Shown one piece after another: positions 1 to 64,000 of a stretch of DNA of 64,000 bases. Where the stretch lies: assembly GCA_000004985.1 (NCBI GenBank), contig GG738919.1; one strand, 5' to 3'. This DNA is from Naegleria gruberi. Its lineage: Eukaryota. Numbering within the stretch: the first letter of the stretch is position 1; the number at the start of each line of letters is the position of its first letter. The position numbers and the translations under genes were made by a program. Below the pieces are notes generated by a model. It saw only the letters and a list, made by a program, of their open reading frames with translations, had not been told where the DNA came from and did no database searches.

Positions 1-148
1 TTACAATGAATTTTTTTTCACTTTCAACAAATGAGTACTGTCATCTTTCCATTTCTTAATGTTCCTTCTCAAAAAACTAATCAACATGTTAATAAAAAAG
101 GAAATTTCTTCTCTCTAAGAATCTCCACTTTTCAAATTTGCAAAAAAA

Positions 149-403
149 ATGGATCCAATTCAACAGAAGGGATTGATTGCCACATTTTCAATCGTGCTGA
201 TTGCCTTGATTTTGTATTCGATCCGAGATTTGCTCGGAGTGAGTTTGATGCAAATTCTCTCGATTTGCTTTTCATTGTTGGTTGGAGTTTTGCAATTGAT
301 GAGGTTGAGGATCAAGAAGGAAAGTTTGCAAGCCAGTTTACCTATATCAAAGAAGAAGATGAAAAAGAATCAGATCGCTGCAGATGTGGATTTAGATGAT
401 TGA
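149..403 (+). CDS. Hypothetical small membrane protein (84 aa). Preferred over the overlapping 31..399 ORF.
   Basis: A-rich context before the ATG (aaaaaaaATGgat). The translation has two hydrophobic helices (LIATFSIVLIALILY, ILSICFSLLVGVLQL) and a basic C-terminal tail. No homology recognised. Confidence 0.3.
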   Translation: MDPIQQKGLIATFSIVLIALILYSIRDLLGVSLMQILSICFSLLVGVLQLMRLRIKKESLQASLPISKKKMKKNQIAADVDLDD

Positions 404-902
404 TGGACTAAATAATTTTTATATTAATTTTTATTAATTTTCTTTTAGTAAGGAAAAGGAAGAATTCGTGTTTGATGAGGAATTGTTTTACAAAAAAATT
501 GGAACTTGGTGTAACTCAATATTAATATTGAATATTGATCATTGTAAAAATAGATAAATCAAATATTAATGAAAACCAAAAGTTAGCCAATACTGTCTAA
601 TTTTAACAATTTATGATTGTTGAAAGAGATATGAAATACTTGGGAATGTTTCTAGTGATCGATTCGGCAAACACTTTATTTAAAACAGTTTACAGCTTTC
701 ATAGCTGAGTGGAAACCTGGCGAAGATTGCTGTGATGGAATCATTCCTCCAGGTCGTTCCTTTTATATTTAAAGGTCTTTTGAATTGTTAGCTCTCCCAC
801 TAACATGGCACAATTTTTGAGATAGGTTCGTCTGCATCTTAGTTTTGCTGAAAACGAATTTGCAATCTTATTTCAATTCGAAGAATTAAAATTTCAAAAA
901 AA

Positions 903-1406
903 ATGCCTTTATCAAACCACTTTCACAACACTCCAGTTCTTTCACACTTTTTGGTAAACGTTGGCTTGTTGAATCTTCGTTTGTTTTTGATTGGAAGATT
1001 GTCAGCAATAGCCAAAAGACGTGAGAAAACTCCAGCCACAGTTGAAGATTTAGGAGTGATTATGGGTGGTGAAAGACAAGCTCAATTGAGTAAGGAGCAA
1101 ATTGATCAAATTAATAATCCGAACAGTTTAGTGAATAGAACTTTGAGAATTCACAGAAATGATATTGAAAATAGTTTGCCATTTGTGAGTGCTGCTGGTG
1201 TGATGGTCTTGTTGTGCTTGGTTCAGGATGCATCTGATGAGAAAACTCAATGGATTGCGAATAGTTTAATGTATTCCTATTCCATTGCTAGATTCGTGTA
1301 TGTCTATGCTTATTGGAATGGTAAACAACCTCATAGATCAATTTCTTGGATCTTGGGTTTCTTGACAACTGCTGGAATTTTGGGATTTTCTTACAAATTA
1401 TTGTAA
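903..1406 (+). CDS. MAPEG-family microsomal glutathione S-transferase-like protein (167 aa)
   Basis: The translation has the MGST1-type motif RIHRNDIENSLPFV (compare MGST1 R-AHLNDLENI-PF). It is a four-helix membrane protein of MGST size (hydrophobic VMVLLCLV, ILGFLTTAGILGF), with an A-rich Kozak context. Confidence 0.65.
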   Translation: MPLSNHFHNTPVLSHFLVNVGLLNLRLFLIGRLSAIAKRREKTPATVEDLGVIMGGERQAQLSKEQIDQINNPNSLVNRTLRIHRNDIENSLPFVSAAGVMVLLCLVQDASDEKTQWIANSLMYSYSIARFVYVYAYWNGKQPHRSISWILGFLTTAGILGFSYKLL

Positions 1407-1471
1407 AGTAATTCAATTATTATTAAATAAATATTTAATTGTGTATTTGATATTCAGAGATGGTAGTTAGA

Positions 1472-3307
1472 TTAAATTGGAACAATTAATCCAATAAGGA
1501 CAGCTGCAATAGCTCCCACAAATACAACCAATGGATGCCAGAAATCAATCCAATTTACCAATGCAAATCCTAATATTGAAACAGCAGCTAGAGGAACACT
1601 GAGTCCAACAACAGAAATCCACAAAATTACAATATTGTTAATTAAATAGCCAACACAAACAGCATTAATTCCATTCATAGCTTTTTGTACGATTGGCTTA
1701 CTTCTTAAAGATCCCCACAGTGGCACTATTCCCAAAATGAGTAGAAAACCTGGAGCATGGAATGAAATACCAGCAATCATACTATAGATAATGACAATAA
1801 TGAATTTGGTAAATGGTGAAACGGATGATTCTTCTACTGAGCTATTGAGAGTCTCATTATTTGAAAATCCAATAAAATTATTGTTAGAAATTTCATCAAA
1901 ACTAATTGTAGAGTTGGTAACATCCTTGTAGAGTGAACTGGTATAGTTAGAATTTAAAAGATTACCAGCAACAACTGAACCAAAATAAAAACCCAAATTG
2001 AATCGAGGTCCAGGAGCTGCATTTGTGAGAGAGTAGCCATTAATAAATTGTTCAGGTGTTATCCAACCTCTTTCAATCATTTCATCTCGAATGATGACCA
2101 CATTGACAACAGCTCCATTAAAAATCAATGAACCTGACTTGAAAAAGAATGATGACATGATAATCCACTCTGTCCATAAATTAATCTTTCTCTTTTCTAC
2201 TTGATTCGAGAGTTTAACAGTTGGAGAGGTTGATTCCACAATCAGAGCTGCTCCAATAAGACAACCAAGAAGGATAAAAAAGAGAATGAACAAGAATACG
2301 CCAAGTTTGATTGAGGCCATTTTGGCGAATGGATTCGCATCAATTTCAGCAGGTTCCTCTTCTTTCCTCTCTTCTAATAATTCAATTTCTCTCATTTGCC
2401 TTGCATATTTTGGAATAAATGATTGGAAGAATAGTTTGAAAAATGTGAGTTTTTGTCTAAACTTCAAATCTCCATAACTTTTAGCTCCAATTTTCTCAAA
2501 TAATCCAAATTCCTCAATTCTCTTCTTTGATCGATCTCTCACTTCACAATAAAGTATCGATAAAATAGCTCCAATTACTAAAAGTACAGGCAAGAGCCAT
2601 GTCTTTCTATAGAGTAAGGTTACCATAGCAACAATGGTCAATAAAATATAGGGAAACATTTCAGGTTTCTTCTCCTTCTTGGGTTGCCCTTTCTTTTTCT
2701 TTTCATTATCTAACATACTTGAGAATCTGGACATGGATTGCAAAGCAAATGCAATGCCAGAACATGCCAATCCTTTCTGGGCATGAATAAACCATTGAGG
2801 AGCAGTTGAGCTATCATAATCATACATTGATAGACCCAAAACCAAGCAAACAATAAATCCAGGTATAGAAAAGAATAGGTATGATAATATTCCTCCACTA
2901 AATCCATATTTTGGCATTGCTATTTTTCACAATCAATTATCATAATTTTCCACACAATTTTCAATCTTATTTACACACATTTAACATTCAAACTTACCAA
3001 GTGCCATGGCAATTTGACTTGGCTTAGGACCAGGAACAATGTGACTCATCATGTAAACTTCCATAAACTCATTCTCAGTCAACCATTTAGCTTTATCACA
3101 AAATCTTGCCATTAACTGAACAACCCCTCCTCTAAACGATGTTCCTCCCACAATCGACATGTTATAAGCAACATCCCACAACATGTACAAGAATTGTCTT
3201 TTCGAATTATTCCCTTCAACAATAGGAGCAATTATTTCATGATGATCCAAATCGTCTTCCGAATAATCATGATGATTGGAAATTAATTTTTCTTCGTGAT
3301 GATTCAA
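1472..3307 (-). CDS. CHR-family chromate ion transporter (ChrA-like), two exons: 2998..3307 and 1472..2919 (intron 2920..2997, GTAAGT...AG)
   Basis: Exon 1 encodes FMEVYMMSHIVPGPKPSQIAMAL, the N-terminal CHR signature (compare LPGP...IAIG). Exon 2 encodes GYSLTNAAPGPRFNLGFYFG, the second-half CHR signature (compare LPGPLFN). The junction gives ...IAMAL-A-MPKYGF in frame (exon 1 is 103 codons plus 1 nt; exon 2 is 2 nt plus 482 codons). Multi-TM throughout. The true 5' end upstream of 3307 is uncertain. Confidence 0.7.
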
Positions 3308-3615
3308 TTCTTCTCTTCTTCATGATGATGATGATGATTTAATACTTCTTCTTCAGCTATTTGATTTTTATCTTCACCATCCGTGAGGGTTTCATCTTGT
3401 TTCATTTTTTTTTGATTTTATCAATTGATTGAATGTAATGGCGGGATTTTTAATATTAAATAGTCCGAGTTGATTTCAATATTCACCGATAAAGTGCACA
3501 CCCCATGCATGTCATTTTCTGCATTTCTGGGTAATTCATCGGGCAAAGGATGATTCGATTGGATTCGAAAATTAAAACTTTCCTTAATCTTTAAGATGCT
3601 TAATTCTTCTTGAAT

Positions 3616-5052
3616 TTATTGTAATTTATACGATTCTAGGCCAAGATTTGCATTTTCAACCATGCTATAAACTCTGCCATTATCAGCAGTGATAATATTG
3701 GCATATCCAAAGTTCCACTTTGATGGCACAACCTTCTCGACCTTTCCTTTACTAATATCAAAAACACTGTAGCTTCCATTGGTGTAATAGACAAGTTTTG
3801 AGTTGTCCTTTGCAATGCTTGCTCTTGGGACTTCGTAACTGGTATTCAAATCAGTTCCAAAGAAGGCAAATGGTTTGGAGATTTTGACACTTGTGTCACT
3901 ACTCACATGAACTAGAGTTGTGTAAATGTGAATAGCTCTACTGGTGGTTCTGGCCTCACTTGAAAAGACAACTGTTTTGAAAACGTAGGAGGACAATAAG
4001 GAATGATCTAAATAAGTGAGAGAAACCATAAATCCCACCCCAACAATTCCAAAATGTGGAACAGAGTTGTAATTTCCAGAATCAACGTGCATGACACCAA
4101 AATGAGTTGGATTAGAAAATGAAAATGATAAAAATCCATCCACTCCCATATGATTAATTGAGGAAAGGAAATATGTTCCAATACTAACAGAATTAATGAC
4201 TTTTCCAGAAGAAACTGAAATCTTCATAATGTAATGCATCAATGACACGTAAATAAAATCTTGATCCTTCTCCCTGGCCATCAACATTTGACTAGCTCCA
4301 TATGGTTCCTCAGGAGTTGTGATATTCCATTTGACATTTTTTGGATTATCCAAATCAATGCAACTCAACCATTTGGATGCCAAGAAAACAAGACAATTAT
4401 TCTCCTCTGAAATTATGGAACTAACTTGTTGATAGGAAGGTGTTAAAGGAGTAATGGAAAATGAGGTCCAATCATTGGTGTTAATTTTGAGTAAACTAGT
4501 GCCAGAACGATTCAAATTATCATACACTGGAACATAGAGCATTCCCTTGGAATCGAGAAGTAAATTATTCTCCATTGAGTATCTCTGTTCTAATTGGAAA
4601 GGTGTTTTTTCTGCCTTTCCACTTTTTACATCAATCAAATAAAATCCAACCAAGTAAATGATTTGTACATTTGGTTTGGAATAAACTTGTCCCACTGGCA
4701 TGATCAATTTCTGTAAACCAGTGTGAAAGATAACCGAATTGTAAGAGTAGGAATTATCATGAAGGAATGGAACGGAAAGATTGGTGGCAAAATCAGAATG
4801 ATCCACCAAGTAAGGAACACGTCTCGTATGCATGGAATCGAAACCAATTTGTGGCCATGCTGTTGTTGCGTTGGTGGTGGTGGCGGCCAATTTTGTGATT
4901 TTCCACAATTTGGAATTGAGCTTTCCTTTGCCAGCAGAAATACCGAGACATGTCGATGCATTCATCATCATCAACATGATCAGGAGTACAGCACCAATCA
5001 ATACAAGATTGATCGATCTGAGCGAGGTGAAGACTCGATCTGTATTTAACAT
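3616..5052 (-). CDS. Hypothetical type II (signal-anchor) membrane/secretory glycoprotein (478 aa)
   Basis: There is an N-terminal hydrophobic anchor (INLVLIGAVLLIMLMMM). The rest is a long lumenal-looking domain with many N-x-S/T sites. No domain recognised. Confidence 0.5.
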   Translation of the reverse strand: MLNTDRVFTSLRSINLVLIGAVLLIMLMMMNASTCLGISAGKGKLNSKLWKITKLAATTTNATTAWPQIGFDSMHTRRVPYLVDHSDFATNLSVPFLHDNSYSYNSVIFHTGLQKLIMPVGQVYSKPNVQIIYLVGFYLIDVKSGKAEKTPFQLEQRYSMENNLLLDSKGMLYVPVYDNLNRSGTSLLKINTNDWTSFSITPLTPSYQQVSSIISEENNCLVFLASKWLSCIDLDNPKNVKWNITTPEEPYGASQMLMAREKDQDFIYVSLMHYIMKISVSSGKVINSVSIGTYFLSSINHMGVDGFLSFSFSNPTHFGVMHVDSGNYNSVPHFGIVGVGFMVSLTYLDHSLLSSYVFKTVVFSSEARTTSRAIHIYTTLVHVSSDTSVKISKPFAFFGTDLNTSYEVPRASIAKDNSKLVYYTNGSYSVFDISKGKVEKVVPSKWNFGYANIITADNGRVYSMVENANLGLESYKLQ

Positions 5053-5544
5053 TTTTTTTTTGTGAAGTGTGTTGGAAAAAGGAGCTCCTGTAACAAGGAG
5101 TTTGTTAGTGTTGGGAATGTGGAGAAATAAATAATGATGGTTCGTTACTTTTCTCCCATTCCAATTAGTTTCTGCGGCGCTTAATTTTCCTTAGCACACT
5201 ATACGGTATGTTTGAAGTTTCAATTGAGTAGGAGAATTTTGTTTGAAATCTCTTTTGGTTTGTTGATCTTGTAATTGTTGAAAATCATTGTTTAAGAGAT
5301 TACGGAACATTGTTGAAATGTTACAATGGAGATTCCAATGTAATTAAACTTTGAACAAATAGCAAATAAAGGATCCACATCTTGAAATCAATTAAACAAA
5401 GTTTTTCTTCATTTTCGCTCATCATATACATTTCTTGAGAAAGATTACACTTCGGTAACATCCTCTCCTAATGAAAATTGAGAATTACGTTGAATGGATT
5501 CTAAAATAAGGAACTTTCGGAAATTCGAATAAAAATTAAAAAAA

Positions 5545-6528
5545 ATGTCTCAAGATGATTCTTCTTCCCTCTCTCAAGTAGTAGTAAATTTGCAAGATTT
5601 TATCATGAAAGAGAATAATGATTTTTCTCTGTTAGATTCTTGGTTGAAAACTAAATTCCGATCCTCATCAAGTGTTCCATTCTCTCTCCGAATGAATAGC
5701 CTTCCACCCATCATCGTTAAAAACATAGATGATGAAAGAGGGGAATCTTGCTATGATGTTGTAATTTCATATGAACATAATTATATTATTATGGGCGGAA
5801 TGAATAGTATTCATGTTTTTGATTATACCACAAAGAAACATGTAAAGTCAATCAAGCTTGATGTTGAAGTGCATGAAATGGAGATTGACAAAAATGGGTT
5901 GAATTTGTACTTGACTGGGTTGTGGGAAACTAATTATGCTTACAGAGTTGCAAAATATGATCTAGTAAAGCTCTTGAATGGTGAGGAGGGAAGTTGTTTG
6001 TGGGTTTGTGCTGAGAATTTGTTACAGAATTTGTGGGGAATCGGATTATTTGAATGTCAAGACGAAACATTTGTTTATGTGATGGATTATGGAAGTGGAT
6101 TAATGGTTTTTGATTCCAGAACTGGTCAGAGAGTTCATCACAAAGTACCAACAGTTGCTAATGGATACGGTGTAGCTTTTACTCCTGAAAATGAAATGAT
6201 TATCACATCAGCTCACCCACATGCTAGTCCTGTTGAAATTTACACATTTGATGAGAAGAAGGAACAGTGGAATCTGAAAAAAAATTGTTTACGAATTGAG
6301 AGTGATTCCACGCCATACGGAGTGTTTTATGAAGTGCCAACCCAAAGAATTTACGTTACTGATACTGTAGGAAAGTCAATCACAGTGTTTGATATGCACA
6401 CTCTGACAAGAGTATTCCGTCACGAATTTCCCTCAAATATGCCTCAATATTATGGTATTATGATAGATAGGAAAACAGGAATTCTGTATTTACCAGATGT
6501 TACTGGACAATTGCTATGCTTTGATTAA
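5545..6528 (+). CDS. Hypothetical protein, possible beta-propeller (YVTN/NHL-like repeats), 327 aa
   Basis: Repeated strand-like motifs are present (RIYVTDTVGKSITVFD, GYGVAFTPENEMIITS, GILYLPDVTGQLLCFD). Assignment is weak. Confidence 0.4.
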   Translation: MSQDDSSSLSQVVVNLQDFIMKENNDFSLLDSWLKTKFRSSSSVPFSLRMNSLPPIIVKNIDDERGESCYDVVISYEHNYIIMGGMNSIHVFDYTTKKHVKSIKLDVEVHEMEIDKNGLNLYLTGLWETNYAYRVAKYDLVKLLNGEEGSCLWVCAENLLQNLWGIGLFECQDETFVYVMDYGSGLMVFDSRTGQRVHHKVPTVANGYGVAFTPENEMIITSAHPHASPVEIYTFDEKKEQWNLKKNCLRIESDSTPYGVFYEVPTQRIYVTDTVGKSITVFDMHTLTRVFRHEFPSNMPQYYGIMIDRKTGILYLPDVTGQLLCFD

Positions 6529-6886
6529 TACCAAGTACTTGAAGACGAGCAGTACAAGAACCTAAACGTGATTCGAATAGTACATTATTGTAAAAAATCA
6601 TGGCCGAAGAGCATCAGTTGAAAACAATACAAATATTGGTTTTATGAAAAGTTCAATTTTGATGCCATAATAATTGGGAAGATAAGGAACAAAAATTGTT
6701 CTAAATCTAATTGGTGATTGATATTGGTTGCGAATTGGAGGGAATTGTAAAAAGTATTTCCATTCTTGGAAACGTAACGTAAAAGGAAGCAAATATTTAT
6801 TCAACTTTCATTACATTTAGATTATAGGATTAAAACAAATATATGATCTTGATGATTCTCGATAGAAGAGCATAAAAAATAGACGA

Positions 6887-9479
6887 ATGAACCCCTCCAA
6901 TATCATTCAGAGTCGAAACATTCTTTGTAAAGTCATTTATGACTTTGATGCGAAAGATAAGCAGGAAATGAGTGTCAAGGCAGGTGATGTTGTAGAGGTG
7001 GTGAAACGATACAAAGACGGTTGGAGCTGGTGTTATTTGAAAAGTCGATCAACCGGAACCTTTCCAACAGATTCGCCCTATGGAATGATTCCAACTGCTT
7101 ACCTGACAGAAATTGAAGATTCGCCAGAAGCAACCTCCTCCATAGAACCAACTTCTACTTCTCAATCATTTACAGATTCGAGTAAGAATAATAACTTGGA
7201 ATTGACCACAAGTTTCGTCATTTCCAAAAATATTCATGCCAATGCAGAACCAAAGCAAACTCACATTTTTCAAGACGAAGACTTTAACCAAGTAATGACT
7301 GAACAGAGTGATAACCTCTCTGTGGCAAGTTATAGAACTGATTGTACTGATCTTTCAATTGGAGGAGAACGAAGGTCGAAAAAGAAGGAACTCTTATCCA
7401 AGATTGGATCCTTCTTTAGAAAATCAAAGAAGAATGAGAATTCTAGTGTAGAAACTCCTAAAACTCCAAGATTTATCATCAAACATGAAAGTTTTAAAAC
7501 TTCAAGTTCAATAATTACTGAGGAGAAGATTGAAAAGGTTGAGAAGATTGAAAAGACGAAAATTTCCAATGTTATTAATCCAACGTTTCCAATTGATGTG
7601 TTGAATGATGTCAAGAAGAAGGTTATTACCAAAACAGAAACAACCAAACGAGAATCCATCTCATTCAATTTATTCTCCAGACAAAAGAGGAGTAAAAGAC
7701 ATAATCACCATCAAGCAACTGCCACTGATCATATGCAATTTATTGCTGAAAAATTAAAGCATCTCCATAGAAGAAAAGCAATGCAACACTATTTGAAAAC
7801 TGAAACTCGTTTCAAAAAGGCAAAGAAGAGACTCGAGTTGATTAAGGAAACAATAGATACCGAGAGAACCTATGTGAATTTGTTGAAAGCTTTCATTGAC
7901 ATTTTCTATTATCCTATCGTGAATGATTCTGGTCATGGAAAGGGAATTTTGAAGAAGGAAGTTTACAACACTCTATTTAGTAATATTGAACAAATTTACA
8001 AAATTAATAATACCTTACTCCATGATTGGGAGAATGAATATAATACGAATTATCCATTTGTGAATATTGGAAAGGCATTCTCTCAAATTTCTCCCTTCCT
8101 AAAAGCTTACACCATCTATATCAACAACTTTGATAAGGCACAAGAAATGTTTGAAAAGCTCAGAGAAAAAGACAAGAGATTTAAGGAATATCTCACTGAA
8201 TGTTACAAGAACAAGTTGGTAAAGGGAACTCTATTGGGTGGTTTTCTCATTTTACCAGTTCAAAGGTTTGTTTTCAATTTTTAATAATGATTGTTGTTTA
8301 ACATTTAAAAGAATTCCGAGATATAAACTTTTAATTCAAGAAATGCTCAAGAATACGCCACCAACTCATCACGAATATGAAATCTTGCAGAAATGTGCCA
8401 AAGAAATTGAATCCATTGCAGCTTTTGTCAATGATGAGAAGAGAAATGTGGAACAGAACCAGACTGTATTTGAAGTTCAAAACATGGTTCAGAAACAATA
8501 TCCACAATTTGTCCAACCCAATAGAAAATTCATCAAGAAGGGATCCATGAAAATTAAGATTACCATTCACAGAATTGAGGAACAATTGGACAATAGAAGA
8601 GGTGCCACTTCAAGCAATCACTCCTCTTTGAATTCTACACAAGATTCAAATCTCAGTTGTCTAATGACATGTAGAGAGGCCAAATTCGATGTCTACCTCT
8701 TCACAGATGTATTGGTCCTCATTGAAATGGAAAAGAACAAATCCATGATTCTGACCGATGAAAAAGTTCATTTTGTCTTTTTACAATTTGTTGATTGTAG
8801 AGATTTTGTTAGAATTTCACAAAATGGAAGATCAAGAAATTTTATCGAATCACCAGATTCACTCCTTTCCAATCACAATTCCAAGCGAAGTAGCTTACAA
8901 TGGGATGATAATATTTTCAAGAGAATTGAACATGAAGATTTCTCCTTTGTGATTGAAGCTCTTTTCAAGGGAGTAAAGACTGAATATTCATTCATGACCT
9001 CAAATCTGAATGAGAAGAAGGCGTGGATGAAGAGTATTCGTGATTGTTTGGAAGGACTCTCAAGAGGCAATATTTCGAAAGGAATCGAACAAGACATTTA
9101 TCTTATTGGAAAGGAGAGAATTTCACTCAACAAGATTGCAAAATGCAAATTGGAAGAACATCAATCCTTAGAAAAGGGCTGCCTCCTAAAAGTTTCCTAT
9201 CTCACTCAATTGGAACAACACTTGAACAAGAAGAAACAACAACTCACCAAATTACAGAAAGAAATTGAAATTTACAATCTCGATCGAGATCAAGTCATGC
9301 TCGAAGCCAAAACTCTCCAGGAAAAGAAGAGCAAGATTCGTGAGGATTTGAAATTCTACTATCTCTCCATCCAAGAACGAGATCAAACCATGATGAAACT
9401 CTTGAATGAGGATCAATCTTTCAAATTAATTTTTGATGATGTCCCAACAGTTGATTCAGAAACTGTTTACAAAATGTAA
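6887..9479 (+). CDS. SH3 domain-containing Rho guanine nucleotide exchange factor (DH-PH), two exons: 6887..8265 and 8312..9479 (intron 8266..8311)
   Basis: The N-terminus is an SH3 fold (ILCKVIYDFDAKDKQEMSVKAGDVVEVVKRYKDGWSWCY). The DH domain (TERTYVNLLKAFIDIFYYPI ... GGFLILPVQR) is interrupted by a 46-nt GT..AG intron. Splicing joins it in frame to IPRYKLLIQEMLKNT, the conserved DH helix. A PH-like, coiled-coil C-terminus follows. Confidence 0.75.
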
Positions 9480-9611
9480 CAACCAATAAAAGATGCATCA
9501 AAAAATAAATCCCAATTCAATTTTTTTCCCTTACTCTGTTTTGTAATGTCCAAATAAGGATGGTTTCAAAAACATATTGGTGGACAAATTGGAATAATCA
9601 TTACAAAAAAA

Positions 9612-10697
9612 ATGCCGATAAAGCCAATGCAGAGAAACACCATCAGTAGCACCTCCAATCTGTTGAAAGATATGATCAGGAAGCAATTGGTGCAAGCCAT
9701 GATTCCGACTTGCAATGTTTCATCCTCATCAACTTCATCAAATTTAATATCAAACTCTGATTCATCAATAATTGTGGATCAACCCAATGTATTAAAAACA
9801 ACATTGTATTCCTTTCCGCCATCTACTTGTTCATGGAGAGTGAGAGCTGCCTTGTATCATCATCTTCCTCTGATATCGAAATTTATTTCCTGTTCATGTT
9901 GTTGTACAACAACAAATTCTCAATCAATATCAATAAGTAGTAAGAATAATAATACAATGATGATGAATAATGCAACAATGAAGAGTAATGATCATGATAG
10001 TACTGAGAAGAGAGTTTCCGACTATGAAAAGTACATTAAAAATCAAACTGTGAATGTTGATTTGTTTAGTAAGATGAATGAAAAGAATGAGTATGGACAA
10101 GTGAATCCAATGAAGCAAGTTCCTGCATTGGAATTCAAGTCGAGTAATAACTTGAGAATATTATTGACTCAATCGTTGCCAATTATTGAATTTCTTGATA
10201 ATATGGCAGAGTTGATTGTTGAGGAGGAAAGGAGTATAATTGGACAGACTTTGCATCCGGATTATCACTATCTTATTCCAAAGAATGATTTGTATCTGAA
10301 ATATAAGACTAATCAGTTGGCTGAAATTGTAAACTCTGGTATTCAACCGTATCAAAATATTAGATTATTAAGGAAAATTCCTAAAGAGGTCAGAGGAGAA
10401 GACAACAAATTATGGGTTGGTGAATGGCAAAGAAAGGGAATGAATCAGATTGAAGAGCTCATTTCAGAAGATTACAAAGATCATTCTGTTACAGAATTAA
10501 CACAATTAGCCACTCAACAGCCACTATACTTTGTCAGAGATTATAACAAATTATCAATGGCAGATTTATTCCTAGTTCCGTCAATTGAAGCAGCCATCAA
10601 TAGAAGTGATATCAATATGGAGAAGGAATTCCCTTACTCTTTTGCAATTTATAATAGTTTAAAGGATTTGGACATTTTCAATCAAACAAGAAATTAA
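9612..10697 (+). CDS. Glutathione S-transferase zeta / maleylacetoacetate isomerase-like protein
   Basis: LYSFPPSTCSWRVRAAL matches the GSTZ N-terminus (LYSYFRSSCSWRVRIAL). YGQVNPMKQVPALEF...SLPIIEFL matches GSTZ NPMKQVPTL...SLAIIEYL. The C-terminal ADLFLVPSIEAA matches ADLCLVPQV. There is an S-rich N-terminal extension. An in-frame 147-nt segment (9854..10000) may be an intron (see findings). Confidence 0.65.
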   Translation: MPIKPMQRNTISSTSNLLKDMIRKQLVQAMIPTCNVSSSSTSSNLISNSDSSIIVDQPNVLKTTLYSFPPSTCSWRVRAALYHHLPLISKFISCSCCCTTTNSQSISISSKNNNTMMMNNATMKSNDHDSTEKRVSDYEKYIKNQTVNVDLFSKMNEKNEYGQVNPMKQVPALEFKSSNNLRILLTQSLPIIEFLDNMAELIVEEERSIIGQTLHPDYHYLIPKNDLYLKYKTNQLAEIVNSGIQPYQNIRLLRKIPKEVRGEDNKLWVGEWQRKGMNQIEELISEDYKDHSVTELTQLATQQPLYFVRDYNKLSMADLFLVPSIEAAINRSDINMEKEFPYSFAIYNSLKDLDIFNQTRN

Positions 10698-10724
10698 TTT
10701 AATTTTTTTTACATTTATTGTGTT

Positions 10725-12242
10725 TTAATCCAATCCATATTCTATTTTAATACGATTCACTATATCGATAAGTGAACGCAAAGATTTCTTTCTGTCATAA
10801 TTATTCAACAACTTCTTGACATGAGTATCATACATCTTTACAAGAGCCATTTTAACATCCTTATCACTTCCAAAGTATTTTTCCCTAGAAGTTTGGAATG
10901 TTTCGGCTGCAGCAATTGCAGAAATTGTCTCAAAACATCTAATAATTTCATGTTCTCCCATGTGAGAGACGGTCTTTTCGAGGAATTGAATGAGTTTTGG
11001 AAGTAATTTTCTTTCAATGGTCAAGTTTGAAATCTTGGATTCATCTAACTTTTCAATATGGACAAAGAGAGAACGAAGATAATCAATAACCAAGTACTCT
11101 GTTGTTTTGTATACATCATCACCAAGCTTTAACTTGTTATCCAAAAATGTCTTTGTATTCATATTCTTATTAATCAAGTCCAAAGTTTGGTACATGTCAA
11201 GTGTTTGAAGTGATTCTAGGGAATGGAATGAATACATCATCAAGACTGCAAGGTTCATTTCAAATTTGTTCATTTTGTTTGTAAGCTCTGTTTCATCCTT
11301 AATGTCTGAAGTTGTCAAGACTTCTTGCATTGTCTTTTGTCCTCCAGTAATCTTTGCTTGTTCATCCTTAAATTCGTCCAGAATTCTGAGGAGCATATTC
11401 AATTTTCCTTCCTCAACAATAAATCTAATGCAATATTCATCACGATCCCAAAGAGTCTGATCTCCAGAAAAACTTGTTGTTATAGCTTGTTGCTTGTGAT
11501 TTACAGAAGAATGAGTAGATGATGAAATTATTGATGATCCTGAGGTGGATGGACGGCTTGGTGAAGTTGGAGGCTTTTTCTGTGTGTTTGAGAATGTAGA
11601 GCCGTGTAATGTACTGGATCCAAATTGAATATTAGACTTTTTCTTTCTAGGATTATTAATTAGAGAGGCAGTACCTGGTCTTACTGTTGTTGTCTTTGGT
11701 ACTGGCTGTTCTTCATCAATATCATCTAAACTTGTATTGGTGGCTGAGGTAGCTCCTGAAGAAGTGGTTGCTTGAGTGCTGCTGTGGTCATTTCCTTGTT
11801 CATCGTTAACAGCAATAGAGGAGGTTTCCGAGTGTTTATCTTCTTCAATCTTTTTAGATTCATCCTTATTCAATTTAGCAGTGATGGCTTCAAAATTTAA
11901 ATCCTCTCTTTCCATCAATACTACTTTGGTAATCTTTTCTATTAAATCACATGATACAACCCATTCTATATTAAATTGTTATTTGAAATATATTATTGTG
12001 TTATTGATGCGAGAGTGTATATTATTTGACCATCAAATTAAAATTCAATACAACAACAAATTAAAAGAAATATATATAGTCTCAAAATCATTCAAAATCT
12101 TACCTTTCGAAAACAAAGAAGGGTGCTTCATGTCCTTAATTTCCTTACGAACATCCTCTGCAATTTTCTTAGAGACTGCATCCAAAGAATTTGCCTCCGA
12201 GCCGGATTGATAGTGCTTTTGTCTGCGAGCGCCAAAAAACAT
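10725..12242 (-). CDS. Hypothetical protein with S/T-rich low-complexity region, two exons: 12104..12242 and 10725..11920 (intron 11921..12103, GTAAGA...AG)
   Basis: Exon 1 (MFFGARRQKHY...HPSLFSK) ends at a GTAAGA donor. The acceptor AG at 11921-11922 joins it in frame to VLMEREDLNFEAITAKL... No conserved domain recognised. Confidence 0.5.
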
Positions 12243-12859
12243 TTTTTCAAACTTGGTTTTTTTATATATTATTACGACTCCTATCGAGATGGTCTTTTTT
12301 CAAGTTATACCCTTAATTGTTGTCGTTGTGATAGACAAGGAGTCGATAGTTTGTTTTGTTTTTACTATGTATGATCTGTATACAACACTTAGCTATTGTA
12401 TCAAAGTGCTGTTATTGTTGTTGCTTTATTTATAAAATTTTATCGTAACGAGGAATGCAAGGGAAAAGTGCCTTCGCTTCTCTCACTTCAATAAAGTTGT
12501 AAAAAAATTGGCGGCAAAATCAATCTAGAGAAATCGAGACGAAAAGAGGAAGCACCATTTATAGTGGTGTGTTATGGATATTGGGTTTAAATTCAATGTT
12601 TATTATTCATGATGGGGTCAATTGTTTAAATTGTTTGATATTTGAAATAAGTATTGCAACACTCGCCTTCACATTTCCACAGTATTTCAAACATGAAAAG
12701 TCAATTTTAATTTTTAACCATTACTATTATGCAAATTACTTCATTATATAATTTAATTTTATTACTAAAACAGACAAATGATTTATTCTCATAAATATAT
12801 TAATTATTATAATACTTACTTCTCACTTTGAAAAATTGAAAAACAAATTCAAATAATTC

Positions 12860-14296
12860 TTGAAGAAAAAAAAAATGACCAAAAAGAAATCCAAACAATC
12901 ATCCTCCTCAGCATCATCCTCACAACAACAAAAATCCTCCTCCTCATCATCATCTACTACTAATAATTTATCGGAAGACGTTTTTGATGGAGCTATTGGT
13001 ATTGATTTTGGTAATCATAATTGTACCGTAGCTTATTTTAATATGCAACATTTATTATCAGGCTTTCCTAATTTAAATACAACATCAGCCTTGTCATCGA
13101 CTAGTAAAAAACCATCCTATGTTTCTACAGTGATTCAACCTGTTCAAAATTTAAATACACACGTTGTTATTATTCAAAACGAAGATGGTGCTCATCACAC
13201 TCCATCAGTCATTAAAGTTAATACCATTGTTGAAGGAGAAGGTGATAATGAAACAACACGAGAGGAAATTATTGTTGGTTTTCCACCTCTTCCAGGAGCT
13301 TCAATTCCAGCAGATCAAGTTGTTTATGATTTGAAGGAATTTATTTTGGAATCCGAAGAAAAGATCAAGAAGGGAGAAGAAGAAGAATTAATTTCGTTTA
13401 ATGGAGCTGAATACACACAAGACCATATGGTCAGTATCTTGTTGGGAAAGATGAAGAATATTGCTGAACATTATTTGGGGAAGACTGTAAAGAAGGTTGT
13501 CGTCAGTTGTCCATCAAATTCTCCACACAGTGAAAAGGTGATAAAGAAGGCATGTGAAACTCTTGGAATGAATGTTTTGGCTGTTTTGAAAGAACCTTTG
13601 GCTGCATTGATTGGTTATGGTTTTGATTTACCTCCAGCAACAGTGGAAGAAAAGAAGGAAAAGATTGTTTGTGTTGTTGATGTTGGTGCTTTGGAAACAA
13701 ACATTTCAGTTGTTAGAGTGAATGAAAATGGCATGTTACAAATGATTAAGAGTGAATCTAAACGTCCATTGGGAGGTGAATCACTGGATCAAGTTTTAAT
13801 TCAAATGTGTTTACAAGAATTTAAACGTCTCTATTTCAGAAGTATGAATGAAAGAATGTTCCAAGATGAAGTTGGAAAGAATAGAAAGGTTTTAAGCAAG
13901 CTCAGATTTTCATGTGAAAATGCCAAGAATGTTCTTTCAATGAATCAACAAGCTATGGTTGACGTCGATTCACTCTATGATGGTATGGATTTCTCATTCA
14001 AGCTTACACGTGCCAGATATGAAAGTAGTGCCATGTCAATTTTTGCTAGTATTATTGAACATGCCAAACAAACTGTTGAATCATTGGCTGATCAAGGAAT
14101 TTCTCTTTCCTCAATAGAACACGTTGTTTTAGTGGGTGGTTCCTGTCAAATTCCTAAACTCAAAGATTCTATTCAAACTTTATTCTCACAAGCTAAGATT
14201 TATGATAATGCAGTTGAGGATAGTATTGCCATTGGTTGTGCCATTCAAGCCAATTTAATTAATACTTATCAACATTTAATGAATAAGGATGAATAA
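12860..14296 (+). CDS. Hsp70-family (actin-like ATPase) nucleotide-binding-domain protein that lacks a substrate-binding domain
   Basis: AIGIDFGNHNCTVAY matches the phosphate-1 motif IGIDLGTT. VVDVGALETNISVV matches the phosphate-2 motif DLGGGTFD. VLVGGSCQIPKLK matches the adenosine motif LVGGSTRIP. The protein is only 478 aa and ends after the NBD. Confidence 0.65.
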   Translation: MKKKKMTKKKSKQSSSSASSSQQQKSSSSSSSTTNNLSEDVFDGAIGIDFGNHNCTVAYFNMQHLLSGFPNLNTTSALSSTSKKPSYVSTVIQPVQNLNTHVVIIQNEDGAHHTPSVIKVNTIVEGEGDNETTREEIIVGFPPLPGASIPADQVVYDLKEFILESEEKIKKGEEEELISFNGAEYTQDHMVSILLGKMKNIAEHYLGKTVKKVVVSCPSNSPHSEKVIKKACETLGMNVLAVLKEPLAALIGYGFDLPPATVEEKKEKIVCVVDVGALETNISVVRVNENGMLQMIKSESKRPLGGESLDQVLIQMCLQEFKRLYFRSMNERMFQDEVGKNRKVLSKLRFSCENAKNVLSMNQQAMVDVDSLYDGMDFSFKLTRARYESSAMSIFASIIEHAKQTVESLADQGISLSSIEHVVLVGGSCQIPKLKDSIQTLFSQAKIYDNAVEDSIAIGCAIQANLINTYQHLMNKDE

Positions 14297-14590
14297 ATCT
14301 TTGTAGATTTTGATCATGACTGTTTACAATCCCATAGAAAATATTAAATCATTGAACGTTTGATACCACAATTAATTGATAAAGAAACATTACCTTAAAT
14401 AGTGATTAATCTTTTAATTGTTCGTTGATACAGAATGGAAAGTTAAGTTTGTTGCTTTGATTATACCGTGTTCACGTAATGTTCCAGAGTCCTCAAGTTT
14501 ATATTTGGTGAAGCGGAAGGATACAGAACTTGATCAACCAACATAAACAAAGTCCAGCTCTACAAATTATCATTCGAATCCAACAGTCAA

Positions 14591-15733
14591 TTGAAACATT
14601 TCAAAAAAATGAAATCTCGTACTAATATTGCTATCAGTTATTGCATGTTACTACTATGGAGTGTAATCATGATTGACATGTGCATGTCAGCTGTTCCAAA
14701 CATTAAATCTGGACAAATTCAAACTCTTACCAACAGAATTATTGTTGAAGGAACAAACTTTGGATTACCAACTAATCCAATGGCATTTTGGGATGAAGCA
14801 AGTACACTCAAACAAGATTATCCAATGTCAAATACCATTCCACTTGTCAGATGGGGAGAAGTTCATTCCATGGCATTTTCCAACTTGACAACTGTTCCTA
14901 ACAGAAGTGGCAAGAACGATACTGTTTACTATGGGAAGGGTGGACACAGTTGTCTTCTCCAACCAAAATTCAAGACAGGTTTGATTTATGACAAGCTCTA
15001 TATTTCCTGGTGGTATAGAAATAATCAAGATCCATCTTCAGAAGGTGATTCCAACAAATTTATTCGTATCTGGGATGAATACAGTGGCTATGGCACAAGA
15101 ATTTCATGGACACACATGCATTTGACATGTGCCAATGGAACTTATTGGAATTCTTGGACTAAATATGGAAAAATCAATGCATGGAATCATCATGAATTCT
15201 ATGCCGACTTGGCGAATGACAGAGTTATTGCCACATTAAACGGCAAAACAATGTTCAATGTCACTTGTTCAAAAGATTCAGCACAAGCAGGAAGACCAAT
15301 ATTTGTCAGATTGATTGGATTTGATAATGGAAGTGATCATTACAAGAATATGACAACAGCTCTGGATAGTGTTTTCATTGGAAATTCTGCAAAGAGATTG
15401 GTTCTTGCTCATGTGCCAACTTTTGGTCAGATTGAGTTGAGTGAAGTTGTTCCTATTGATGAGTGGAATTCGAATAGAATTGTTGCTAGATGGATTGAAG
15501 GTGTTTTGGATTGGACTAAACCTATTTATGCCTATGTGGTAGATGAGAATGGAAATTTCAATTCACAAGGTTACTTGTTGAGTGTTGTATCTGAAAATGT
15601 AATTTCCAGTAATGATAATGGAGGCATATTGAGAAATTGTACAAATTGTGAATCATCTGGAAACAATATGCAATCATTTGTTTGTTTGAGAACATTTGCC
15701 ATTCTAATGATTATCATCTTCATTTTTCAATAA
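14591..15733 (+). CDS. Hypothetical secreted, probably GPI-anchored, glycoprotein
   Basis: It has an N-terminal signal-like hydrophobic segment (IAISYCMLLLWSVIMIDMC), many N-glycosylation sequons, and a C-terminal hydrophobic tail (FAILMIIIFIFQ) typical of GPI signals. The start may be the second ATG at 14609. Confidence 0.5.
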   Translation: MKHFKKMKSRTNIAISYCMLLLWSVIMIDMCMSAVPNIKSGQIQTLTNRIIVEGTNFGLPTNPMAFWDEASTLKQDYPMSNTIPLVRWGEVHSMAFSNLTTVPNRSGKNDTVYYGKGGHSCLLQPKFKTGLIYDKLYISWWYRNNQDPSSEGDSNKFIRIWDEYSGYGTRISWTHMHLTCANGTYWNSWTKYGKINAWNHHEFYADLANDRVIATLNGKTMFNVTCSKDSAQAGRPIFVRLIGFDNGSDHYKNMTTALDSVFIGNSAKRLVLAHVPTFGQIELSEVVPIDEWNSNRIVARWIEGVLDWTKPIYAYVVDENGNFNSQGYLLSVVSENVISSNDNGGILRNCTNCESSGNNMQSFVCLRTFAILMIIIFIFQ

Positions 15734-15849
15734 ACTTTAAAGTGAACCAAATCTTTACCACAGTTAACACGTTGTGAATGTTGTTGAGTAAAAATAAATA
15801 TTTATGTGGAAATGATTTAATAAATTAGATTGAATGTTTATTTTACAAT

Positions 15850-18764
15850 TTACTTCTTTTCCTTATTACCCTTACCACCACTCTTGTTATAGACCATTGA
15901 AATAACAGAGACTGGGACACCCACATAACTTGTTTCATAAGGGGACCAAGGCCAATATGGATATTGATCAGCCATAGAAGCAGCATAAATAAGGTAACAG
16001 AATTGAGCACTCAAAAACTTGGACAATTCCTTGTGAGGATTGTTAATTTGAACAACGAATTCTTCTCTTGATGGTTCACTTGGAGGCTTCAATCTACCAA
16101 GAATACCTGGCAATGGAACACTAGGTAAGTTAATTCTTGGTAAACCTGGAATGCTCAATCCCGGAATGTTCAATGACAACAAGTTGAAACCTGGCAAATT
16201 GTACTTGCCCAAATAACCAGCAATGGCTTTCAAAATAGCACTGACAAGAACTGGTGGATATGGGTCGAATTGAATATCTGGCATACCTCCAATTTGAGTC
16301 AAGTTTTCAACCAATTCATCAATCTTAGGGAAGGATTGACCATTACCGAGCATCTTGACAGCAGTATTATCAAAATCAGCCTTATTCTTATATGCTTCCA
16401 AAGCACCCTTGAGCAAACCACACATTTCAGAATATGGGAGTGGCTTTGGTTGATCAAAGGAGAGTGTTGGGTTAGTACCAGCTCTTTCCAATGAATAGAC
16501 GGCATAGTTAATATTTCTAATGAGAGAACTGATAGTGAAGGAACTTGGAATGTTCAAATCCATATTGTCAACATTTTGTTCCAAAATTTCACAAATTTGA
16601 CTGAGCAAGGTAATCAACTTCATATTTGGCAAGTTTGGTAAATCGAGTTCAATAGTTTCGGATAAAGTATCGAACATTTCAGCAGCCATTTCCAATTGGT
16701 GAGCAACATTAGCTTCTTGGAGACCACCAACACTAGCAACAGCTTCAACTCTATCCTTATATAAACTTGTGGAAGCAACTCTCAATAAGAATGCAGGAGA
16801 GTTGAACTTTGGTAAGCCTGGAATTTCAACAGTTGGTTCCTTTTCAGATCCAACAGCTTCTTTAAGTGGACCATCAACGAGGAATTTCAAAACCTTGAAA
16901 ACAAACTTCTTGACAGCCTTTGAGATGGCCTTTTCAGTGAAAATTTCCTTTCTAGATGTGATAATGTTAGTATAAATCTTCAAACCATAATTGGACAAAT
17001 CCTTCATAGCATCAGCAGCAGCATTAGCAACTGCACCAGCAACACCTCCACCAACAACACCGCCCAAATCTTCTTTAAGTGGACCATATCTTGTGGAATA
17101 GAGTTTGTCAAATGTATAACGGTGAGCTCTTCTCTTTGTGAGTTCCTTCTTCTTGTAATCATAGGCGAATGTATAGAGAGCCTTGTTAGTAATAACAGCA
17201 AGACGAGCTTGGACTTGACCTCTAAAGTTTGTCTTGTTAATATTGTATCCCTTCAAGACAGTTTCTGGGAACTTGTCACCTTCCTTAAATTCTTGTTGTT
17301 CCTCTTGATTTTCTTCATCTTCTTCATGAACTGGTTCGTCTCCATCATCATCATCTTCCTTCTTATCGTCCTTCTTTTTATCGTCTTTCTTGTCATCCTT
17401 CTTTCCACCCTTCTTCTTACACATGACTTCCTTGTAATAGGTGTTCAAACAAATATCAACTGCTTCAGTATCAGCTTCATCCAAAACTGGGAAGCATTTT
17501 CTCTTTGACAAGTCAAGGATTGGTTTCAAGTTACCGTATCTAATGGCATTGTGAGAACAAATTTCACGAACAGCACGAACACATCTATCCAAAGTATCAC
17601 TATCCAATGATGCATTAGCTTCAAAAGCTTCATCAGCTTCATCTAAAGCACAACCATAACCAACTGCACGTGTAATATCATAACTGTAAATGTATCCCCA
17701 CCATTCTCTATAAACACCTCTCAATTCCAAAGTTCCATTGGTCAACAAGGCATATGAGTGCCAATATCTCTTTTCAACACCATCATCTTCGGCATTGGTA
17801 AAGAGAACCCTCTTGACAGATTGTTTCAATCTATCTTGAGAGACATTAAAATCAGACTTGACCCAACGGAAAGCACGTGGCAATACTTGCAATGAATACC
17901 AACAATCCCAACGACCTGTTGTTCATCAATTAATTTTACCATTGAGTGTGATGATGGAGTAACAATGGTGATCATTGTTAAAATAATTATTGTGTGATGG
18001 TTCAATTTCACACACAAGAAATGGCAAATGTCAAATTGTCATCATCAAGGGGAAAATAATTATTAATTTTAACAAACTAATGATCGTGTAACACACTTAC
18101 CCATATTATTCAATGCTTGATCCATATGACCAGCATTTTGGAAACTTTCCCAATCAAAAACGATATCTACATCAAAGGTTGCGTCACCAACTTCAGTCTT
18201 GATTTCTTCTTTAGTCTTGGCAATTCTAGCTTCCAAAACTCCTTTATAATAAGCAACACTGACACTGAACAAGGCATTCAAAGTTTCCTTGACATAGGAG
18301 AAACTTGGGACACCTGTAGCACCAATACCCAATTGAACTAAAACGTTCAAAGCACCATCTCTCAAATATATTGTTGGTTTAGTTGGATTTTCTGCTTCTT
18401 CAAGTTTTTGTTTGTGTTTTTCTTGTGTTGTTAATTCCTTTCCTACTGGTTTTGGTGGAGGAGGATTGGCAATACATTGAAGTCTGACTTGAGCTAATTG
18501 TCTGGCAATTTCAGAACGAGCATTACCACCGAATTCATCAACCATTGATTGAATAGAATCGACAATTTTACCAAGAACAAGGAAACCATTCCAAGAACAC
18601 AAAACTTCATAGGATAATGGTAAGAAATCTTGTTGAATGTGTTGTTCAAAAGTTGCCCAATCAACTACAATTGAAACGTCAGTTTGGAGAGTTCCTTGCA
18701 GACGTGATTGAAGCTCATATATATTTTGTTGAGCATATTGTTGTACTTCTTCGAGGACTGGCAT
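15850..18764 (-). CDS. Hypothetical large protein (about 910 aa), two exons: 18101..18764 and 15850..17915 (intron 17916..18100, GTAAGT...CAG)
   Basis: Exon 1 ends ...ALNNMG at a GTAAGT donor. The acceptor joins it in frame to GRWDCWYSLQVLPRAFRWVK... The protein has internal repeated motifs (VSIVVDWATFEQ / VDIVFDWESFQN), a KKDDKK/acidic tract and an LPG-rich C-terminal region. Function unknown. Confidence 0.55.
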
Positions 18765-20065
18765 TCTATTTCATCAAAATGTCATCCGGATAATGATCAG
18801 AGATGATAATTAACACACACAAAATATACAGATCAAAGAGTAAATGATTCACCAACATTGAAATAATAACCATTAGAAAGAGAGAGTAAAATCATCAAAA
18901 ACATTAACAAAACGATTCGTCACAAATTATTGGTCCCCTCAAAGTAAAACCCTTTACTACTCACCTGCTGTTGTGTTATCAAAAAAAATTCAACGACGCG
19001 CGCGAAGAGTGAATGAGTTGTTTTTTTTAGGCTAGCAAATTGTTGATTTTCTCTGTGTTTGAGAGAGAACACGCAAAAACAATGCAGCGCTACTTTATGA
19101 AGATGCAAATTCGGTATGGAGAGGTTTTCTATCTTTTCTGTGTCATTGCTGTTGCCAATATCAGCGCCGTTGTGTTGAGCCATTGACTAGAAAGTGAAAG
19201 AGGCAATTACCCACCTGAGGGAATCAAGTGAGCGTGAAACATGGATTGGTGTCAGAAGATGTTACTTCTACTGGTAGCTAGTGGTATGAAATTTTGATGC
19301 AGAGAGATGATGAGGTAATGGAAAATTTTGATTCGTGTGTAGAGGTGGTTGACAATTCATTGTAAAATATTTCCATGGATATTTCCGAGAGGGTTTTTTC
19401 AAGCTGGAGGTTGAAATTCAATAAAATCGGAAAGTTCAGGGTGTGTTCCATTGAATTCCATTGAGGAGACAACACCATCTATTTACCCAACTACAATTAT
19501 TTGTTGATATTATTGCACAAAACTGTTTAACATACCAATCAATTTATTAATATAATATATTGATTTTTTATTTTCAATTTGATTTGGTATATATTCTCTT
19601 TTAAGATTAACTGTAATGTATTGAAATATACGGTGAATATCTTACGATACGGAATTACAGTTTTACAATAAACGTTTGCAAGTGTTTGTTAAAAACAATT
19701 CACAATATTAATTATTTCAGTTAACAGTTCAATATTGACGGGAGGACAATTGTCACTTTGGGAATTGGTTTCAATATAAAAGGAAAGAGAACATTTCGGA
19801 ATGAAACATTTGACCAATATTGTTATTGTAAAGATACATCTTCCTAACCAATCATTTTCAATCTAGCTACTGTAGTCGTCACATACAATTCCCAAAGTGA
19901 TTCAATTTTTATTAATTATTTGAGTTTTCTTTGATTTGTTTTCAGTTTTTAGTAATTTTTTAATAAATCAATTTAAAAAAAATCCAAAAATATGAAACTG
20001 AAGCGCAACCTCTCTTCGCTGGCCAGACCTTAATTTTTAATAGTAATTTCATCATTATAAAGAAT

Positions 20066-22618
20066 ATGAGGATACAAAATATTCAAGACAATCTAATTAG
20101 ATTTGAAGGTGAAGTGATTTCGGGAAAGGAATTGTTTAATAAAATCACCTGGAATATTGCGGAACAATGTAAATTTACGATCAATGATTTACAATTAAAA
20201 GGAGTTGAAATTTTGAAAGCTTCTTATCACTGTAGAGTGTTTAAATGTGTTGGAATACAAGATGATGAAGAATATGTTGTAAAATTTATCAAAAAGGAAC
20301 GTAAAAGATGTTATGAGGATGATGGAATAGAAGAAGGAGATGATTTTGATTCGTACGATTATCATATGGGAGAAATTGAATTGGGAGAAACGATTGGAAA
20401 TCTTTTGGATTCAAGTGTATTGACTTTTGAATGTTCAGTGCCTTTGGATGATCAAGTCTTTATATTAGTTTCAAAATATAGAGGAATTACATTAGCAGAA
20501 TATCGTCATTCCGAAAGGAAATTAATGTTATGTGAAGTGTTACAGATACTGATTCGACTTGTTAATGCTTTAAAATTGATTCATGACAAGCAAATAATCC
20601 ACCACGATATCAAACCAGCTAATATTTTCATTACAGAGATTGCTGTGAGTGATTATTCCCTTCCTGCTCTTTCGGTTGTTTTGGGCGATTTTGGAGCTGC
20701 TTCAATACACAAGACGAATGAAGAATTAGATGAAGACGAAGAATTTAATGAGTGCCAACGAGGAACGACAGGATACTTTCCACCAGAAAATTACTCTTGT
20801 CTAGAAGGAGATATTTGGAGTTTGGGACGATCATTTCTTTTATTGCTATTCCCGAAAAATAGTTTGAATTCTTCTGAAATGGAATCTGATTATTTGGATG
20901 AAATAACAGACACGATTCAAGAAATGTCCATTTACGAAAATTCCACCATTCGAAAGTTAATAGAAATGGGAGATTTGGAAGAGGATTTAAACGGATGGAA
21001 AAAATTCTTTCTAATTCTCAAAGAAATGTTAAATATAGATCCAAATCAAAGGCCATCATGTTCTCAAATACTAACAACAATATTTCCACATGCATCCAAT
21101 ATTTTACAAGGATTGGTTTCATTAGCGAATCAATTTGAGTTTCTAGATCATTCCTTCTCCAAGAATTATAATATTCAACTATTGGCTGCTGTATCAGGCG
21201 TTAGTTATGAATTATTAGACAAATCAAATAGAGATGTAACTGTTCAAAGCCTCAAATACAGTGCCACATATGATAATGCCATTGGCTATTTGAAAAATGG
21301 CCCTTTCAATTCAGATAGAGAAATAGTTTTGAGAGCTGTTAAATTGAATGAAAAGGGTATTTTACATGTGGACGAATCATTGAAAAGTGATAGAGAGTTT
21401 ATTCTACAAGCTGTTTCACAAAAAACGTCGTCTTTTCAATATTTGGATGATGCTTGGATGCGAGATAGAGAAATTTCTTTGATTGCTGTTAGAGAGCATG
21501 GTGCTTTTTTCAAGTTATTAGATGAATCATTGAAGAAAGATAGAGAAATTGTATTGGCTGCTACTAATAGGGATACTAATGCCTTCGAATATATTGATGA
21601 TTCTTTCAAAAGTGACAGAGAATTTATGGTGAATGCAATTAAGAAACATGGTATTGCTTTGGGATTCGTTAGTAAGGAGCTGATTGATAGAGAGTTGGTT
21701 CTCCTCGCCGTTCAACAAAATGGTTATGCACTAGGTAGTGTAGATAGTGCATTCAAATTTAATGAAGATAGAGAAATTGTGATGAAAGCAGTTCAGCAAA
21801 GTGGAGACGCCTTGAGATATGCTGCTCCATTATTAAGGAAAGATAGAGAAATTGTAAAAATTGCTATCTGTCAAGATGGAAAAGCCATTTACCATGTTGA
21901 TGAATCATTGAGGAACGATGAAGAAATCAAAGAGTTGGCTGAAAATTCAAGAAGGAATTTGAAAGTTTCAACAAAGTTTAAGGATACCAATTATTGTGAA
22001 AAACCTTTCACGCTTGTGAATACTCCTATCAGTGCCAATAAGAAGGACAGACATATTGTTCTTCTTGCAGTCGAACAAAACGGACTATCTTTGGAATTTT
22101 CTGATGATATTTTCAAAAGAGATAGAGAAATTGTAATGAAAGCAGTTCAGAAAAATGGTCTTGCACTTGAATTTGCAGACGAAACGTTAAAGAAGGACAG
22201 AGAAATTGTTTTAACTGCCATCAACGAAAATGAAAAAGCATTTGAATATGCAGACGAGTCATTAAAGTGTGATAGAGACTTTATTCTTCAGGCAGTTGAG
22301 TTATGTGGATGGGTGTTTCACTTTCTGGACAAATCCTTCATTACAGATAGAGACATTGTAAAGAAGGCTCTTTTAAACAAGGATATCGTGTGGATGTTCG
22401 AGTTGGCTCTACCGGAATCAATGAAAAACGATAGAGATATTGTAATGTTTGCTGTTTCAGTCAACGGATTCGTATTGGAATATGTAAACGAATCTTTTAA
22501 AAAAGATAGAGAAATAGTATTACTGGCGGTAAAAGAAAATGGAAATGCATTAGAATTTGCAGATGAATCATTGCAAACCGATTTGGAAATTGTTTCAGCT
22601 TGCAGACACCTTAAATAA
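20066..22618 (+). CDS. Protein kinase with a C-terminal array of DUF4116-type repeats (850 aa)
   Basis: The kinase core is VVKFIKK (beta3 Lys), IIHHDIKPANIF (catalytic loop), VLGDFGAAS (DFG) and GTTGYFPPE (APE variant). It is followed by about 12 tandem 38-aa repeats with the pattern DREIVLxAVxxNGxALEFADESLKxDREIV, which is characteristic of DUF4116. Confidence 0.75.
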   Translation: MRIQNIQDNLIRFEGEVISGKELFNKITWNIAEQCKFTINDLQLKGVEILKASYHCRVFKCVGIQDDEEYVVKFIKKERKRCYEDDGIEEGDDFDSYDYHMGEIELGETIGNLLDSSVLTFECSVPLDDQVFILVSKYRGITLAEYRHSERKLMLCEVLQILIRLVNALKLIHDKQIIHHDIKPANIFITEIAVSDYSLPALSVVLGDFGAASIHKTNEELDEDEEFNECQRGTTGYFPPENYSCLEGDIWSLGRSFLLLLFPKNSLNSSEMESDYLDEITDTIQEMSIYENSTIRKLIEMGDLEEDLNGWKKFFLILKEMLNIDPNQRPSCSQILTTIFPHASNILQGLVSLANQFEFLDHSFSKNYNIQLLAAVSGVSYELLDKSNRDVTVQSLKYSATYDNAIGYLKNGPFNSDREIVLRAVKLNEKGILHVDESLKSDREFILQAVSQKTSSFQYLDDAWMRDREISLIAVREHGAFFKLLDESLKKDREIVLAATNRDTNAFEYIDDSFKSDREFMVNAIKKHGIALGFVSKELIDRELVLLAVQQNGYALGSVDSAFKFNEDREIVMKAVQQSGDALRYAAPLLRKDREIVKIAICQDGKAIYHVDESLRNDEEIKELAENSRRNLKVSTKFKDTNYCEKPFTLVNTPISANKKDRHIVLLAVEQNGLSLEFSDDIFKRDREIVMKAVQKNGLALEFADETLKKDREIVLTAINENEKAFEYADESLKCDRDFILQAVELCGWVFHFLDKSFITDRDIVKKALLNKDIVWMFELALPESMKNDRDIVMFAVSVNGFVLEYVNESFKKDREIVLLAVKENGNALEFADESLQTDLEIVSACRHLK
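21200..22600 (+). repeat. Tandem coding repeats, about 114 nt each (DUF4116 repeat units), inside the kinase gene
   Basis: The DREIV...NG.AL.F.D.SLK.DREIV periodicity is visible in the translation. Confidence 0.6.
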
Positions 22619-22658
22619 TTTTGATTATTCTTTGATATCAATTAATTATAAACTATAG

Positions 22659-24941
22659 TTATTTATTGTTGATCCAAAACATTACAGTAAGAAATAAGAT
22701 AAAAAATATCATTGAGAACCTAATTATATACCTCCTCAATACATGGTACAGTAAAATATTGAGATTAATAAGTGAGTAACGATAACCATCATGCATGTTG
22801 AGAATGGAGAAGAAGTATCTAGCCACGAGTTTTGTTTCTTTTCCACTTTCAAAAACGTTATTCAAAATGAAATGTAATATTGGGGCAATGATTTTCTTTT
22901 GCCATTTGAATAATTTTGAATATCCTCGTTGATTTCTAGAAGAATTACTATTGAGTTGAATGTCTGTGTATCTAATATCATCTGATGAAGACATGATCCA
23001 AGGAATGGTATACATGAAATAGAGCGAATTTTGGAAGTTCAGACAAAATTCATTGTCGAAAAAATTCGATACTTTTGATTTCCTGAGAGAATGGTATCGT
23101 TCCTTCAATTGTTCCCTGAGAATTAGAACTGATTCTAAGGCCATTGTAAGACCCTGGGCATAGACAGGGTTGAGAGATGCAACAGAATCGCCCAATGAGA
23201 TGAACCCTGATAGCCTGGTTTCTGTAATTTGGTTAGTATTATCATTGCCGTTCGAGTGTGCGACGTGGTGCTTCATGAATTTCTCATAATGTACAAAAAT
23301 ACTTCCTTCCTTTTCGAAAATTGGTGGTATTGAAAGAGGTACATCTTTCATTTGGCCTAAAAGATGGATAAGATCCTTCTCGAATGGAGTTCCTTTGGCA
23401 TAAATGTTAATGATTCGTTCCTTAGCATTTTCCAATGTCAATCCATCACAAAATTCTTGATTATTCTTCTTTTCCTCATCTGCTATGGTTATCAGGTTAA
23501 TCATGAATAGATTCTTCTCGAGTGGAATGCACAAAGCACCTTTTGTGAAGGGATAAATGAGAAGGTAGTAGAAGGCAAGAAATTCAGTTTCAGATCCATT
23601 ATGAGATGGATCATAGGACGACCTGGCCACTGTCAATGGAGATTGAACAATTCTCTTCTTTCCATCCTTTCCCAAAACAAATGGTAGTGAATCATGTGGT
23701 TTGTTATAATAATCGAAGGCCTCCTGCTTTGGTTCAAAGTAAAAACAATGATATCTGACCTTGTTGTTAATCCTAGATGAGGAGAGGAGGTGATGGTTGG
23801 TGGGTATTGATTCTACTTGTTTCTGGAGTGGAAGATCAAGCATTGCACATTCTAATCCTCTTAACAATTTCGAATACTCTGTTGAGGTTTGGAAACTTCC
23901 ACAATTTACCAGCAAGTCACATGGTATTGTTTCAAAATTATTGTTTTGATTGAGTACTGATGAGTTGTCTTCATCATTAGACGGCTGAACAATCACACCA
24001 TTCACCTTGATATCAGCACTCGATCCATTCTTATCCACAGAATAGGTAATCCCCTTTCCATTCGAAACAACTTGATAGCCATCCATAACTCGTAAATTTT
24101 TCATTCCCTTCAGAATAAACTCTCTAATTGATGTTTCCCACATTCCTCTCGATACTATTGTCACATCTTCAACAGATGACTCCTTGGTGGAAGCTTGTGC
24201 AAGAGCTGGTCCATTTTCTTGGCCAGTTCCATAAATTATTTTCAAATCTCTAGTAGAGTCGATATAATTTTTAATGACAAACTCAATTTCTCCTTCTTTG
24301 GTACTGTATCCGTCCAATTCTATTGATTTCTTCCTAATATATTGAATAATACCAGGAAACAGCTTTTCCAAAATAACCTGACCTCTATTGACCAAGATAT
24401 GTGGCAGGTAGCCATGACGATGTTTGACCACTGACTCTCCTTCATTATATTTTGTCCTCTCTACAATAACAACTTCTTTAAAAAAAGGAGCAAGACAACT
24501 GGCAGTCAATAATCCAGAAATTGAGCCTCCAATAATGACAGCTCTTTCTCCCACAACAGTGTCAATCGTTCTTTCACTGATCATTGGTAAATTCTGAACT
24601 GCTGGATACGTTTCTTCATTCACTATAAAAGGTTGAATTTGATCGGAAGCCAACTGACAATCCATACACAGTTTTTTTAGCCTAAACATTTTCGTTATTA
24701 TTTTTGCTAGTCCAAATATCCAGGCTAGTACTACAATAATGGTCATGATGAACATGCCACATTGATAAAAAGTAATATTGTCTTGTGAAGTGATGATGGT
24801 AGTGGTTGCAGTTGTTGTTGTTGTTGTTGTGGTGGTGATTGGTTGATGATAGGAAAAATCTAGAATTTTGTCCATTGCTTTCTGTTTTGCATAAATTTGT
24901 CTGTTGCCGTTGTTGATAAGAAGTGGAAGAATGGATTGCAA
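22659..24941 (-). CDS. FAD-dependent monooxygenase/oxidoreductase-like membrane protein (760 aa)
   Basis: It has a Rossmann dinucleotide-binding motif (AVIIGGSISGLLTASCLAP...VIVER) and the second FAD-monooxygenase motif (GFISLGDSVASLNPVYAQGLTMALES). There is a poly-Thr tract and N-terminal TM helix, and C-terminal TM helices. Confidence 0.55.
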   Translation of the reverse strand: MQSILPLLINNGNRQIYAKQKAMDKILDFSYHQPITTTTTTTTTATTTIITSQDNITFYQCGMFIMTIIVVLAWIFGLAKIITKMFRLKKLCMDCQLASDQIQPFIVNEETYPAVQNLPMISERTIDTVVGERAVIIGGSISGLLTASCLAPFFKEVVIVERTKYNEGESVVKHRHGYLPHILVNRGQVILEKLFPGIIQYIRKKSIELDGYSTKEGEIEFVIKNYIDSTRDLKIIYGTGQENGPALAQASTKESSVEDVTIVSRGMWETSIREFILKGMKNLRVMDGYQVVSNGKGITYSVDKNGSSADIKVNGVIVQPSNDEDNSSVLNQNNNFETIPCDLLVNCGSFQTSTEYSKLLRGLECAMLDLPLQKQVESIPTNHHLLSSSRINNKVRYHCFYFEPKQEAFDYYNKPHDSLPFVLGKDGKKRIVQSPLTVARSSYDPSHNGSETEFLAFYYLLIYPFTKGALCIPLEKNLFMINLITIADEEKKNNQEFCDGLTLENAKERIINIYAKGTPFEKDLIHLLGQMKDVPLSIPPIFEKEGSIFVHYEKFMKHHVAHSNGNDNTNQITETRLSGFISLGDSVASLNPVYAQGLTMALESVLILREQLKERYHSLRKSKVSNFFDNEFCLNFQNSLYFMYTIPWIMSSSDDIRYTDIQLNSNSSRNQRGYSKLFKWQKKIIAPILHFILNNVFESGKETKLVARYFFSILNMHDGYRYSLINLNILLYHVLRRYIIRFSMIFFILFLTVMFWINNK

Positions 24942-25322
24942 TCTATTGGGTCAGTTTTGTGTGTTGATAACAAGGAACCAAGTCAGTTGTCACTGTGCAA
25001 TGGTGGAATTTTGGTTTTTTTTTGATATTTAGCGAGGGGACTCTTTGAATCAATTGATCATACAACAAGACACAGTTGTGAGGCGAATTATTTACTGCAT
25101 CATCATAATCGGGATAATCTGAGGGCAGAAAAAAGGAATAATAGGAATGATGAATTTTTTTTAAAAAATCTTAATAATTGATGAGGGCGTTTGATCGGGT
25201 TGATGATGAAATTGAGGCAAAATTCTTGTGATAAATTTTAGAGTTTTATATATGAAGTTTTATCCATATATTGTTACATATATTGGTATTAGTACAATTT
25301 TTGAACAAGGGAATGATGATGA

Positions 25323-25724
25323 TTATTTCTTTTCATCTTTTTTCTTTTCATCCTTTTCCTTGTGTTTCTTGTCTTCATGATCGTCCTTGTGTTTGGCTTC
25401 CTTTTCCTTGAGCTTCTTTTCTTCTTTAAGCTTCTTTTCCTCGTCCTTGTGCTTTTTATCTTCTTCATCCTTATGATTCTTGTCTTCCTTAGGCTTCTTT
25501 TCTTCTTCATCCTTGTGCTTGGCTTCCTTTTCCTTTAATTTCTTTTCCTCTTTGAGCTTTTTCTCTTCATCTTTGTGTTTCTTCTCTTCTTCTTCGAGAT
25601 GTTTCTTGTCTTCCTTTTCTTTCAATTTCTTTTCTTCCTTAAGCTTCTTTTCTTCATCCTTGTGTTTTTTATCATCTTCGTCCTTGTGCTTCTTCTCTTC
25701 CTTGTGTTTGATTTCTGTTGTCAT
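25323..25724 (-). CDS. Lys/Glu-rich tandem-repeat protein (133 aa)
   Basis: The protein is built of imperfect repeats such as KHKDEEKKLKEEKKLKEKEAKHKDEEE. Codon usage is consistent (aag/gaa). The overlapping plus-strand ORFs are antisense artefacts of the repeat. Confidence 0.4.
   Translation of the reverse strand: MTTEIKHKEEKKHKDEDDKKHKDEEKKLKEEKKLKEKEDKKHLEEEEKKHKDEEKKLKEEKKLKEKEAKHKDEEEKKPKEDKNHKDEEDKKHKDEEKKLKEEKKLKEKEAKHKDDHEDKKHKEKDEKKKDEKK
25330..25720. repeat. Imperfect tandem DNA repeat (units about 90-120 nt) encoding the K/E-rich protein
   Basis: The blocks cttccttttcctt(g/t)a(g/a)(c/t)ttcttttc and ttcttttcctc recur at roughly 25391, 25511 and 25604. Confidence 0.5.
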
Positions 25725-26263
25725 CTTGATTTGTTTTTTTGTATTTGTTTGATCGAGAATTGTAACCTTTGATCAACCCTTTTAAATCCCTGAATATTCA
25801 ATGAACCTTTATGAACATCTTATTTGGATCGCTCCCATCTAACTTCATAGTAAATGATCTGTAAATTTTAAGGAAGAAAAACTGCTTTTTGAAGCTTGGC
25901 AAGTGTTGATGAATCAGATACTGGTGATTGTAATGCTTAATGTTAACAGGAAAGGTTGGATTTGATTGGGTATATTCTTGGATTGAATTTGATCAAATGA
26001 GAGGTTACTATATTGAAATAATTCATATTTGGAAATATTCTTAATTAAATTTTAACTATAATTCGACTCCATACTTTAAATGATAGTCGAAACATTCCAA
26101 ACCACAAACAAGGAAATATCACATTGACAGGGTATTGCACCTCAATACTTTCTCGAAACTTCTTCTAGACTGTTCAGATATCCTGAGCCGTTTCATCGTT
26201 CACTCATCATTAAAAGCCAAAGCTCTGTCAATAAAGGTTGCAGAGTTGAGTGTGAGTTGTAGG

Positions 26264-27811
26264 TCACTTCTTTAATTTTTTGAAGGAATTTTCCATACTT
26301 TGTGATTCTGTTTGGGAACAACTTCTTTTCTTGAGCATTTTTTCGTAAGATTCGGAAGTTGTATAATAATATTTGGAGATTGGTTTCGGACCATATTGTA
26401 CATATTCATTTTCTGATATTTCCAATATTTTCAAGCAATCTTCTGCTAGTGGTCTATCCTTAATGTCTTTTTGAGTCATTTTTGTAATGAGATCTATGAT
26501 AATTGGATAGTTTGTCAAGGATTGTAAAGAACTAACAGTAGAATTATGTGTGCTCAAAATCTGAATAAAAACAAGGCCCAATGAGTAAACGTCTGACTTT
26601 GGTGTTATTCCTCTGAGTGCACTTCCTTTTTCAGGTGGATTGAAGCTGCTGGTTCCTGAAGAAGATGTTAAGACTCTTCCATCATCAAAGCATTGCTCAT
26701 TTGCAGTGTCATATTTGTCAAATGTTTTGGAGGCTTCAAAATCAATAAAGTATGGATAATTATCATATACAACTATATTGTCTGGTTTGATATCATTATG
26801 GATGCGACCAAGACGAACTGCTGAATGCTTGTGAAGTTTGTAAAGTTGAACAAGTAATTGGGCCATTAGGAGTTTCTTATCATGTGCATGATTTAGAATG
26901 TATTCAGGTAATGGAATACCTTTCAATGTAACATCTGATTGTGTAAATGGTGTGAGTGATCCATTTACATAAAATCCTTGGCTATTCAATGTTAATGGAG
27001 TACGGCAGTTGTTACAAGCAATGTTGTTGTAAATTTTAACAATACACTTATGATTGGTATCAGCAAGTGTACCCTCATACATTGGTTTGTCTCTAGTGTT
27101 ATCTATCTGTTTTTCAATGATTACTGCAAAACCTTTATCTGTAGTATCGTCATTAAATATATCATTTTTACAATAGATTATATCTCCAACACTGAGGCTC
27201 TTTGTAATTTGTCCTTTTTTAGGGCTAAGGATAGTGGAATTCTCAGATTTCTTGCTTTTTTGCTCCATTAGATAGAAATATACACGTTTTGTGATTTGCA
27301 AAGCCATATAGGCGCTAGTCATTAGAAAATTACAAAGCTCAATTCTATGCTTGGTTGAGTTTAGATTGTAAACACCTGAAAGATACAAATTATAATCTGA
27401 ATATATCACATCATTATCTTTGACAGTCATTCGATATAAATTTGGTTTCATAGTTAGCGCAATAACTCTCTCCTTGCTGGTGAGAATTGCATGGCAACAA
27501 ATCGAGTTGTGAAAATTGTAAATGTCCTTTACCATACTAGCCCTTGTTAGTTGGGAAAGTATGAGTCTCATTTGTGCTACTACCTTGAGAAAGTCTTGAG
27601 GTCCAGAAGATGAATCCTCTTCTGGTTTGTTTTCTTCTAGAAATGTAAACATGAAAAATTTGGATTTTGAGATAAATGAAATAGTTTCGTCATTGTCTGT
27701 TTCGCTGTTGATGGGATACCAATGTTCCTTCCAAAATCCAGCAAAACTATCAAGTCTTGTAGATGAATGAAGCAATTCATGAAACTCTGTCCTAAATGGT
27801 TCATATGCCAT
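26264..27811 (-). CDS. Divergent protein kinase-domain protein (515 aa) with an N-terminal region of unknown function
   Basis: The C-terminal half has kinase subdomains: HKCIVKIYNN (beta3 Lys), RIHNDIKPDNIVV (HRD-like, Asp kept), FIDFEASK (DFG replaced by DFE), GTSSFNPPE (APE-like) and SDVYSLGLVFIQIL. Confidence 0.6.
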   Translation of the reverse strand: MAYEPFRTEFHELLHSSTRLDSFAGFWKEHWYPINSETDNDETISFISKSKFFMFTFLEENKPEEDSSSGPQDFLKVVAQMRLILSQLTRASMVKDIYNFHNSICCHAILTSKERVIALTMKPNLYRMTVKDNDVIYSDYNLYLSGVYNLNSTKHRIELCNFLMTSAYMALQITKRVYFYLMEQKSKKSENSTILSPKKGQITKSLSVGDIIYCKNDIFNDDTTDKGFAVIIEKQIDNTRDKPMYEGTLADTNHKCIVKIYNNIACNNCRTPLTLNSQGFYVNGSLTPFTQSDVTLKGIPLPEYILNHAHDKKLLMAQLLVQLYKLHKHSAVRLGRIHNDIKPDNIVVYDNYPYFIDFEASKTFDKYDTANEQCFDDGRVLTSSSGTSSFNPPEKGSALRGITPKSDVYSLGLVFIQILSTHNSTVSSLQSLTNYPIIIDLITKMTQKDIKDRPLAEDCLKILEISENEYVQYGPKPISKYYYTTSESYEKMLKKRSCSQTESQSMENSFKKLKK

Positions 27812-27861
27812 ATTTATGCAGTCCTTAATTGCATTGTCTCTGTATTATTAAGCAAATTAAA

Positions 27862-28408
27862 TTAACCTAATACGCACTTGTTCATACAGAAAAATGGAAA
27901 TACTGAGAGAGATTGTAACAGAGACTTTGAATTCCTTGTTGCAAGAAATAACTCGGTCTTATTAACATCGTCCTTCGCTAAAAAAGAATGTATGGCCACA
28001 GCAACCTCAATTGGCTCTGATTCCTTTAATCCAAGAATTTTAGTTAATTCATCAATTACTGATTCCAAGACTGAAAGGTTTTTTGCATTGAGAAATTGAT
28101 TCTAGTAAATATTTAAAGTTGGGTAGGAGAATATTTTCTTCCTTGAGAAGTATTTCCTCTTCTTTCCAATCAAAGAATGAATCACAAAGGAACACTCCTA
28201 ACTCTGCTGTCGCACTCAATTTTGTCTTGAAAGTCTCACAGCTTGATATATTGTCCCAAAGAGTAGGATGAGGAAATACTTCTCGTGTTTGTGGATGAAG
28301 GGAATTAAAAATCATCAAAAATTTCTCATCAAATGAAGACATTTTTTTATAATTATTTGGATTTGAAAATGGCGGGCTATCCTTAATTAATTTTATAATT
28401 GAAAACAA
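27862..28408 (-). CDS. Two adjacent small ORFs (28052..28408 and 27862..28068). They may be upstream exons of the kinase-like gene or a separate small gene. Structure unresolved.
   Basis: The ORFs are open and co-oriented immediately 5' of the 26264..27811 gene. Candidate GTATTT/GTAATT donors and AG acceptors exist, but I could not build a convincing in-frame model by eye. Confidence 0.2.
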
Positions 28409-28582
28409 TTAAGGGTGGTTCATTATCTGACGTTGTTGCACAGTTTCAACAAATGGAAATACATTATTATCTAACTTTCGAATACACATCAGAAAAGAAT
28501 ATGATTTTAATGGACCAAGTTTAAAAATTAATTATAGGATACAGATTTAGAGATATTGGGCTTTGTCAATTCTACGTCTTGC

Positions 28583-29593
28583 TTATATAAAACAATTCGT
28601 TGGAAGTGAACTGGCAGTTTTGGGTGTTTCATTGAGTAGCACTCTATGTGTTATATCTTTCAAATCCTTAAAGTAGGTAAATTGTAATTGAAAAAACCAA
28701 AAGGGAACAAAAACATGCTTCTTATTATCCATATCGACTTCCACAACTAATAATTTTCCAAATTCATGAAATGCTTTCCTTACAACCTCTCTTGGATTTA
28801 TCTTCTTCAATTCATAATTGGTTATTTGTCGATGAGGATGCAGACCAATCATTATTCCCATGGTTTCCAATTTCTCCTGTTTAATCAAATGATACCAATC
28901 TCCTAATTTCTCAAAGGTACATTCGTAATTGATTCCAAATGAAAGTAGAAATGACATGTTGTGTCTTATGAGTCCTCTAATAAATGTTTCTTTGGTTTGA
29001 TATCGTGGATCAAGATCAAACAGTACTTGAACTAGGCTAGATTCGTTTGAAATTGTAAATTCCTTCTTAATAGCTTCACTCTTCCAGAGACTTGTATTTT
29101 CATAATGACCAAACTGGACATGATTGAAAAATGTTGATTTTCCAATTGAATGCTCTCCAATAGGTGTATATTTAATGAGATATTCAACATTTTTCTCCTC
29201 TTTTTTACTCCAACTAAATACCGAGCGATAGAATCTCAACAATTTCAATTGTGGTTCATCTATTATCTTTTCAAATTCAGAAATTTTCATCTTTTCTGGA
29301 TTTGTATTTTCCAATTTAAATGCCAATTTCAATAAATATAAATTAACAAAATATCGACAATTTCCCAATAGGGGAATATTTTCATCCGATAATTCATTCT
29401 TCAAATCATCACGATCAGAAAATAAAATTCTAATATTCAATGATTCATTAAAACAATAATCGGAAATATTATCAAAAGAAACCACACATTTTTCAATCAG
29501 AGAATAAATTGTCCGATTAATAGTTAAAAGAGAGGCCAATACATCAATCGGTTCTAGAAATTGAATAATCTCTGTCCAATTATCTTGATTCAT
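28583..29593 (-). CDS. F-box-like domain protein (336 aa)
   Basis: The N-terminus (WTEIIQFLEPIDVLASLLTINRTIYSLI) fits the F-box pattern L..EI...IL.FL...DL..L..V.K.W..L. The rest is unrecognised. Confidence 0.45.
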   Translation of the reverse strand: MNQDNWTEIIQFLEPIDVLASLLTINRTIYSLIEKCVVSFDNISDYCFNESLNIRILFSDRDDLKNELSDENIPLLGNCRYFVNLYLLKLAFKLENTNPEKMKISEFEKIIDEPQLKLLRFYRSVFSWSKKEEKNVEYLIKYTPIGEHSIGKSTFFNHVQFGHYENTSLWKSEAIKKEFTISNESSLVQVLFDLDPRYQTKETFIRGLIRHNMSFLLSFGINYECTFEKLGDWYHLIKQEKLETMGIMIGLHPHRQITNYELKKINPREVVRKAFHEFGKLLVVEVDMDNKKHVFVPFWFFQLQFTYFKDLKDITHRVLLNETPKTASSLPTNCFI

Positions 29594-30020
29594 TTTTTTT
29601 AATTAGAAATAATTTATCAACTTGAAGAAATCAACACCACAGTCGCGAATGATGGAATTTATTGAAAGTCATGATTCAAAATACAGCTGAAATGGGAAAT
29701 TATTCGAATGTAAATTTGTCTCCAATTTAAATTAATAAAAACTAAAATTGCGAATTGTTGCCATCAATCCAAACCAACTCATCCAATAAAGTTCTACTCT
29801 CACAGTATCTAAAGTCAACAAGGGACAACAAGATAATCAAACAGATTTCATCAGTAATTTTTGTGACATGCTCTCCAAATAATTGCATTTTCACAGAGGT
29901 AAACTCTTTTAACATCACACTTAATGATCCATCACCATTCAACAACTCATTTGAATTAACAGTCAACCTCCAATAGCCAGTTCCGTCTAAATTGGTTCAA
30001 AAAATTCTCATTATTATTAA

Positions 30021-30761
30021 TTACTTACTTTCATTCTCTGAAGAAAAAAATGTGAATACATTAGAAGCAATATTAAATACTCCATCATATGCATAAAATC
30101 GAGGGTAGGAATCTACCTCTTCTCTTACATTCCAAGAAGTATATTCAACTTTTTGATAAACACATTTGGAAATTATTTCACAAACTTCCTCTCCACACTG
30201 AAATAAAAAGTATTCATTCATTAATCGGCTCCACATCCTCTTAATGCCATCAGTTTCCTTAATGGCGTTGGTTTTGAGTGTAGAGGATTTCTTTGATTGA
30301 TCAATTTTTGTCTCAATTTCAACAGTTAACCATTTTTCAAATGCATATTCCCTACTTTCTTGTATAAAATTTTCTCTACCATAAGTAGAAGTCAAACGGA
30401 ATGCTTTTGTAATTTGTGTAGTTGAGCATGTTTCTAATTCCTCATTTTCACTATTTAATTCATCATTCTCACTATTTAATTCATCAAACTTCCTCTTGTA
30501 TTCTTTTAAAATGTTTTGATCTTTTGGTTTTTGAAAAGATTGTTTCTTTTTTAAAGCCTTCATTCTCCTACAATTTATATTTCCTAATTTTCTAATATCG
30601 GAGGAAACCTTTAATGCTAGTACTAATGGATTTGATTCAAGTAGTTCCTCTCTTAAAACTTTACAACAGGATGAAAAACTAATAACATCTTTTGCAGAGT
30701 TTCCCATATAAAATATAATGTGATCCAAAACCTCGGTTGGCAATTGATGAAGTTGGTTCAT
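30021..30761 (-). CDS. F-box protein (about 246 aa from the ATG at 30761)
   Basis: MNQLHQLPTEVLDHIIFYMGNSAKDVISFSSCCKVLREEL is a clear F-box. The first ATG of the longer track ORF (30809) is an alternative-start artefact, so I used the ATG at 30761. Confidence 0.5.
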   Translation of the reverse strand: MNQLHQLPTEVLDHIIFYMGNSAKDVISFSSCCKVLREELLESNPLVLALKVSSDIRKLGNINCRRMKALKKKQSFQKPKDQNILKEYKRKFDELNSENDELNSENEELETCSTTQITKAFRLTSTYGRENFIQESREYAFEKWLTVEIETKIDQSKKSSTLKTNAIKETDGIKRMWSRLMNEYFLFQCGEEVCEIISKCVYQKVEYTSWNVREEVDSYPRFYAYDGVFNIASNVFTFFSSENESK

Positions 30762-30942
30762 TTTTTTTGTTTTGATCCAGTTCACACAAGAAACCAATCG
30801 AAAACCCACACTTTGTACTGTCTATCCACATACCAGTGTGATACGAATTCTAAATTTATTGTAATGTTTATCTAGATCAACATCTGAAGACCAGAGGCTT
30901 CAATGTTTTTCATAAGAAGACCATATTTATCGTGAATGAGAA

Positions 30943-31015
30943 GCCCGTCTAGCTCAGTCGGTAGAGCGCAAGGCTCTTAACCTTGTGGTCGTGGGTTCGA
31001 CCCCCACGGTGGGCG
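30943..31015 (+). tRNA. tRNA-Lys (anticodon CUU), 73 nt
   Basis: gcccgtc / tagctcagtcggtagagc / gcaaggctCTTaaccttgt / ggtcgtgggttcgacccccac / ggtgggc gives a cloverleaf with a 7-bp acceptor stem (two G-U pairs), a canonical D-arm, an anticodon stem-loop with CTT, and a T-arm GTGGG-TTCGACC-CCCAC. It is very close to the eukaryotic cytoplasmic tRNA-Lys-CUU consensus. Confidence 0.9.
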
Positions 31016-31144
31016 ATTGATATTTTTAACATGGGCATGAATCAATTTTTATGGATTTTGTTGGAAGAATCAGAATTTTAGTTTATTCTTCAGCAAATGT
31101 TATTACTTTACAAGGATGGTTTAACGATTGGCTTTGTTGGCTTC

Positions 31145-31378
31145 TTACATGTCTTTCTCTTGATACAAATCTTCTTCTTGATTGACTTGCAAATTTTTCT
31201 TTCCACCAACTAATTTGAATTTCTTACAAATCTTCTTACCCTTTGAACGTTTCAAACACTTCTTATAATACTTCTTCTTGATACATCTTGGTGGAATAAT
31301 AATTGTCTTAGCACAATACTTCTTCTTTTGATATTTGACACATTTGGAAATAGTCTTCTTTGCTGAGCTTTTCTTTCA
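31145..31378 (-). CDS. Small Lys/Cys-rich protein (77 aa). This ORF is not in the supplied track.
   Basis: I translated the minus strand by hand: ATG at 31378, MKEKLSKEDYFQMCQISKEEYCAKTIIIPPRCIKKKYYKKCLKRSKGKKICKKFKLVGGKKNLQVNQEEDLYQEKDM, TAA at 31145-31147. It is 234 nt, has an A-rich context before the ATG, and uses AAG-biased Lys codons like neighbouring genes. Identity unknown. Confidence 0.35.
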
Positions 31379-31421
31379 TTTTGTTGCAAAGAAGGAAAAA
31401 GCATTTGAGACGAATTAGAAC

Positions 31422-34262
31422 TTAAACTGTATTATTGGTTTTGGCTTGTAATTTGAGGAATGCTTGTGTTATCTTAATGTACTGGTCAAATGTCATGTGA
31501 TCTTGAATTTGTTTCTTGGTGTAACGTTGGTTAATGGCTGGCCAGTGACTAATAAGGGCTTGTACACATGCTTTTCGTAAGTGGTGATAAGGAGAAGAAC
31601 GATCGAAAAAGAAGGATTTTTGGAATTCTAAAACATTGCTCTCTGTCAAACCTTCAATTATTATTGATTGACAACGCAAGCTAATTTGATGATTAATGTC
31701 CATTGAATAAAAGTTCCACTTGGTTAAAAAGCTGACAGCATTGCTACCATTCAACAGTACCTGATTAGTGTATAGATACTTGATAAAGGAAATATGAGCT
31801 TGAACTTCTTCCTTGTCCTCTTCTTCCGAATCGTCAGAAATGTCAAATGAATCCATATCACACATTCCTGATGTAAATTTTACTCTGAAAAAATCGCACT
31901 TGACTGCCAGTATAGCCTTGTGAGCATGGATGGTTGTACTTTTAGAAAGAACAAGTTTAACATCACCAGAATTAGTTGTCTGTGTTTTTGCGTATAAACT
32001 CTCCATATCTTCTGAGAAGGTGGACGGAGGAATTGATACATCACTTGATCCCAAACAATGATAATTTTCACCTGCTGTCAATGCTTCTATAAGGGCCTCT
32101 TTTGAAAGATCATTATAGTCCTTAATCTCGTTAATAGTATAAGTCTTTTCAATCTTTCTAATTAGTGCAATACAGTGTCTGTAAATACTTTCAATGAGTG
32201 GATGGTTTTTGAACAGTTGTAAAGCAGAGAGTGTCTTGACAACAGTTCCATTAGTGATACCGGATAGGGTATTTTGTAAAACAAGCTTTACATAACGTGC
32301 AATGTTGGAAATACTTGGAGGACCAGAGGAAAAGTCCTTGTTACTCTTTTCTGCAATCCATAAAATCACGTCCAAATCTTCTTGAATAGTTGTACCAAAA
32401 TCATCGAGAACGTCTGTGTAAATATATTTGAGAATCTTTAGGACAGACTTGCTGGAAAGTGTAGAAATGGAAGAAAGGTCAATAATTCTTATGGAGGATT
32501 CACCCCTAGATTTTCTCTTCTTGCTTGGTCTTTCAAGTGATGGAACTCCACTCACATCCTTACTAAATGCTTCAAAGAATGGAAATCTTGCCATAACAAA
32601 ATCATACAGGATTGGATACTGTTTATCATCACTGCAAATAATGTAAGAATCCAATAGACTCATAATATCTTCATTGTCAAAGTCTAAAAGTTTTCCGAGT
32701 GTATCTTCATGGACAGCTTCAGTATATTCCTTATTTTCAGCTTCAACCATCAAGGTATCTCTACCGCAATATACATTCATGACTCTATGTTTGAAAGTTC
32801 TGCTAAACTTTTCAATCTTTGGAGTTTCGAGACAACCTAATTGTCCACACTTGTTACTACCAGTCAAGAACATTTCTCTCTTATCAGTAATTGCAATAGA
32901 ATAGTATGAATAACAATAAAGGTCCTGTACAAAATGGTGACCCAGTGATGATGCAGACAATGGAATATGAGTAAATGAAAATAGTCTTGGAACGGTTTCA
33001 CCAGTAGCAAGTTGCCCATCTCCATTTCTACCACAAATGAAAATCTTACCAGTTTTTGTAAGAAAGGCAGAGTGATGGAAGCCACAACTAATACTCTTGA
33101 TTGGCTCATTGTTTGAGACTGGTATTTTGGTTGGAGAGTAGAGATTTTGTTTACCAAGTACTACAGGATCAAGTCCAAGTTGTCCATTAACAGTTGTACC
33201 AGCTCCCCAAATTTCACCACTGGCAGTCAAAAATAATGTGTGGAATTCTCCACATTCTATTTGTACAATATCTTGTCTTATAAATAATGGGTCACGAACA
33301 ACAGTAAACTTTTTGATTTGAGGCAATTCTATACCAACTCCACATTGGCCTCTAGAATTGTCACCACAAGCATAAATATGATCGGTAGTTTTGATAAAAG
33401 TATATTCTGATCCACAGGATGCAAAAAGAACCTTTCCTGAAAATTGAGTAATTAAGCGTTGAGGTGATGGATAAATATTCATAGATGGAAGAGACATTTG
33501 ACCTGTCTTGTTCTTACCACAAACCCATACATTATCATTAGGTTGGTTTGTAATGAACATTGTGTGGTATCTTCCACATTTAATATCGGTAATCAATTCT
33601 TTTGGCATGCCATTCAAACTTGAATCTACAAATTTGAAAATATTTACAACTTTTGTCAAATTTCCCATTCCTAATTGGCCATAATTATTCTTTCCGCATG
33701 CATAGAGCTGATTTTCTTTTGTTAGTAAAATTGTATGATAGTGTCCACAGGCCAAGAACTTGACTTGAGAAGGATCAATTGCTGGATTATTCAGCCTTGT
33801 AAAGGATGAAATTTTAGCGGAATCTGAAACTGGATTTCCAAGTCCAAGCATCCCAAACATATTACTACCTGTAACAAAATAAGAAGATGAATTTTCGGAT
33901 GATGATGAAGAGGCTGATTTGGTTTTTTCGTAATTCATTATTAATTGGTCCAAATTTACATCTCCATACACATCATCGTCATCCTCACTGGTAGGCTCTT
34001 CAAACGACTTGATTTCTTCTAATTTTCTTTTTGATGGTGTATACGGACTCAATGCATCATTATCACCCGAAAATGAATCATCGATAGAAAAGGCACCAGC
34101 GAATCTGCTTCTACTAGATTCTCCGTTACTACTACTCACAAGATGACCATTCAATGTACTAAAATTATTATTATTATGAATTGAAGAAGAAGCATGTTGT
34201 TGGATTGTTGTGCTTTCATCGTCATCATCATCAACGATATCAATTACTTGCTGTGGAAGCAT
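31422..34262 (-). CDS. RCC1-repeat and BTB/POZ domain-containing protein (946 aa)
   Basis: There are multiple RCC1 blade motifs (YACGKNNYGQLGMGN, VWVCGKNKTGQMS, IYACGDNSRGQCGVG, IWGAGTTVNGQLGLD, IFICGRNGDGQLATG). Two BTB-like segments follow (LKILKYIYTDVLDD; HAHKAILAVKCDFFRVKF...ISFIKYLYTN). The architecture matches the RCBTB/IBtk family. Confidence 0.8.
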   Translation of the reverse strand: MLPQQVIDIVDDDDDESTTIQQHASSSIHNNNNFSTLNGHLVSSSNGESSRSRFAGAFSIDDSFSGDNDALSPYTPSKRKLEEIKSFEEPTSEDDDDVYGDVNLDQLIMNYEKTKSASSSSSENSSSYFVTGSNMFGMLGLGNPVSDSAKISSFTRLNNPAIDPSQVKFLACGHYHTILLTKENQLYACGKNNYGQLGMGNLTKVVNIFKFVDSSLNGMPKELITDIKCGRYHTMFITNQPNDNVWVCGKNKTGQMSLPSMNIYPSPQRLITQFSGKVLFASCGSEYTFIKTTDHIYACGDNSRGQCGVGIELPQIKKFTVVRDPLFIRQDIVQIECGEFHTLFLTASGEIWGAGTTVNGQLGLDPVVLGKQNLYSPTKIPVSNNEPIKSISCGFHHSAFLTKTGKIFICGRNGDGQLATGETVPRLFSFTHIPLSASSLGHHFVQDLYCYSYYSIAITDKREMFLTGSNKCGQLGCLETPKIEKFSRTFKHRVMNVYCGRDTLMVEAENKEYTEAVHEDTLGKLLDFDNEDIMSLLDSYIICSDDKQYPILYDFVMARFPFFEAFSKDVSGVPSLERPSKKRKSRGESSIRIIDLSSISTLSSKSVLKILKYIYTDVLDDFGTTIQEDLDVILWIAEKSNKDFSSGPPSISNIARYVKLVLQNTLSGITNGTVVKTLSALQLFKNHPLIESIYRHCIALIRKIEKTYTINEIKDYNDLSKEALIEALTAGENYHCLGSSDVSIPPSTFSEDMESLYAKTQTTNSGDVKLVLSKSTTIHAHKAILAVKCDFFRVKFTSGMCDMDSFDISDDSEEEDKEEVQAHISFIKYLYTNQVLLNGSNAVSFLTKWNFYSMDINHQISLRCQSIIIEGLTESNVLEFQKSFFFDRSSPYHHLRKACVQALISHWPAINQRYTKKQIQDHMTFDQYIKITQAFLKLQAKTNNTV

Positions 34263-34688
34263 TTTTTGTTTTTATGTTTTTCAAAGGCTAAAAAAGTATC
34301 GAAGGATCAACAATTTTGTTATTATTATTATTTGGGAGTTGTATAATGTATTGTTGAGTGTTTTTAAATTTTAATACGACCAGACGTGATGAAGTGCCTT
34401 CCTGCAGTTTAAAGTAACAAATACGACGCTGCTCTTTTTGATGTGAGGACTTTTTTTTCTCGTGTTGTCTGGAAAATGAAGCTTGAACGCCTGCGAACTT
34501 TTTTGCATCAGTATCATGTTTAGAAAACAAGTAATTTTGTGCAATAGATAATGACAAATGAAACTCTCTCTATTTATTATTATTAATTAACAAGGTATTA
34601 ATCAGCAAATTGAATTTATCTGCTTGGTTATATTATTAATAATTTTAAATCGGAATTAATTCAATCAATTTTAAATTATTTTGAAAAA

Positions 34689-36359
34689 ATGTTCGTTAAT
34701 CATTTGATACGTAGAGTTTCATCGTCCTCTTCCTCTGCTGTGTTTGCTTCATCATCATGGAAACGTTTATTGGTGGGCAATAATAGTGGTGGTATGATGA
34801 TGGCAGGCTTATTGAAAAATTATCAAGCACAAGCTTTCATTCAAGCACAAGAATTATCATTCCGAAATTCTGCTAATTATCATTATAATTTTAAAACATT
34901 AAATTCATCATCATCGGATAACAATAATAACAATCAAGAAGGAGAGCAAGAATTAATTCTTAGTGAAAAGGAAAAACCAATTTATGAATTATTAACCATT
35001 GTTTCTAATTCTAATAGAATTGCTCATACAATTTATGATAATGTTCATCCTTTTACTACCTTGTTGGCACAAATTGAAATGATGATCAAAATGATGGAAG
35101 AATTGGCTCAGACGCAGGATCACTTTTTGGGAGATTCAATTCATGAAACTATTAATGCTTCCAAAGAATTGCAAATTACAGTTCTCTGCAGAAGGGCCAG
35201 TTGTGCTATGGTTTGTTGGAGAAGAGCTCAAACAGAGGAGGAAAGAAATCAGTACTATTCAATTATGGAGCAGGATTATGATAAAGCTTTCAGTTTTGGA
35301 ATTGCTAGTGATGAACTTGATTTTGGTTTTGCTAGTTTTTGTAAGGTTGTTAAACAAGATTTGAGACAAGCTCTTCATTATGTCACAAGATCAATTGAAT
35401 CTAATCCAAATGCACCAATCAAGTTTTTGAAACGTGCCGAATTACAATTTGAATTATTCGAATATTTGAAAGAAACTGGTGAAAATATGAGAGTTGAGGA
35501 ACGATCAAATTCTACTGGTGCATCAAATAATAATGGAGGAGCTCCAGAGAGTACTGCCATCACCTCATTCTCAGTCAATCCAGAATGGAGTGATGAAGCA
35601 TTGGATACTCTCAATAATTGTCTGATAGATTGTGAGAGATATATTGAGGATACAATTCAACAAGCTAAGGAGCATAATATTAAGGACTATTACTTGGATT
35701 ATTATGTATATAATTTGAGAGGAAGAGTTTTTGTAGAGTCCTTCCTTTCTGATATGGGAAATACCGAGACATCTAAAATTTTCATTGCCAATGCCGAGAG
35801 AGATTTTACTTTATATATTGATCATTTTAAACCTGAACAAATTGATAATTTACATCCAAATTACATTTCAGAATTGTGCTCAGCTCATGCAAGGAGAGCC
35901 ATGTGCCGATTGCACAACACCAATATCAATCCAGAACATGCCAAAGAGGATATTGAAAGAGCAACCCAATTATTGCAAAAGATTTCAAATGGAAATGATT
36001 ACAGCGACATTACTAACTTTATTGAAGAGCTCAAGGTTCTCACCCATGCCAAATTAATGCACAATAAGGCCACTGAATTGGGAGCTAAGGCTGCTCAATG
36101 TCAACAAACCAATCCAGAACTCGCTTTGGAATATTTGAATGAGGCCATCAAGACTTGTGAAATTTCTCCAATCGCCATGCTGTACATTCAACGTGCTTTC
36201 CTCAACTATGAAACCTTTAGAAAACAAACACAAGCTGGCATGCAAATTAATGATCCACTGAATAGAGAAATTATGGATAGAGTAGCTGAAGATTGCCAGT
36301 CGGCCATCAATAAATGTTTGTTATTTGCCAAATGTTGGAATAAGGCCTGTCGTACATAA
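34689..36359 (+). CDS. Hypothetical alpha-helical (TPR-like?) protein (556 aa) with an S-rich, mitochondrial-presequence-like N-terminus
   Basis: The ORF is clean and has an A-rich start context. Codon usage is coding-like. No domain recognised. Confidence 0.5.
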   Translation: MFVNHLIRRVSSSSSSAVFASSSWKRLLVGNNSGGMMMAGLLKNYQAQAFIQAQELSFRNSANYHYNFKTLNSSSSDNNNNNQEGEQELILSEKEKPIYELLTIVSNSNRIAHTIYDNVHPFTTLLAQIEMMIKMMEELAQTQDHFLGDSIHETINASKELQITVLCRRASCAMVCWRRAQTEEERNQYYSIMEQDYDKAFSFGIASDELDFGFASFCKVVKQDLRQALHYVTRSIESNPNAPIKFLKRAELQFELFEYLKETGENMRVEERSNSTGASNNNGGAPESTAITSFSVNPEWSDEALDTLNNCLIDCERYIEDTIQQAKEHNIKDYYLDYYVYNLRGRVFVESFLSDMGNTETSKIFIANAERDFTLYIDHFKPEQIDNLHPNYISELCSAHARRAMCRLHNTNINPEHAKEDIERATQLLQKISNGNDYSDITNFIEELKVLTHAKLMHNKATELGAKAAQCQQTNPELALEYLNEAIKTCEISPIAMLYIQRAFLNYETFRKQTQAGMQINDPLNREIMDRVAEDCQSAINKCLLFAKCWNKACRT

Positions 36360-36390
36360 TATGTAAATAAAACTTCAGTTAAAACAATAA

Positions 36391-37440
36391 TTAACCTACC
36401 TGTTTACAATGTTCTGCACATTCGGATTCACTATGGCCATCAAATACTCCGAACATGGCATGGAATTTAAATTGAGAAATTGGATGCTGATTAAGGGCTT
36501 CCTCGATATTCTTTACGAAAAAGTGTTCATCTTCCATTGTTGGTCTTTTTCCTTGAGCACTCGCTGATGAATATGATAATTTTCTAGTATGTGTAAATAG
36601 AGATTCAAATTGCCCATTGGACATTTGAGGTAAGGCATGAACGCTAATTGGTCTGTGGAGAGGATTTCTCATCTTGTCTATTTTCAATTCATCTAGAATT
36701 GATTTTTTACTTGGTGTAGTAGCCGAAGGTTTAGAAGGGGATGAAGATGATGAAGCAGAAACATTTCTTGTTGGAAATCTTCCTAGGGTATTATTTGCAT
36801 TACTCGTTTGAATACCTCTTCTCGGTTCTATTGAGGTTGAATTATTTCTATAGGCAGGTGATGTAGTAACATCTTTAAAAGCAGCCGTATTGGGCGAACT
36901 ATTGAGTGATGTTGGAGTATTTCCACCACCCTTTGGAGGAGTTGAAGGAATCATGGAGAGAGTTTGTCCTGATCTGAAAACTTTGGGAGAACCCACATCA
37001 AGTTTCCTATTCTTATTACCAGAAGGTGTTCTCGAAACATTGATGAGAGACATTGTGTTAGGGTAACTCGAGTTTTTAGTTGATGATTGTGGTGATGTAT
37101 CATGAGAGAGAACACTTCCAAATGATGCAGTTGTACTACTACCATTATTATTTGAAGCACTACCTCCTGAGGAAGGTGATACAATACTGTTGTTTCCACT
37201 ATTGCCTCCAGAACCACCACTAGAACCAAAACCAATATTTTGATTATAAACATTTACATGTAATGATCTTAGTGGTTTGGAATGGCTCGGACTAGCAACG
37301 AAATTCTTTGATGAGGAAGGTGAGGTTAAGTGTTGTTGAGAGGAGTGATGATGGAGTGAATGATTGGAATTATTGTTGGGAGATGTTGCTGAATTGTTGC
37401 CGCCTCCTCCATTTGGTGATATCGATAAACTCCCTCTCAT
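36391..37440 (-). CDS. Ser/Asn/Gly-rich protein segment ending in the first two PP2C phosphatase motifs. It ends at a splice donor and looks like a first exon or truncated gene.
   Basis: The C-terminus reads RPTMEDEHF...AMFGVFDGHSESECAEHCKQ, which matches PP2C motifs 1-2 (R..MEDxH ... FFGVFDGHGG). It is followed immediately by GTAGGT, with the donor at 36398-36399. No downstream exon encoding the rest of the PP2C fold is visible. Confidence 0.4.
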   Translation of the reverse strand: MRGSLSISPNGGGGNNSATSPNNNSNHSLHHHSSQQHLTSPSSSKNFVASPSHSKPLRSLHVNVYNQNIGFGSSGGSGGNSGNNSIVSPSSGGSASNNNGSSTTASFGSVLSHDTSPQSSTKNSSYPNTMSLINVSRTPSGNKNRKLDVGSPKVFRSGQTLSMIPSTPPKGGGNTPTSLNSSPNTAAFKDVTTSPAYRNNSTSIEPRRGIQTSNANNTLGRFPTRNVSASSSSSPSKPSATTPSKKSILDELKIDKMRNPLHRPISVHALPQMSNGQFESLFTHTRKLSYSSASAQGKRPTMEDEHFFVKNIEEALNQHPISQFKFHAMFGVFDGHSESECAEHCKQVG

Positions 37441-38614
37441 TTTTTTTTATTGAATTAATGAAATTTTTAGTGAAGTATTTCGCGCCAAATGAAAATTTAC
37501 TGCTTCTATTCTTGTAAAAATGACTTGTTTGGAAATGGTGTGGCCTGTTATGGAAGTTGAGTTTTAAATTTAAATATTTTAATTTTAATTAATTTTAAAT
37601 TGAAGATCAGTGACTATGAAGGTAAGTATCTTTGAAGTTTGTGGGATGAAATAAGCGGTGCAGTAATTACTAAGAGCTAGATTTACAAAGCTATCTTGAA
37701 GGTTGTGGCTATGGAATCATAATTGACTATGTATTCGTGGTATATTGTCAATGAAGCTTTTACTTCCCTTGTACATATGTTATATGTCGTGGTGAACTTT
37801 CATCAAATTCGAATATGAGTTTCTGATGAAATTCTGCAATGAGGACAATTATAAATATTCCAATGGATAAACATTGCCAATGATTCCAAGTCAGCATGTT
37901 TCTCGCAGTCTTATATCTAATCTTTCTATTGCAACGAATCTTTTAGTTCTTCTCTATTGAACCATTTTCTGTAACGAACTTGAACTTGGATGCATTTATA
38001 TCAATTAGTGAATATAATAAGGATTATAATCCACCAATGCAACATCTCAATAAGTCTTTTGAGCATTTCTAAACTAAAAGGTAGAAAACAAACAGAGTTG
38101 GGAAATGTTACCAACAACGAACTCTAAGGAAACTTTAAGGATTTCAACACCTTCAACAAGACTGTCAATCAATCAGTGAATACACAATGATTAAAAAGCG
38201 AATTGCCAAGCTTGTAACTTTTTTCCCACTTCCATAAAATAATACTTGGACTATTTGGGAAGTGGCGTTCTTGAGTTTTCGTATCAACCTTAATCATCCA
38301 AACTTCCCGAATTGTTTAATTGTTCACACACCAATCGACGTCGCATTAATGTTTTATAATATTATCAGAAAAAAACGAAAAAAAACGATAAGGTTTGTTT
38401 TCGCTTGATGCAATATACCGTACGATCCGCCTTAATATCTTTTCACTTTGAATAGTCATCTTGAATCAGTACAGGTCCACATTATTGCACACTATCATTA
38501 TCAATCAACACAAAGAATGAATAATAACAGGTCGAATATCGGTGTAAATCACACAAGATGATTCAAAAGAGACAAAGTTTAAACATCAACTGACTTGTCA
38601 ATTCCTGAAAGTCC

Positions 38615-38664
38615 NNNNNNNNNNNNNNNNNNNNNNNNNNNNNNNNNNNNNNNNNNNNNNNNNN
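38615..38664. other. Assembly gap (50 N)
   Basis: Run of n characters in the sequence. Confidence 0.95.
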
Positions 38665-39199
38665 TTGATATTGGTGCAATCCATTCACTCCATTATGTAT
38701 CATTCCGAAACTCTTATCCATATAATAGTTATTATTTAATATATTAATAATAATTATCACAACAATGAATATTATTAAAACAGAAAATGAAACTCTGGGA
38801 AATAGTATTTGTGTCCTTGATCGTCGTAGAATCATTTTTTTGTGGTGATTCTCGTTTCTTGATTACAAAATTACATTCTTGGTGGTGTGAAAGATTTTTA
38901 TGATTATTGTAAAGTTGTTAAATAAATCATCAAATTTAGTAATTGTAAACTCAAAAACCCACATGTATCAGCTTATACTTTCAACTAAAGGAATTTTGAA
39001 ATATCAAGTGCAGTCAACTGTTTCTATACCAACGCACTAATCGAATGCGCATAATAATTTGTACACCCTCATTAAGATGAAACCTAGGTGGTTCCAACTT
39101 GTATCACATATCGGCCAATTCAAAACTCTAAATCCCGACTATTCATTTCCTTTAAATTTCACACAAAAAGCCGAAATACTAAATAAATCTCATAAAAAA

Positions 39200-39919
39200 A
39201 TGTCTCAACAAGTAATTGATCTCAACAAGCAACATTTCGACAAGATGGCTCTCGATTGGGGAACCAATCCAATCTTTGCCGAGATGAGTAGAAAATTTGC
39301 AACTGGTATTATGGAAGAATTGAGAAAACACCTCACGAATCAATCATCAATGCAAGTGATGGATTTTGGTTGCGGAACTGGAGCTCTTTCATTGTATCTA
39401 TTGAATGAATATGGACAGAGTGTTGAATGTTTGGATGCAGTAGATGTGAGTGAAGGCATGTTGAAGCAATTTGCTGAAAAGAAGGAAAAATTGGTCGGAG
39501 AAGGCATGTTGAATGGTAACTTGTTGCAAATTCATAATTTAAATTTGACCACGGATGATCATGCACTGATTGGAAAGAAGAATAGTTATGATTTGATTGT
39601 GTCCTCCATGTGTTTCCATCACTTGCCAAATATTCCAGAAAAACTCAAGCTTTTTGCTTCCTATTTGAAACCTTCTGGAAAACTTGTCTTTTTGGATATG
39701 GACAAGGATTTTCCACTGATTGAAACATTCCATCCAAGAAATATGGGTGATGAATTGCAATATGAAAGCGGATTCTCTGAGGCAGAGTTGAGAGAGTGGC
39801 TCGATTTGGCTGGCTTTGAAAATCATCAATTTGCTAGAAATGTCACAATTGAAAAGAAGGGATGGGACGATGTGATGAGAAGTTACACTCTCATGACCAC
39901 TACTTCATTTAAAAAGTAA
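39200..39919 (+). CDS. Class I SAM-dependent methyltransferase (about 239 aa from the ATG at 39200; the track ORF starts at 39059 from a non-ATG codon)
   Basis: Motif I VMDFGCGTGALSLYL, then an acidic residue after beta2 (ECLDAVDVSEGM) and LIVSSMCFHHL (motif II/III region). A-rich Kozak context at 39200. Confidence 0.65.
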   Translation: MSQQVIDLNKQHFDKMALDWGTNPIFAEMSRKFATGIMEELRKHLTNQSSMQVMDFGCGTGALSLYLLNEYGQSVECLDAVDVSEGMLKQFAEKKEKLVGEGMLNGNLLQIHNLNLTTDDHALIGKKNSYDLIVSSMCFHHLPNIPEKLKLFASYLKPSGKLVFLDMDKDFPLIETFHPRNMGDELQYESGFSEAELREWLDLAGFENHQFARNVTIEKKGWDDVMRSYTLMTTTSFKK

Positions 39920-40018
39920 TATATTGTTTTCATTTGTGTAAATATCAAAATTTCATCCTGTTTAATGTTTTTTACTCAAATTCCAATTCAATTAATAATT
40001 CAATATGTAATAATCAAA

Positions 40019-40870
40019 TTATTCTTGAGCCTTCTTCTTTTGTTTTTGTAACCATTCACGATAATTCTTATCAGTTCCACACAAATAATCCCACCAAGTA
40101 AATGTTGAAGCATAATTTCCATTGTAAGTCTTGTGATGGAAATCGTGATGAAGTGGACCACTATAGAATGGAATTAAATTACTCATACACCATGGGAAGT
40201 AGAAACCTGTATGTGTATCAATGGCTTCAATTTGACGAATTGTCATCCATACCCACCATCCAATAATGTGTGGAATTCCAAAAAGGAATGGTCCAATAAA
40301 CGAACCAACACCCAACAAGACAAACTCTGTACAACTAGCATATGATGAGCAGTAACCAATTGGTGTCTGATATTCGTGATGCATTTTGTGAATATGCTTA
40401 TAGGCCCATTCAGTATGCAACCAACGATGAATCCAATAAAAGTAAGCATCTTCAATCACTAAGAAAATCAAGGAACGTCCAACCATATCCCACCATGGTG
40501 GAATATTCATATCATAACTCACACCAACCCATTTAAGAACAGGATATCCAGTATAAAGCAATGGTAAAAGCAACAAGTGATTAAGTACTAATTGAAAAAC
40601 ACAATTCCAATCTGTTAACCTTTCTTCTTCTTTCAATTGAAGTTTGTACTTGTAGAGGAAAGAAGGCTTGAATTTCTTAATTAAAAACCATGGCAAGGAC
40701 AAGATTCCATACAATACAAAGATATATGCAAGGGATACATAGGTTGTAATTTCCAACTCTGAAAAGTTTGAACGAATTAAATAATAAAATTGATGCAGGG
40801 TATCCATTTGATTTAAATCGACATTTCCAACCCAATCAGGGAGAGTAGAAGAAGGGGTGGTACTACTCAT
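40019..40870 (-). CDS. Fatty acid hydroxylase superfamily enzyme (sterol desaturase / C-4 methylsterol oxidase-like), 283 aa
   Basis: There are three histidine boxes (HRWLH, HKMHHEYQTP, HHDFHH) spaced as in the ERG25/ERG3/SC5D family, and four TM segments. Confidence 0.75.
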   Translation of the reverse strand: MSSTTPSSTLPDWVGNVDLNQMDTLHQFYYLIRSNFSELEITTYVSLAYIFVLYGILSLPWFLIKKFKPSFLYKYKLQLKEEERLTDWNCVFQLVLNHLLLLPLLYTGYPVLKWVGVSYDMNIPPWWDMVGRSLIFLVIEDAYFYWIHRWLHTEWAYKHIHKMHHEYQTPIGYCSSYASCTEFVLLGVGSFIGPFLFGIPHIIGWWVWMTIRQIEAIDTHTGFYFPWCMSNLIPFYSGPLHHDFHHKTYNGNYASTFTWWDYLCGTDKNYREWLQKQKKKAQE

Positions 40871-41321
40871 GATGATGACGATGATATATTTTGTTTGTTG
40901 TTAAAATTGATGAAGAGGATCTTGAAATATTTAGAGTTTCGTTTTTTCTCACTCCGAAAGTAAACGGTAGACGAACTGTAGGTGGTGTTTGAAGGTGGAC
41001 ATTGAAGTAGTGGAGATTGAATTAACCCGATTATCTAAAGAAGAGCATTTTGATCGGTTAATCGCTTCTTTTTTTTTAATATTTAAATTAAATAGTACTA
41101 CAAATTGGTATTACTCTTTCAATATATTGTAAAGCAAATTAAATATTATTATGTATTTAATAATATTTAAACAAAATTAAATTTTTGTTCAATCTAAAAA
41201 ATTAAATTCAAAAAATTGCCAAACTTGTACAATGTTGATATATTAATTATTTTTCTATTTTCTTAAGAATTGCTTAGAGAAAAGAAAAAATTGTCGTTAC
41301 GAGAAATAGTGAGGTGGTAAC

Positions 41322-43073
41322 ATGATTTCTTCCTCATCTCGTCATCACAATGATGATGAAAGTGTTAACAAACAACAATATTCGGAACGAGAAGAATTTA
41401 ATGGTAATCAACAAGAGGATAATATAATTAATAATCAACAAGAGAATCAAATAATAGGAAATAATAATGATGATGATAGAGACGATGATGAACCAATTAG
41501 AATATTAACAACAACTAATAATACAAAATTGCAACAATTACGAGCCTATGTATGGAAAATAGCCAAATTATCATTTGATATGCTTCCTATTGGTTTTTTA
41601 AGCTTTGGAGGTCCAATGGCTCATACTTCACTGCTACAGGATCGATTTGTTATTAATCATCAATGGTTAACTCCAGAGGAGTTTTCAGAATTGTTTTCCA
41701 TTTGTCAATCATTGCCTGGACCATTAAGTACCAAATTGGTGATTGCTATTGGAACATTGAGAGGAGGATATGTTGGAGCTTTGGTGAGCTTTCTGATATT
41801 TTCATTACCAAGTGGATTGGTGATGGGAATTGTTGGAGTTTTGATGAAAGATGTGGACACGGATATTCAATTTCCTTATTGGATAAAGATTGCTTTGAGT
41901 GGATTTTCGTGTGCTGCCGTGTCCATCATTATGCATGCTGGTTATTTGATGGCCAAGAAATTGACAGTTGGTTCCAAGTTGTATCAGAGCTTAATGATTG
42001 GAGCATTTATATTATTTTTGATATATCAAACTTGGTGGATGTTATTATCGATCATGATTTTTGGAGGACTTTCGAATTGGTTTGGGGAATATGGAGGCAA
42101 ATATTTCAAAAACAAGTATGAAAATTTCACAAATTCATATGAACAAAATGCAGTAGGAAATAAGGGAAAGTTTGAAAGCATTATCAAATTTTTGAAATTT
42201 TCCAAATATTTCATGTTGGAATTATTTACAGATTCAAAGGTGAAAATTAAAAAGATTTTCAACAAGGGAATATTCAAAAGATCTACCAATTATGAGCAAG
42301 TTGATGAGGCAACACCCTCTCCTGCTGCTGAGACACCCTCCTCCACTACTGCTAGTCAAATCATTTCCAACAGTGTTGACAAATCCAACGATAACGAAAC
42401 AAGCAATACCATTGAAAAGAGCAAGGATATTTCACTTAAACCAATCATGGGAATAATTTTTATTACCATCTTCATCATGCTACTACTAAGCTTATTCATT
42501 TCAAGACAATTTATCGAGTGGACTCCACTCTATCTTGCAGAGGGATTTTTCAGAATTAGCAGTTTGATATTTGGTGGAGGGCATGTCATTCTTCCTGTTA
42601 TTTTGAATGAGTTTTCCGTAAATCCTAATAATTCCACCTTGCCAACCATTTCAGAATCGCAATTTTTGAATGGATTTGCCCTACAGAATGCCCTACCAGG
42701 TCCATTATTCAATTTATCAGCATTTGTTGGTGGAGTGATTGGAGGTCCACTCGGTGCATTCATTTCCTGGTTTTGCTCCTTCCTACCGCCATTCCTTTTC
42801 ATGTGGACTGCCATTCCTCTTTGGAACAAGTACAGAGATAATAAGAGTGTAAAAATAATTCTGGCTGGAGTGAATGCCTCAAGTGTTGGATTTGTCTTTG
42901 TAGCAGGTTATGTATTGTGGTTGTCATGTGTGGAAACTCAATTCGTGCCAGCTGCCTGTACAGTCGTGTTGAGTGTTTTGTTACAATCTGTGATTGATGC
43001 ACCTGCACCACTGGTTATTCTCTCGGGAGGTCTCATTCGACTAGCTCTACAACCTCTAGCACAAAATTCTTAG
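41322..43073 (+). CDS. CHR-family chromate ion transporter (ChrA-like), bidomain, 583 aa
   Basis: The first half has LSFGGPMAHTSLLQDRFVINHQWLTPEEFSELFSICQSLPGPLSTKLVIAIG. The second half has FGGGHVILPV...FLNGFALQNALPGPLFNLSAFVGG. These are the duplicated CHR signatures. A roughly 200-aa hydrophilic linker sits between the halves. Confidence 0.75.
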   Translation: MISSSSRHHNDDESVNKQQYSEREEFNGNQQEDNIINNQQENQIIGNNNDDDRDDDEPIRILTTTNNTKLQQLRAYVWKIAKLSFDMLPIGFLSFGGPMAHTSLLQDRFVINHQWLTPEEFSELFSICQSLPGPLSTKLVIAIGTLRGGYVGALVSFLIFSLPSGLVMGIVGVLMKDVDTDIQFPYWIKIALSGFSCAAVSIIMHAGYLMAKKLTVGSKLYQSLMIGAFILFLIYQTWWMLLSIMIFGGLSNWFGEYGGKYFKNKYENFTNSYEQNAVGNKGKFESIIKFLKFSKYFMLELFTDSKVKIKKIFNKGIFKRSTNYEQVDEATPSPAAETPSSTTASQIISNSVDKSNDNETSNTIEKSKDISLKPIMGIIFITIFIMLLLSLFISRQFIEWTPLYLAEGFFRISSLIFGGGHVILPVILNEFSVNPNNSTLPTISESQFLNGFALQNALPGPLFNLSAFVGGVIGGPLGAFISWFCSFLPPFLFMWTAIPLWNKYRDNKSVKIILAGVNASSVGFVFVAGYVLWLSCVETQFVPAACTVVLSVLLQSVIDAPAPLVILSGGLIRLALQPLAQNS

Positions 43074-43076
43074 AAT

Positions 43077-44084
43077 TTATTTTCGATTTTCAACCCATTC
43101 TACAATTTTAGAAACAATACTTGGAGTTGGTTTGTAATTTGGAATGGCAAGTTGACGAATTAATTTTTCACACACCACTTGTTTTGATTCCTTTTCAAGA
43201 GCTAATCTTACACTTTCCAAAACACGTCCATTAATTTCAAATCGTTGCAAGCATTGAATTTGTTTGACTTTCATACCAGCTCCTCCTTTCCTTATTACTC
43301 CTTTCATTACATAAAGGGTTATTTCCTTATCCCAATTTGAATAACTTTCAGTTGGAAGTTGAAATTGGGATTTTTCTCTACTTTCTTCATCTTCTTCCTC
43401 TGGTTTTGCCTCTTCTTGAACTAGTGCAGAAATGGAAGATGGTTCTTCATTTGAAATTGGTGTTGTTACTTCCTTTTGAATTGTTTCAATATTAATAATC
43501 GATTCTTTGTGTTGAGTAGGAGTTGCTGTAGCAGCAGGAGTCACAACTGTTTCTTCCTCTTTGATAACTTGTTTAATTATTTCTTCCTTGACTTGCTTTT
43601 CTTGATGAATAATAGAACTACTTGACAAATCCCTTTTAATTGGAGTTTTTACCTTTGAGGCAGCAAACTCTACCAACTTGATTGAAAACTTGCTCAAATC
43701 AATACTTTCATCCCTCTCAATAAAAACACACTTGTTATTCACAATTCTGTTGAATCTTTCCATAGCAGCTTGATAACTAGTTTCCGAAATTTGTACCTGT
43801 AATTCCTCCATATCACTCTCATCCAAACCTAATTGTTCAAACAAATCCAATTCCTTCCGATTCAATCCAGCACATTCCTTCAATACATTTGTTAAATAAT
43901 TATTTGTTTGTTGAACAGGATTGAATGTGGTCATGTGAAAATGTTTTCCCGAACAGCTAGGATATATATAATTCTTCTTGTCATTGTAATTAATGGCTAA
44001 TAATTTGATGGTCGTGGTGTGGTGTTGTTGTTGTACTTTGAGAGAGTTGGAAATGATTGATTTACTTTTTAACATTTTTTTCAA
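43077..44084 (-). CDS. Hypothetical protein (335 aa)
   Basis: The ORF is clean with coding-like composition. An acidic middle region is followed by a compact C-terminal domain (YVMKGVIRKGGAGMKVKQIQCLQRFEINGRVLESV...). No confident family assignment. Confidence 0.45.
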   Translation of the reverse strand: MKKMLKSKSIISNSLKVQQQHHTTTIKLLAINYNDKKNYIYPSCSGKHFHMTTFNPVQQTNNYLTNVLKECAGLNRKELDLFEQLGLDESDMEELQVQISETSYQAAMERFNRIVNNKCVFIERDESIDLSKFSIKLVEFAASKVKTPIKRDLSSSSIIHQEKQVKEEIIKQVIKEEETVVTPAATATPTQHKESIINIETIQKEVTTPISNEEPSSISALVQEEAKPEEEDEESREKSQFQLPTESYSNWDKEITLYVMKGVIRKGGAGMKVKQIQCLQRFEINGRVLESVRLALEKESKQVVCEKLIRQLAIPNYKPTPSIVSKIVEWVENRK

Positions 44085-44284
44085 TAAAGTTTAAAATTCT
44101 CCATTTGAGGAGATGGTGGAAATCTTTCCATTATTGGTTGCAGTAATATCTGAATATTTAACAATGTTTCTTAAATATTTAAATGTTTTGTAACATTATT
44201 AAAAATAGTATTGAACTATTTAATAATTTTTGGCGCCAAAATTCAACACTTACAATTTCCACCTTTCATAATAATCAAAAAAAA

Positions 44285-45280
44285 ATGCAAGAATCAAACT
44301 CTACAAACCAGCCATCACCCGAAACTTTTTTCACCATCGATCCATCACGAGTGGCACTCAACGCAGGCTTGATACTCATGGAGGAAGACAAGGATTACGG
44401 AAAGGCTTTGAATTTCTTCTTACAAGCGGCCAATATGGGAAATGCGAATGCTGAATATTATGTTGGACACATGTATCATAAAGGCTTGGGAATGGAACAA
44501 AAAGAGATTCCATTGGCTTTCATGTGGTATCAGAGGGCTGCACAGAAGGGACATGTGCAGGCACTTTATTTGGTTGGAATTTTTTATTATTTTGGATTTG
44601 GTGTGGAGAAGAGTTTTGAAAAGAGTTTTGAATATTGTAACAAAGCAGCAGAAAGTGGACATTCACAGGCACAGTTTGATGTTGGATTGAATTATTTGGA
44701 AGGAGAAGGAGTGGAGAGAAATGTGGAATGTGCCATGACTTGGTTTACCAAATCTGCCAATCAGAATAATTTATTTGCCATGAAGAAATTGGCTCAATTG
44801 TATGATATTGGTGATGTAATTCCAAGAAATGTAAATGAAGCATTCAAATGGTGTTTGAAGGCTGCAGAATTAGGTGATTCTGGTAGTCAATATGATGTTG
44901 CTGCCATGTATGAATTTGGAGATGGTACTGAAAGAGATTTATCCAAAGCTTTTGAATGGTATTCCAAGTCAGCTCATCAAAAGAATCCCCAAGGTGAATT
45001 CCAAGTTGGATTAATGTATTGCTTGGGTAAACATGTGGAAAAGGATCTCAGTAAAGGTTTGGAGTTTGCATTGAGAGCTGCTGAACAAGGATTGTCAAAA
45101 GCTCAATACGTTGTGGCTGACATGTATGCAAGAGGCGATGGCACTCCAATTGATGTTATGAAATCCTACGAATGGTACTCTAAATGTTGCAATGCATGTA
45201 TGAATGAAAATAATGGAGATTTACTTCAGAAATGCGTTGCTAGATTGAACATGCTCGCCAAACAATTATCACACAAATAG
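44285..45280 (+). CDS. Sel1-like repeat (SLR) protein (about 331 aa from the ATG at 44285)
   Basis: There are eight or more tandem Sel1 repeats of the form A..W(Y/F).KAA.(Q/L)G...AQ..(V/L)G.(M/L)Y..G.GV..(D/N)...A, for example AFMWYQRAAQKGHVQALYLVGIFYYFGFGVEKS and AFEWYSKSAHQKNPQGEFQVGLMYCLGKHVEKD. The A-rich start is at 44285. Confidence 0.7.
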   Translation: MQESNSTNQPSPETFFTIDPSRVALNAGLILMEEDKDYGKALNFFLQAANMGNANAEYYVGHMYHKGLGMEQKEIPLAFMWYQRAAQKGHVQALYLVGIFYYFGFGVEKSFEKSFEYCNKAAESGHSQAQFDVGLNYLEGEGVERNVECAMTWFTKSANQNNLFAMKKLAQLYDIGDVIPRNVNEAFKWCLKAAELGDSGSQYDVAAMYEFGDGTERDLSKAFEWYSKSAHQKNPQGEFQVGLMYCLGKHVEKDLSKGLEFALRAAEQGLSKAQYVVADMYARGDGTPIDVMKSYEWYSKCCNACMNENNGDLLQKCVARLNMLAKQLSHK

Positions 45281-45446
45281 ATTTAACCTTATTTTTGATA
45301 GAATTCCAGTAATTATCATTGACAATATCATTTTAATGAAAAACTGAAATATTGTCAAAATTAGTTGTTTGTCACTGAAAGGAATTGGTGTTAAATAATT
45401 CCCTTAAGAATATATTATTGAGGATTTTAATATATTAAAGGGAATA

Positions 45447-47090
45447 CTATCTCTTCTTGGATGGATTTTCAACATTTGCTGTTGAGGTTGAGGCTTGCTT
45501 TCTCTTTTTTGTTGGAGCTTGTTCTTCACCTGTTTTGATAAAGTGTTCCCAGTCAATCTTACTGTTAATGTCATTCTTGAATTTGGAAAAGTAATTCTTC
45601 CATCTCTTATCCATATTTTTACAAGTTGAAACATATTCCTTAAAGATTGCTCCATTTTGATCTAATTGCGCCAATATTTCTGGAGTTTCATGAATCCACT
45701 TGATAGTACTAATGAGTGAAGAAATCTCTAATTGAGATTTCCAATTGAAGAATTGGTATGGATACGAATCTCCAGTAAATCCTGGTGAGGTTTCGTATGC
45801 TCTATCGAGAGCTGAAAATAGAACTGTCTGGTCATTGATATCAACATCTAGTAATTTCATATAACCTGAGGTAACAAATTTTCTAAATACATCCAAATTC
45901 TTGCAAGATCCAACAAAGGACACTCTTGTTTTCAGATTGAATGGTAATCTGTTTCTCATAAAGAATTCATAACACTTTTCATGTTCAAGAGGATCAATAG
46001 TTACATAGTCAATATATTGTCCATTAACAATAGTCTGTGCTTGAATAAAACCATTTGTAATGCACAATATATTTACAAGTCTGTCATTACGTTTCAGTGC
46101 AACCATTTTCTTAGGGTTGTTTGGAGATAAACTTGAAAAATACCCAAAAGTACTGGTTGATGCTGGTGTATCATCCACAAATGGCCTGGTTTTAATATTA
46201 TCAATGTCGAGATACTCAAAGGATGGGATTTCAAAGTGTTCAAGCTCGCATTCATGGCTCATGTATTGATAAAGGTGGGTTGACTCGATTTCGCTAGTTA
46301 TGAATTTTGGGTATAATGCATAGAATGGAGTGTCTAGAAATACAACAGTTTTGAGATATTGAAAGTAGTTAGTTTGCTTGGTAAGCTTAACATCTTTGGA
46401 GAATTTTTGTAATTGAAGCATATAAGAATTACTAGTAACAATTTTTTCCTCAAATGGCTGGAATTCCAAAGCTATTGAGCTATGGTAATGACTATTATAA
46501 GTTCTAAATCTTGAAAGATAATCATCTACATCCACATCATTCAATTCATTCCTCACTTCACAATTGGAAATCACAAGAGTTTCAACAGAGGTTCTTCCAA
46601 TAGCTTTCAAAATCTCTGGAGTGACCATCATAAAGTGGAGAGTGACCTTTTTAACTCCCCTACAATTTGCAATAATCTTCAACAAGTCGGAATATTCCAT
46701 TCGATAAGGATCGACCTCAGCTGTACGATTTTATCATTTCAATTGATGGTCCATCATCGGAAACATGCGATCAAATTGTAAATTTTAGAAAGAATTATTA
46801 AACAATAAAAACAAACAGCATTACTTACAAAAATCCAAATGAAAAGCCGAATATTCAAAGTAATCATTCATCAGAAAATTGAAAATATCCTTCCACGATT
46901 TACAAACTCTAGACAATCTAAAATAATTGGGCAAAACTGGAAGAAAGGACAAGATTTCGGAATAAATTTCCAATGGAAGATCTTCCCACATATTTGCTAA
47001 TGTTCTAGATCCTTCTTCTTGCACAGTACTAGGACTACTGGGACTAACTGGATGAATGTCGGTGGAAGTCAAAGAGTTTGAGTTTTGCAT
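45447..47090 (-). CDS. F-box protein, two exons: 46829..47090 and 45447..46720 (intron 46721..46828, GTAAGT...CAG)
   Basis: Exon 1 carries the F-box WEDLPLEIYSEILSFLPVLPNYFRLSRVCKSWKDIF and ends ...AFHLDF plus 1 nt at GTAAGT. The acceptor CAG joins it in frame to S-EVDPYRMEYSDLLKIIANCRGVKKV... The ATG is at 47090; the track's longer ORF start is non-ATG. Confidence 0.6.
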
Positions 47091-47401
47091 TTTTTTTTGA
47101 TTTGAAAAAATGCTTTTACCCAGTCGCACAATTTAATAAGATTTACAGTAACAAAAATATTCGTATAGTTGCAACTATTGAAATCTTACACAAATATAAA
47201 TATTGAAGATCGAGGTTGAAAGTGAAAGTAATTGTATGAGTCAAATTGGAGATGTGAAGCAAATGGCCGTTCAAAAGTGAAACTGTTGCTAAAAATGGTC
47301 ACAAACATGTGACAAGTGAAAACATTCTGAAAGAAGATATGTGAAGCGAAACTAGTTATTGAAAAAAATAGAGAGATAATAGGTTGGTTGACAACTTTAT
47401 C

Positions 47402-49619
47402 ATGGCCAGTTCTTCGTCTCCAAGAAAGGTTTCGTCAAGTGATGGAATTTATTCTATTCCTCTGAGTGTAATAATAATTAATCATCAACATGATAATTTG
47501 CAAAATAATTCACTTCAGTTTCTGGGCTCATCATCATCAACCTCTGATCTAAAAGGTTTGTCATCAATATTATTATTGCTATGATCCGAAAATATGTGAA
47601 ATAGCCAACTACAGTTTACTTTCGAATATTTCCACTACCAATATTGCAGCAGAACAATCACCAACTACAAGCTCCAATCTTTCCTCTTCTCCTAACTTAC
47701 AAAACTTGAAAAGCAAACGCAAGTCAAGTTCTTTCAATTCCTTTGATAGTTCATCAGAAATTACCTCATTTCACATTAATTTGCAAGGATTATCCATTTC
47801 TAACAAATCTCTCTATGATTATTCAAGTCCTCCTACCTCTCCAAAATATGGAAAATTATTCAAGAATGCCCATGAGCAAGAATCTATTGGAATATTGAGG
47901 AGGAAATTTGAATCATTTCTTATTGATAAGAAAGTCAATTATGGAGGACATAATAGGGAAACTCATATTTGGAAATTACTATTTCTTGATGATTTTTACA
48001 ATGTTTTGAATGGAAAGAGTAGAAAATTTGATGATATTGAGGAGTTATTTCATAGATGTGATATTTTCTTGAGTATCTTGATTGGAGATTTGGGTCAATT
48101 CAAGTGTTTAGAAATGTTTAAGAATGAACAGTTCAGTACCTTTTCAACAACATTTAAATATCCACATTTGGAGAGTTTTGATTTGGTCATACAGGAAATA
48201 TTGACGACCTATTCCAATAAGAAGAGAAACCTATCACCACCAAATGGAATTTCTCTATTGCTTGCCCACGAATATTTACACAAGTGGCTCACAGAACTCA
48301 ACTCTACATGCCACGAATATTTAAAATTGGCTTCACAAAATCAAAATCTTGAAACTCAACAATTGAAAACCCAACCTAAACATCATCACATGGTGGTGGA
48401 ATCTATTTCACCCATCTTTGAGGAAATTGATCCACAAGAAATTCAAAATCCTCACTTTGATTTTGTATCAATCACTAGGAAATCCAGTTCCTCTTCCTCT
48501 AATGCATTCGACATTGCAAGTTCTTCTTCAGCGGATGAAGATAACTGTGCACCAGCTGATTCAAAACAAAAAGAACAATTCATGAAGGAGATTATTAGCC
48601 AAAATCAAATATTTGATTTGAAAGAGAATGAAAATACCTTACTCACCTCTCTCAAATTACTCAATCAAATGTTCTATACTGAGCTTGAAGACTACTTTAA
48701 CTACTTTCAAAAAACCAGCTCTAAATTTTTGAAAAAGTGGTTCGACAATAATGTAAGAAATCTTCCTCTGCATTGTATTGATGCCATTCAAAAGAGAAAG
48801 AAACGATATACGAGCTATCATGAGAGCTTTCGGTTAACAGAGGAGGATATGAACTTGAAAACCATTGTTGATGCCGACTTTGATTTTGTACATTATTTGT
48901 GTGAACATACAGAAGATTGGCAATTATTGGATCTATTCGAAAGTGATTCAAGCATTCAAGTGTACAAATCTAAAGAAAATTACTCAACAATATCAGGAAT
49001 GAAATTACAAAAATATATTACACGAGTTAATCAGCCAATAGAAGTAGTGGCTCGAGCATTGTTGGCCAATGAAGCTCACGGGGATCAATATGGCTTACTA
49101 GTAACTGGAAAGTACTATGACTATAGGGAGATTGATTTGAATTCCTCGTCCAACAAGTATTCAACAGTTATCCAATCATGCACGATAGATTTTGGATCTC
49201 TTTTCAGAAAAAGATGTTTGGAAAATGTCATTTCAGCAAAAGGAACCTTTACAACAAATAATGAGCTTGTCGAAGTTACTCAACTCTACAAGACCTGCTC
49301 ATATCTCAATAAGGACGAGGAAGAAGGTGCCCGTAAGGTAGTAATGATGGGTACCAGATATTTGCAAAAAGAAGACTCTAATACTACCAGAATTGTAGAT
49401 GCTCGAATGTTTCACCTAGGAGGTATCATGAATTCAAATTTAATAGTGCACAAGCTGAGTGTTAAAAAGATGGTGCAATTCTTCTCTGATTATCTCAACA
49501 AGTGTTTGGAGAGTGCAAAAAAGAATAGCTATGCTGCGCCTGATTTGAAGGAGCATTGTGTGTGGCGAACCTTCTCGGACTATTGTAGAATGCACTACAA
49601 AATTGATGTGAATAAATAG
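47402..49619 (+). CDS. Hypothetical protein (about 707 aa), two exons: 47402..47555 and 47650..49619 (intron 47556..47649). Possible START/lipid-binding-like C-terminal domain.
   Basis: Exon 1 (MASSSSPRKVSSSDGIYS...TSDLK plus 1 nt) ends at GTTTGT. The acceptor TTGCAG at 47649 gives in-frame A-EQSPTTSSNL...KSKRKSSSFNS continuing into the long ORF. C-terminal identity is uncertain. Confidence 0.5.
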
Positions 49620-49758
49620 TGAATTCCCAATCATGGTTATTCTAAAAATCTTGTTGTGCAATAATCATCTTATAGCATTCTTCAAATAACCATCTTGTGT
49701 ATCAATAAAATTAAATTGGATTGAATGGTAGATCACAAATTAAGAATTTATAATGATC

Positions 49759-51651
49759 TTAGAATCTTCTACCACCACGATTTGAGTTACCTCCACGTCC
49801 TCTTCCACGACCTCCTCTATTATTACTACCACTATCTCTATTATTACTACTGCTATCAATTCTTCTTTGATTATTCTTATTTTGGTTATTGTCTCTCTTT
49901 TGGACCTTATTCTTTCCTTGATTGTTATCCTTTCCATCACGGTCCTTTCTCTTGGTATTCTTAACCTTCTTTCTATAGGTAATCCAACTTGGTTTAGTGG
50001 TGAGTGTAGAGATGAAATCTGGGCGATTCTTCTTGAGAGCACGAGTAAGCTCCAAGATATTCTTGGCACAGTTCAAGATTTGGGTTTCCATTCTAACCTT
50101 TTCCTTGTTTTCTTCCTTCTTTTCAGCCTTCAAGACCTTGATTGATTCTTCAAGTCTTGGAACGTATGGAGAAACAGCGGCCTCAAGGTTACCCAATCTT
50201 TGAAGCATATCTTGTCTCAATTGCTTGAAATCGCCATAGTTATCAGTTGGTTGACCAGTGATAATCTTAATACCACAGATTTCATTGAGGGATCCTTGTG
50301 CCTTGAAAGCAAGTTGATGGAAGATGAAGAGGAAGCATTCAATGTTGGTAAGATTAAGTTTTGGATTAGCGGCATCCTTTTCTGGAATTTCATTCTTCAA
50401 AGTTTGATAAATGAGTGGTAAAATAGCTCTAGAGTGATTTTCAGAAGTGAAGAGAGCAATTTCAGTAATAGCCTTGAGGGTATCAACTCTCAATTTATCT
50501 TCTTCTGGAACACTGGTATTCAAATTATTGAGTGATGGGAAGATTTGATTCATCAAATAGGAGAAGTATGGAGCATTATCCTTCAAGTGAACCATACCCT
50601 TCTTGGCAGCTCTCAAAAAGCTGATCAATTTTCTCAATTTCCATCTATCTTCTTCATCAGCAAGATCGAGTGGCTTGGTCAAATCGACTGGAATGTGATT
50701 TCTAAGGAATTGCATAAACTTGAAAGAATCCTTTTCGTATGACTTCAAACGAGCAACGAGGGAAAGGAAGAGTCTCATATGCTCAGCTTCCTTTTCCTTG
50801 TTTGAGAAGGATGATGAAGCGAAGAGTCTCAAAATCTTTTCAATAACTGTAATAATTTCCTTTTCAGTGTCTTCTCCAGAAAGTTTTGCTTGAATGGCTT
50901 TACGTTTCTTGAACATGATTTCAGAGATGAATTCAACAGTCTTTTCTCTGAGAAGTTCAGTTTCCTTTGGACTATCTTGAACAGCTGGTGTAGCAACAAG
51001 ATCCAAAAGTGATTTAAATGTTTCCTTTGGATCAATATCCATAAGTTCATTCAAGCTTTGTCTAACTACCTTAGCTTCAACAGGATCTTCCTCTTTGAGA
51101 AGTTGTGTAAGAATACTGGTTACTTGAGAAATATTTACAGTGTTGTTGATGCACAACTTTGGTAATCCTTTGGTAGCATTAATTCTGATCGACTTGTCCT
51201 CTTCTTCACACAAATCCAATTGCTTTGACATACTTTCTGATGAAAGGCTTGGGAAGTTAGCAGCATATTTCGGAATGAATTGGCAAGCCAATTCCTTAGC
51301 CTTCTTAGAGTGATTTGGTGAAACAATGTTGAGAATTGCTTCATAGTGAGACTTTGCCTGTTATTATTTTAAATTATTAAATTATGATAAGGATGATAGT
51401 AATATTAAAATTATTTGTGATCATATAATTCATGTGGTAATACATTCACAGTTAGCTCCAACCTTTGATTGTTCAAAACATACCGAAGCCTCCAAGTTTG
51501 GTACTTGTGTACCTTGTTCTTGAATAGCAGCCTTCAAGGCATTGCTCAATTCCTCTTCGTTTTTATACAAAAAGTCAATTTCCTTGTCCGATTCAGCATT
51601 AACGTGGACATACAATGTTTCTCCTCCTTTAGTAGTAGTTGTTGCAGACAT
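49759..51651 (-). CDS. API5: Apoptosis inhibitor 5 (API5/AAC-11) homolog, two exons: 51484..51651 and 49759..51357 (intron 51358..51483, GTATGT...CAG)
   Basis: Exon 2 gives AKSHYEAILNIVSPNHSKKAKELACQFIPKYAANFPSL (human API5: KDAYQVILDGVKGGTKEKRLAAQFIPKFFKHFPEL). QLDLCEEEDKSIRINATKGLP matches QLDLCEDEDVSIRRQAIKELP. The Arg/Gly-rich C-terminus RGGRGRGRGGNSNRGGRRF matches RGGRGWGTRGNRSRGRLY. Exon 1 is 56 codons and joins in frame. Confidence 0.8.
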
Positions 51652-52153
51652 GTTGTTGTTATTATTCTTAGGCTTACTGTAAAAGTGATGATATTGTGGA
51701 CAAGCTTAAAAGGCTTATTCTCTTATTAATATAATGATGATTTTGTTGTTGTATGATTGTATTCTATCAATATTACACACACTGAAAACAAGTTCTTTTT
51801 AGGTGTGTTGATGATCAACAATTTTTTTTTAAAATTTTTTAATAAAATTGAAGATTCATTTTAAAAACAAAATGGCTTAATTGAATAGGTAGCGTTGAAC
51901 CCGCCTTTTTTCTTCTTAAAATTCTCTATGAAGAATTTATAATGATGGAAAAGGATGAGGTTAATAATTACGAAATTTAGATTATATCCTTTTGTAATCA
52001 ATGTTAAATTCTTCCTAAAATGATAATTAGTCAATAATACTACATAACACTATTGTTAATTGACCATTTATACAACTACCGAAAATGGTATAAATCCAAT
52101 AAGCAAAATTCACAAAATGTTAATGAAAAAAAACAATCAAAACATTATTCAAA

Positions 52154-52909
52154 ATGGAATCAAGAAAAGTTGCTTGCTCCTCTCATCAAAACCAACCTTG
52201 TGTTTTCATTACTGGAATTTCAGGAAAACTTGGCGAAGTTTTATGTAAGAGACTTTGTGACCAAGGATTTAAGTGTAAAGGTTTAGTTAGAGATGAAGAT
52301 GCCAAGAAGGAAGTTCAAGGATTGGGTTGTACTGATGTTTTCGTTGGAGATTTGACAAAACTTCAAACAGATGACTTTGTTAAATATTTGGAAGGATGTG
52401 ATTTTGTGATTGATGCAGCTGGATCAACTTCTGGAAAGGATATTGAAAAGATTGAATTTACTTCTGGTAAATTCCTAGCCCAAGCAGCCATGAAGAGTAA
52501 TGTCAAGAAGTACATTTCCATGTCAGCTGTTGGTTGTGATCATTTCTCATCTGGAGAAAGAAAGGATGCTCTTGTATGTGATAAATGTAAGGAAAATAGA
52601 GAATATGCTGAGAATCAATACAAGCTTGATCAATTCATTCAAAATGAAACCAAGAATTTGGATTATTTGATTGTCAGATCAGGAGATTTGACAGAGGAAA
52701 AGGCAATGAACAAGATCTTAATTGGACGTCCACATTTGAGTACCAAGTATCGTAAGATGTGTCATACCTCAAGAGAAGATTTGGCAAACTTGTTGGTTTG
52801 TCTCTTGAAGAATGACTCCTTAAAGAACATGACCTTTGAAGTTATTAATTGTAAGGATGAAGGAATGCCAATTGAGGAGGCTGTCAAACACTTGAACGTT
52901 GCCTTGTAG
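52154..52909 (+). CDS. NAD(P)-binding Rossmann-fold protein (NmrA-like / atypical SDR), 251 aa
   Basis: The N-terminus has the glycine-rich motif VFITGISGKLGEVLCKRLCDQGFKCKGLVRD (GxxGxxG-type). The overall size and spacing resemble NmrA/HSCARG-like proteins. Confidence 0.6.
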   Translation: MESRKVACSSHQNQPCVFITGISGKLGEVLCKRLCDQGFKCKGLVRDEDAKKEVQGLGCTDVFVGDLTKLQTDDFVKYLEGCDFVIDAAGSTSGKDIEKIEFTSGKFLAQAAMKSNVKKYISMSAVGCDHFSSGERKDALVCDKCKENREYAENQYKLDQFIQNETKNLDYLIVRSGDLTEEKAMNKILIGRPHLSTKYRKMCHTSREDLANLLVCLLKNDSLKNMTFEVINCKDEGMPIEEAVKHLNVAL

Positions 52910-53002
52910 ATTGACTCTAATCATCAATAAAGCTTTATTGAGGTTGTGTGAAAATTATTTTGTTTATTTTGTACATTTATCAGATTCTTTTCTATTATCA
53001 TT

Positions 53003-54232
53003 TTATTCAATGAATTTGTATTCTCTGAAGGTTTTCATTCCAGAAGCACTTGAATTTAACTTTTCAATAATTTCCTCCTTAATATGTGAAACATCTTTCA
53101 AATGAATTGAAACAGTCAACCCATAATAATCAATGAAATGGTTAATATTGGCAGTGATGGCACCTCTTCTGACTTGTCTCACATTTTCTCCAATAAATGT
53201 TACCGCCACAAATCTATCACGTACAACATCGTCCAATTCCAAGGCACATACCTTAACAATAGCATGAACAGCATTGTCAGGTGTCAATTGTTCAACTAGC
53301 TCTGAAAGTGATTTACCATTCTTACTAAATTTCAAATGTTTTGCATTCTTTTCATCATATTCCATCGAAACAAATGAAACAGTTGGTTGTTGTCTCATAT
53401 CTTGATAAGCTTCACCAATCAACTCATCAAACTTAATTGGAGAAGTCAATGAAGATGGAATCAATGAAAAACTTCTAGAAAATCTATTAACACTTCCATT
53501 TCCAGAACTAGTAGTAGTAGCAGCAGCAGCAGGTTTTTCACCTTTGCTTTCAATAGAAGAAGCATTTGATTTAACTGGTTGGGGAGTGCTAAATGTAGAA
53601 ACAGTTCTAGTTCTATTATGAGTAGGAGTTGATGGTTGACCACTTGTTTTCTCAAGTGTTGGACTTGGCAATCTCATAAATGAAGCATTACGCGGTCTTC
53701 TTTCAATAGCCACATTTTGAGCTAACAGAGGTGCAGAACTCGTGCTAACCAATTGAGTTTTCACACAAGCATTTGGCAGATTCAATTTACCAAATTTCAA
53801 ATCTCTCAAAACTTGTTCTGCCTTTAAGTTTTCAATTTCAAAGGAAGAAAACTTTTCCAAATTGTGAACAGTTTTGGAATTGACGAATTCTTGAACTTTC
53901 TTTGCTGTTTGTTCATCAACTTGATCGTTTTGAGTGTTATTCGAAACTAGGTCTTTTAATTCTTGTTTTTCTTTGATTAAATCTTCAAGTTCCTTTTGTT
54001 TAGACTGACATTCAGTTTCTAATTGTGAAACTAATTGAAGAGAACGTGCTTTTAAACCTTCGATAAATTTCTCTGTTTCTATTTGAATTTCGTTCTTCAA
54101 TTCGGCTTGTTTCTTCTGAATTAGTTCGATGGCTACGTGTAACTGTTGATCCGAACAAGTTTGTCTATTCTCCCAGTTGGTAAAGAGGGAATCAACTTGT
54201 TGTCTGGAGATGGTGGTTGGAGAAGATGACAT
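53003..54232 (-). CDS. Coiled-coil protein with a C-terminal ADF-H (actin depolymerising factor homology) domain, 409 aa
   Basis: The C-terminal FVAVTFIGENVRQVRRGAITANINHFIDYYGLTVSIHLKDVSHIKEEIIEKL aligns with coactosin/drebrin ADF-H (KFALITWIGENVSGLQRAKTGTDKTLVKEVVQNFAKEFVISDRKELEEDFIKSEL). The N-terminus is a heptad-rich coiled coil. Confidence 0.6.
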   Translation of the reverse strand: MSSSPTTISRQQVDSLFTNWENRQTCSDQQLHVAIELIQKKQAELKNEIQIETEKFIEGLKARSLQLVSQLETECQSKQKELEDLIKEKQELKDLVSNNTQNDQVDEQTAKKVQEFVNSKTVHNLEKFSSFEIENLKAEQVLRDLKFGKLNLPNACVKTQLVSTSSAPLLAQNVAIERRPRNASFMRLPSPTLEKTSGQPSTPTHNRTRTVSTFSTPQPVKSNASSIESKGEKPAAAATTTSSGNGSVNRFSRSFSLIPSSLTSPIKFDELIGEAYQDMRQQPTVSFVSMEYDEKNAKHLKFSKNGKSLSELVEQLTPDNAVHAIVKVCALELDDVVRDRFVAVTFIGENVRQVRRGAITANINHFIDYYGLTVSIHLKDVSHIKEEIIEKLNSSASGMKTFREYKFIE

Positions 54233-54463
54233 TTTTTTGTTGTTGATTTGTTTCGAATATCAAACAGATGAAATTCAACACACTAAAAAGTCAATTGTCA
54301 AGTGGTTACCTTTTTTGCTCTGATTGTTTGAAAATGGTGGTTATTGCACAAGAACGAGTTTTAAATTGTTTGATTTGTCAAAACTCGTCCAAATATTTTA
54401 CTGTTCAACATCACACAACAAGAAAGGTTTACAGTAAACAAATTTTCATTGTAAACTAAGTGT

Positions 54464-57400
54464 TTAATGTTGTGGTGAGGAATTTTGTTGGCTAATAGTT
54501 TGGAAACTTTGCTTTCTCTTTACAAAATCAGTAATGGCATCATTGAGCTTGGTAATAATTCGAACCTTTTCGTTTGGTCTATTCATGACATCGTACTCAA
54601 CTGTGAATTTACGAGCAATGGCTGAAATTTGGAATTTGCTATTGTTAGATCCGAAATCCATTGGATGAACAGTTAAATCACCCAAACTCAAAACAAATCT
54701 TGCTTCATATCGATCCTTCTTCTTTTCTTCCATTATTCCCATAACGTCCACATTGTCAGATTTGTCAATTCCATTGGCTCCTTCTGCTGTTGCAATTTTC
54801 ATAGCAGCAGCTCCACTTGGAGTACCTCCCAATTCTGAAGTGGAGGCACTCACTGATGGAGTAGGTACATTTACTGTTGAGGTAATGTTTGGTTGAGAGT
54901 TGGCCTTAACAGACAACTTTCTTCTAACTCGAGATAATTTTCCATCCTCTTCTTGTGTATTTTCAGATTCTCTAACAGCATGAATAAATAAATCGTTGAA
55001 TAAGAAAACGACACATTCCTCATTGACATGAGTGTCATAGGTAGATCTCAACTTGTCAAATTCACAAATATATCTACGTTGAGGTTGAATTAAATCTGTC
55101 AGTCCTGATAATCTATCTGCCACACTCTTCATACGATAGAAATATTGACGTTCACGAATCTTATTATTCAAGAAGGTGGCAACTTCTTCAGTGATGGAAA
55201 TTGCATTCACCAAATTACCGAAATCTGGATGTTCAGGATTCTTGGTGTGTTTCAACAAACCCTTCAATAGGAGAATATATCTTGGAATACGTTGGATAGG
55301 CTTGATCAAGAAACCTTGAAGTTGTTCACCCTTTGAGAATGGATCCTTTCTTCTAATGTAGAGATAATTTCTAAATCTTGGATTATCCTTATGTTTAGAA
55401 TAAGTTTCAATAGCCATTTCATATTTTGTTGAGAAGGTGGTATACAATTTGAAAGTTTGATGGAGTTTGATGAAAATATCGGCAATCTTTTGATCCTTGT
55501 GCCATTCATTAACACGTTCTTCTAAATCTGTTACGAGAATCTTGTGCAATTTGTAAATTCCCAATAAACCACCAAAGATCTTAGACTTGTCATCTTCTGA
55601 AATGAGATTAGGCAAATATTTCAATAGTGGATAATAGTACAATTCTATAATCTTGGCCATAGAAGTGACGTAGGCTCTTTCAGTGTCGAGAATTTCCTTT
55701 GCCAAATTTTCTCTTTCCAAAATATCCTTTTCATTTTCCAATTGTTTGACATCTTCTTGTTTTTCGGTAGATGTCTTGGTTTCAGTTGCGCTATTATCAG
55801 AGGTCTTGTTGGATTCAATATTTGGACTTGTCTCTGTTGTGACAGTTTCAAGATCTTCCAATACATCTACAGGAGATCCCTTGTGGCTCTTCTTTCCAAT
55901 CATGAAACTACCAAAACCAATATTTGACAACTCTTCATCACTGTCATAGTCACTATCACTATCACTATCAGCATGTTGCATTTGGTCAATGACAGATTTG
56001 ATTAAAAGACCACACTTGCCAGAGGATGCTGAACTTGCTCCACTAATTCTCATATTTTCATTCAATCTAATCTTGTTATGTTCCAAGTGAGTGAGCAATA
56101 AATCTTGTAGCATGTGACAAATTACCAATCTTTGCATGAGGGCAGGTTCCTTTCCACTCTTCTTTTTGATGATTTCCTTTTCCTCTTCAGTGAGTTTGTT
56201 ATTCACATTCACAGAAACAAAAGTGGAATCAACAATAGTTGAAAGACCCTTACATTTCAACAAGATTTGATTCAATGTCGATTCATTTCCTTCACTTCCC
56301 ATCTTGATAATGGAAATGTATGGCTCTGGTTCAGATGCAGAACCGGTGGAGTTGGCACTAATACCATTTGATTCGTACCATTCGACAATATCATCTAATT
56401 TGGTTTGTTCCTTCTTTTTCTTTCTTTGGAGTGAAAGACTTTCCAATTTGCCCAAACTGTGCCAAACAGGTGTACCAGTTGAGGAGGATGCTGTCTTTCC
56501 GAAATTAGGAGCTGAGAACTTGGATTCGATTTGATTGGCTGTGACGAGGTAAATCTTTGGTCTCATATTTCTATTGATTGGATCCTTTGATTGTTTTGGA
56601 TCGTGCTTTGCTAATAAATCAACTAAAAGTGTAAAAACTTCCTCATATCCTCCATCATTATCTGGTTTCTTAATCTTATTGGTGATGAGATCAATAACTG
56701 AATAGTAATATTCCAAATCTTCATTATCAATAATAATTTCAACAGATTTCTTTGTAAAGATACCAACAGTCATCCTATCTGCTGGACGTAACTTGAAGAG
56801 AATATGTAAATATCTGAGCACAATTTCAATGGCAGAACCCAATCTATTATCATATGCTGTGAATTGAGAATAATCTTCACCCTTTTCACTTTGTTTCAAA
56901 CTCTTGCCTGCTGGTTTAAAAACAGGAAGAGAAGGAATCATATCTTGTGAAGACATATTTCTCGAAACATCCACAAAGATATAGTGGTGAATGCCAGTAT
57001 TTGGAGTGGCTTTAAACAAGTGACCACTTGGAGAGAAGATGAAACCATTTTCTTTGGCTGGGAATCTTTCAGCTAGTAATGAAACTTCCTCCAAATAATC
57101 CAATGCACTACAATCCAAAACTTGGTGAGAGACGTGTCTCTTACAATATTCGAGTGGTGTATTGGAAGTAGAGTTTTGGTCCAATTTTTGAACTCTACAC
57201 AAGTTGAATTGACGCATTTCCTCATTGGACATGCAGGCCTTCTTACATGGATCAACAAATCCACACAAGGACCAGAATTTTTCATGTTTCAATTCATCCA
57301 TTGGTTCACATTTCATAGTAGAGTGCTTACGACCTGTTGCCATCAAACTCAATTCACCATTATATGGACAATCTTCCTCACCATTATCAGATAAAGAATC

Positions 57401-59524
57401 ATCGAAATTATCGGTAATAATCATGGAATCTTCTCTTCCATATCTTGGAGATACAGGAACACCCCTTGGAGAAACAATTATCTGGGAGCCACCTCCAACA
57501 GTGAGAGAAGTTCCAAATCCAATACTACTGCCCATAGTTGATGGATTAGTGTTATGTGTTGATGGAGAAGTTGACTTGCCCTTTAAATCTGAAACACTAC
57601 CAGAAGAAGATGTTTTAGGAACACCTCCACCATGAATGAGTCCTGTTGGTGTGTCATTGACATTTGTACTTGATGTTGATCTTTTTGGAACGCCTCCAAT
57701 TCCACTAGAAATGATAAAACTTCCGTCCAAAGGACCACTACCGGCAATGTTAGTGTTGGAAGGAGAACGTCTTGGCACTCCACCAATTCCACCCGAAATA
57801 ATTCCTCCACTACTGTTGAGTGTAGTGTTGCTACCTGTTGATGTGGTGCTAGTATTACTACTGTTGGTGTTAGATGATGTTTCCAATCCAGGAGTTGGCT
57901 CAATGGTCAAGCTTGGTAATTCAGGAGGATGAGCCATGTCAGAAAGGGAAGAACCAACAGATCTCGATCTAGGAACATTTTCAGTGGCTGGCTTTGTGTT
58001 AAATGTTGGAGTAAAGGTAGTGAATTGAATTCTATTAGCAGTTGACCATTCACTGTTTTTAGGAGTGAGTGAGGACATTTCACTTTGACTAGGTGATTTT
58101 GGAATAAGGGATTGTGATCTCTGCTTTTCAGAAGATGATTCCATTGTTGCTTTCAAATCTGATGATGAACTATTGAGAGAATTAGCGGTTGATGTCTTTT
58201 TACCATGTTTGTGGGAACATACAGTCAAATAGGTATGACCACGACCCAAAACTCTACAATATGATTCACAAGTGAATTTGGCACCATTTTGACCTGGGAA
58301 GAATCTCAATAGACGTTCTTGATTTTGATGAATATATGGAATTTCAATTGCATTATTCTTGAGTAATTTAGAATCAGTCACAAATACAGTATTGATCATG
58401 AAGGCATGTTCAGTATCATGGAGTAGTAAATTCTCCTTCTCCTTTACAGAAAGAGTTTCAAAATTAATATTTTTCATTTTAGGATCAACTGATTTTTTGG
58501 CAATCCAGAATGAATTCTTATCGTGACCATATTCTTTTCTACATATGGACAAACAGGCAGGACATTTCTTTGCACAAAAATGTTTACGTGGTGCTGTTTT
58601 AGTGTCTTCATCATTGTAACAAAGACATTTACCAGAGTGGCTAAATTTGAATGGTTCCAACATTTTGGAACAGTTATGCTTCAAGCCAACATCTGTATAT
58701 TTGGCCTCTGCTTTAATTTCACAAAATCCACGATGAGAACAAAATTGTTGACAAGGATGTGAATTGGAACACATGTGAAAATCGAGACCTCCATTCTCTG
58801 CTTCAATAAAGTCCTTATATTCCTGTGAAGAGTGATCAAATGCACAATAGCATACACAATTTGGAATTTGACACTTGTGTTTACAAATTCCAGGTTTCAA
58901 ATTCTTCAAATTTGGATTAACAACAATAGGTTCTGCAGTAATTGTGATTGGTGGAGATTTGTTCAATCTTTCCACTGATGAAGAGCTAGTATTTTGTTGT
59001 GGTAATTTGATAGCTGGTGGAATAACCTTGACAGTTTCCATTGGTTTCTTATTTTCCACAATATTTTCCAAACTCTTACTACTTGTTAATGAATTATTGT
59101 TAGCATTCACTGTTGTGTTTTGATTTGTTGAAGTTGAAGGCAAGACAGGTGGTAAAATCTCTGCAACTGAATTCAAGGCAAATAATTCTTCCTTTCCAGG
59201 AGTTTTTGTTGGAGTACTGTATGGATTTACAACATTACCACTTGGCATTAAATGTTTGTTTTGAATTGGAGCTTGAGTTGAATGTCCAATGTTAACAATT
59301 GGAATTTCTACAACGGGATTAGTAGTAAAGTTGGCAATATTGACCACTTGTGGAGGAGGAACTGTGGCTGAGGAAGGTTGCTGTGTCTTGGTAGCTGTTG
59401 GTTGAACAATCATTGGAGGAACAATAACTGGGACTGTATTTGTCTTGGATACAGGCTGATTGGACATCACATTGTTAACACTTGGTCTATTCATATTCAC
59501 TTGTTGTTGTTGCTGTTGTTGCAT
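54464..59524 (-). CDS. Very large RhoGEF (DH-PH) protein body, 1686 aa
   Basis: The C-terminal DH domain reads LAKEILDTERAYVTSMAKIIELYYYPL...LIKPIQRIPRYILLLKGLLKHT and is followed by a PH-like region. Upstream are a Cys/His-rich region, S/T/N/Q low complexity and a possible vWA-like segment. The start Met sits inside a CAA (poly-Gln) repeat, and this ORF is probably continuous with 59487..60242 (see findings). Confidence 0.75.
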   Translation of the reverse strand: MQQQQQQQVNMNRPSVNNVMSNQPVSKTNTVPVIVPPMIVQPTATKTQQPSSATVPPPQVVNIANFTTNPVVEIPIVNIGHSTQAPIQNKHLMPSGNVVNPYSTPTKTPGKEELFALNSVAEILPPVLPSTSTNQNTTVNANNNSLTSSKSLENIVENKKPMETVKVIPPAIKLPQQNTSSSSVERLNKSPPITITAEPIVVNPNLKNLKPGICKHKCQIPNCVCYCAFDHSSQEYKDFIEAENGGLDFHMCSNSHPCQQFCSHRGFCEIKAEAKYTDVGLKHNCSKMLEPFKFSHSGKCLCYNDEDTKTAPRKHFCAKKCPACLSICRKEYGHDKNSFWIAKKSVDPKMKNINFETLSVKEKENLLLHDTEHAFMINTVFVTDSKLLKNNAIEIPYIHQNQERLLRFFPGQNGAKFTCESYCRVLGRGHTYLTVCSHKHGKKTSTANSLNSSSSDLKATMESSSEKQRSQSLIPKSPSQSEMSSLTPKNSEWSTANRIQFTTFTPTFNTKPATENVPRSRSVGSSLSDMAHPPELPSLTIEPTPGLETSSNTNSSNTSTTSTGSNTTLNSSGGIISGGIGGVPRRSPSNTNIAGSGPLDGSFIISSGIGGVPKRSTSSTNVNDTPTGLIHGGGVPKTSSSGSVSDLKGKSTSPSTHNTNPSTMGSSIGFGTSLTVGGGSQIIVSPRGVPVSPRYGREDSMIITDNFDDSLSDNGEEDCPYNGELSLMATGRKHSTMKCEPMDELKHEKFWSLCGFVDPCKKACMSNEEMRQFNLCRVQKLDQNSTSNTPLEYCKRHVSHQVLDCSALDYLEEVSLLAERFPAKENGFIFSPSGHLFKATPNTGIHHYIFVDVSRNMSSQDMIPSLPVFKPAGKSLKQSEKGEDYSQFTAYDNRLGSAIEIVLRYLHILFKLRPADRMTVGIFTKKSVEIIIDNEDLEYYYSVIDLITNKIKKPDNDGGYEEVFTLLVDLLAKHDPKQSKDPINRNMRPKIYLVTANQIESKFSAPNFGKTASSSTGTPVWHSLGKLESLSLQRKKKKEQTKLDDIVEWYESNGISANSTGSASEPEPYISIIKMGSEGNESTLNQILLKCKGLSTIVDSTFVSVNVNNKLTEEEKEIIKKKSGKEPALMQRLVICHMLQDLLLTHLEHNKIRLNENMRISGASSASSGKCGLLIKSVIDQMQHADSDSDSDYDSDEELSNIGFGSFMIGKKSHKGSPVDVLEDLETVTTETSPNIESNKTSDNSATETKTSTEKQEDVKQLENEKDILERENLAKEILDTERAYVTSMAKIIELYYYPLLKYLPNLISEDDKSKIFGGLLGIYKLHKILVTDLEERVNEWHKDQKIADIFIKLHQTFKLYTTFSTKYEMAIETYSKHKDNPRFRNYLYIRRKDPFSKGEQLQGFLIKPIQRIPRYILLLKGLLKHTKNPEHPDFGNLVNAISITEEVATFLNNKIRERQYFYRMKSVADRLSGLTDLIQPQRRYICEFDKLRSTYDTHVNEECVVFLFNDLFIHAVRESENTQEEDGKLSRVRRKLSVKANSQPNITSTVNVPTPSVSASTSELGGTPSGAAAMKIATAEGANGIDKSDNVDVMGIMEEKKKDRYEARFVLSLGDLTVHPMDFGSNNSKFQISAIARKFTVEYDVMNRPNEKVRIITKLNDAITDFVKRKQSFQTISQQNSSPQH

Positions 59525-60242
59525 TGGTTGCTTGTGTTGTTTTTGGAGGAATTACTTGTGCAAAGTTAGCATCATCCCATGAAGCATCAAACGAATCATC
59601 AAACTTGTTGGTACCAGGTTGGGTATTGTTTGTAATAATATTTGCTCCAATATTTACATTATTTGCAAGATTATTGTTACTTCCACTGTTAGAGATGGAT
59701 CTTGCTCTAGGATTGAAACCACCACCAACGCTCAGACTTCCACTAGAATTTGTTGATGATAGAGTTGGAGTTGGAGTAGTGGAATTGCTGTGGAGAGATG
59801 TTGTTGATGAAGAGGAGGGAATTAATAAATTATTTGAATGACTATTATTTAGCTTTAAATTGTTATTATTATGAATTGGAGCAAAACCACCACCAATAGT
59901 TGTTGTATTAAAATTTAAATTTAAATTATTATTATTAATATTATTATTAAAATTATTAAAATTATTTGATGGTGCGGTAAATGTAGAAGGAGTTGATGAA
60001 GTTGAAGATGTTATTTGTTGTTGTGATGATGGTTGTACAACGGGATCTCCCGATAGGAAAAAATCTAACAAATCGCCATGACTCATCGATGACATATTTG
60101 TTGTTGTAGTTTGTTGTTTCTGTTGTTGTGGTTGTTGAGGATTTCTCATCGTGGTGTTATTGCTGCTATTACTCTTGTTCATTGTACCCGTGGATGGGTT
60201 TGTTCTTTGATTGTTGTTGGATTGTGCATTTGCTCCTCTCAT
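59487..60242 (-). CDS. N/S/T/Q-rich low-complexity ORF, probably the N-terminal part of the large RhoGEF gene with the frame displaced at the CAA repeat
   Basis: It is co-oriented and overlaps the 5' end of the 54464..59524 ORF by 38 nt in a different frame. Its composition is typical of a dictyostelid N-terminal low-complexity extension. The ATG at 60242 is in an A/T-rich context. Confidence 0.35.
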   Translation of the reverse strand: MRGANAQSNNNQRTNPSTGTMNKSNSSNNTTMRNPQQPQQQKQQTTTTNMSSMSHGDLLDFFLSGDPVVQPSSQQQITSSTSSTPSTFTAPSNNFNNFNNNINNNNLNLNFNTTTIGGGFAPIHNNNNLKLNNSHSNNLLIPSSSSTTSLHSNSTTPTPTLSSTNSSGSLSVGGGFNPRARSISNSGSNNNLANNVNIGANIITNNTQPGTNKFDDSFDASWDDANFAQVIPPKTTQATNATTATTTSEYE

Positions 60243-60513
60243 ATTGTTGTTGCTTTTTGTCTTTTGTTTGAGAATAAGAGAGCAAATGACAATGTCGTGG
60301 TTGAGTAGTTGACGATGTTGTGTAGTTTATTATGGAGTAATGATTTGTGCGATTTTCTTTCTAATTGGCTTTGTTTGCATGTCCTTTTTCTTATCGCTAT
60401 TGTGCTTGATTGAAAGTTGATGGGAAATTGCTGTTCGTATTTAACGATTCGCAAATGGAGTAGACGAATTGAAGTTGTAAAGTCTCAGTGAATCATAAGG
60501 GCATGGGATGAAA

Positions 60514-62169
60514 TTAGTCAGCTTCATTTATTAGGGATGGAGATTCAATGGTCTTCTTAATTCTTGACATTGTTTTAGATAAGAGTGCCAGCAAGTTGGC
60601 TTCTCCCTCTCCTCTCACCTTTTCTTCACTCACAATTCTGTCTTGCAACTTGTTAAGGGAGGAATTAACGAGCTCCTGTTGCTTTTCAATATCTGCTCTC
60701 AAATCAAATAAATTCTTCTTACTCTGTTTATCATTCTGTATAATGAGTCTCTCCAATTTATCACTTGTTGGTTGAATAAATTCAGAGAGGATTTCCATTT
60801 TCTGAGCATTCATTAATTGCTGTACATTATTGAATTGGTGAGCAGTGTTAATCTTTTGAGATTCCAGTGTATTTTGAATTTGTTCCAATTTGCTCCATAT
60901 TGGGTCTGTGCTTTGCCTAGTTTGAGTTCCAATCTCTGTAAATAACTTTTCCAATTGTGTTGTTATTTCATTTATATGTGCATTGGAGAGGTTTGAAAGG
61001 GTGGATATTTGTTTCTGAACGTCAAGCTCCATATTATTAATCTTTTGTTTGACGTCTGTGAATTTGATTTGAGTCTCTTTCGATTCGGATATGATTGAGT
61101 CTGCCAATTGCTTTCTCTCTGTCTTGTATTGGTTGAGGAAGGAATTGAAATTAGTACTGAGGAGATGCAGCTGATTTGATTGAGAGGATAATTCCTGTGA
61201 GAGTGATTCTATATTGAGGTGAACAGTGGAAACTTGCTCCTCCAGATTTTTCAGTCGTTTTTTGACGCTTTCATTTTCTTGAATTCGTGCATTCTTTTCC
61301 TGTTCGATTCGGGAGGACAGCTGGTTGAACTTTTCTTCAATGAGATTGGTAATATTCTTCTCACCTCTTTCTCTATTGCCTCTCTCATGGAATAGTTGAG
61401 TTTCCAATTTTTCGAGAGCTCCATTAGTAGAATCCACTCGGCTATTAACCTTATTTGTAAATGTATTAACATTATCAATCTTTGACTCTATGGATTCAAT
61501 TTGCATTTGTCTCTTTTTTCTGACCTTTTCTTGTTGGGCGACTTGAGCATCAATGGCTGAAATCTTTGAGCCTAAATCGGCAAATTTAATCTTTGACCCA
61601 GCTCCTTCAACACTATTTGAGGTACCATTGAGAAACTCATCTTCAGTTATTTCATCACTGTCATTACTTCGAGAGTCATAATTAGTAATTGAATTGAGAG
61701 CAGATCGAGAGAATTGCTTCCCAGGACTATCAGAATTGTTGGAATGCGATGAGAGAATATTATAATTATTATTGTTGGGAGATTTCTTAATATTATTGCT
61801 AACATTTGAGGAGCTCAAGGTTGAGAATGAGGGTAAATTAATATACTTTCCAAAAGTTTGAGGAACAGTAGAAGAAGACGATGCAGGACTCAAAGGTTCT
61901 AGATATCCATTTGTGCTCCCACTACTGCTATTGTGATGAGCATTGTACGATCGTGAACTGCTCTGCGAGGATGGAATACCTGTTCTCAAGGGAGATGAAG
62001 CCGATGAAGTTGTAGATGATGAAGTTGTGGTATTAAACTTGAAATAATCGATTTGTGGTTGTTGTTGTTGAGGTACTTTAGGACTCCTCAATACAGGAAT
62101 CATTGAATTATTACTATTTGATGAAGAATTGGTAGCCATCAAACTAGTTCCCCTCCCATTATGAATCAT
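60514..62169 (-). CDS. Hypothetical coiled-coil protein (551 aa) with an S/N-rich N-terminus
   Basis: After the low-complexity N-terminus there is a long heptad-repeat region (LEKLETQLFHERGNRERGEKNITNLIEEKFNQLSSRIEQEKNARIQENESVKKRLKNLEEQV...). No catalytic motif recognised. Confidence 0.5.
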   Translation of the reverse strand: MIHNGRGTSLMATNSSSNSNNSMIPVLRSPKVPQQQQPQIDYFKFNTTTSSSTTSSASSPLRTGIPSSQSSSRSYNAHHNSSSGSTNGYLEPLSPASSSSTVPQTFGKYINLPSFSTLSSSNVSNNIKKSPNNNNYNILSSHSNNSDSPGKQFSRSALNSITNYDSRSNDSDEITEDEFLNGTSNSVEGAGSKIKFADLGSKISAIDAQVAQQEKVRKKRQMQIESIESKIDNVNTFTNKVNSRVDSTNGALEKLETQLFHERGNRERGEKNITNLIEEKFNQLSSRIEQEKNARIQENESVKKRLKNLEEQVSTVHLNIESLSQELSSQSNQLHLLSTNFNSFLNQYKTERKQLADSIISESKETQIKFTDVKQKINNMELDVQKQISTLSNLSNAHINEITTQLEKLFTEIGTQTRQSTDPIWSKLEQIQNTLESQKINTAHQFNNVQQLMNAQKMEILSEFIQPTSDKLERLIIQNDKQSKKNLFDLRADIEKQQELVNSSLNKLQDRIVSEEKVRGEGEANLLALLSKTMSRIKKTIESPSLINEAD

Positions 62170-62911
62170 ATTCTCTCAATAAAGTTGTTGTTTATGGCAG
62201 TATTTTTTAAAATCTGAAGGTAGATATTATTCCGCCAAATTACTGTAAATAACAAACAAGTCTATGGAGAGTGGTTAAGGTAAAAAAAACTTTGTGATGT
62301 TTGGTGATGGAGATTTTTAGTTAATGTGTATCTGTGGACCATTTTTCATGTCAATGCTCTATTCGTTTGTAACACATCTGTTTGACCAAGGTTTTAGTTG
62401 GTTCCAAATACACATCCTTCCTAAGATTTCTTTCTGCTAATCCATTCTAACATCATATTTGAAGACTTCAAATAAGAGAGCATGCAAATTTATTAAAATA
62501 TATTTCATAAACAAGAACATAAAAGTGGTACTTAATCAAACCTTCAAACTCTGTGTGTTTGCAACAATAAATGGCCGATTTAAGTCGTGTTATGAAGAAG
62601 GTGCGACAACCAGTGGTGTTTTGTAAAAAAGTCAGAGCCGGACCTACCTTAAATCATTAGAGCCATTTGAATGCCTTTTTGAAAAAAACAGCACAAACAT
62701 TATTGATATCTTTCCACTAGATTATACATTCTGTTGTTTTTCTTCTAGTGCAAAACAACAATATTGGATCACACTTATGTGGGAAACCAATTATTTTTGA
62801 ACATGATACCCAACAATAACCACTTTCTAAAGAACGTCCTCAATCTCCTTAATACAAGATTCTTCCCATCAACAAGTTCACCATCAATTATCTATTGCAA
62901 GCATTCTAAGC

Positions 62912-64000
62912 ATGAGCAATTTTACCAACCACTCACAAAATAATAACTCGTCCGCTTCCTGTACTGCTGTTGGAGGTTCGAACAATAACAACAACAATAG
63001 CTCTCAATTTAACAACAACAATAATACAACCGTGAGTGTGATTGAGGAGAATATTAGTCAATCTACTAGTAATAATCACCCTTCTCAAACAAAAGGACAG
63101 CCTCCCCCACGTATGTTGGCTCATTCTAACAGCAATACACAACGACATTCCGTCGATTCCTATACACCTCAAGTTATTAGTAATAACATGTCTGATATTT
63201 ATCAAAGGAGAGTTGGCTCATCAATAACAGGATCAGATTCAAGCCTCTCCTCAACATCTACATCATCCACTTCTATCATCAAATCACTACAACAATCCTT
63301 TACAACCTATTCAATAGTTCTTCAAGATCGCGAAAAGCTTAAAGGATGGAAGAATGTACTTTTATTTGCCTTTCTTAATATTTATGTATTGTGGGCATCC
63401 GTGGCGATACCTAGTCAAGGAAATTATAATTATGGGGATATTGGATCATGGATTTGGAAGGCAATTAATTTTCCAGTGACCCTTTCACTTGATTTGATCC
63501 CTTACGAGGTAGGGATAGCTCTCTCTTCAATATGTATTGCCTTTTCAATTCTGGGAATTTTAATGTTCCTTATTTCTTCTAGGGCAGTGTACAATTCGAG
63601 CAAGTACACAAACATTCTCAAAAAACTGTTTAGAATCTATGGAATTATATTTCAGTTCATTGTCTATACAATGATCTTTATAATGAGTGGATTTTTCAAT
63701 TGTGATGAATCAAAGACTGTAGTTTTGGAGGGTTATGATGAGCCACAAACAGTGCTGAGGAGATATCCTACCACTCCATGTTCTTCAACAGCTAATATTA
63801 TTTTGGTGATCATTAATGCTTTGGGAATTTTAGTGCTCTTCATTGATGCAGGTATTGTTGGATTGACTGTGACGAATGCTCATCCAAAGAGCTCAACACT
63901 CTTCATTACAGATACTTCATACTTTTCTGTAATTTTCAATTGGGTCTCAATGTTTCAAATCTTGGTTGTATATGTAATACCTCAACAATATTTTTATATT
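62912..64000 (+). CDS. Partial CDS running off the window end: multi-pass membrane protein with an N/S-rich N-terminus (at least 363 aa). This ORF is not in the track.
   Basis: I translated frame 2 by hand from the ATG at 62912: MSNFTNHSQNNNSSASCTAV...KGWKNVLLFAFLNIYVLWASVAIP...GIALSSICIAFSILGILMFLISS...FQFIVYTMIFIMSGFF... with no stop before position 64000. It has four or more hydrophobic helices. The track presumably lists only stop-bounded ORFs. Confidence 0.45.
   Translation, partial: MSNFTNHSQNNNSSASCTAVGGSNNNNNNSSQFNNNNNTTVSVIEENISQSTSNNHPSQTKGQPPPRMLAHSNSNTQRHSVDSYTPQVISNNMSDIYQRRVGSSITGSDSSLSSTSTSSTSIIKSLQQSFTTYSIVLQDREKLKGWKNVLLFAFLNIYVLWASVAIPSQGNYNYGDIGSWIWKAINFPVTLSLDLIPYEVGIALSSICIAFSILGILMFLISSRAVYNSSKYTNILKKLFRIYGIIFQFIVYTMIFIMSGFFNCDESKTVVLEGYDEPQTVLRRYPTTPCSSTANIILVIINALGILVLFIDAGIVGLTVTNAHPKSSTLFITDTSYFSVIFNWVSMFQILVVYVIPQQYFYI

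Follow-up and report, generated by a model that had tools for sequence, protein, structure and literature searches.

A 64,000-nucleotide stretch of the Naegleria gruberi genome (contig GG738919.1; hereafter the window) contains two resident genes for long-chain CHR transporters, gene 1 (NgCHR1, NAEGRDRAFT_74954) and gene 2 (NgCHR2). Their sequences mark them as ancient paralogs, and the encoded proteins are candidate oxyanion carriers. We consider this explanation, taken as a whole, to be likely.

An earlier note on this DNA had recognized two CHR-family paralogs and had named failure of a search with the Pfam profile Chromate_transp (PF02417) to reach both halves of each protein as grounds for refutation. 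The search bears the assignment out. At a cutoff of 28.6 bits, the profile matches both halves of each protein, in two stretches each (220.7 bits, E 1.5e-65 for gene 2; 152.3 bits, E 1.6e-44 for spliced gene 1). The exon-1 ORF of gene 1 exceeds the cutoff on its own (36.3 bits, positions 1–64), and exon 2 alone scores 109.4 bits. By tblastn of the window, gene 1 and gene 2 are the only CHR loci. The organism had been taken for a member of the Amoebozoa, but N. gruberi belongs to the Heterolobosea (Discoba); N. gruberi XP_002670126.1 (D2W0R6) and exon 2 of gene 1 share 100% identity.

Gene structures and family membership

Coordinates of gene 1 and gene 2 features in the window
Feature	Coordinates	Strand	Basis
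Gene 1 exon 2	1472..2919	minus	ORF, PF02417 match, splicing analysis
Gene 1 subfamily-specific insert in second CHR half (54 residues, 381–434)	1805..1966	minus	Alignment and sequon count
Gene 1 intron (78 nt, GTAAGT...AATAG, phase 1)	2920..2997	minus	Sequence and spliced-junction alignment
Gene 1 exon 1, from first in-frame ATG (3184)	2998..3184	minus	PF02417 match and alignment
Gene 1 probable 5' extension	3185..3405	minus	Upstream ATG 3405 and comparison with contig L002
Gene 2, single-exon CDS (583 aa and TAG stop)	41322..43073	plus	ORF, Pfam, TIGR00937
Gene 2 first CHR domain (residues 82–247)	41565..42062	plus	PF02417 profile positions 2–164 of 166
Gene 2 inter-domain linker (residues 248–373)	42063..42440	plus	AF2 secondary structure and pLDDT
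Gene 2 second CHR domain (residues 374–572)	42441..43037	plus	TIGR00937 positions 177–367

Gene 1 has two exons, as proposed earlier. The spliced junction IAMAL-A-MPKYGF aligns with IAMGVAIPKYGM in the N. lovaniensis ortholog and with IAMGIAIPRYGI in the N. fowleri ortholog, which indicates that the two-exon structure with its GT-AG intron is real. The start of the gene had been placed at 3307, but the ORF simply begins there with a TTG; with translation from the ATG at 3184, the first in frame, the spliced protein is 544 amino acids in length. Exon 1 encodes residues 1–62 and the first base of codon 63, which form the beginning of the first CHR half, and has FRGG and VPGP instead of FGGP and LPGP. 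Exon 2 encodes residues 63–544, in which the first CHR half is completed and the linker and second half follow, and ends with a TAA stop codon (1472..1474). The public model of gene 1 (481 amino acids) is missing exon 1 and therefore lacks part of the first transporter domain.

The coding sequence probably continues upstream of the in-frame ATG. The frame opened by the ATG at 3405 stops in the window at 3306..3304, because a 2-nt insertion at 3316..3315 puts it out of frame. In an independent, allelic contig (L002; 98.7% identical), the equivalent ATG is in frame and begins an uninterrupted 139-amino acid exon-1 ORF (MKQDETL...). The N. lovaniensis and N. fowleri orthologs of gene 1 likewise have long N-terminal extensions, which are acidic and His-rich.

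In gene 2, the first CHR domain contains FGGP (residue 95) and LPGP (residue 131), and the second contains FGGG (residue 417) and LPGPLFN (residue 458). A disordered tail of ~60 residues forms the N terminus. In the linker, the final helix of the first half is prolonged, and an amphipathic helix (residues ~284–314) and a disordered stretch rich in Ser, Thr, and Asn (residues 319–357) follow. Gene 2 is intact and canonical in sequence, and would be expected to keep canonical CHR activity. An exact-sequence look-up of its protein in a public protein collection gave no match; look-ups of gene 1 and of a neighboring FA_hydroxylase gene (40019..40870) matched only short ENA contigs.

AF2 models were obtained for gene 2 (pLDDT 81) and for P0118, an ortholog of gene 1. 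Both models are confident (pTM 0.76 each) and have the same order of helices in both halves, and both proteins are thus modeled as polytopic membrane proteins with two homologous multi-helix halves. The long hydrophilic linkers described earlier in both proteins are seen in the alignment and in the AF2 model. A sequence search of the PDB returned no homolog, and a Foldseek search against solved structures, anion carriers included, returned none at E<=0.001.

The two proteins differ in how closely they follow the family. An alignment of 71 sequences has 23 columns with at least 90% conservation, which we took as the near-invariant CHR residues. All but one of them are present in gene 2 (22 of 23), the exception being S413 for glycine. 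Gene 1 is identical to gene 2 at 17 and to the consensus at 18 of the 23; its losses are G96R, A100V, L131V, G418N, and G420A, and it retains every proline and glycine of the PGP motifs. The literal signatures SLPGP...IAIG and LPGPLFNL, which the earlier note had attributed to both proteins, are found as such in gene 2; gene 1 has degenerate versions of them, IVPGPKPSQIAMAL and APGPRFNLG. The published CHR-domain motif, GGX12VX4WX16PGPX10GX7G (PMC2751784), is unusable as written, since with the literal x10 spacing it matches none of 19 tested sequences, including Pseudomonas, Microvirga, and cyanobacterial homologues. With a spacing of x9–10, it matches gene 2 in its first half, as well as gene 2 orthologs and several bacterial long-chain CHR proteins, but neither gene 1 nor its orthologs, which have FRGG and a deletion of 3–4 residues.

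The curated whole-protein cutoff of NCBIfam TIGR00937 (2A51, the chromate efflux transporter subfamily) is 171.7 bits. Gene 2 passes it (202.6 bits) and gene 1 does not (119.5 bits); we therefore file gene 1 as a divergent member of the CHR superfamily and not as a TIGR00937-type chromate efflux transporter. With 24–74 bits against cutoffs of 250 bits for these single-domain models of ~180 amino acids, both proteins fall outside the Bacillus-type short-chain ChrB and ChrA equivalog groups (NF053759 and NF053760). Overall, the profile matches and near-invariant residues identify gene 1 and gene 2 as ordinary members of the two-domain long-chain CHR family (LCHR; TC 2.A.51).

Residence in the genome and paralogy

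Both loci are resident eukaryotic genes, as the earlier note had supposed. The CHR family is predominantly prokaryotic and the majority of database matches are bacterial, as would be expected if the genes were contamination of the assembly or very recent transfers from bacteria. However, gene 1 has a spliceosomal intron, the GC content of both genes is that of the surrounding DNA (uniform across the window at 0.31–0.38), and the neighboring genes are eukaryotic, encoding SH3+RhoGEF, MAPEG, and FA_hydroxylase domains. Orthologs occur in three further heterolobosean genomes, on 0.3–1 Mb contigs of N. lovaniensis, N. fowleri, and Willaertia magna. Whereas the best bacterial matches are local (13–41% of the query, 25–44% identity), the closest relatives come from eukaryotes. 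We rejected contamination or recent transfer, which the intron, GC content, neighbors, and orthologs effectively refute.

Gene 1 and gene 2 share 24% identity over 431 aligned positions. All trees are distance-based, and their sampling is biased towards gene 2 matches. In a first neighbor-joining tree (127 sequences), the gene 1 clade lay on a long branch with 17–40% support at the relevant nodes; this placement was set aside as poorly supported, and the tree was rebuilt with branch-breaking sequences. The resulting main tree (bootstrapped neighbor-joining; 60 sequences, 383 columns, 200 replicates) has the long branch split by Willaertia, N. fowleri, and environmental sequences. Group A, which contains gene 1, has 100% bootstrap support, as does the union of A, A2, and one environmental sequence. 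Group B, on the gene 2 side and including Willaertia ABK040_003658, has 95%, and group C has 94%. All heterolobosean groups, two ciliates, and one environmental sequence form a single clade (92%). An exhaustive profile search with the gene 1 clade found Willaertia proteins and other heterolobosean paralogs as its nearest relatives, and reached E<=1e-30 for only 14 proteins among 1.84 billion. An equivalent K/F-rich linker segment aligns across all heterolobosean paralogs.

These comparisons argue that gene 1 (subfamily A) and gene 2 (the conservative subfamily B) are ancient paralogs, in agreement with the old duplication suggested earlier, and that the four heterolobosean subfamilies (A, A2, B, and C) were produced by duplication within this lineage and split before the divergence of Naegleria and Willaertia. 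What had been described as a simple pair of copies is instead two members of this four-part set. The ~38-kb proximity of the copies, which had been thought worthy of note, is not conserved, the N. lovaniensis orthologs being on different contigs. Acquisition by two separate horizontal transfers would account for the low identity between the copies and for the separation, poorly supported as it was, of their clades in the first tree. We find this account very improbable: all heterolobosean groups fall together once the long branch is broken, the gene 1 profile ranks other heterolobosean paralogs ahead of nearly everything else, and all three groups have in common a long linker, in which an amphipathic K/F-rich segment aligns and which is too long for the 389–428-amino acid relatives.

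Deeper relationships are less firm. The old horizontal acquisition suggested earlier is one possible origin of the genes, which the trees do not confirm. The two proteins are not inside a bacterial clade, so the bacterial nesting that the earlier note had named as evidence against its reading was not found. The joint grouping of eukaryotic CHR sequences is weak in both neighbor-joining trees (bootstrap 23–40), and a clade joining eukaryotes, Bacteroidota, and red algae has 70% support in the first tree and 22% in the main tree; a sister relationship of eukaryotic CHRs to a Bacteroidota group would be weakly supported at best. Fungal CHRs form their own clade (100% support), apart from the clade of heteroloboseans and ciliates. 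The eukaryotic distribution is patchy but wide, extending over Heterolobosea, ciliates, brown and red algae, a glaucophyte, chytrids, and other fungi, which raises the question of whether eukaryotic CHRs are ancestral or transferred.

Divergence of gene 1 and proposed function

Gene 1 belongs to a subfamily that, judged by its sequences, is fast-evolving. Glycines have been lost from both of its FGG(G/P) motifs, and the alignment shows a 3–4 residue deletion in the first half. These losses, together with the TIGR00937 score and the missing first-half motif, mean that its activity may differ or be lost. The insert in its second half contains four of the five N-x-S/T sequons of the protein. P0118, P0119, P0120, P0268, and P0128 likewise have many sequons in the corresponding loop, even though the loop sequence varies among them, and in the ortholog model the pLDDT of this loop is low. 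We presume that the insert forms an exoplasmic, glycosylated loop.

The same features could be read as signs of a decaying or nonfunctional copy: the upstream ATG is out of frame through the 2-nt insertion, the glycine motifs are eroded, the first half is shortened, the score is under the subfamily cutoff, and the branch is long. The comparison with the allelic contig argues otherwise. All 14 differences in the coding region downstream of Met-1 are synonymous, including all 12 in exon 2, and indels occur in the intron and the 5' extension; the intron has one mismatch and a 2-nt indel, as expected for noncoding DNA. The altered motifs recur in the orthologs from N. lovaniensis, N. fowleri, and an environmental sample (53–59% identity), an in-frame ATG directly precedes the first CHR domain, and the fold predicted for the ortholog is confident. 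A pseudogene is accordingly quite improbable in our estimation. The pattern of differences points to gene 1 being still under purifying selection, and in our reading the gene is functional, though probably altered in its specificity, regulation, or location.

The alterations extend across subfamily A/A2, that is, gene 1 and its Naegleria and Willaertia relatives. In these, the replacement of the Gly-rich motifs is conserved: FGGP has become FRGG with a deletion, and FGGG has become F/Y-x-G-A/G. They also have a Lys-rich loop and a sequon-rich loop, the latter predicted to be exoplasmic and probably glycosylated. A tentative possibility is that A/A2 is a neofunctionalized CHR offshoot specific to heteroloboseans, more than a copy subject to drift, that differs in substrate or mode of transport from canonical chromate/sulfate carriers, with gene 2 as its unannotated canonical partner.

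Each of the two proteins would be a polytopic membrane carrier whose two homologous halves are joined by a long lineage-specific linker. By analogy with characterized family members, the proteins of gene 1 and gene 2 may be secondary carriers for tetrahedral oxyanions, sulfate and chromate among them, and their function is presumed to depend critically on the Gly-rich and (L)PGP motifs conserved in both halves. Secondary oxyanion (sulfate/chromate) transport is the most likely function; its substrate, direction, and membrane location are inferred. Physiologically, a part in sulfate or oxyanion homeostasis would be likelier than dedicated chromate resistance, as suggested for Neurospora CHR-1. 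A literature search on Naegleria and chromate transporters found no paper linking the two.

Dedicated resistance would mean that the genes encode ChrA-like pumps exporting cytosolic chromate via the proton gradient. The family name suggests this, bacterial ChrA proteins are presumed to be efflux pumps driven by the proton-motive force (PMC8940164), and all characterized bacterial long-chain members are efflux pumps (PMC8940164, PMC2751784); gene 2 also scores above the cutoff of the 'chromate efflux transporter' subfamily. Nevertheless, we think this role unlikely. N. crassa CHR-1, the one characterized eukaryotic member covered by the papers cited here, raises chromate uptake and sensitivity (PMC6278149), and it responds to sulfur starvation, its gene being induced 45-fold and its promoter bound by CYS-3 (PMC8550094). 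Free-living amoebae have 4–5 conserved CHR genes per genome, a number more in keeping with routine nutrient uptake than with defense against a toxicant that is seldom met. Within the window, nothing resembles the accessory genes of chromate resistance.

The practical value of these findings lies mainly in annotation and comparative genomics, and understanding of the CHR family is unchanged. One N. gruberi CHR gene appears to be absent from public protein sets, and the other lacks its first exon there. The expansion into four subfamilies in Naegleria and Willaertia provides a candidate set for sulfate or oxyanion uptake, or for the handling of metal oxyanions, in free-living amoebae, among them relatives of the pathogenic N. 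fowleri.

Comparison with known CHR systems

The short-chain CHR pairs (SCHR), such as Bacillus subtilis YwrB/YwrA (Chr3N/Chr3C), have the same CHR domain as the Naegleria proteins. In these pairs, two separate proteins of ~180–200 amino acids each have to act jointly, whereas the two domains are fused in Naegleria.

Bacterial LCHR proteins, including ChrA of Pseudomonas aeruginosa pUM505 and of Cupriavidus metallidurans (TC 2.A.51, TIGR00937), resemble the Naegleria proteins in having two PF02417 domains per polypeptide and Gly-rich FGG(G/P) and LPGP motifs in each half. The motif GGx12Vx4Wx16PGPx9Gx7G is matched by gene 2 exactly as by a Pseudomonas homologue. However, the Naegleria proteins are 544–583 amino acids in length or longer, compared with ~390–410 for bacterial LCHR proteins, and have in addition a disordered N-terminal tail and a ~125-residue linker with an extra amphipathic helix. 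Gene 1 has an intron, and the Naegleria loci have neither operon context nor a ChrB-type regulator. Besides the local best matches given above, identity to bacterial LCHR proteins is ~27–31% over the whole alignment.

The other heterolobosean paralogs, auto-named 'Chromate transporter' in UniProt, are proteins of the same kind as gene 1 and gene 2. They comprise C9374_009003, C9374_000845, C9374_005386, C9374_010601, and C9374_006775 in N. lovaniensis; FDP41_010434 and FDP41_006694 in N. fowleri; and ABK040_005361, ABK040_003658, ABK040_013531, and ABK040_015025 in Willaertia magna. C9374_009003 and FDP41_010434 are the direct orthologs of gene 1 (53–59% identity), and C9374_000845 (47%), ABK040_003658, and an environmental sequence (43%) are orthologs of gene 2. 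The linker segment is common to all, and the sequon-rich insert to subfamily A/A2. The N. gruberi copies differ from these paralogs solely in annotation, gene 1 being truncated in public records and gene 2 absent.

Neurospora crassa CHR-1 (trm-50, NCU01055) and other fungal CHRs are, like the Naegleria proteins, eukaryotic and two-domain, with an expanded linker. The other fungal sequences that were aligned are only ~26–34% identical to gene 2 and belong to the same weakly supported eukaryotic assemblage in the trees. Among these systems, N. crassa CHR-1 provides the best functional analogy for the Naegleria CHRs.

Gene models and genomic setting of NgCHR1 and NgCHR2

The window encodes two proteins belonging to the CHR (chromate ion transporter) family (Pfam PF02417, TC 2.A.51), and tblastn with several CHR proteins as queries located only these two loci. 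PF02417 matches both halves of each protein, far beyond chance, confirming the earlier note's observation of two CHR genes in one 64-kb window; its interpretation was partly supported, as described below. The two proteins share 24% sequence identity over 431 aligned positions. The proposal that NgCHR1 has two exons was borne out by a short canonical intron (GTAAGT...AATAG). Joining nucleotide 2998 to 2919 preserves the frame, and the splice is confirmed by the junction peptide IAMAL-A-MPKYGF, whose aligned counterparts in the orthologs of N. lovaniensis and N. fowleri are IAMGVAIPKYGM and IAMGIAIPRYGI. The spliced product starting at the first in-frame ATG (3184) is 544 amino acids in length and contains two PF02417 stretches (152.3 bits, E 1.6e-44).

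Features of the CHR loci and of the surrounding window
Feature	Position	Strand	Evidence or remark
NgCHR1 ORF, 481 aa	1472..2917	-	PF02417 (Chromate_transp) match
NgCHR1 upstream ORF, 108 aa	2981..3307	-	PF02417 match
NgCHR1 intron, 78 nt	2920..2997	-	sequence reading
NgCHR1 insert, 54 residues (381-434), second half	1966..1805	-	alignment
NgCHR2 ORF, 583 aa	41322..43073	+	PF02417 matched twice, E 1.5e-65, 220.7 bits
MAPEG	903..1406	+	neighbouring ORF, adjoins NgCHR1
SH3+RhoGEF	6887..8284		neighbouring ORF
Methyltransferase	39059..39919		neighbouring ORF
FA_hydroxylase (fatty-acid hydroxylase/sterol desaturase-type)	40019..40870	-	neighbouring ORF, adjoins NgCHR2
Sel1 repeats	44183..45280		neighbouring ORF
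Mid-sized ORFs	3616..5052, 36391..37440, 43077..44084, 45447..46700	-	no Pfam match at E<=0.001
tRNA-Lys (CTT)	30943..31015	+	sole tRNA and sole Rfam family match in window
Very long uninterrupted ORF, 1686 aa	54464..59524	-	

The 5' end of NgCHR1 was compared with L002, a short ENA contig that is the allelic counterpart of this region (98.7% DNA identity; assembly ERZ929261, run ERR1078381, labelled metagenome). In the window, an ATG at 3405 opens a frame (MKQDETLTDGEDKNQ...HHHHHEEEKN) that ends at a stop at 3306..3304; the CHR frame is open from 3307 and has no ATG before 3184. Relative to L002, the window carries insertions of 2 nt (3316..3315) and 3 nt (3338..3336), which disrupt the reading frame opened by the upstream ATG, and L002 has one continuous 139-amino acid exon-1 ORF from the equivalent ATG. 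Either the 2-nt insertion is an allele or an assembly error, or the start is at 3184, which immediately precedes the first CHR domain. All 12 differences from L002 in exon 2 are synonymous, as are both of those in exon 1 downstream of 3184; indels and two amino acid changes occur in the intron and 5' extension. The exclusively synonymous differences in the CHR coding parts indicate, at the sequence level, that NgCHR1 is under purifying selection, and on these grounds a pseudogene was rejected. L002 and a second contig of that ENA assembly, L001, are short contigs from a Naegleria gruberi-like genome, and both encode proteins that match ORFs of the window exactly. Gene calling on these contigs followed prokaryotic rules, which split NgCHR1 at its intron.

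Exon 2 is 100% identical to N. gruberi XP_002670126.1 (EFC37382.1, UniProt D2W0R6, NAEGRDRAFT_74954), which is located on a 216-kb scaffold. Naegleria is a heterolobosean (Discoba), and the suggestion to search other Amoebozoa thus addressed the wrong supergroup. The public model consists of the 481-amino acid ORF only, starting at an internal Met of exon 2; without exon 1, the first transporter domain misses its first part. The exact NgCHR2 protein was not found in a collection of 15 billion protein sequences, and none of its 116 matches was an N. gruberi protein. NgCHR2, although intact and conserved, therefore seems to lack a gene model in public N. gruberi protein sets.

The residency of both genes, as opposed to contamination, was upheld. 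The window is AT-rich (GC 0.31–0.38 in each 2-kb bin) with no compositional break in these bins at either locus, and the products of the surrounding ORFs are typically eukaryotic or of ordinary cellular kinds. Contamination was ruled out by these neighbours, the NgCHR1 intron, and the uniform GC content. The phylogeny proposed as a further test agrees, as the Naegleria CHR genes are not nested in any bacterial clade in neighbour-joining trees.

Each CHR gene directly adjoins a small membrane-enzyme gene (MAPEG and FA_hydroxylase, respectively), with no functional link evident from this adjacency. The ORF at 3616..5052 is directly upstream of NgCHR1. The NgCHR2 stop (TAG, 43071..43073) and that of the convergent ORF at 43077..44084 (TAA, 43077..43079) are separated by three bases, and their 3' untranslated regions must therefore overlap.

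Canonical and divergent CHR proteins

NgCHR2 is a canonical CHR protein, passing the cutoff for TIGR00937, the NCBIfam chromate efflux transporter subfamily (202.6 versus 171.7 bits). It has FGGP and LPGP motifs in its first half and FGGG and LPGPLFN in its second, and of 23 positions that are near-invariant in the family it retains 22. The published CHR motif (x10) fits its first half in a form with x9 spacing, as it does in a Pseudomonas homologue. The AF2 model is confident (pLDDT 81, pTM 0.76) and has a disordered N-terminal tail (residues 1–58) and two helix series; the linker of ~125 residues (248–373) contains an extra amphipathic helix (about 284–314) and a disordered stretch (319–357).

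NgCHR1 is a divergent CHR protein, scoring 119.5 bits against TIGR00937, under the 171.7 cutoff. In its first half, FGGP is replaced by FRGG followed by a 3–4-residue deletion; FGGG is replaced by FNGA, and LPGP by VPGP or APGP. It also has an extra Lys-rich loop (NEKKKKGQPKKEKK) and an insert in its second half, which contains four of the protein's five N-x-S/T sequons. Equivalent loops in the orthologs and in subfamily A2 (see below) are likewise sequon-rich without being conserved in sequence, and the insert may form an exoplasmic N-glycosylated loop. The NgCHR1 changes are common to the N. lovaniensis and N. fowleri orthologs (53–59% identity), and the N. lovaniensis ortholog is predicted to fold into the same helix series (pTM 0.76); the divergence is thus old and maintained.

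Heterolobosean subfamilies and their origin

NgCHR1 has orthologs in N. lovaniensis (C9374_009003), N. fowleri (FDP41_010434), and environmental sequences; those of NgCHR2 are N. lovaniensis C9374_000845 (47% identity), an environmental protein (43%), and Willaertia magna ABK040_003658. An exhaustive search of 1.84 billion representatives with a profile of the NgCHR1 clade returned 3353 matches at E<=1e-3, only 14 of them at E<=1e-30. Outside the clade, proteins of Willaertia magna and further heterolobosean paralogs matched best, followed by a Mortierellaceae fungus and C9374_000845. Four heterolobosean subfamilies emerge: A (NgCHR1 and orthologs), A2 (N. fowleri FDP41_006694, N. lovaniensis C9374_010601 and C9374_006775, and Willaertia ABK040_005361), B (NgCHR2 and orthologs), and C (N. 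lovaniensis C9374_005386, and Willaertia ABK040_013531 and ABK040_015025). The adjacent Willaertia magna models ABK040_004692 and ABK040_004693 (172 and 366 amino acids) look like halves of one A2-type gene split by annotation. All heterolobosean groups have a long linker in which an amphipathic, K/F-rich segment can be aligned; relatives of 389–428 amino acids within the same clade are too short for it.

The trees used distance methods only, with sampling biased towards NgCHR2 matches. In the second (neighbour-joining, 60 sequences, 383 trimmed columns, BLOSUM62-based distances, 200 bootstrap replicates), support was 100% for A, 87% for A with A2, 100% for these with one environmental sequence, 95% for B including Willaertia, and 94% for C. 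All heterolobosean groups joined two ciliates (Pseudocohnilembus and Pseudomicrothorax) and one environmental sequence at 92%. Because Willaertia has members in B, C, and A2, the A/B split is older than the Naegleria–Willaertia divergence. The proximity of the two copies, about 38 kb, had been considered notable; the N. lovaniensis orthologs sit on separate contigs of 455 kb and 738 kb, so the linkage is not conserved and the spacing has no evident meaning.

Beyond Heterolobosea, the family is present in ciliates, a brown alga, a red alga, a glaucophyte, chytrids, Mucoromycota, Taphrinomycotina, and several marine-protist transcriptomes. Support at the deeper nodes was weak. An all-eukaryote grouping received only 23–40% bootstrap support across trees, with red-algal sequences falling outside it in the second. 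The nearest bacterial neighbour in both trees was a Bacteroidota group, and the clade enclosing it with the eukaryotes and red-algal sequences had only 70% and 22% support in the first and second trees, respectively. Eukaryotic CHRs may go back to a single ancient transfer, to more than one, or to vertical inheritance.

Function and comparison with known CHR proteins

NgCHR1 and NgCHR2 are membrane proteins of the CHR family with two domains each; both are conserved and subject to selection. They would act as secondary carriers for sulfate-like oxyanions, with the Gly-rich and PGP motifs of both halves presumably being functionally critical. NgCHR2 would be expected to retain canonical activity; the conserved motif changes and added loops of NgCHR1 suggest altered specificity, regulation, or location. 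With four to five conserved CHR genes per genome, a nutrient or homeostasis role seems more plausible than one devoted to resisting chromate. The ChrA proteins of bacteria are presumed to drive chromate efflux as chemiosmotic pumps (PMC8940164). In the fungus N. crassa, CHR-1 leads to uptake of chromate and to chromate sensitivity (PMC6278149). Sulfur starvation induces the CHR-1 gene (trm-50, NCU01055) 45-fold, and the sulfur regulator CYS-3 binds its promoter (PMC8550094).

The CHR family, with long members of two domains and short members of one, is known from archaea, bacteria, and fungi (PMC8940164, PMC2751784); that eukaryotes have it, and that the N. lovaniensis and N. fowleri proteins carry automatic 'Chromate transporter' names, was likewise known. 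To these, this analysis adds the correct organism, a corrected NgCHR1 model, the apparently unannotated NgCHR2, and recognition of a four-subfamily heterolobosean CHR expansion with one fast-evolving branch.

What the first reader, a model, noticed from the sequence alone, without database searches (positions are those of the whole stretch)
36391..37440. PP2C phosphatase N-terminus that ends at a splice donor with no catalytic exons downstream
The minus-strand ORF ends with RPTMEDEHF...FGVFDGHSESECAEHCKQ, the unmistakable first two PP2C motifs (MED.H and FGVFDGHGG). A GTAGGT donor follows immediately at 36398-36399. The remaining roughly 200 aa of a PP2C fold (motifs such as GSTA, DHKP, GGxLxVSRAxGD, the DN metal ligands) are not encoded anywhere downstream on that strand. 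The next 1.7 kb is occupied by a well-formed opposite-strand gene (34689..36359). After that comes a 426-bp divergent promoter and the RCC1-BTB gene. The locus is therefore either a truncated PP2C pseudogene or gene fragment left by a rearrangement, an assembly join, or an unusual arrangement with a gene nested inside a long intron. Nested genes would be atypical for a genome whose other introns here are 45-185 nt.
Basis: partly seen in the sequence, partly recalled or inferred. Interest (0 to 1): 0.6.

Follow-up and report, generated by a model that had tools for sequence, protein, structure and literature searches.

The report
Truncated PP2C gene at a breakpoint
This is the front quarter of a conserved Naegleria phosphatase gene, cut off in mid-exon and joined tail-to-tail to a neighbouring gene that has also lost its end, so it is a broken gene left by a small deletion or rearrangement (or an assembly error) and not an unusual gene arrangement.

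Summary
The window is Naegleria gruberi, not a dictyostelid. The 349-codon minus-strand ORF (36391-37440) is real. It is the 5' part of the ortholog of a 603-604 aa PP2C gene of N. lovaniensis and N. fowleri. The GTAGGT donor is real and conserved. Homology to a close relative (metagenome contig L003) and to the orthologs stops at 36307. At that same point (36308) the opposite-strand 556-aa gene (NAEGRDRAFT_53801) also stops resembling its orthologs, which carry about 65 more conserved residues. Its last 17 codons are antisense PP2C sequence. One junction, with 2 nt of microhomology, therefore joins two convergent genes that are both 3'-truncated. No other PP2C sequence and no missing tail occur anywhere in the 64 kb. 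No intact N. gruberi ortholog appeared in the protein search. The nested-gene reading is rejected. A recent real deletion or rearrangement is most likely (about 0.65). An assembly or cloning artefact cannot be excluded (about 0.25). The fragment lacks three quarters of the catalytic domain and cannot be an active phosphatase. Interest is low.

The parts
36400..37440 (-). PP2C gene, exon 1. It has 347 codons: a Ser/Asn/Gly/Thr-rich N-terminal region followed by PP2C motifs 1 and 2 (RPTMEDEH, FGVFDGHSE).
   Evidence: ORF. It is 53% identical to N. lovaniensis P0007 over query residues 17-347, and 97% identical to P0006. The start (MR...) matches the P0007 start.
36347..36399 (-). Intron 1: 53 nt, phase 0, GTAGGT...ACAG.
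   Evidence: The sequence is shown. The position is conserved in L003 (GTATGT...ATAG) and in N. lovaniensis (GTAGGT, roughly 100 nt). ORF calls in L003 and L006 also run into this intron.
36309..36346 (-). Remnant of PP2C exon 2. It encodes ALFQHLANNKHLL, the first 13 codons, and the last of these reaches the junction.
   Evidence: The DNA alignment to L003 continues to 36307. The protein aligns to L003 VLFQHLANNKHFL and to P0007 TLFQILAKNRCFL. The Pfam match extends to profile position 67.
36306..36308 (.). Junction between the two truncated genes. TC at 36307-36308 can be assigned to either parent (2-nt microhomology).
   Evidence: The window reads GCCA[TC]AATAAATG. The 556-gene orthologs read GCCATC|GAAATTGATCC. 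The antisense PP2C of L003 reads TCACTC|AAAAAATG. Protein homology of the 556-aa gene ends at 36308.
34689..36308 (+). Conserved body of the TPR-like gene NAEGRDRAFT_53801. The annotated protein P0001 starts at an internal Met.
   Evidence: It is 100% identical to P0001 / XP_002670087.1. It is 43-48% identical to the N. lovaniensis, N. fowleri and environmental orthologs.
36309..36359 (+). Non-homologous 17-codon end of the 556-aa ORF (NKCLLFAKCWNKACRT*). It is read from the antisense of PP2C exon 2 and intron 1.
   Evidence: The orthologs instead continue with about 65 conserved residues, IDPSxxTTEARVVLAEYYKNVTGEKDKA...DD. That tail is not found anywhere in the window.
36206..36308 (-). If intron 1 is spliced, the PP2C reading frame runs on through antisense 556-gene sequence to a TAG. 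This gives a 393-aa product, and this stretch has no PP2C homology.
   Evidence: Conceptual splice and translation. The alignment shows no similarity after ...KHLL.

Best explanation
The locus holds the 5' quarter of a conserved Naegleria PP2C gene: exon 1, intron 1 and 13 codons of exon 2. The gene is the ortholog of N. lovaniensis C9374_012331 and N. fowleri FDP41_005613. It is joined tail-to-tail at 36306-36308 to a TPR-like gene (NAEGRDRAFT_53801) that has lost its last ~65 codons.

Shown: the base-level junction, the truncation of both genes, the conserved intron, and the absence of the missing parts from the 64 kb.

Inferred: a single recent double-strand-break repair event in the N. gruberi NEG-M lineage created the junction using 2 nt of microhomology. 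The simplest form is a deletion of roughly 1.3-1.6 kb spanning the 3' ends of two convergent neighbours. A rearrangement breakpoint is the alternative form.

Inferred consequences: the PP2C remnant lacks Pfam profile positions 68-255, which hold the later metal-binding aspartates, so it cannot dephosphorylate anything. It is an unprocessed, truncated pseudogene that is too young to have acquired stop codons. The neighbouring gene now ends in 17 codons read from antisense PP2C.
For: - Orthology: exhaustive HMMER finds P0007 (603 aa, 53% identity over query 17-347) and P0006 (97% identity). P0007 and P0014 carry the full PF00481 domain, profile 3-255.
- Break point: the DNA alignment with the close relative L003 is collinear from 36989 to 36307 and then stops. 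L003 continues with exon 2 (SDIERAFVEG.), a second intron and the start of exon 3.
- The 556-aa gene loses homology at 36308. The conserved tail is present in N. lovaniensis, in N. fowleri (in another frame) and in an environmental relative.
- The conserved partner of the 556 gene in three relatives is a convergent HSP70-like gene. In N. gruberi that gene lies at 12860-14296. The region has therefore been rearranged exactly at the 3' end of the 556 gene.
- Junction sequence shows a 2-nt microhomology. There is no repeat at the junction.
- The DGHCG motif, which every ortholog retrieved here for this PP2C keeps, reads DGHSE only in the window. This fits relaxed constraint.
- No N. gruberi protein is among the hits to full-length P0007.
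- Recency: dN/dS against L003 is 0.08 with dS 0.17, and the ORF is intact.
Against: - No independent N. gruberi reads or assembly could be examined, so a chimeric join or a clone deletion is not excluded.
- The PP2C piece (36309-38614) is only 2.3 kb and is bounded on its other side by a 50-N scaffold gap. That is a typical place for assembly trouble.
- The low dN/dS and the intact ORF would also be expected if the real gene is intact and only the assembly is wrong.
- The arrangement of the two genes immediately before the event is unknown. In N. lovaniensis they lie 20 kb apart in divergent orientation, so a simple deletion requires earlier, unobserved rearrangements.
- No relic of the 556 tail lies next to the HSP70-like gene.
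Confidence: 0.65

Rival explanations
1. The junction is an assembly or cloning artefact. Under this reading both genes are intact in the real N. gruberi genome. The junction would come from a chimeric read or clone, or from a deletion in a bacterial clone, in the 2010 Sanger draft.
For: - The segment 36309-38614 is short and ends at a 50-N gap.
- The truncated ORF is intact and shows strong purifying selection (dN/dS 0.08), as expected for a live gene.
- Both genes stop at a single point, which is also what a chimeric join would look like.
Against: - No repeat at the junction could mislead an assembler.
- No N. gruberi protein matches the missing 215-aa catalytic part of P0007. A displaced 3' half would probably have been annotated.
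- The window copy alone carries G->E and C->S in the conserved DGHCG motif.
- The ancestral 556/HSP70 adjacency is independently broken within the same contig.
Confidence: 0.25
2. The truncated product is a retained, functional non-catalytic protein. Its long Ser/Thr-rich N-terminal region plus the first PP2C strands would act as a regulatory or decoy protein. It would be 349 aa unspliced or 393 aa spliced.
For: The ORF is intact over 349 codons in DNA of about 35% G+C. dN/dS against L003 is 0.08 over 184 codons. The start codon and N-terminal region are conserved with the orthologs.
Against: - The low dN/dS is explained equally well by a very recent truncation. Most of the dS of 0.17 predates the event or lies on the L003 branch.
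- A quarter of a PP2C beta-sandwich is unlikely to fold.
- The 46 residues after the junction are antisense sequence of another gene.
- No such product is found in the 15-billion-protein collection.
Confidence: 0.07
3. The PP2C gene is intact and hosts the 556-aa gene inside a long intron, with the later exons further downstream.
For: Only the presence of a genuine splice donor at 36399.
Against: - The intron after that donor is 53 nt, has a normal acceptor and is conserved in position.
- Homology breaks inside exon 2, not at an exon boundary.
- The 'nested' gene is truncated at the same base.
- No PP2C segment exists elsewhere in the 64 kb in any frame.
- The orthologous genes are compact, 1985 bp in N. 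lovaniensis.
Confidence: 0.01

Closest known systems
N. lovaniensis C9374_012331 (P0007, 603 aa) and N. fowleri FDP41_005613 (P0014, 604 aa), PPM-type phosphatase domain proteins
   Same: The long low-complexity N-terminal region aligns at 53% identity over 330 aa. The RKLSYSSASAQGKRP(T/S)MEDEHFFVKNIEEAL and FHAMFGVFDGH blocks are nearly identical. There is a phase-0 intron with a GTAGGT donor at the same codon, and exon 2 starts the same way (xLFQxLAxN).
   Different: The orthologs continue for about 215 more residues through the whole catalytic domain, PF00481 profile 3-255. The window copy stops at profile position 67 and reads DGHSE where they read DGHCG.
Metagenome contig L003 (ENA ERZ12289978 NODE_43301), a close relative of N. 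gruberi
   Same: 97% amino-acid identity with dS 0.17. It is collinear from window 36989 to 36307, including intron 1.
   Different: It continues beyond the window's break with the rest of exon 2, a second intron and the start of exon 3. It also keeps DGHCG.
Unprocessed (truncated) pseudogenes created by genomic deletion or rearrangement (general class; own knowledge)
   Same: The locus is a partial copy of a gene at its native promoter. An intron is retained. It is cut at an arbitrary point inside an exon and has a microhomology junction.
   Different: There is no stop codon or frameshift yet in the retained part. The same junction also truncates the convergent neighbour and gives that gene a new 17-codon end.
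Catalytically dead PP2C-like proteins such as TAB1 (own knowledge, not tested here)
   Same: PP2C-derived sequence that cannot catalyse dephosphorylation.
   Different: Known pseudophosphatases keep the whole PP2C fold and have lost only catalytic residues. Here three quarters of the fold is missing.

Membership tests
PP2C / PPM phosphatase (Pfam PF00481) | Motif 1, acidic metal-binding residues (RxxMED) | tested here: met
   RPTMEDEH at about 36546. It aligns to PPM1A RVEMEDAH and to the orthologs.
PP2C / PPM phosphatase (Pfam PF00481) | Motif 2, DGHGG (Asp and Gly metal ligands, His, conserved second Gly) | tested here: inconclusive
   D, G and H are present (FGVFDGH), but the window reads DGHSE. 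Every ortholog retrieved here for this PP2C reads DGHCG, and more distant homologs read DGHGG. The conserved Gly is replaced by Glu.
PP2C / PPM phosphatase (Pfam PF00481) | Domain match above Pfam's gathering score (20.3 bits) | tested here: not met
   14.0 bits for the ORF and 19.7 bits for the spliced product, covering profile 3-67 of 255 only.
PP2C / PPM phosphatase (Pfam PF00481) | Later catalytic motifs (DHKP, SRAxGD, DGxWD, DN metal ligands) | tested here: not met
   The regex and tblastn scans of all six frames of the 64 kb find none linked to this locus. All are present in P0007, P0014 and P0009.
PP2C / PPM phosphatase (Pfam PF00481) | Descent from a bona fide PP2C gene (orthology) | tested here: met
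   53% identity over 330 aa to P0007. The intron position is shared.
Truncated unprocessed pseudogene | Loss of an essential part of the coding sequence relative to orthologs, with the break not at an exon boundary | tested here: met
   Homology ends at 36307, inside exon 2.
Truncated unprocessed pseudogene | Signs of relaxed constraint in the retained part (stop codons, frameshifts, raised dN/dS) | tested here: inconclusive
   There are no stops or frameshifts and dN/dS is 0.08. Two of the six non-synonymous differences hit the conserved DGHCG motif in the window copy.
Truncated unprocessed pseudogene | The junction exists in the organism's DNA and not only in the assembly | not testable with these tools
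   No N. gruberi reads or second assembly are available. Exact look-ups were negative.
Gene nested in an intron of a host gene | Host-gene exons on both sides of the nested gene | tested here: not met
   There are no PP2C exons beyond 36307 in the window. The intron after the donor is 53 nt.

The most novel reading that the evidence does not exclude
The junction is real, and the truncated product has been kept as a non-catalytic regulator or decoy derived from a PP2C. That product consists of the conserved Ser/Thr-rich N-terminal region plus the first PP2C motifs, ending in antisense-derived residues. The neighbouring TPR-like gene would meanwhile have gained a new C-terminus from antisense PP2C sequence. 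This would be a small natural example of one deletion remodelling two genes at once.
Probability: 0.07. Interest if true: 0.4.

Novelty: new member of a known kind. Interest (0 to 1): 0.2.

Why it matters
The main value is for annotation and quality control.

- N. gruberi NEG-M appears to lack a working copy of a PP2C that is conserved in N. lovaniensis, N. fowleri and environmental relatives.
- The annotated protein NAEGRDRAFT_53801 ends in 17 residues that are antisense PP2C sequence rather than its conserved TPR-like tail.
- If the junction is real, it is a base-resolved example of one microhomology-mediated event disabling two convergent genes in a laboratory strain.
- If it is an artefact, it marks a mis-join in the reference assembly.

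Neither outcome changes what is known about PP2C phosphatases.

Tried and rejected
- The word-index protein search with the last 104 aa found nothing. This was a false negative. The exhaustive search later found P0006, P0007 and other clear relatives that share many words with the query. One search is not used as evidence.
- Exact look-ups found nothing on record for the 556-aa ORF, P0001, the 349-aa ORF and the spliced 393-aa product. No independent N. gruberi DNA was therefore available.
- I looked for a reciprocal junction. I tested whether the ORF next to the HSP70-like gene (14591-15733, 380 aa) is the ortholog of the gene that follows PP2C in N. lovaniensis (388 aa). It shows no similarity.
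- I looked for a relic of the missing 556 tail beside the HSP70-like gene (14250-14650). None was found.
- I looked for repeats at the junction that could explain a mis-assembly. None was found.
- Simple single-inversion models relating the window to N. lovaniensis do not reproduce the observed orientation. Several rearrangements separate the species, so the arrangement just before the event cannot be reconstructed.
- Chance resemblance to PP2C is rejected by the orthologs.
- The dictyostelid origin is rejected.

Full report
**Identity of the window**

The plus-strand ORF 34689-36359 is 100% identical to the Naegleria gruberi predicted protein XP_002670087.1 / NAEGRDRAFT_53801 (P0001). Its orthologs are in N. 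lovaniensis, N. fowleri and an environmental Naegleria-like organism. Its expectations about introns and gene density should be read against Naegleria instead.

**The observation**

- The minus-strand ORF 36391-37440 (349 aa) exists and ends ...GKRPTMEDEHFFVKNIEEALNQHPISQFKFHAMFGVFDGHSESECAEHCKQ, then VG and a stop. GTAGGT directly follows the CAG that ends at 36400.
- Pfam gives only a sub-threshold PP2C match: 14 bits against a 20.3-bit cut-off, profile positions 3-54 of 255.
A six-frame motif scan finds no DHKP, SRAxGD, DGxWD or DN motif that could belong to the gene.

**Orthologs**

- A word-index search with the last 104 residues found nothing. This was a false negative.
- The exhaustive HMMER search with the whole ORF found P0007, 603 aa, with 53% identity over query 17-347. 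P0007 is N. lovaniensis C9374_012331.
- It also found P0006 (186 aa, 97% identity), P0008, P0009 and shorter fragments.
- P0007, its N. fowleri counterpart P0014 (78% identical to P0007) and P0009 all carry a complete PF00481 domain. In P0007 this is residues 331-590, profile 3-255.
- The window ORF is thus the 5' part of a conserved Naegleria PP2C gene. That gene has a long low-complexity N-terminal region.

**What follows the donor**

- P0006 lies on an 833-bp metagenome contig, L003.
- L003 aligns with the window's minus strand continuously from 36989 to 36307. The alignment runs through the donor, across an intron and into a second exon.
- The window intron is 36399-36347: 53 nt, phase 0, GTAGGT...ACAG.
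- The same intron position, with a GTAGGT donor, is present in N. lovaniensis. ORF calls in L003 and L006 also run into it. The donor is therefore genuine.
- Exon 2 begins at 36346 and encodes ALFQHLANNKHLL. This matches L003 VLFQHLANNKHFL and N. lovaniensis TLFQILAKNRCFL.
- Including these codons raises the Pfam match to profile 3-67 and 19.7 bits.
- After ...KHLL the window reads MADWQSSATLS..., which resembles nothing. L003 goes on with SDIERAFVEG., a second intron and the start of exon 3. PP2C homology therefore ends inside exon 2, at 36307.

**The opposite-strand gene is also truncated**

- The 556-aa ORF aligns with its orthologs only up to ...AEDCQSAI, which ends at 36308.
- N. lovaniensis P0002 and the environmental P0003 continue for about 65 more residues: IDPSSKTTEARVVLAEYYKNVTGEKDKAVEQYEIVLKNYLQENDQEMIKTIEQALDD.... 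These residues give weak TPR hits.
- N. fowleri encodes the same tail in another frame. The annotated protein P0004 leaves the tail's frame at an A-run, which looks like a homopolymer error.
- The tail is not found anywhere in the window.
- The last 17 codons of the N. gruberi ORF (NKCLLFAKCWNKACRT*) are the reverse complement of PP2C exon 2 and intron 1.

**The junction**

- Using the orthologs as proxies for the parental sequences, the 556 side reads GCCATC|GAAATTGAT and the antisense PP2C side reads TCACTC|AAAAAATG.
- The window reads GCCA[TC]AATAAATG, so there are 2 nt of microhomology at 36307-36308.
- A single junction therefore joins two convergent genes that have both lost their 3' ends.
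- No repeat occurs at or near the junction.

**Synteny**

- In N. lovaniensis, N. fowleri and the environmental relative, the 556-gene ortholog is convergent with an HSP70-like gene only 17-200 bp away.
- In N. gruberi the HSP70-like gene lies at 12860-14296, with an unrelated ORF after it. No relic of the 556 tail lies beside it.
- In N. lovaniensis all the genes concerned lie on one contig. The order is HSP70-like, 556..., RCC1-BTB, two genes, PP2C, three genes, then a 907-aa gene and an 880-aa gene.
- In the window the order is HSP70-like, the 380-aa ORF, the 907 ortholog, the 880 ortholog..., RCC1-BTB, 556 (inverted), PP2C (inverted).
- Several rearrangements therefore separate the species, and one of them falls exactly at the 3' end of the 556 gene. 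The arrangement just before the truncating event cannot be reconstructed.

**Age and constraint**

- Against L003, 184 codons show 19 synonymous and 6 non-synonymous differences (dS 0.17, dN 0.014, dN/dS 0.08).
- The retained part has therefore been under purifying selection for nearly all of the time since the two lineages split, and it has no stop or frameshift.
- Two of the six replacements change the DGHCG motif, which every ortholog retrieved here for this PP2C keeps, to DGHSE in the window copy only. From general knowledge of the family, the Gly replaced by Glu is close to invariant.
- This pattern fits a very recent truncation followed by the first neutral changes. It would also fit an intact gene misrepresented by the assembly, apart from the odd motif change.

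**Real or artefact**

The following points favour a real event:
- There is no repeat at the junction.
- The junction shows microhomology.
- The 556/HSP70 adjacency is independently broken within the same contig.
- The motif has degenerated in the window copy only.
- No N. gruberi protein is among the hits to full-length P0007. A displaced catalytic half would be expected to appear there.

The following points favour an artefact:
- The PP2C-bearing segment 36309-38614 is only 2.3 kb and ends at a 50-N scaffold gap.
- The ORF looks alive.

No independent N. gruberi sequence was reachable. I put about 0.65 on a real deletion or rearrangement, 0.25 on an artefact, 0.07 on a retained functional truncated protein and 0.01 on a nested gene. 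Naegleria is described as mainly a heterozygous diploid (PMC9928731), so the assembly could also represent a deletion allele.

**Function**

Whatever its origin, the sequence as assembled encodes at most 349 aa (unspliced) or 393 aa (spliced). It contains only Pfam profile positions 3-67. The later catalytic motifs present in the orthologs, including the metal-binding Asp residues (DGLWD, DNITV in P0007), are absent. By established knowledge of the PPM fold it cannot be an active phosphatase.

**Verdict**

This is a truncated gene remnant at a base-resolved junction. It is a new example of a well-known kind of feature, or else an assembly error. Its value is for annotation of N. gruberi. The PP2C remnant appears not to be annotated: neither predicted product is in the 15-billion-protein collection. 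The annotated C-terminus of NAEGRDRAFT_53801 is not homologous to its orthologs.

Noticed in passing
L002:11290-11530 (N. fowleri VFQX01000080.1): The annotated N. fowleri protein FDP41_010225 (P0004) ends ...CKKPSKLIHLLGQLKPELCWQSITKM. The conserved tail AIEIDPSPRTTEARVVLAEYYKNVTGEKDKAAEQYEIVLKNYL... is intact in another frame. The shift sits at an A-run (GCAAAAAGCC), which suggests a homopolymer error in that assembly or annotation.
   Followed up: partly
window 38615-38664: This 50-N scaffold gap is the only one in the window. It lies 1.17 kb upstream of the PP2C start codon. The stretch 37441-38614 has no ORF of 100 aa or more and no similarity to the genes upstream of PP2C in N. lovaniensis.
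   Followed up: partly
L003:1-18: The metagenome contig begins with GATGTGTATAAGAGACAG, which looks like a leftover Nextera transposase adapter (own knowledge). The window alignment starts at base 19.
   Followed up: no
P0014 (N. fowleri FDP41_005613) versus P0007: The N. fowleri gene model lacks the exon-2 start (TLFQILAKNRCFLQ) that is present in N. lovaniensis, L003 and the window. This is probably a splice-site choice in the annotation.
   Followed up: no
P0005 (N. fowleri FDP41_010240, 319 aa): N. fowleri has a second, partial copy of the 556-gene family on another contig. It diverges from P0004 near its C-terminus.
   Followed up: no
window 41322-43073 (+): This 583-aa ORF has two chromate transporter (PF02417) domains, a family best known from bacteria (own knowledge). 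Its origin was not examined.
   Followed up: no
(search tools): The word-index homology search reported no candidate for a 104-aa query. That query has 97%-identical and 50-80%-identical relatives in the protein collection that tool is described as searching. A negative result from that tool on a short query should not be trusted.
   Followed up: yes
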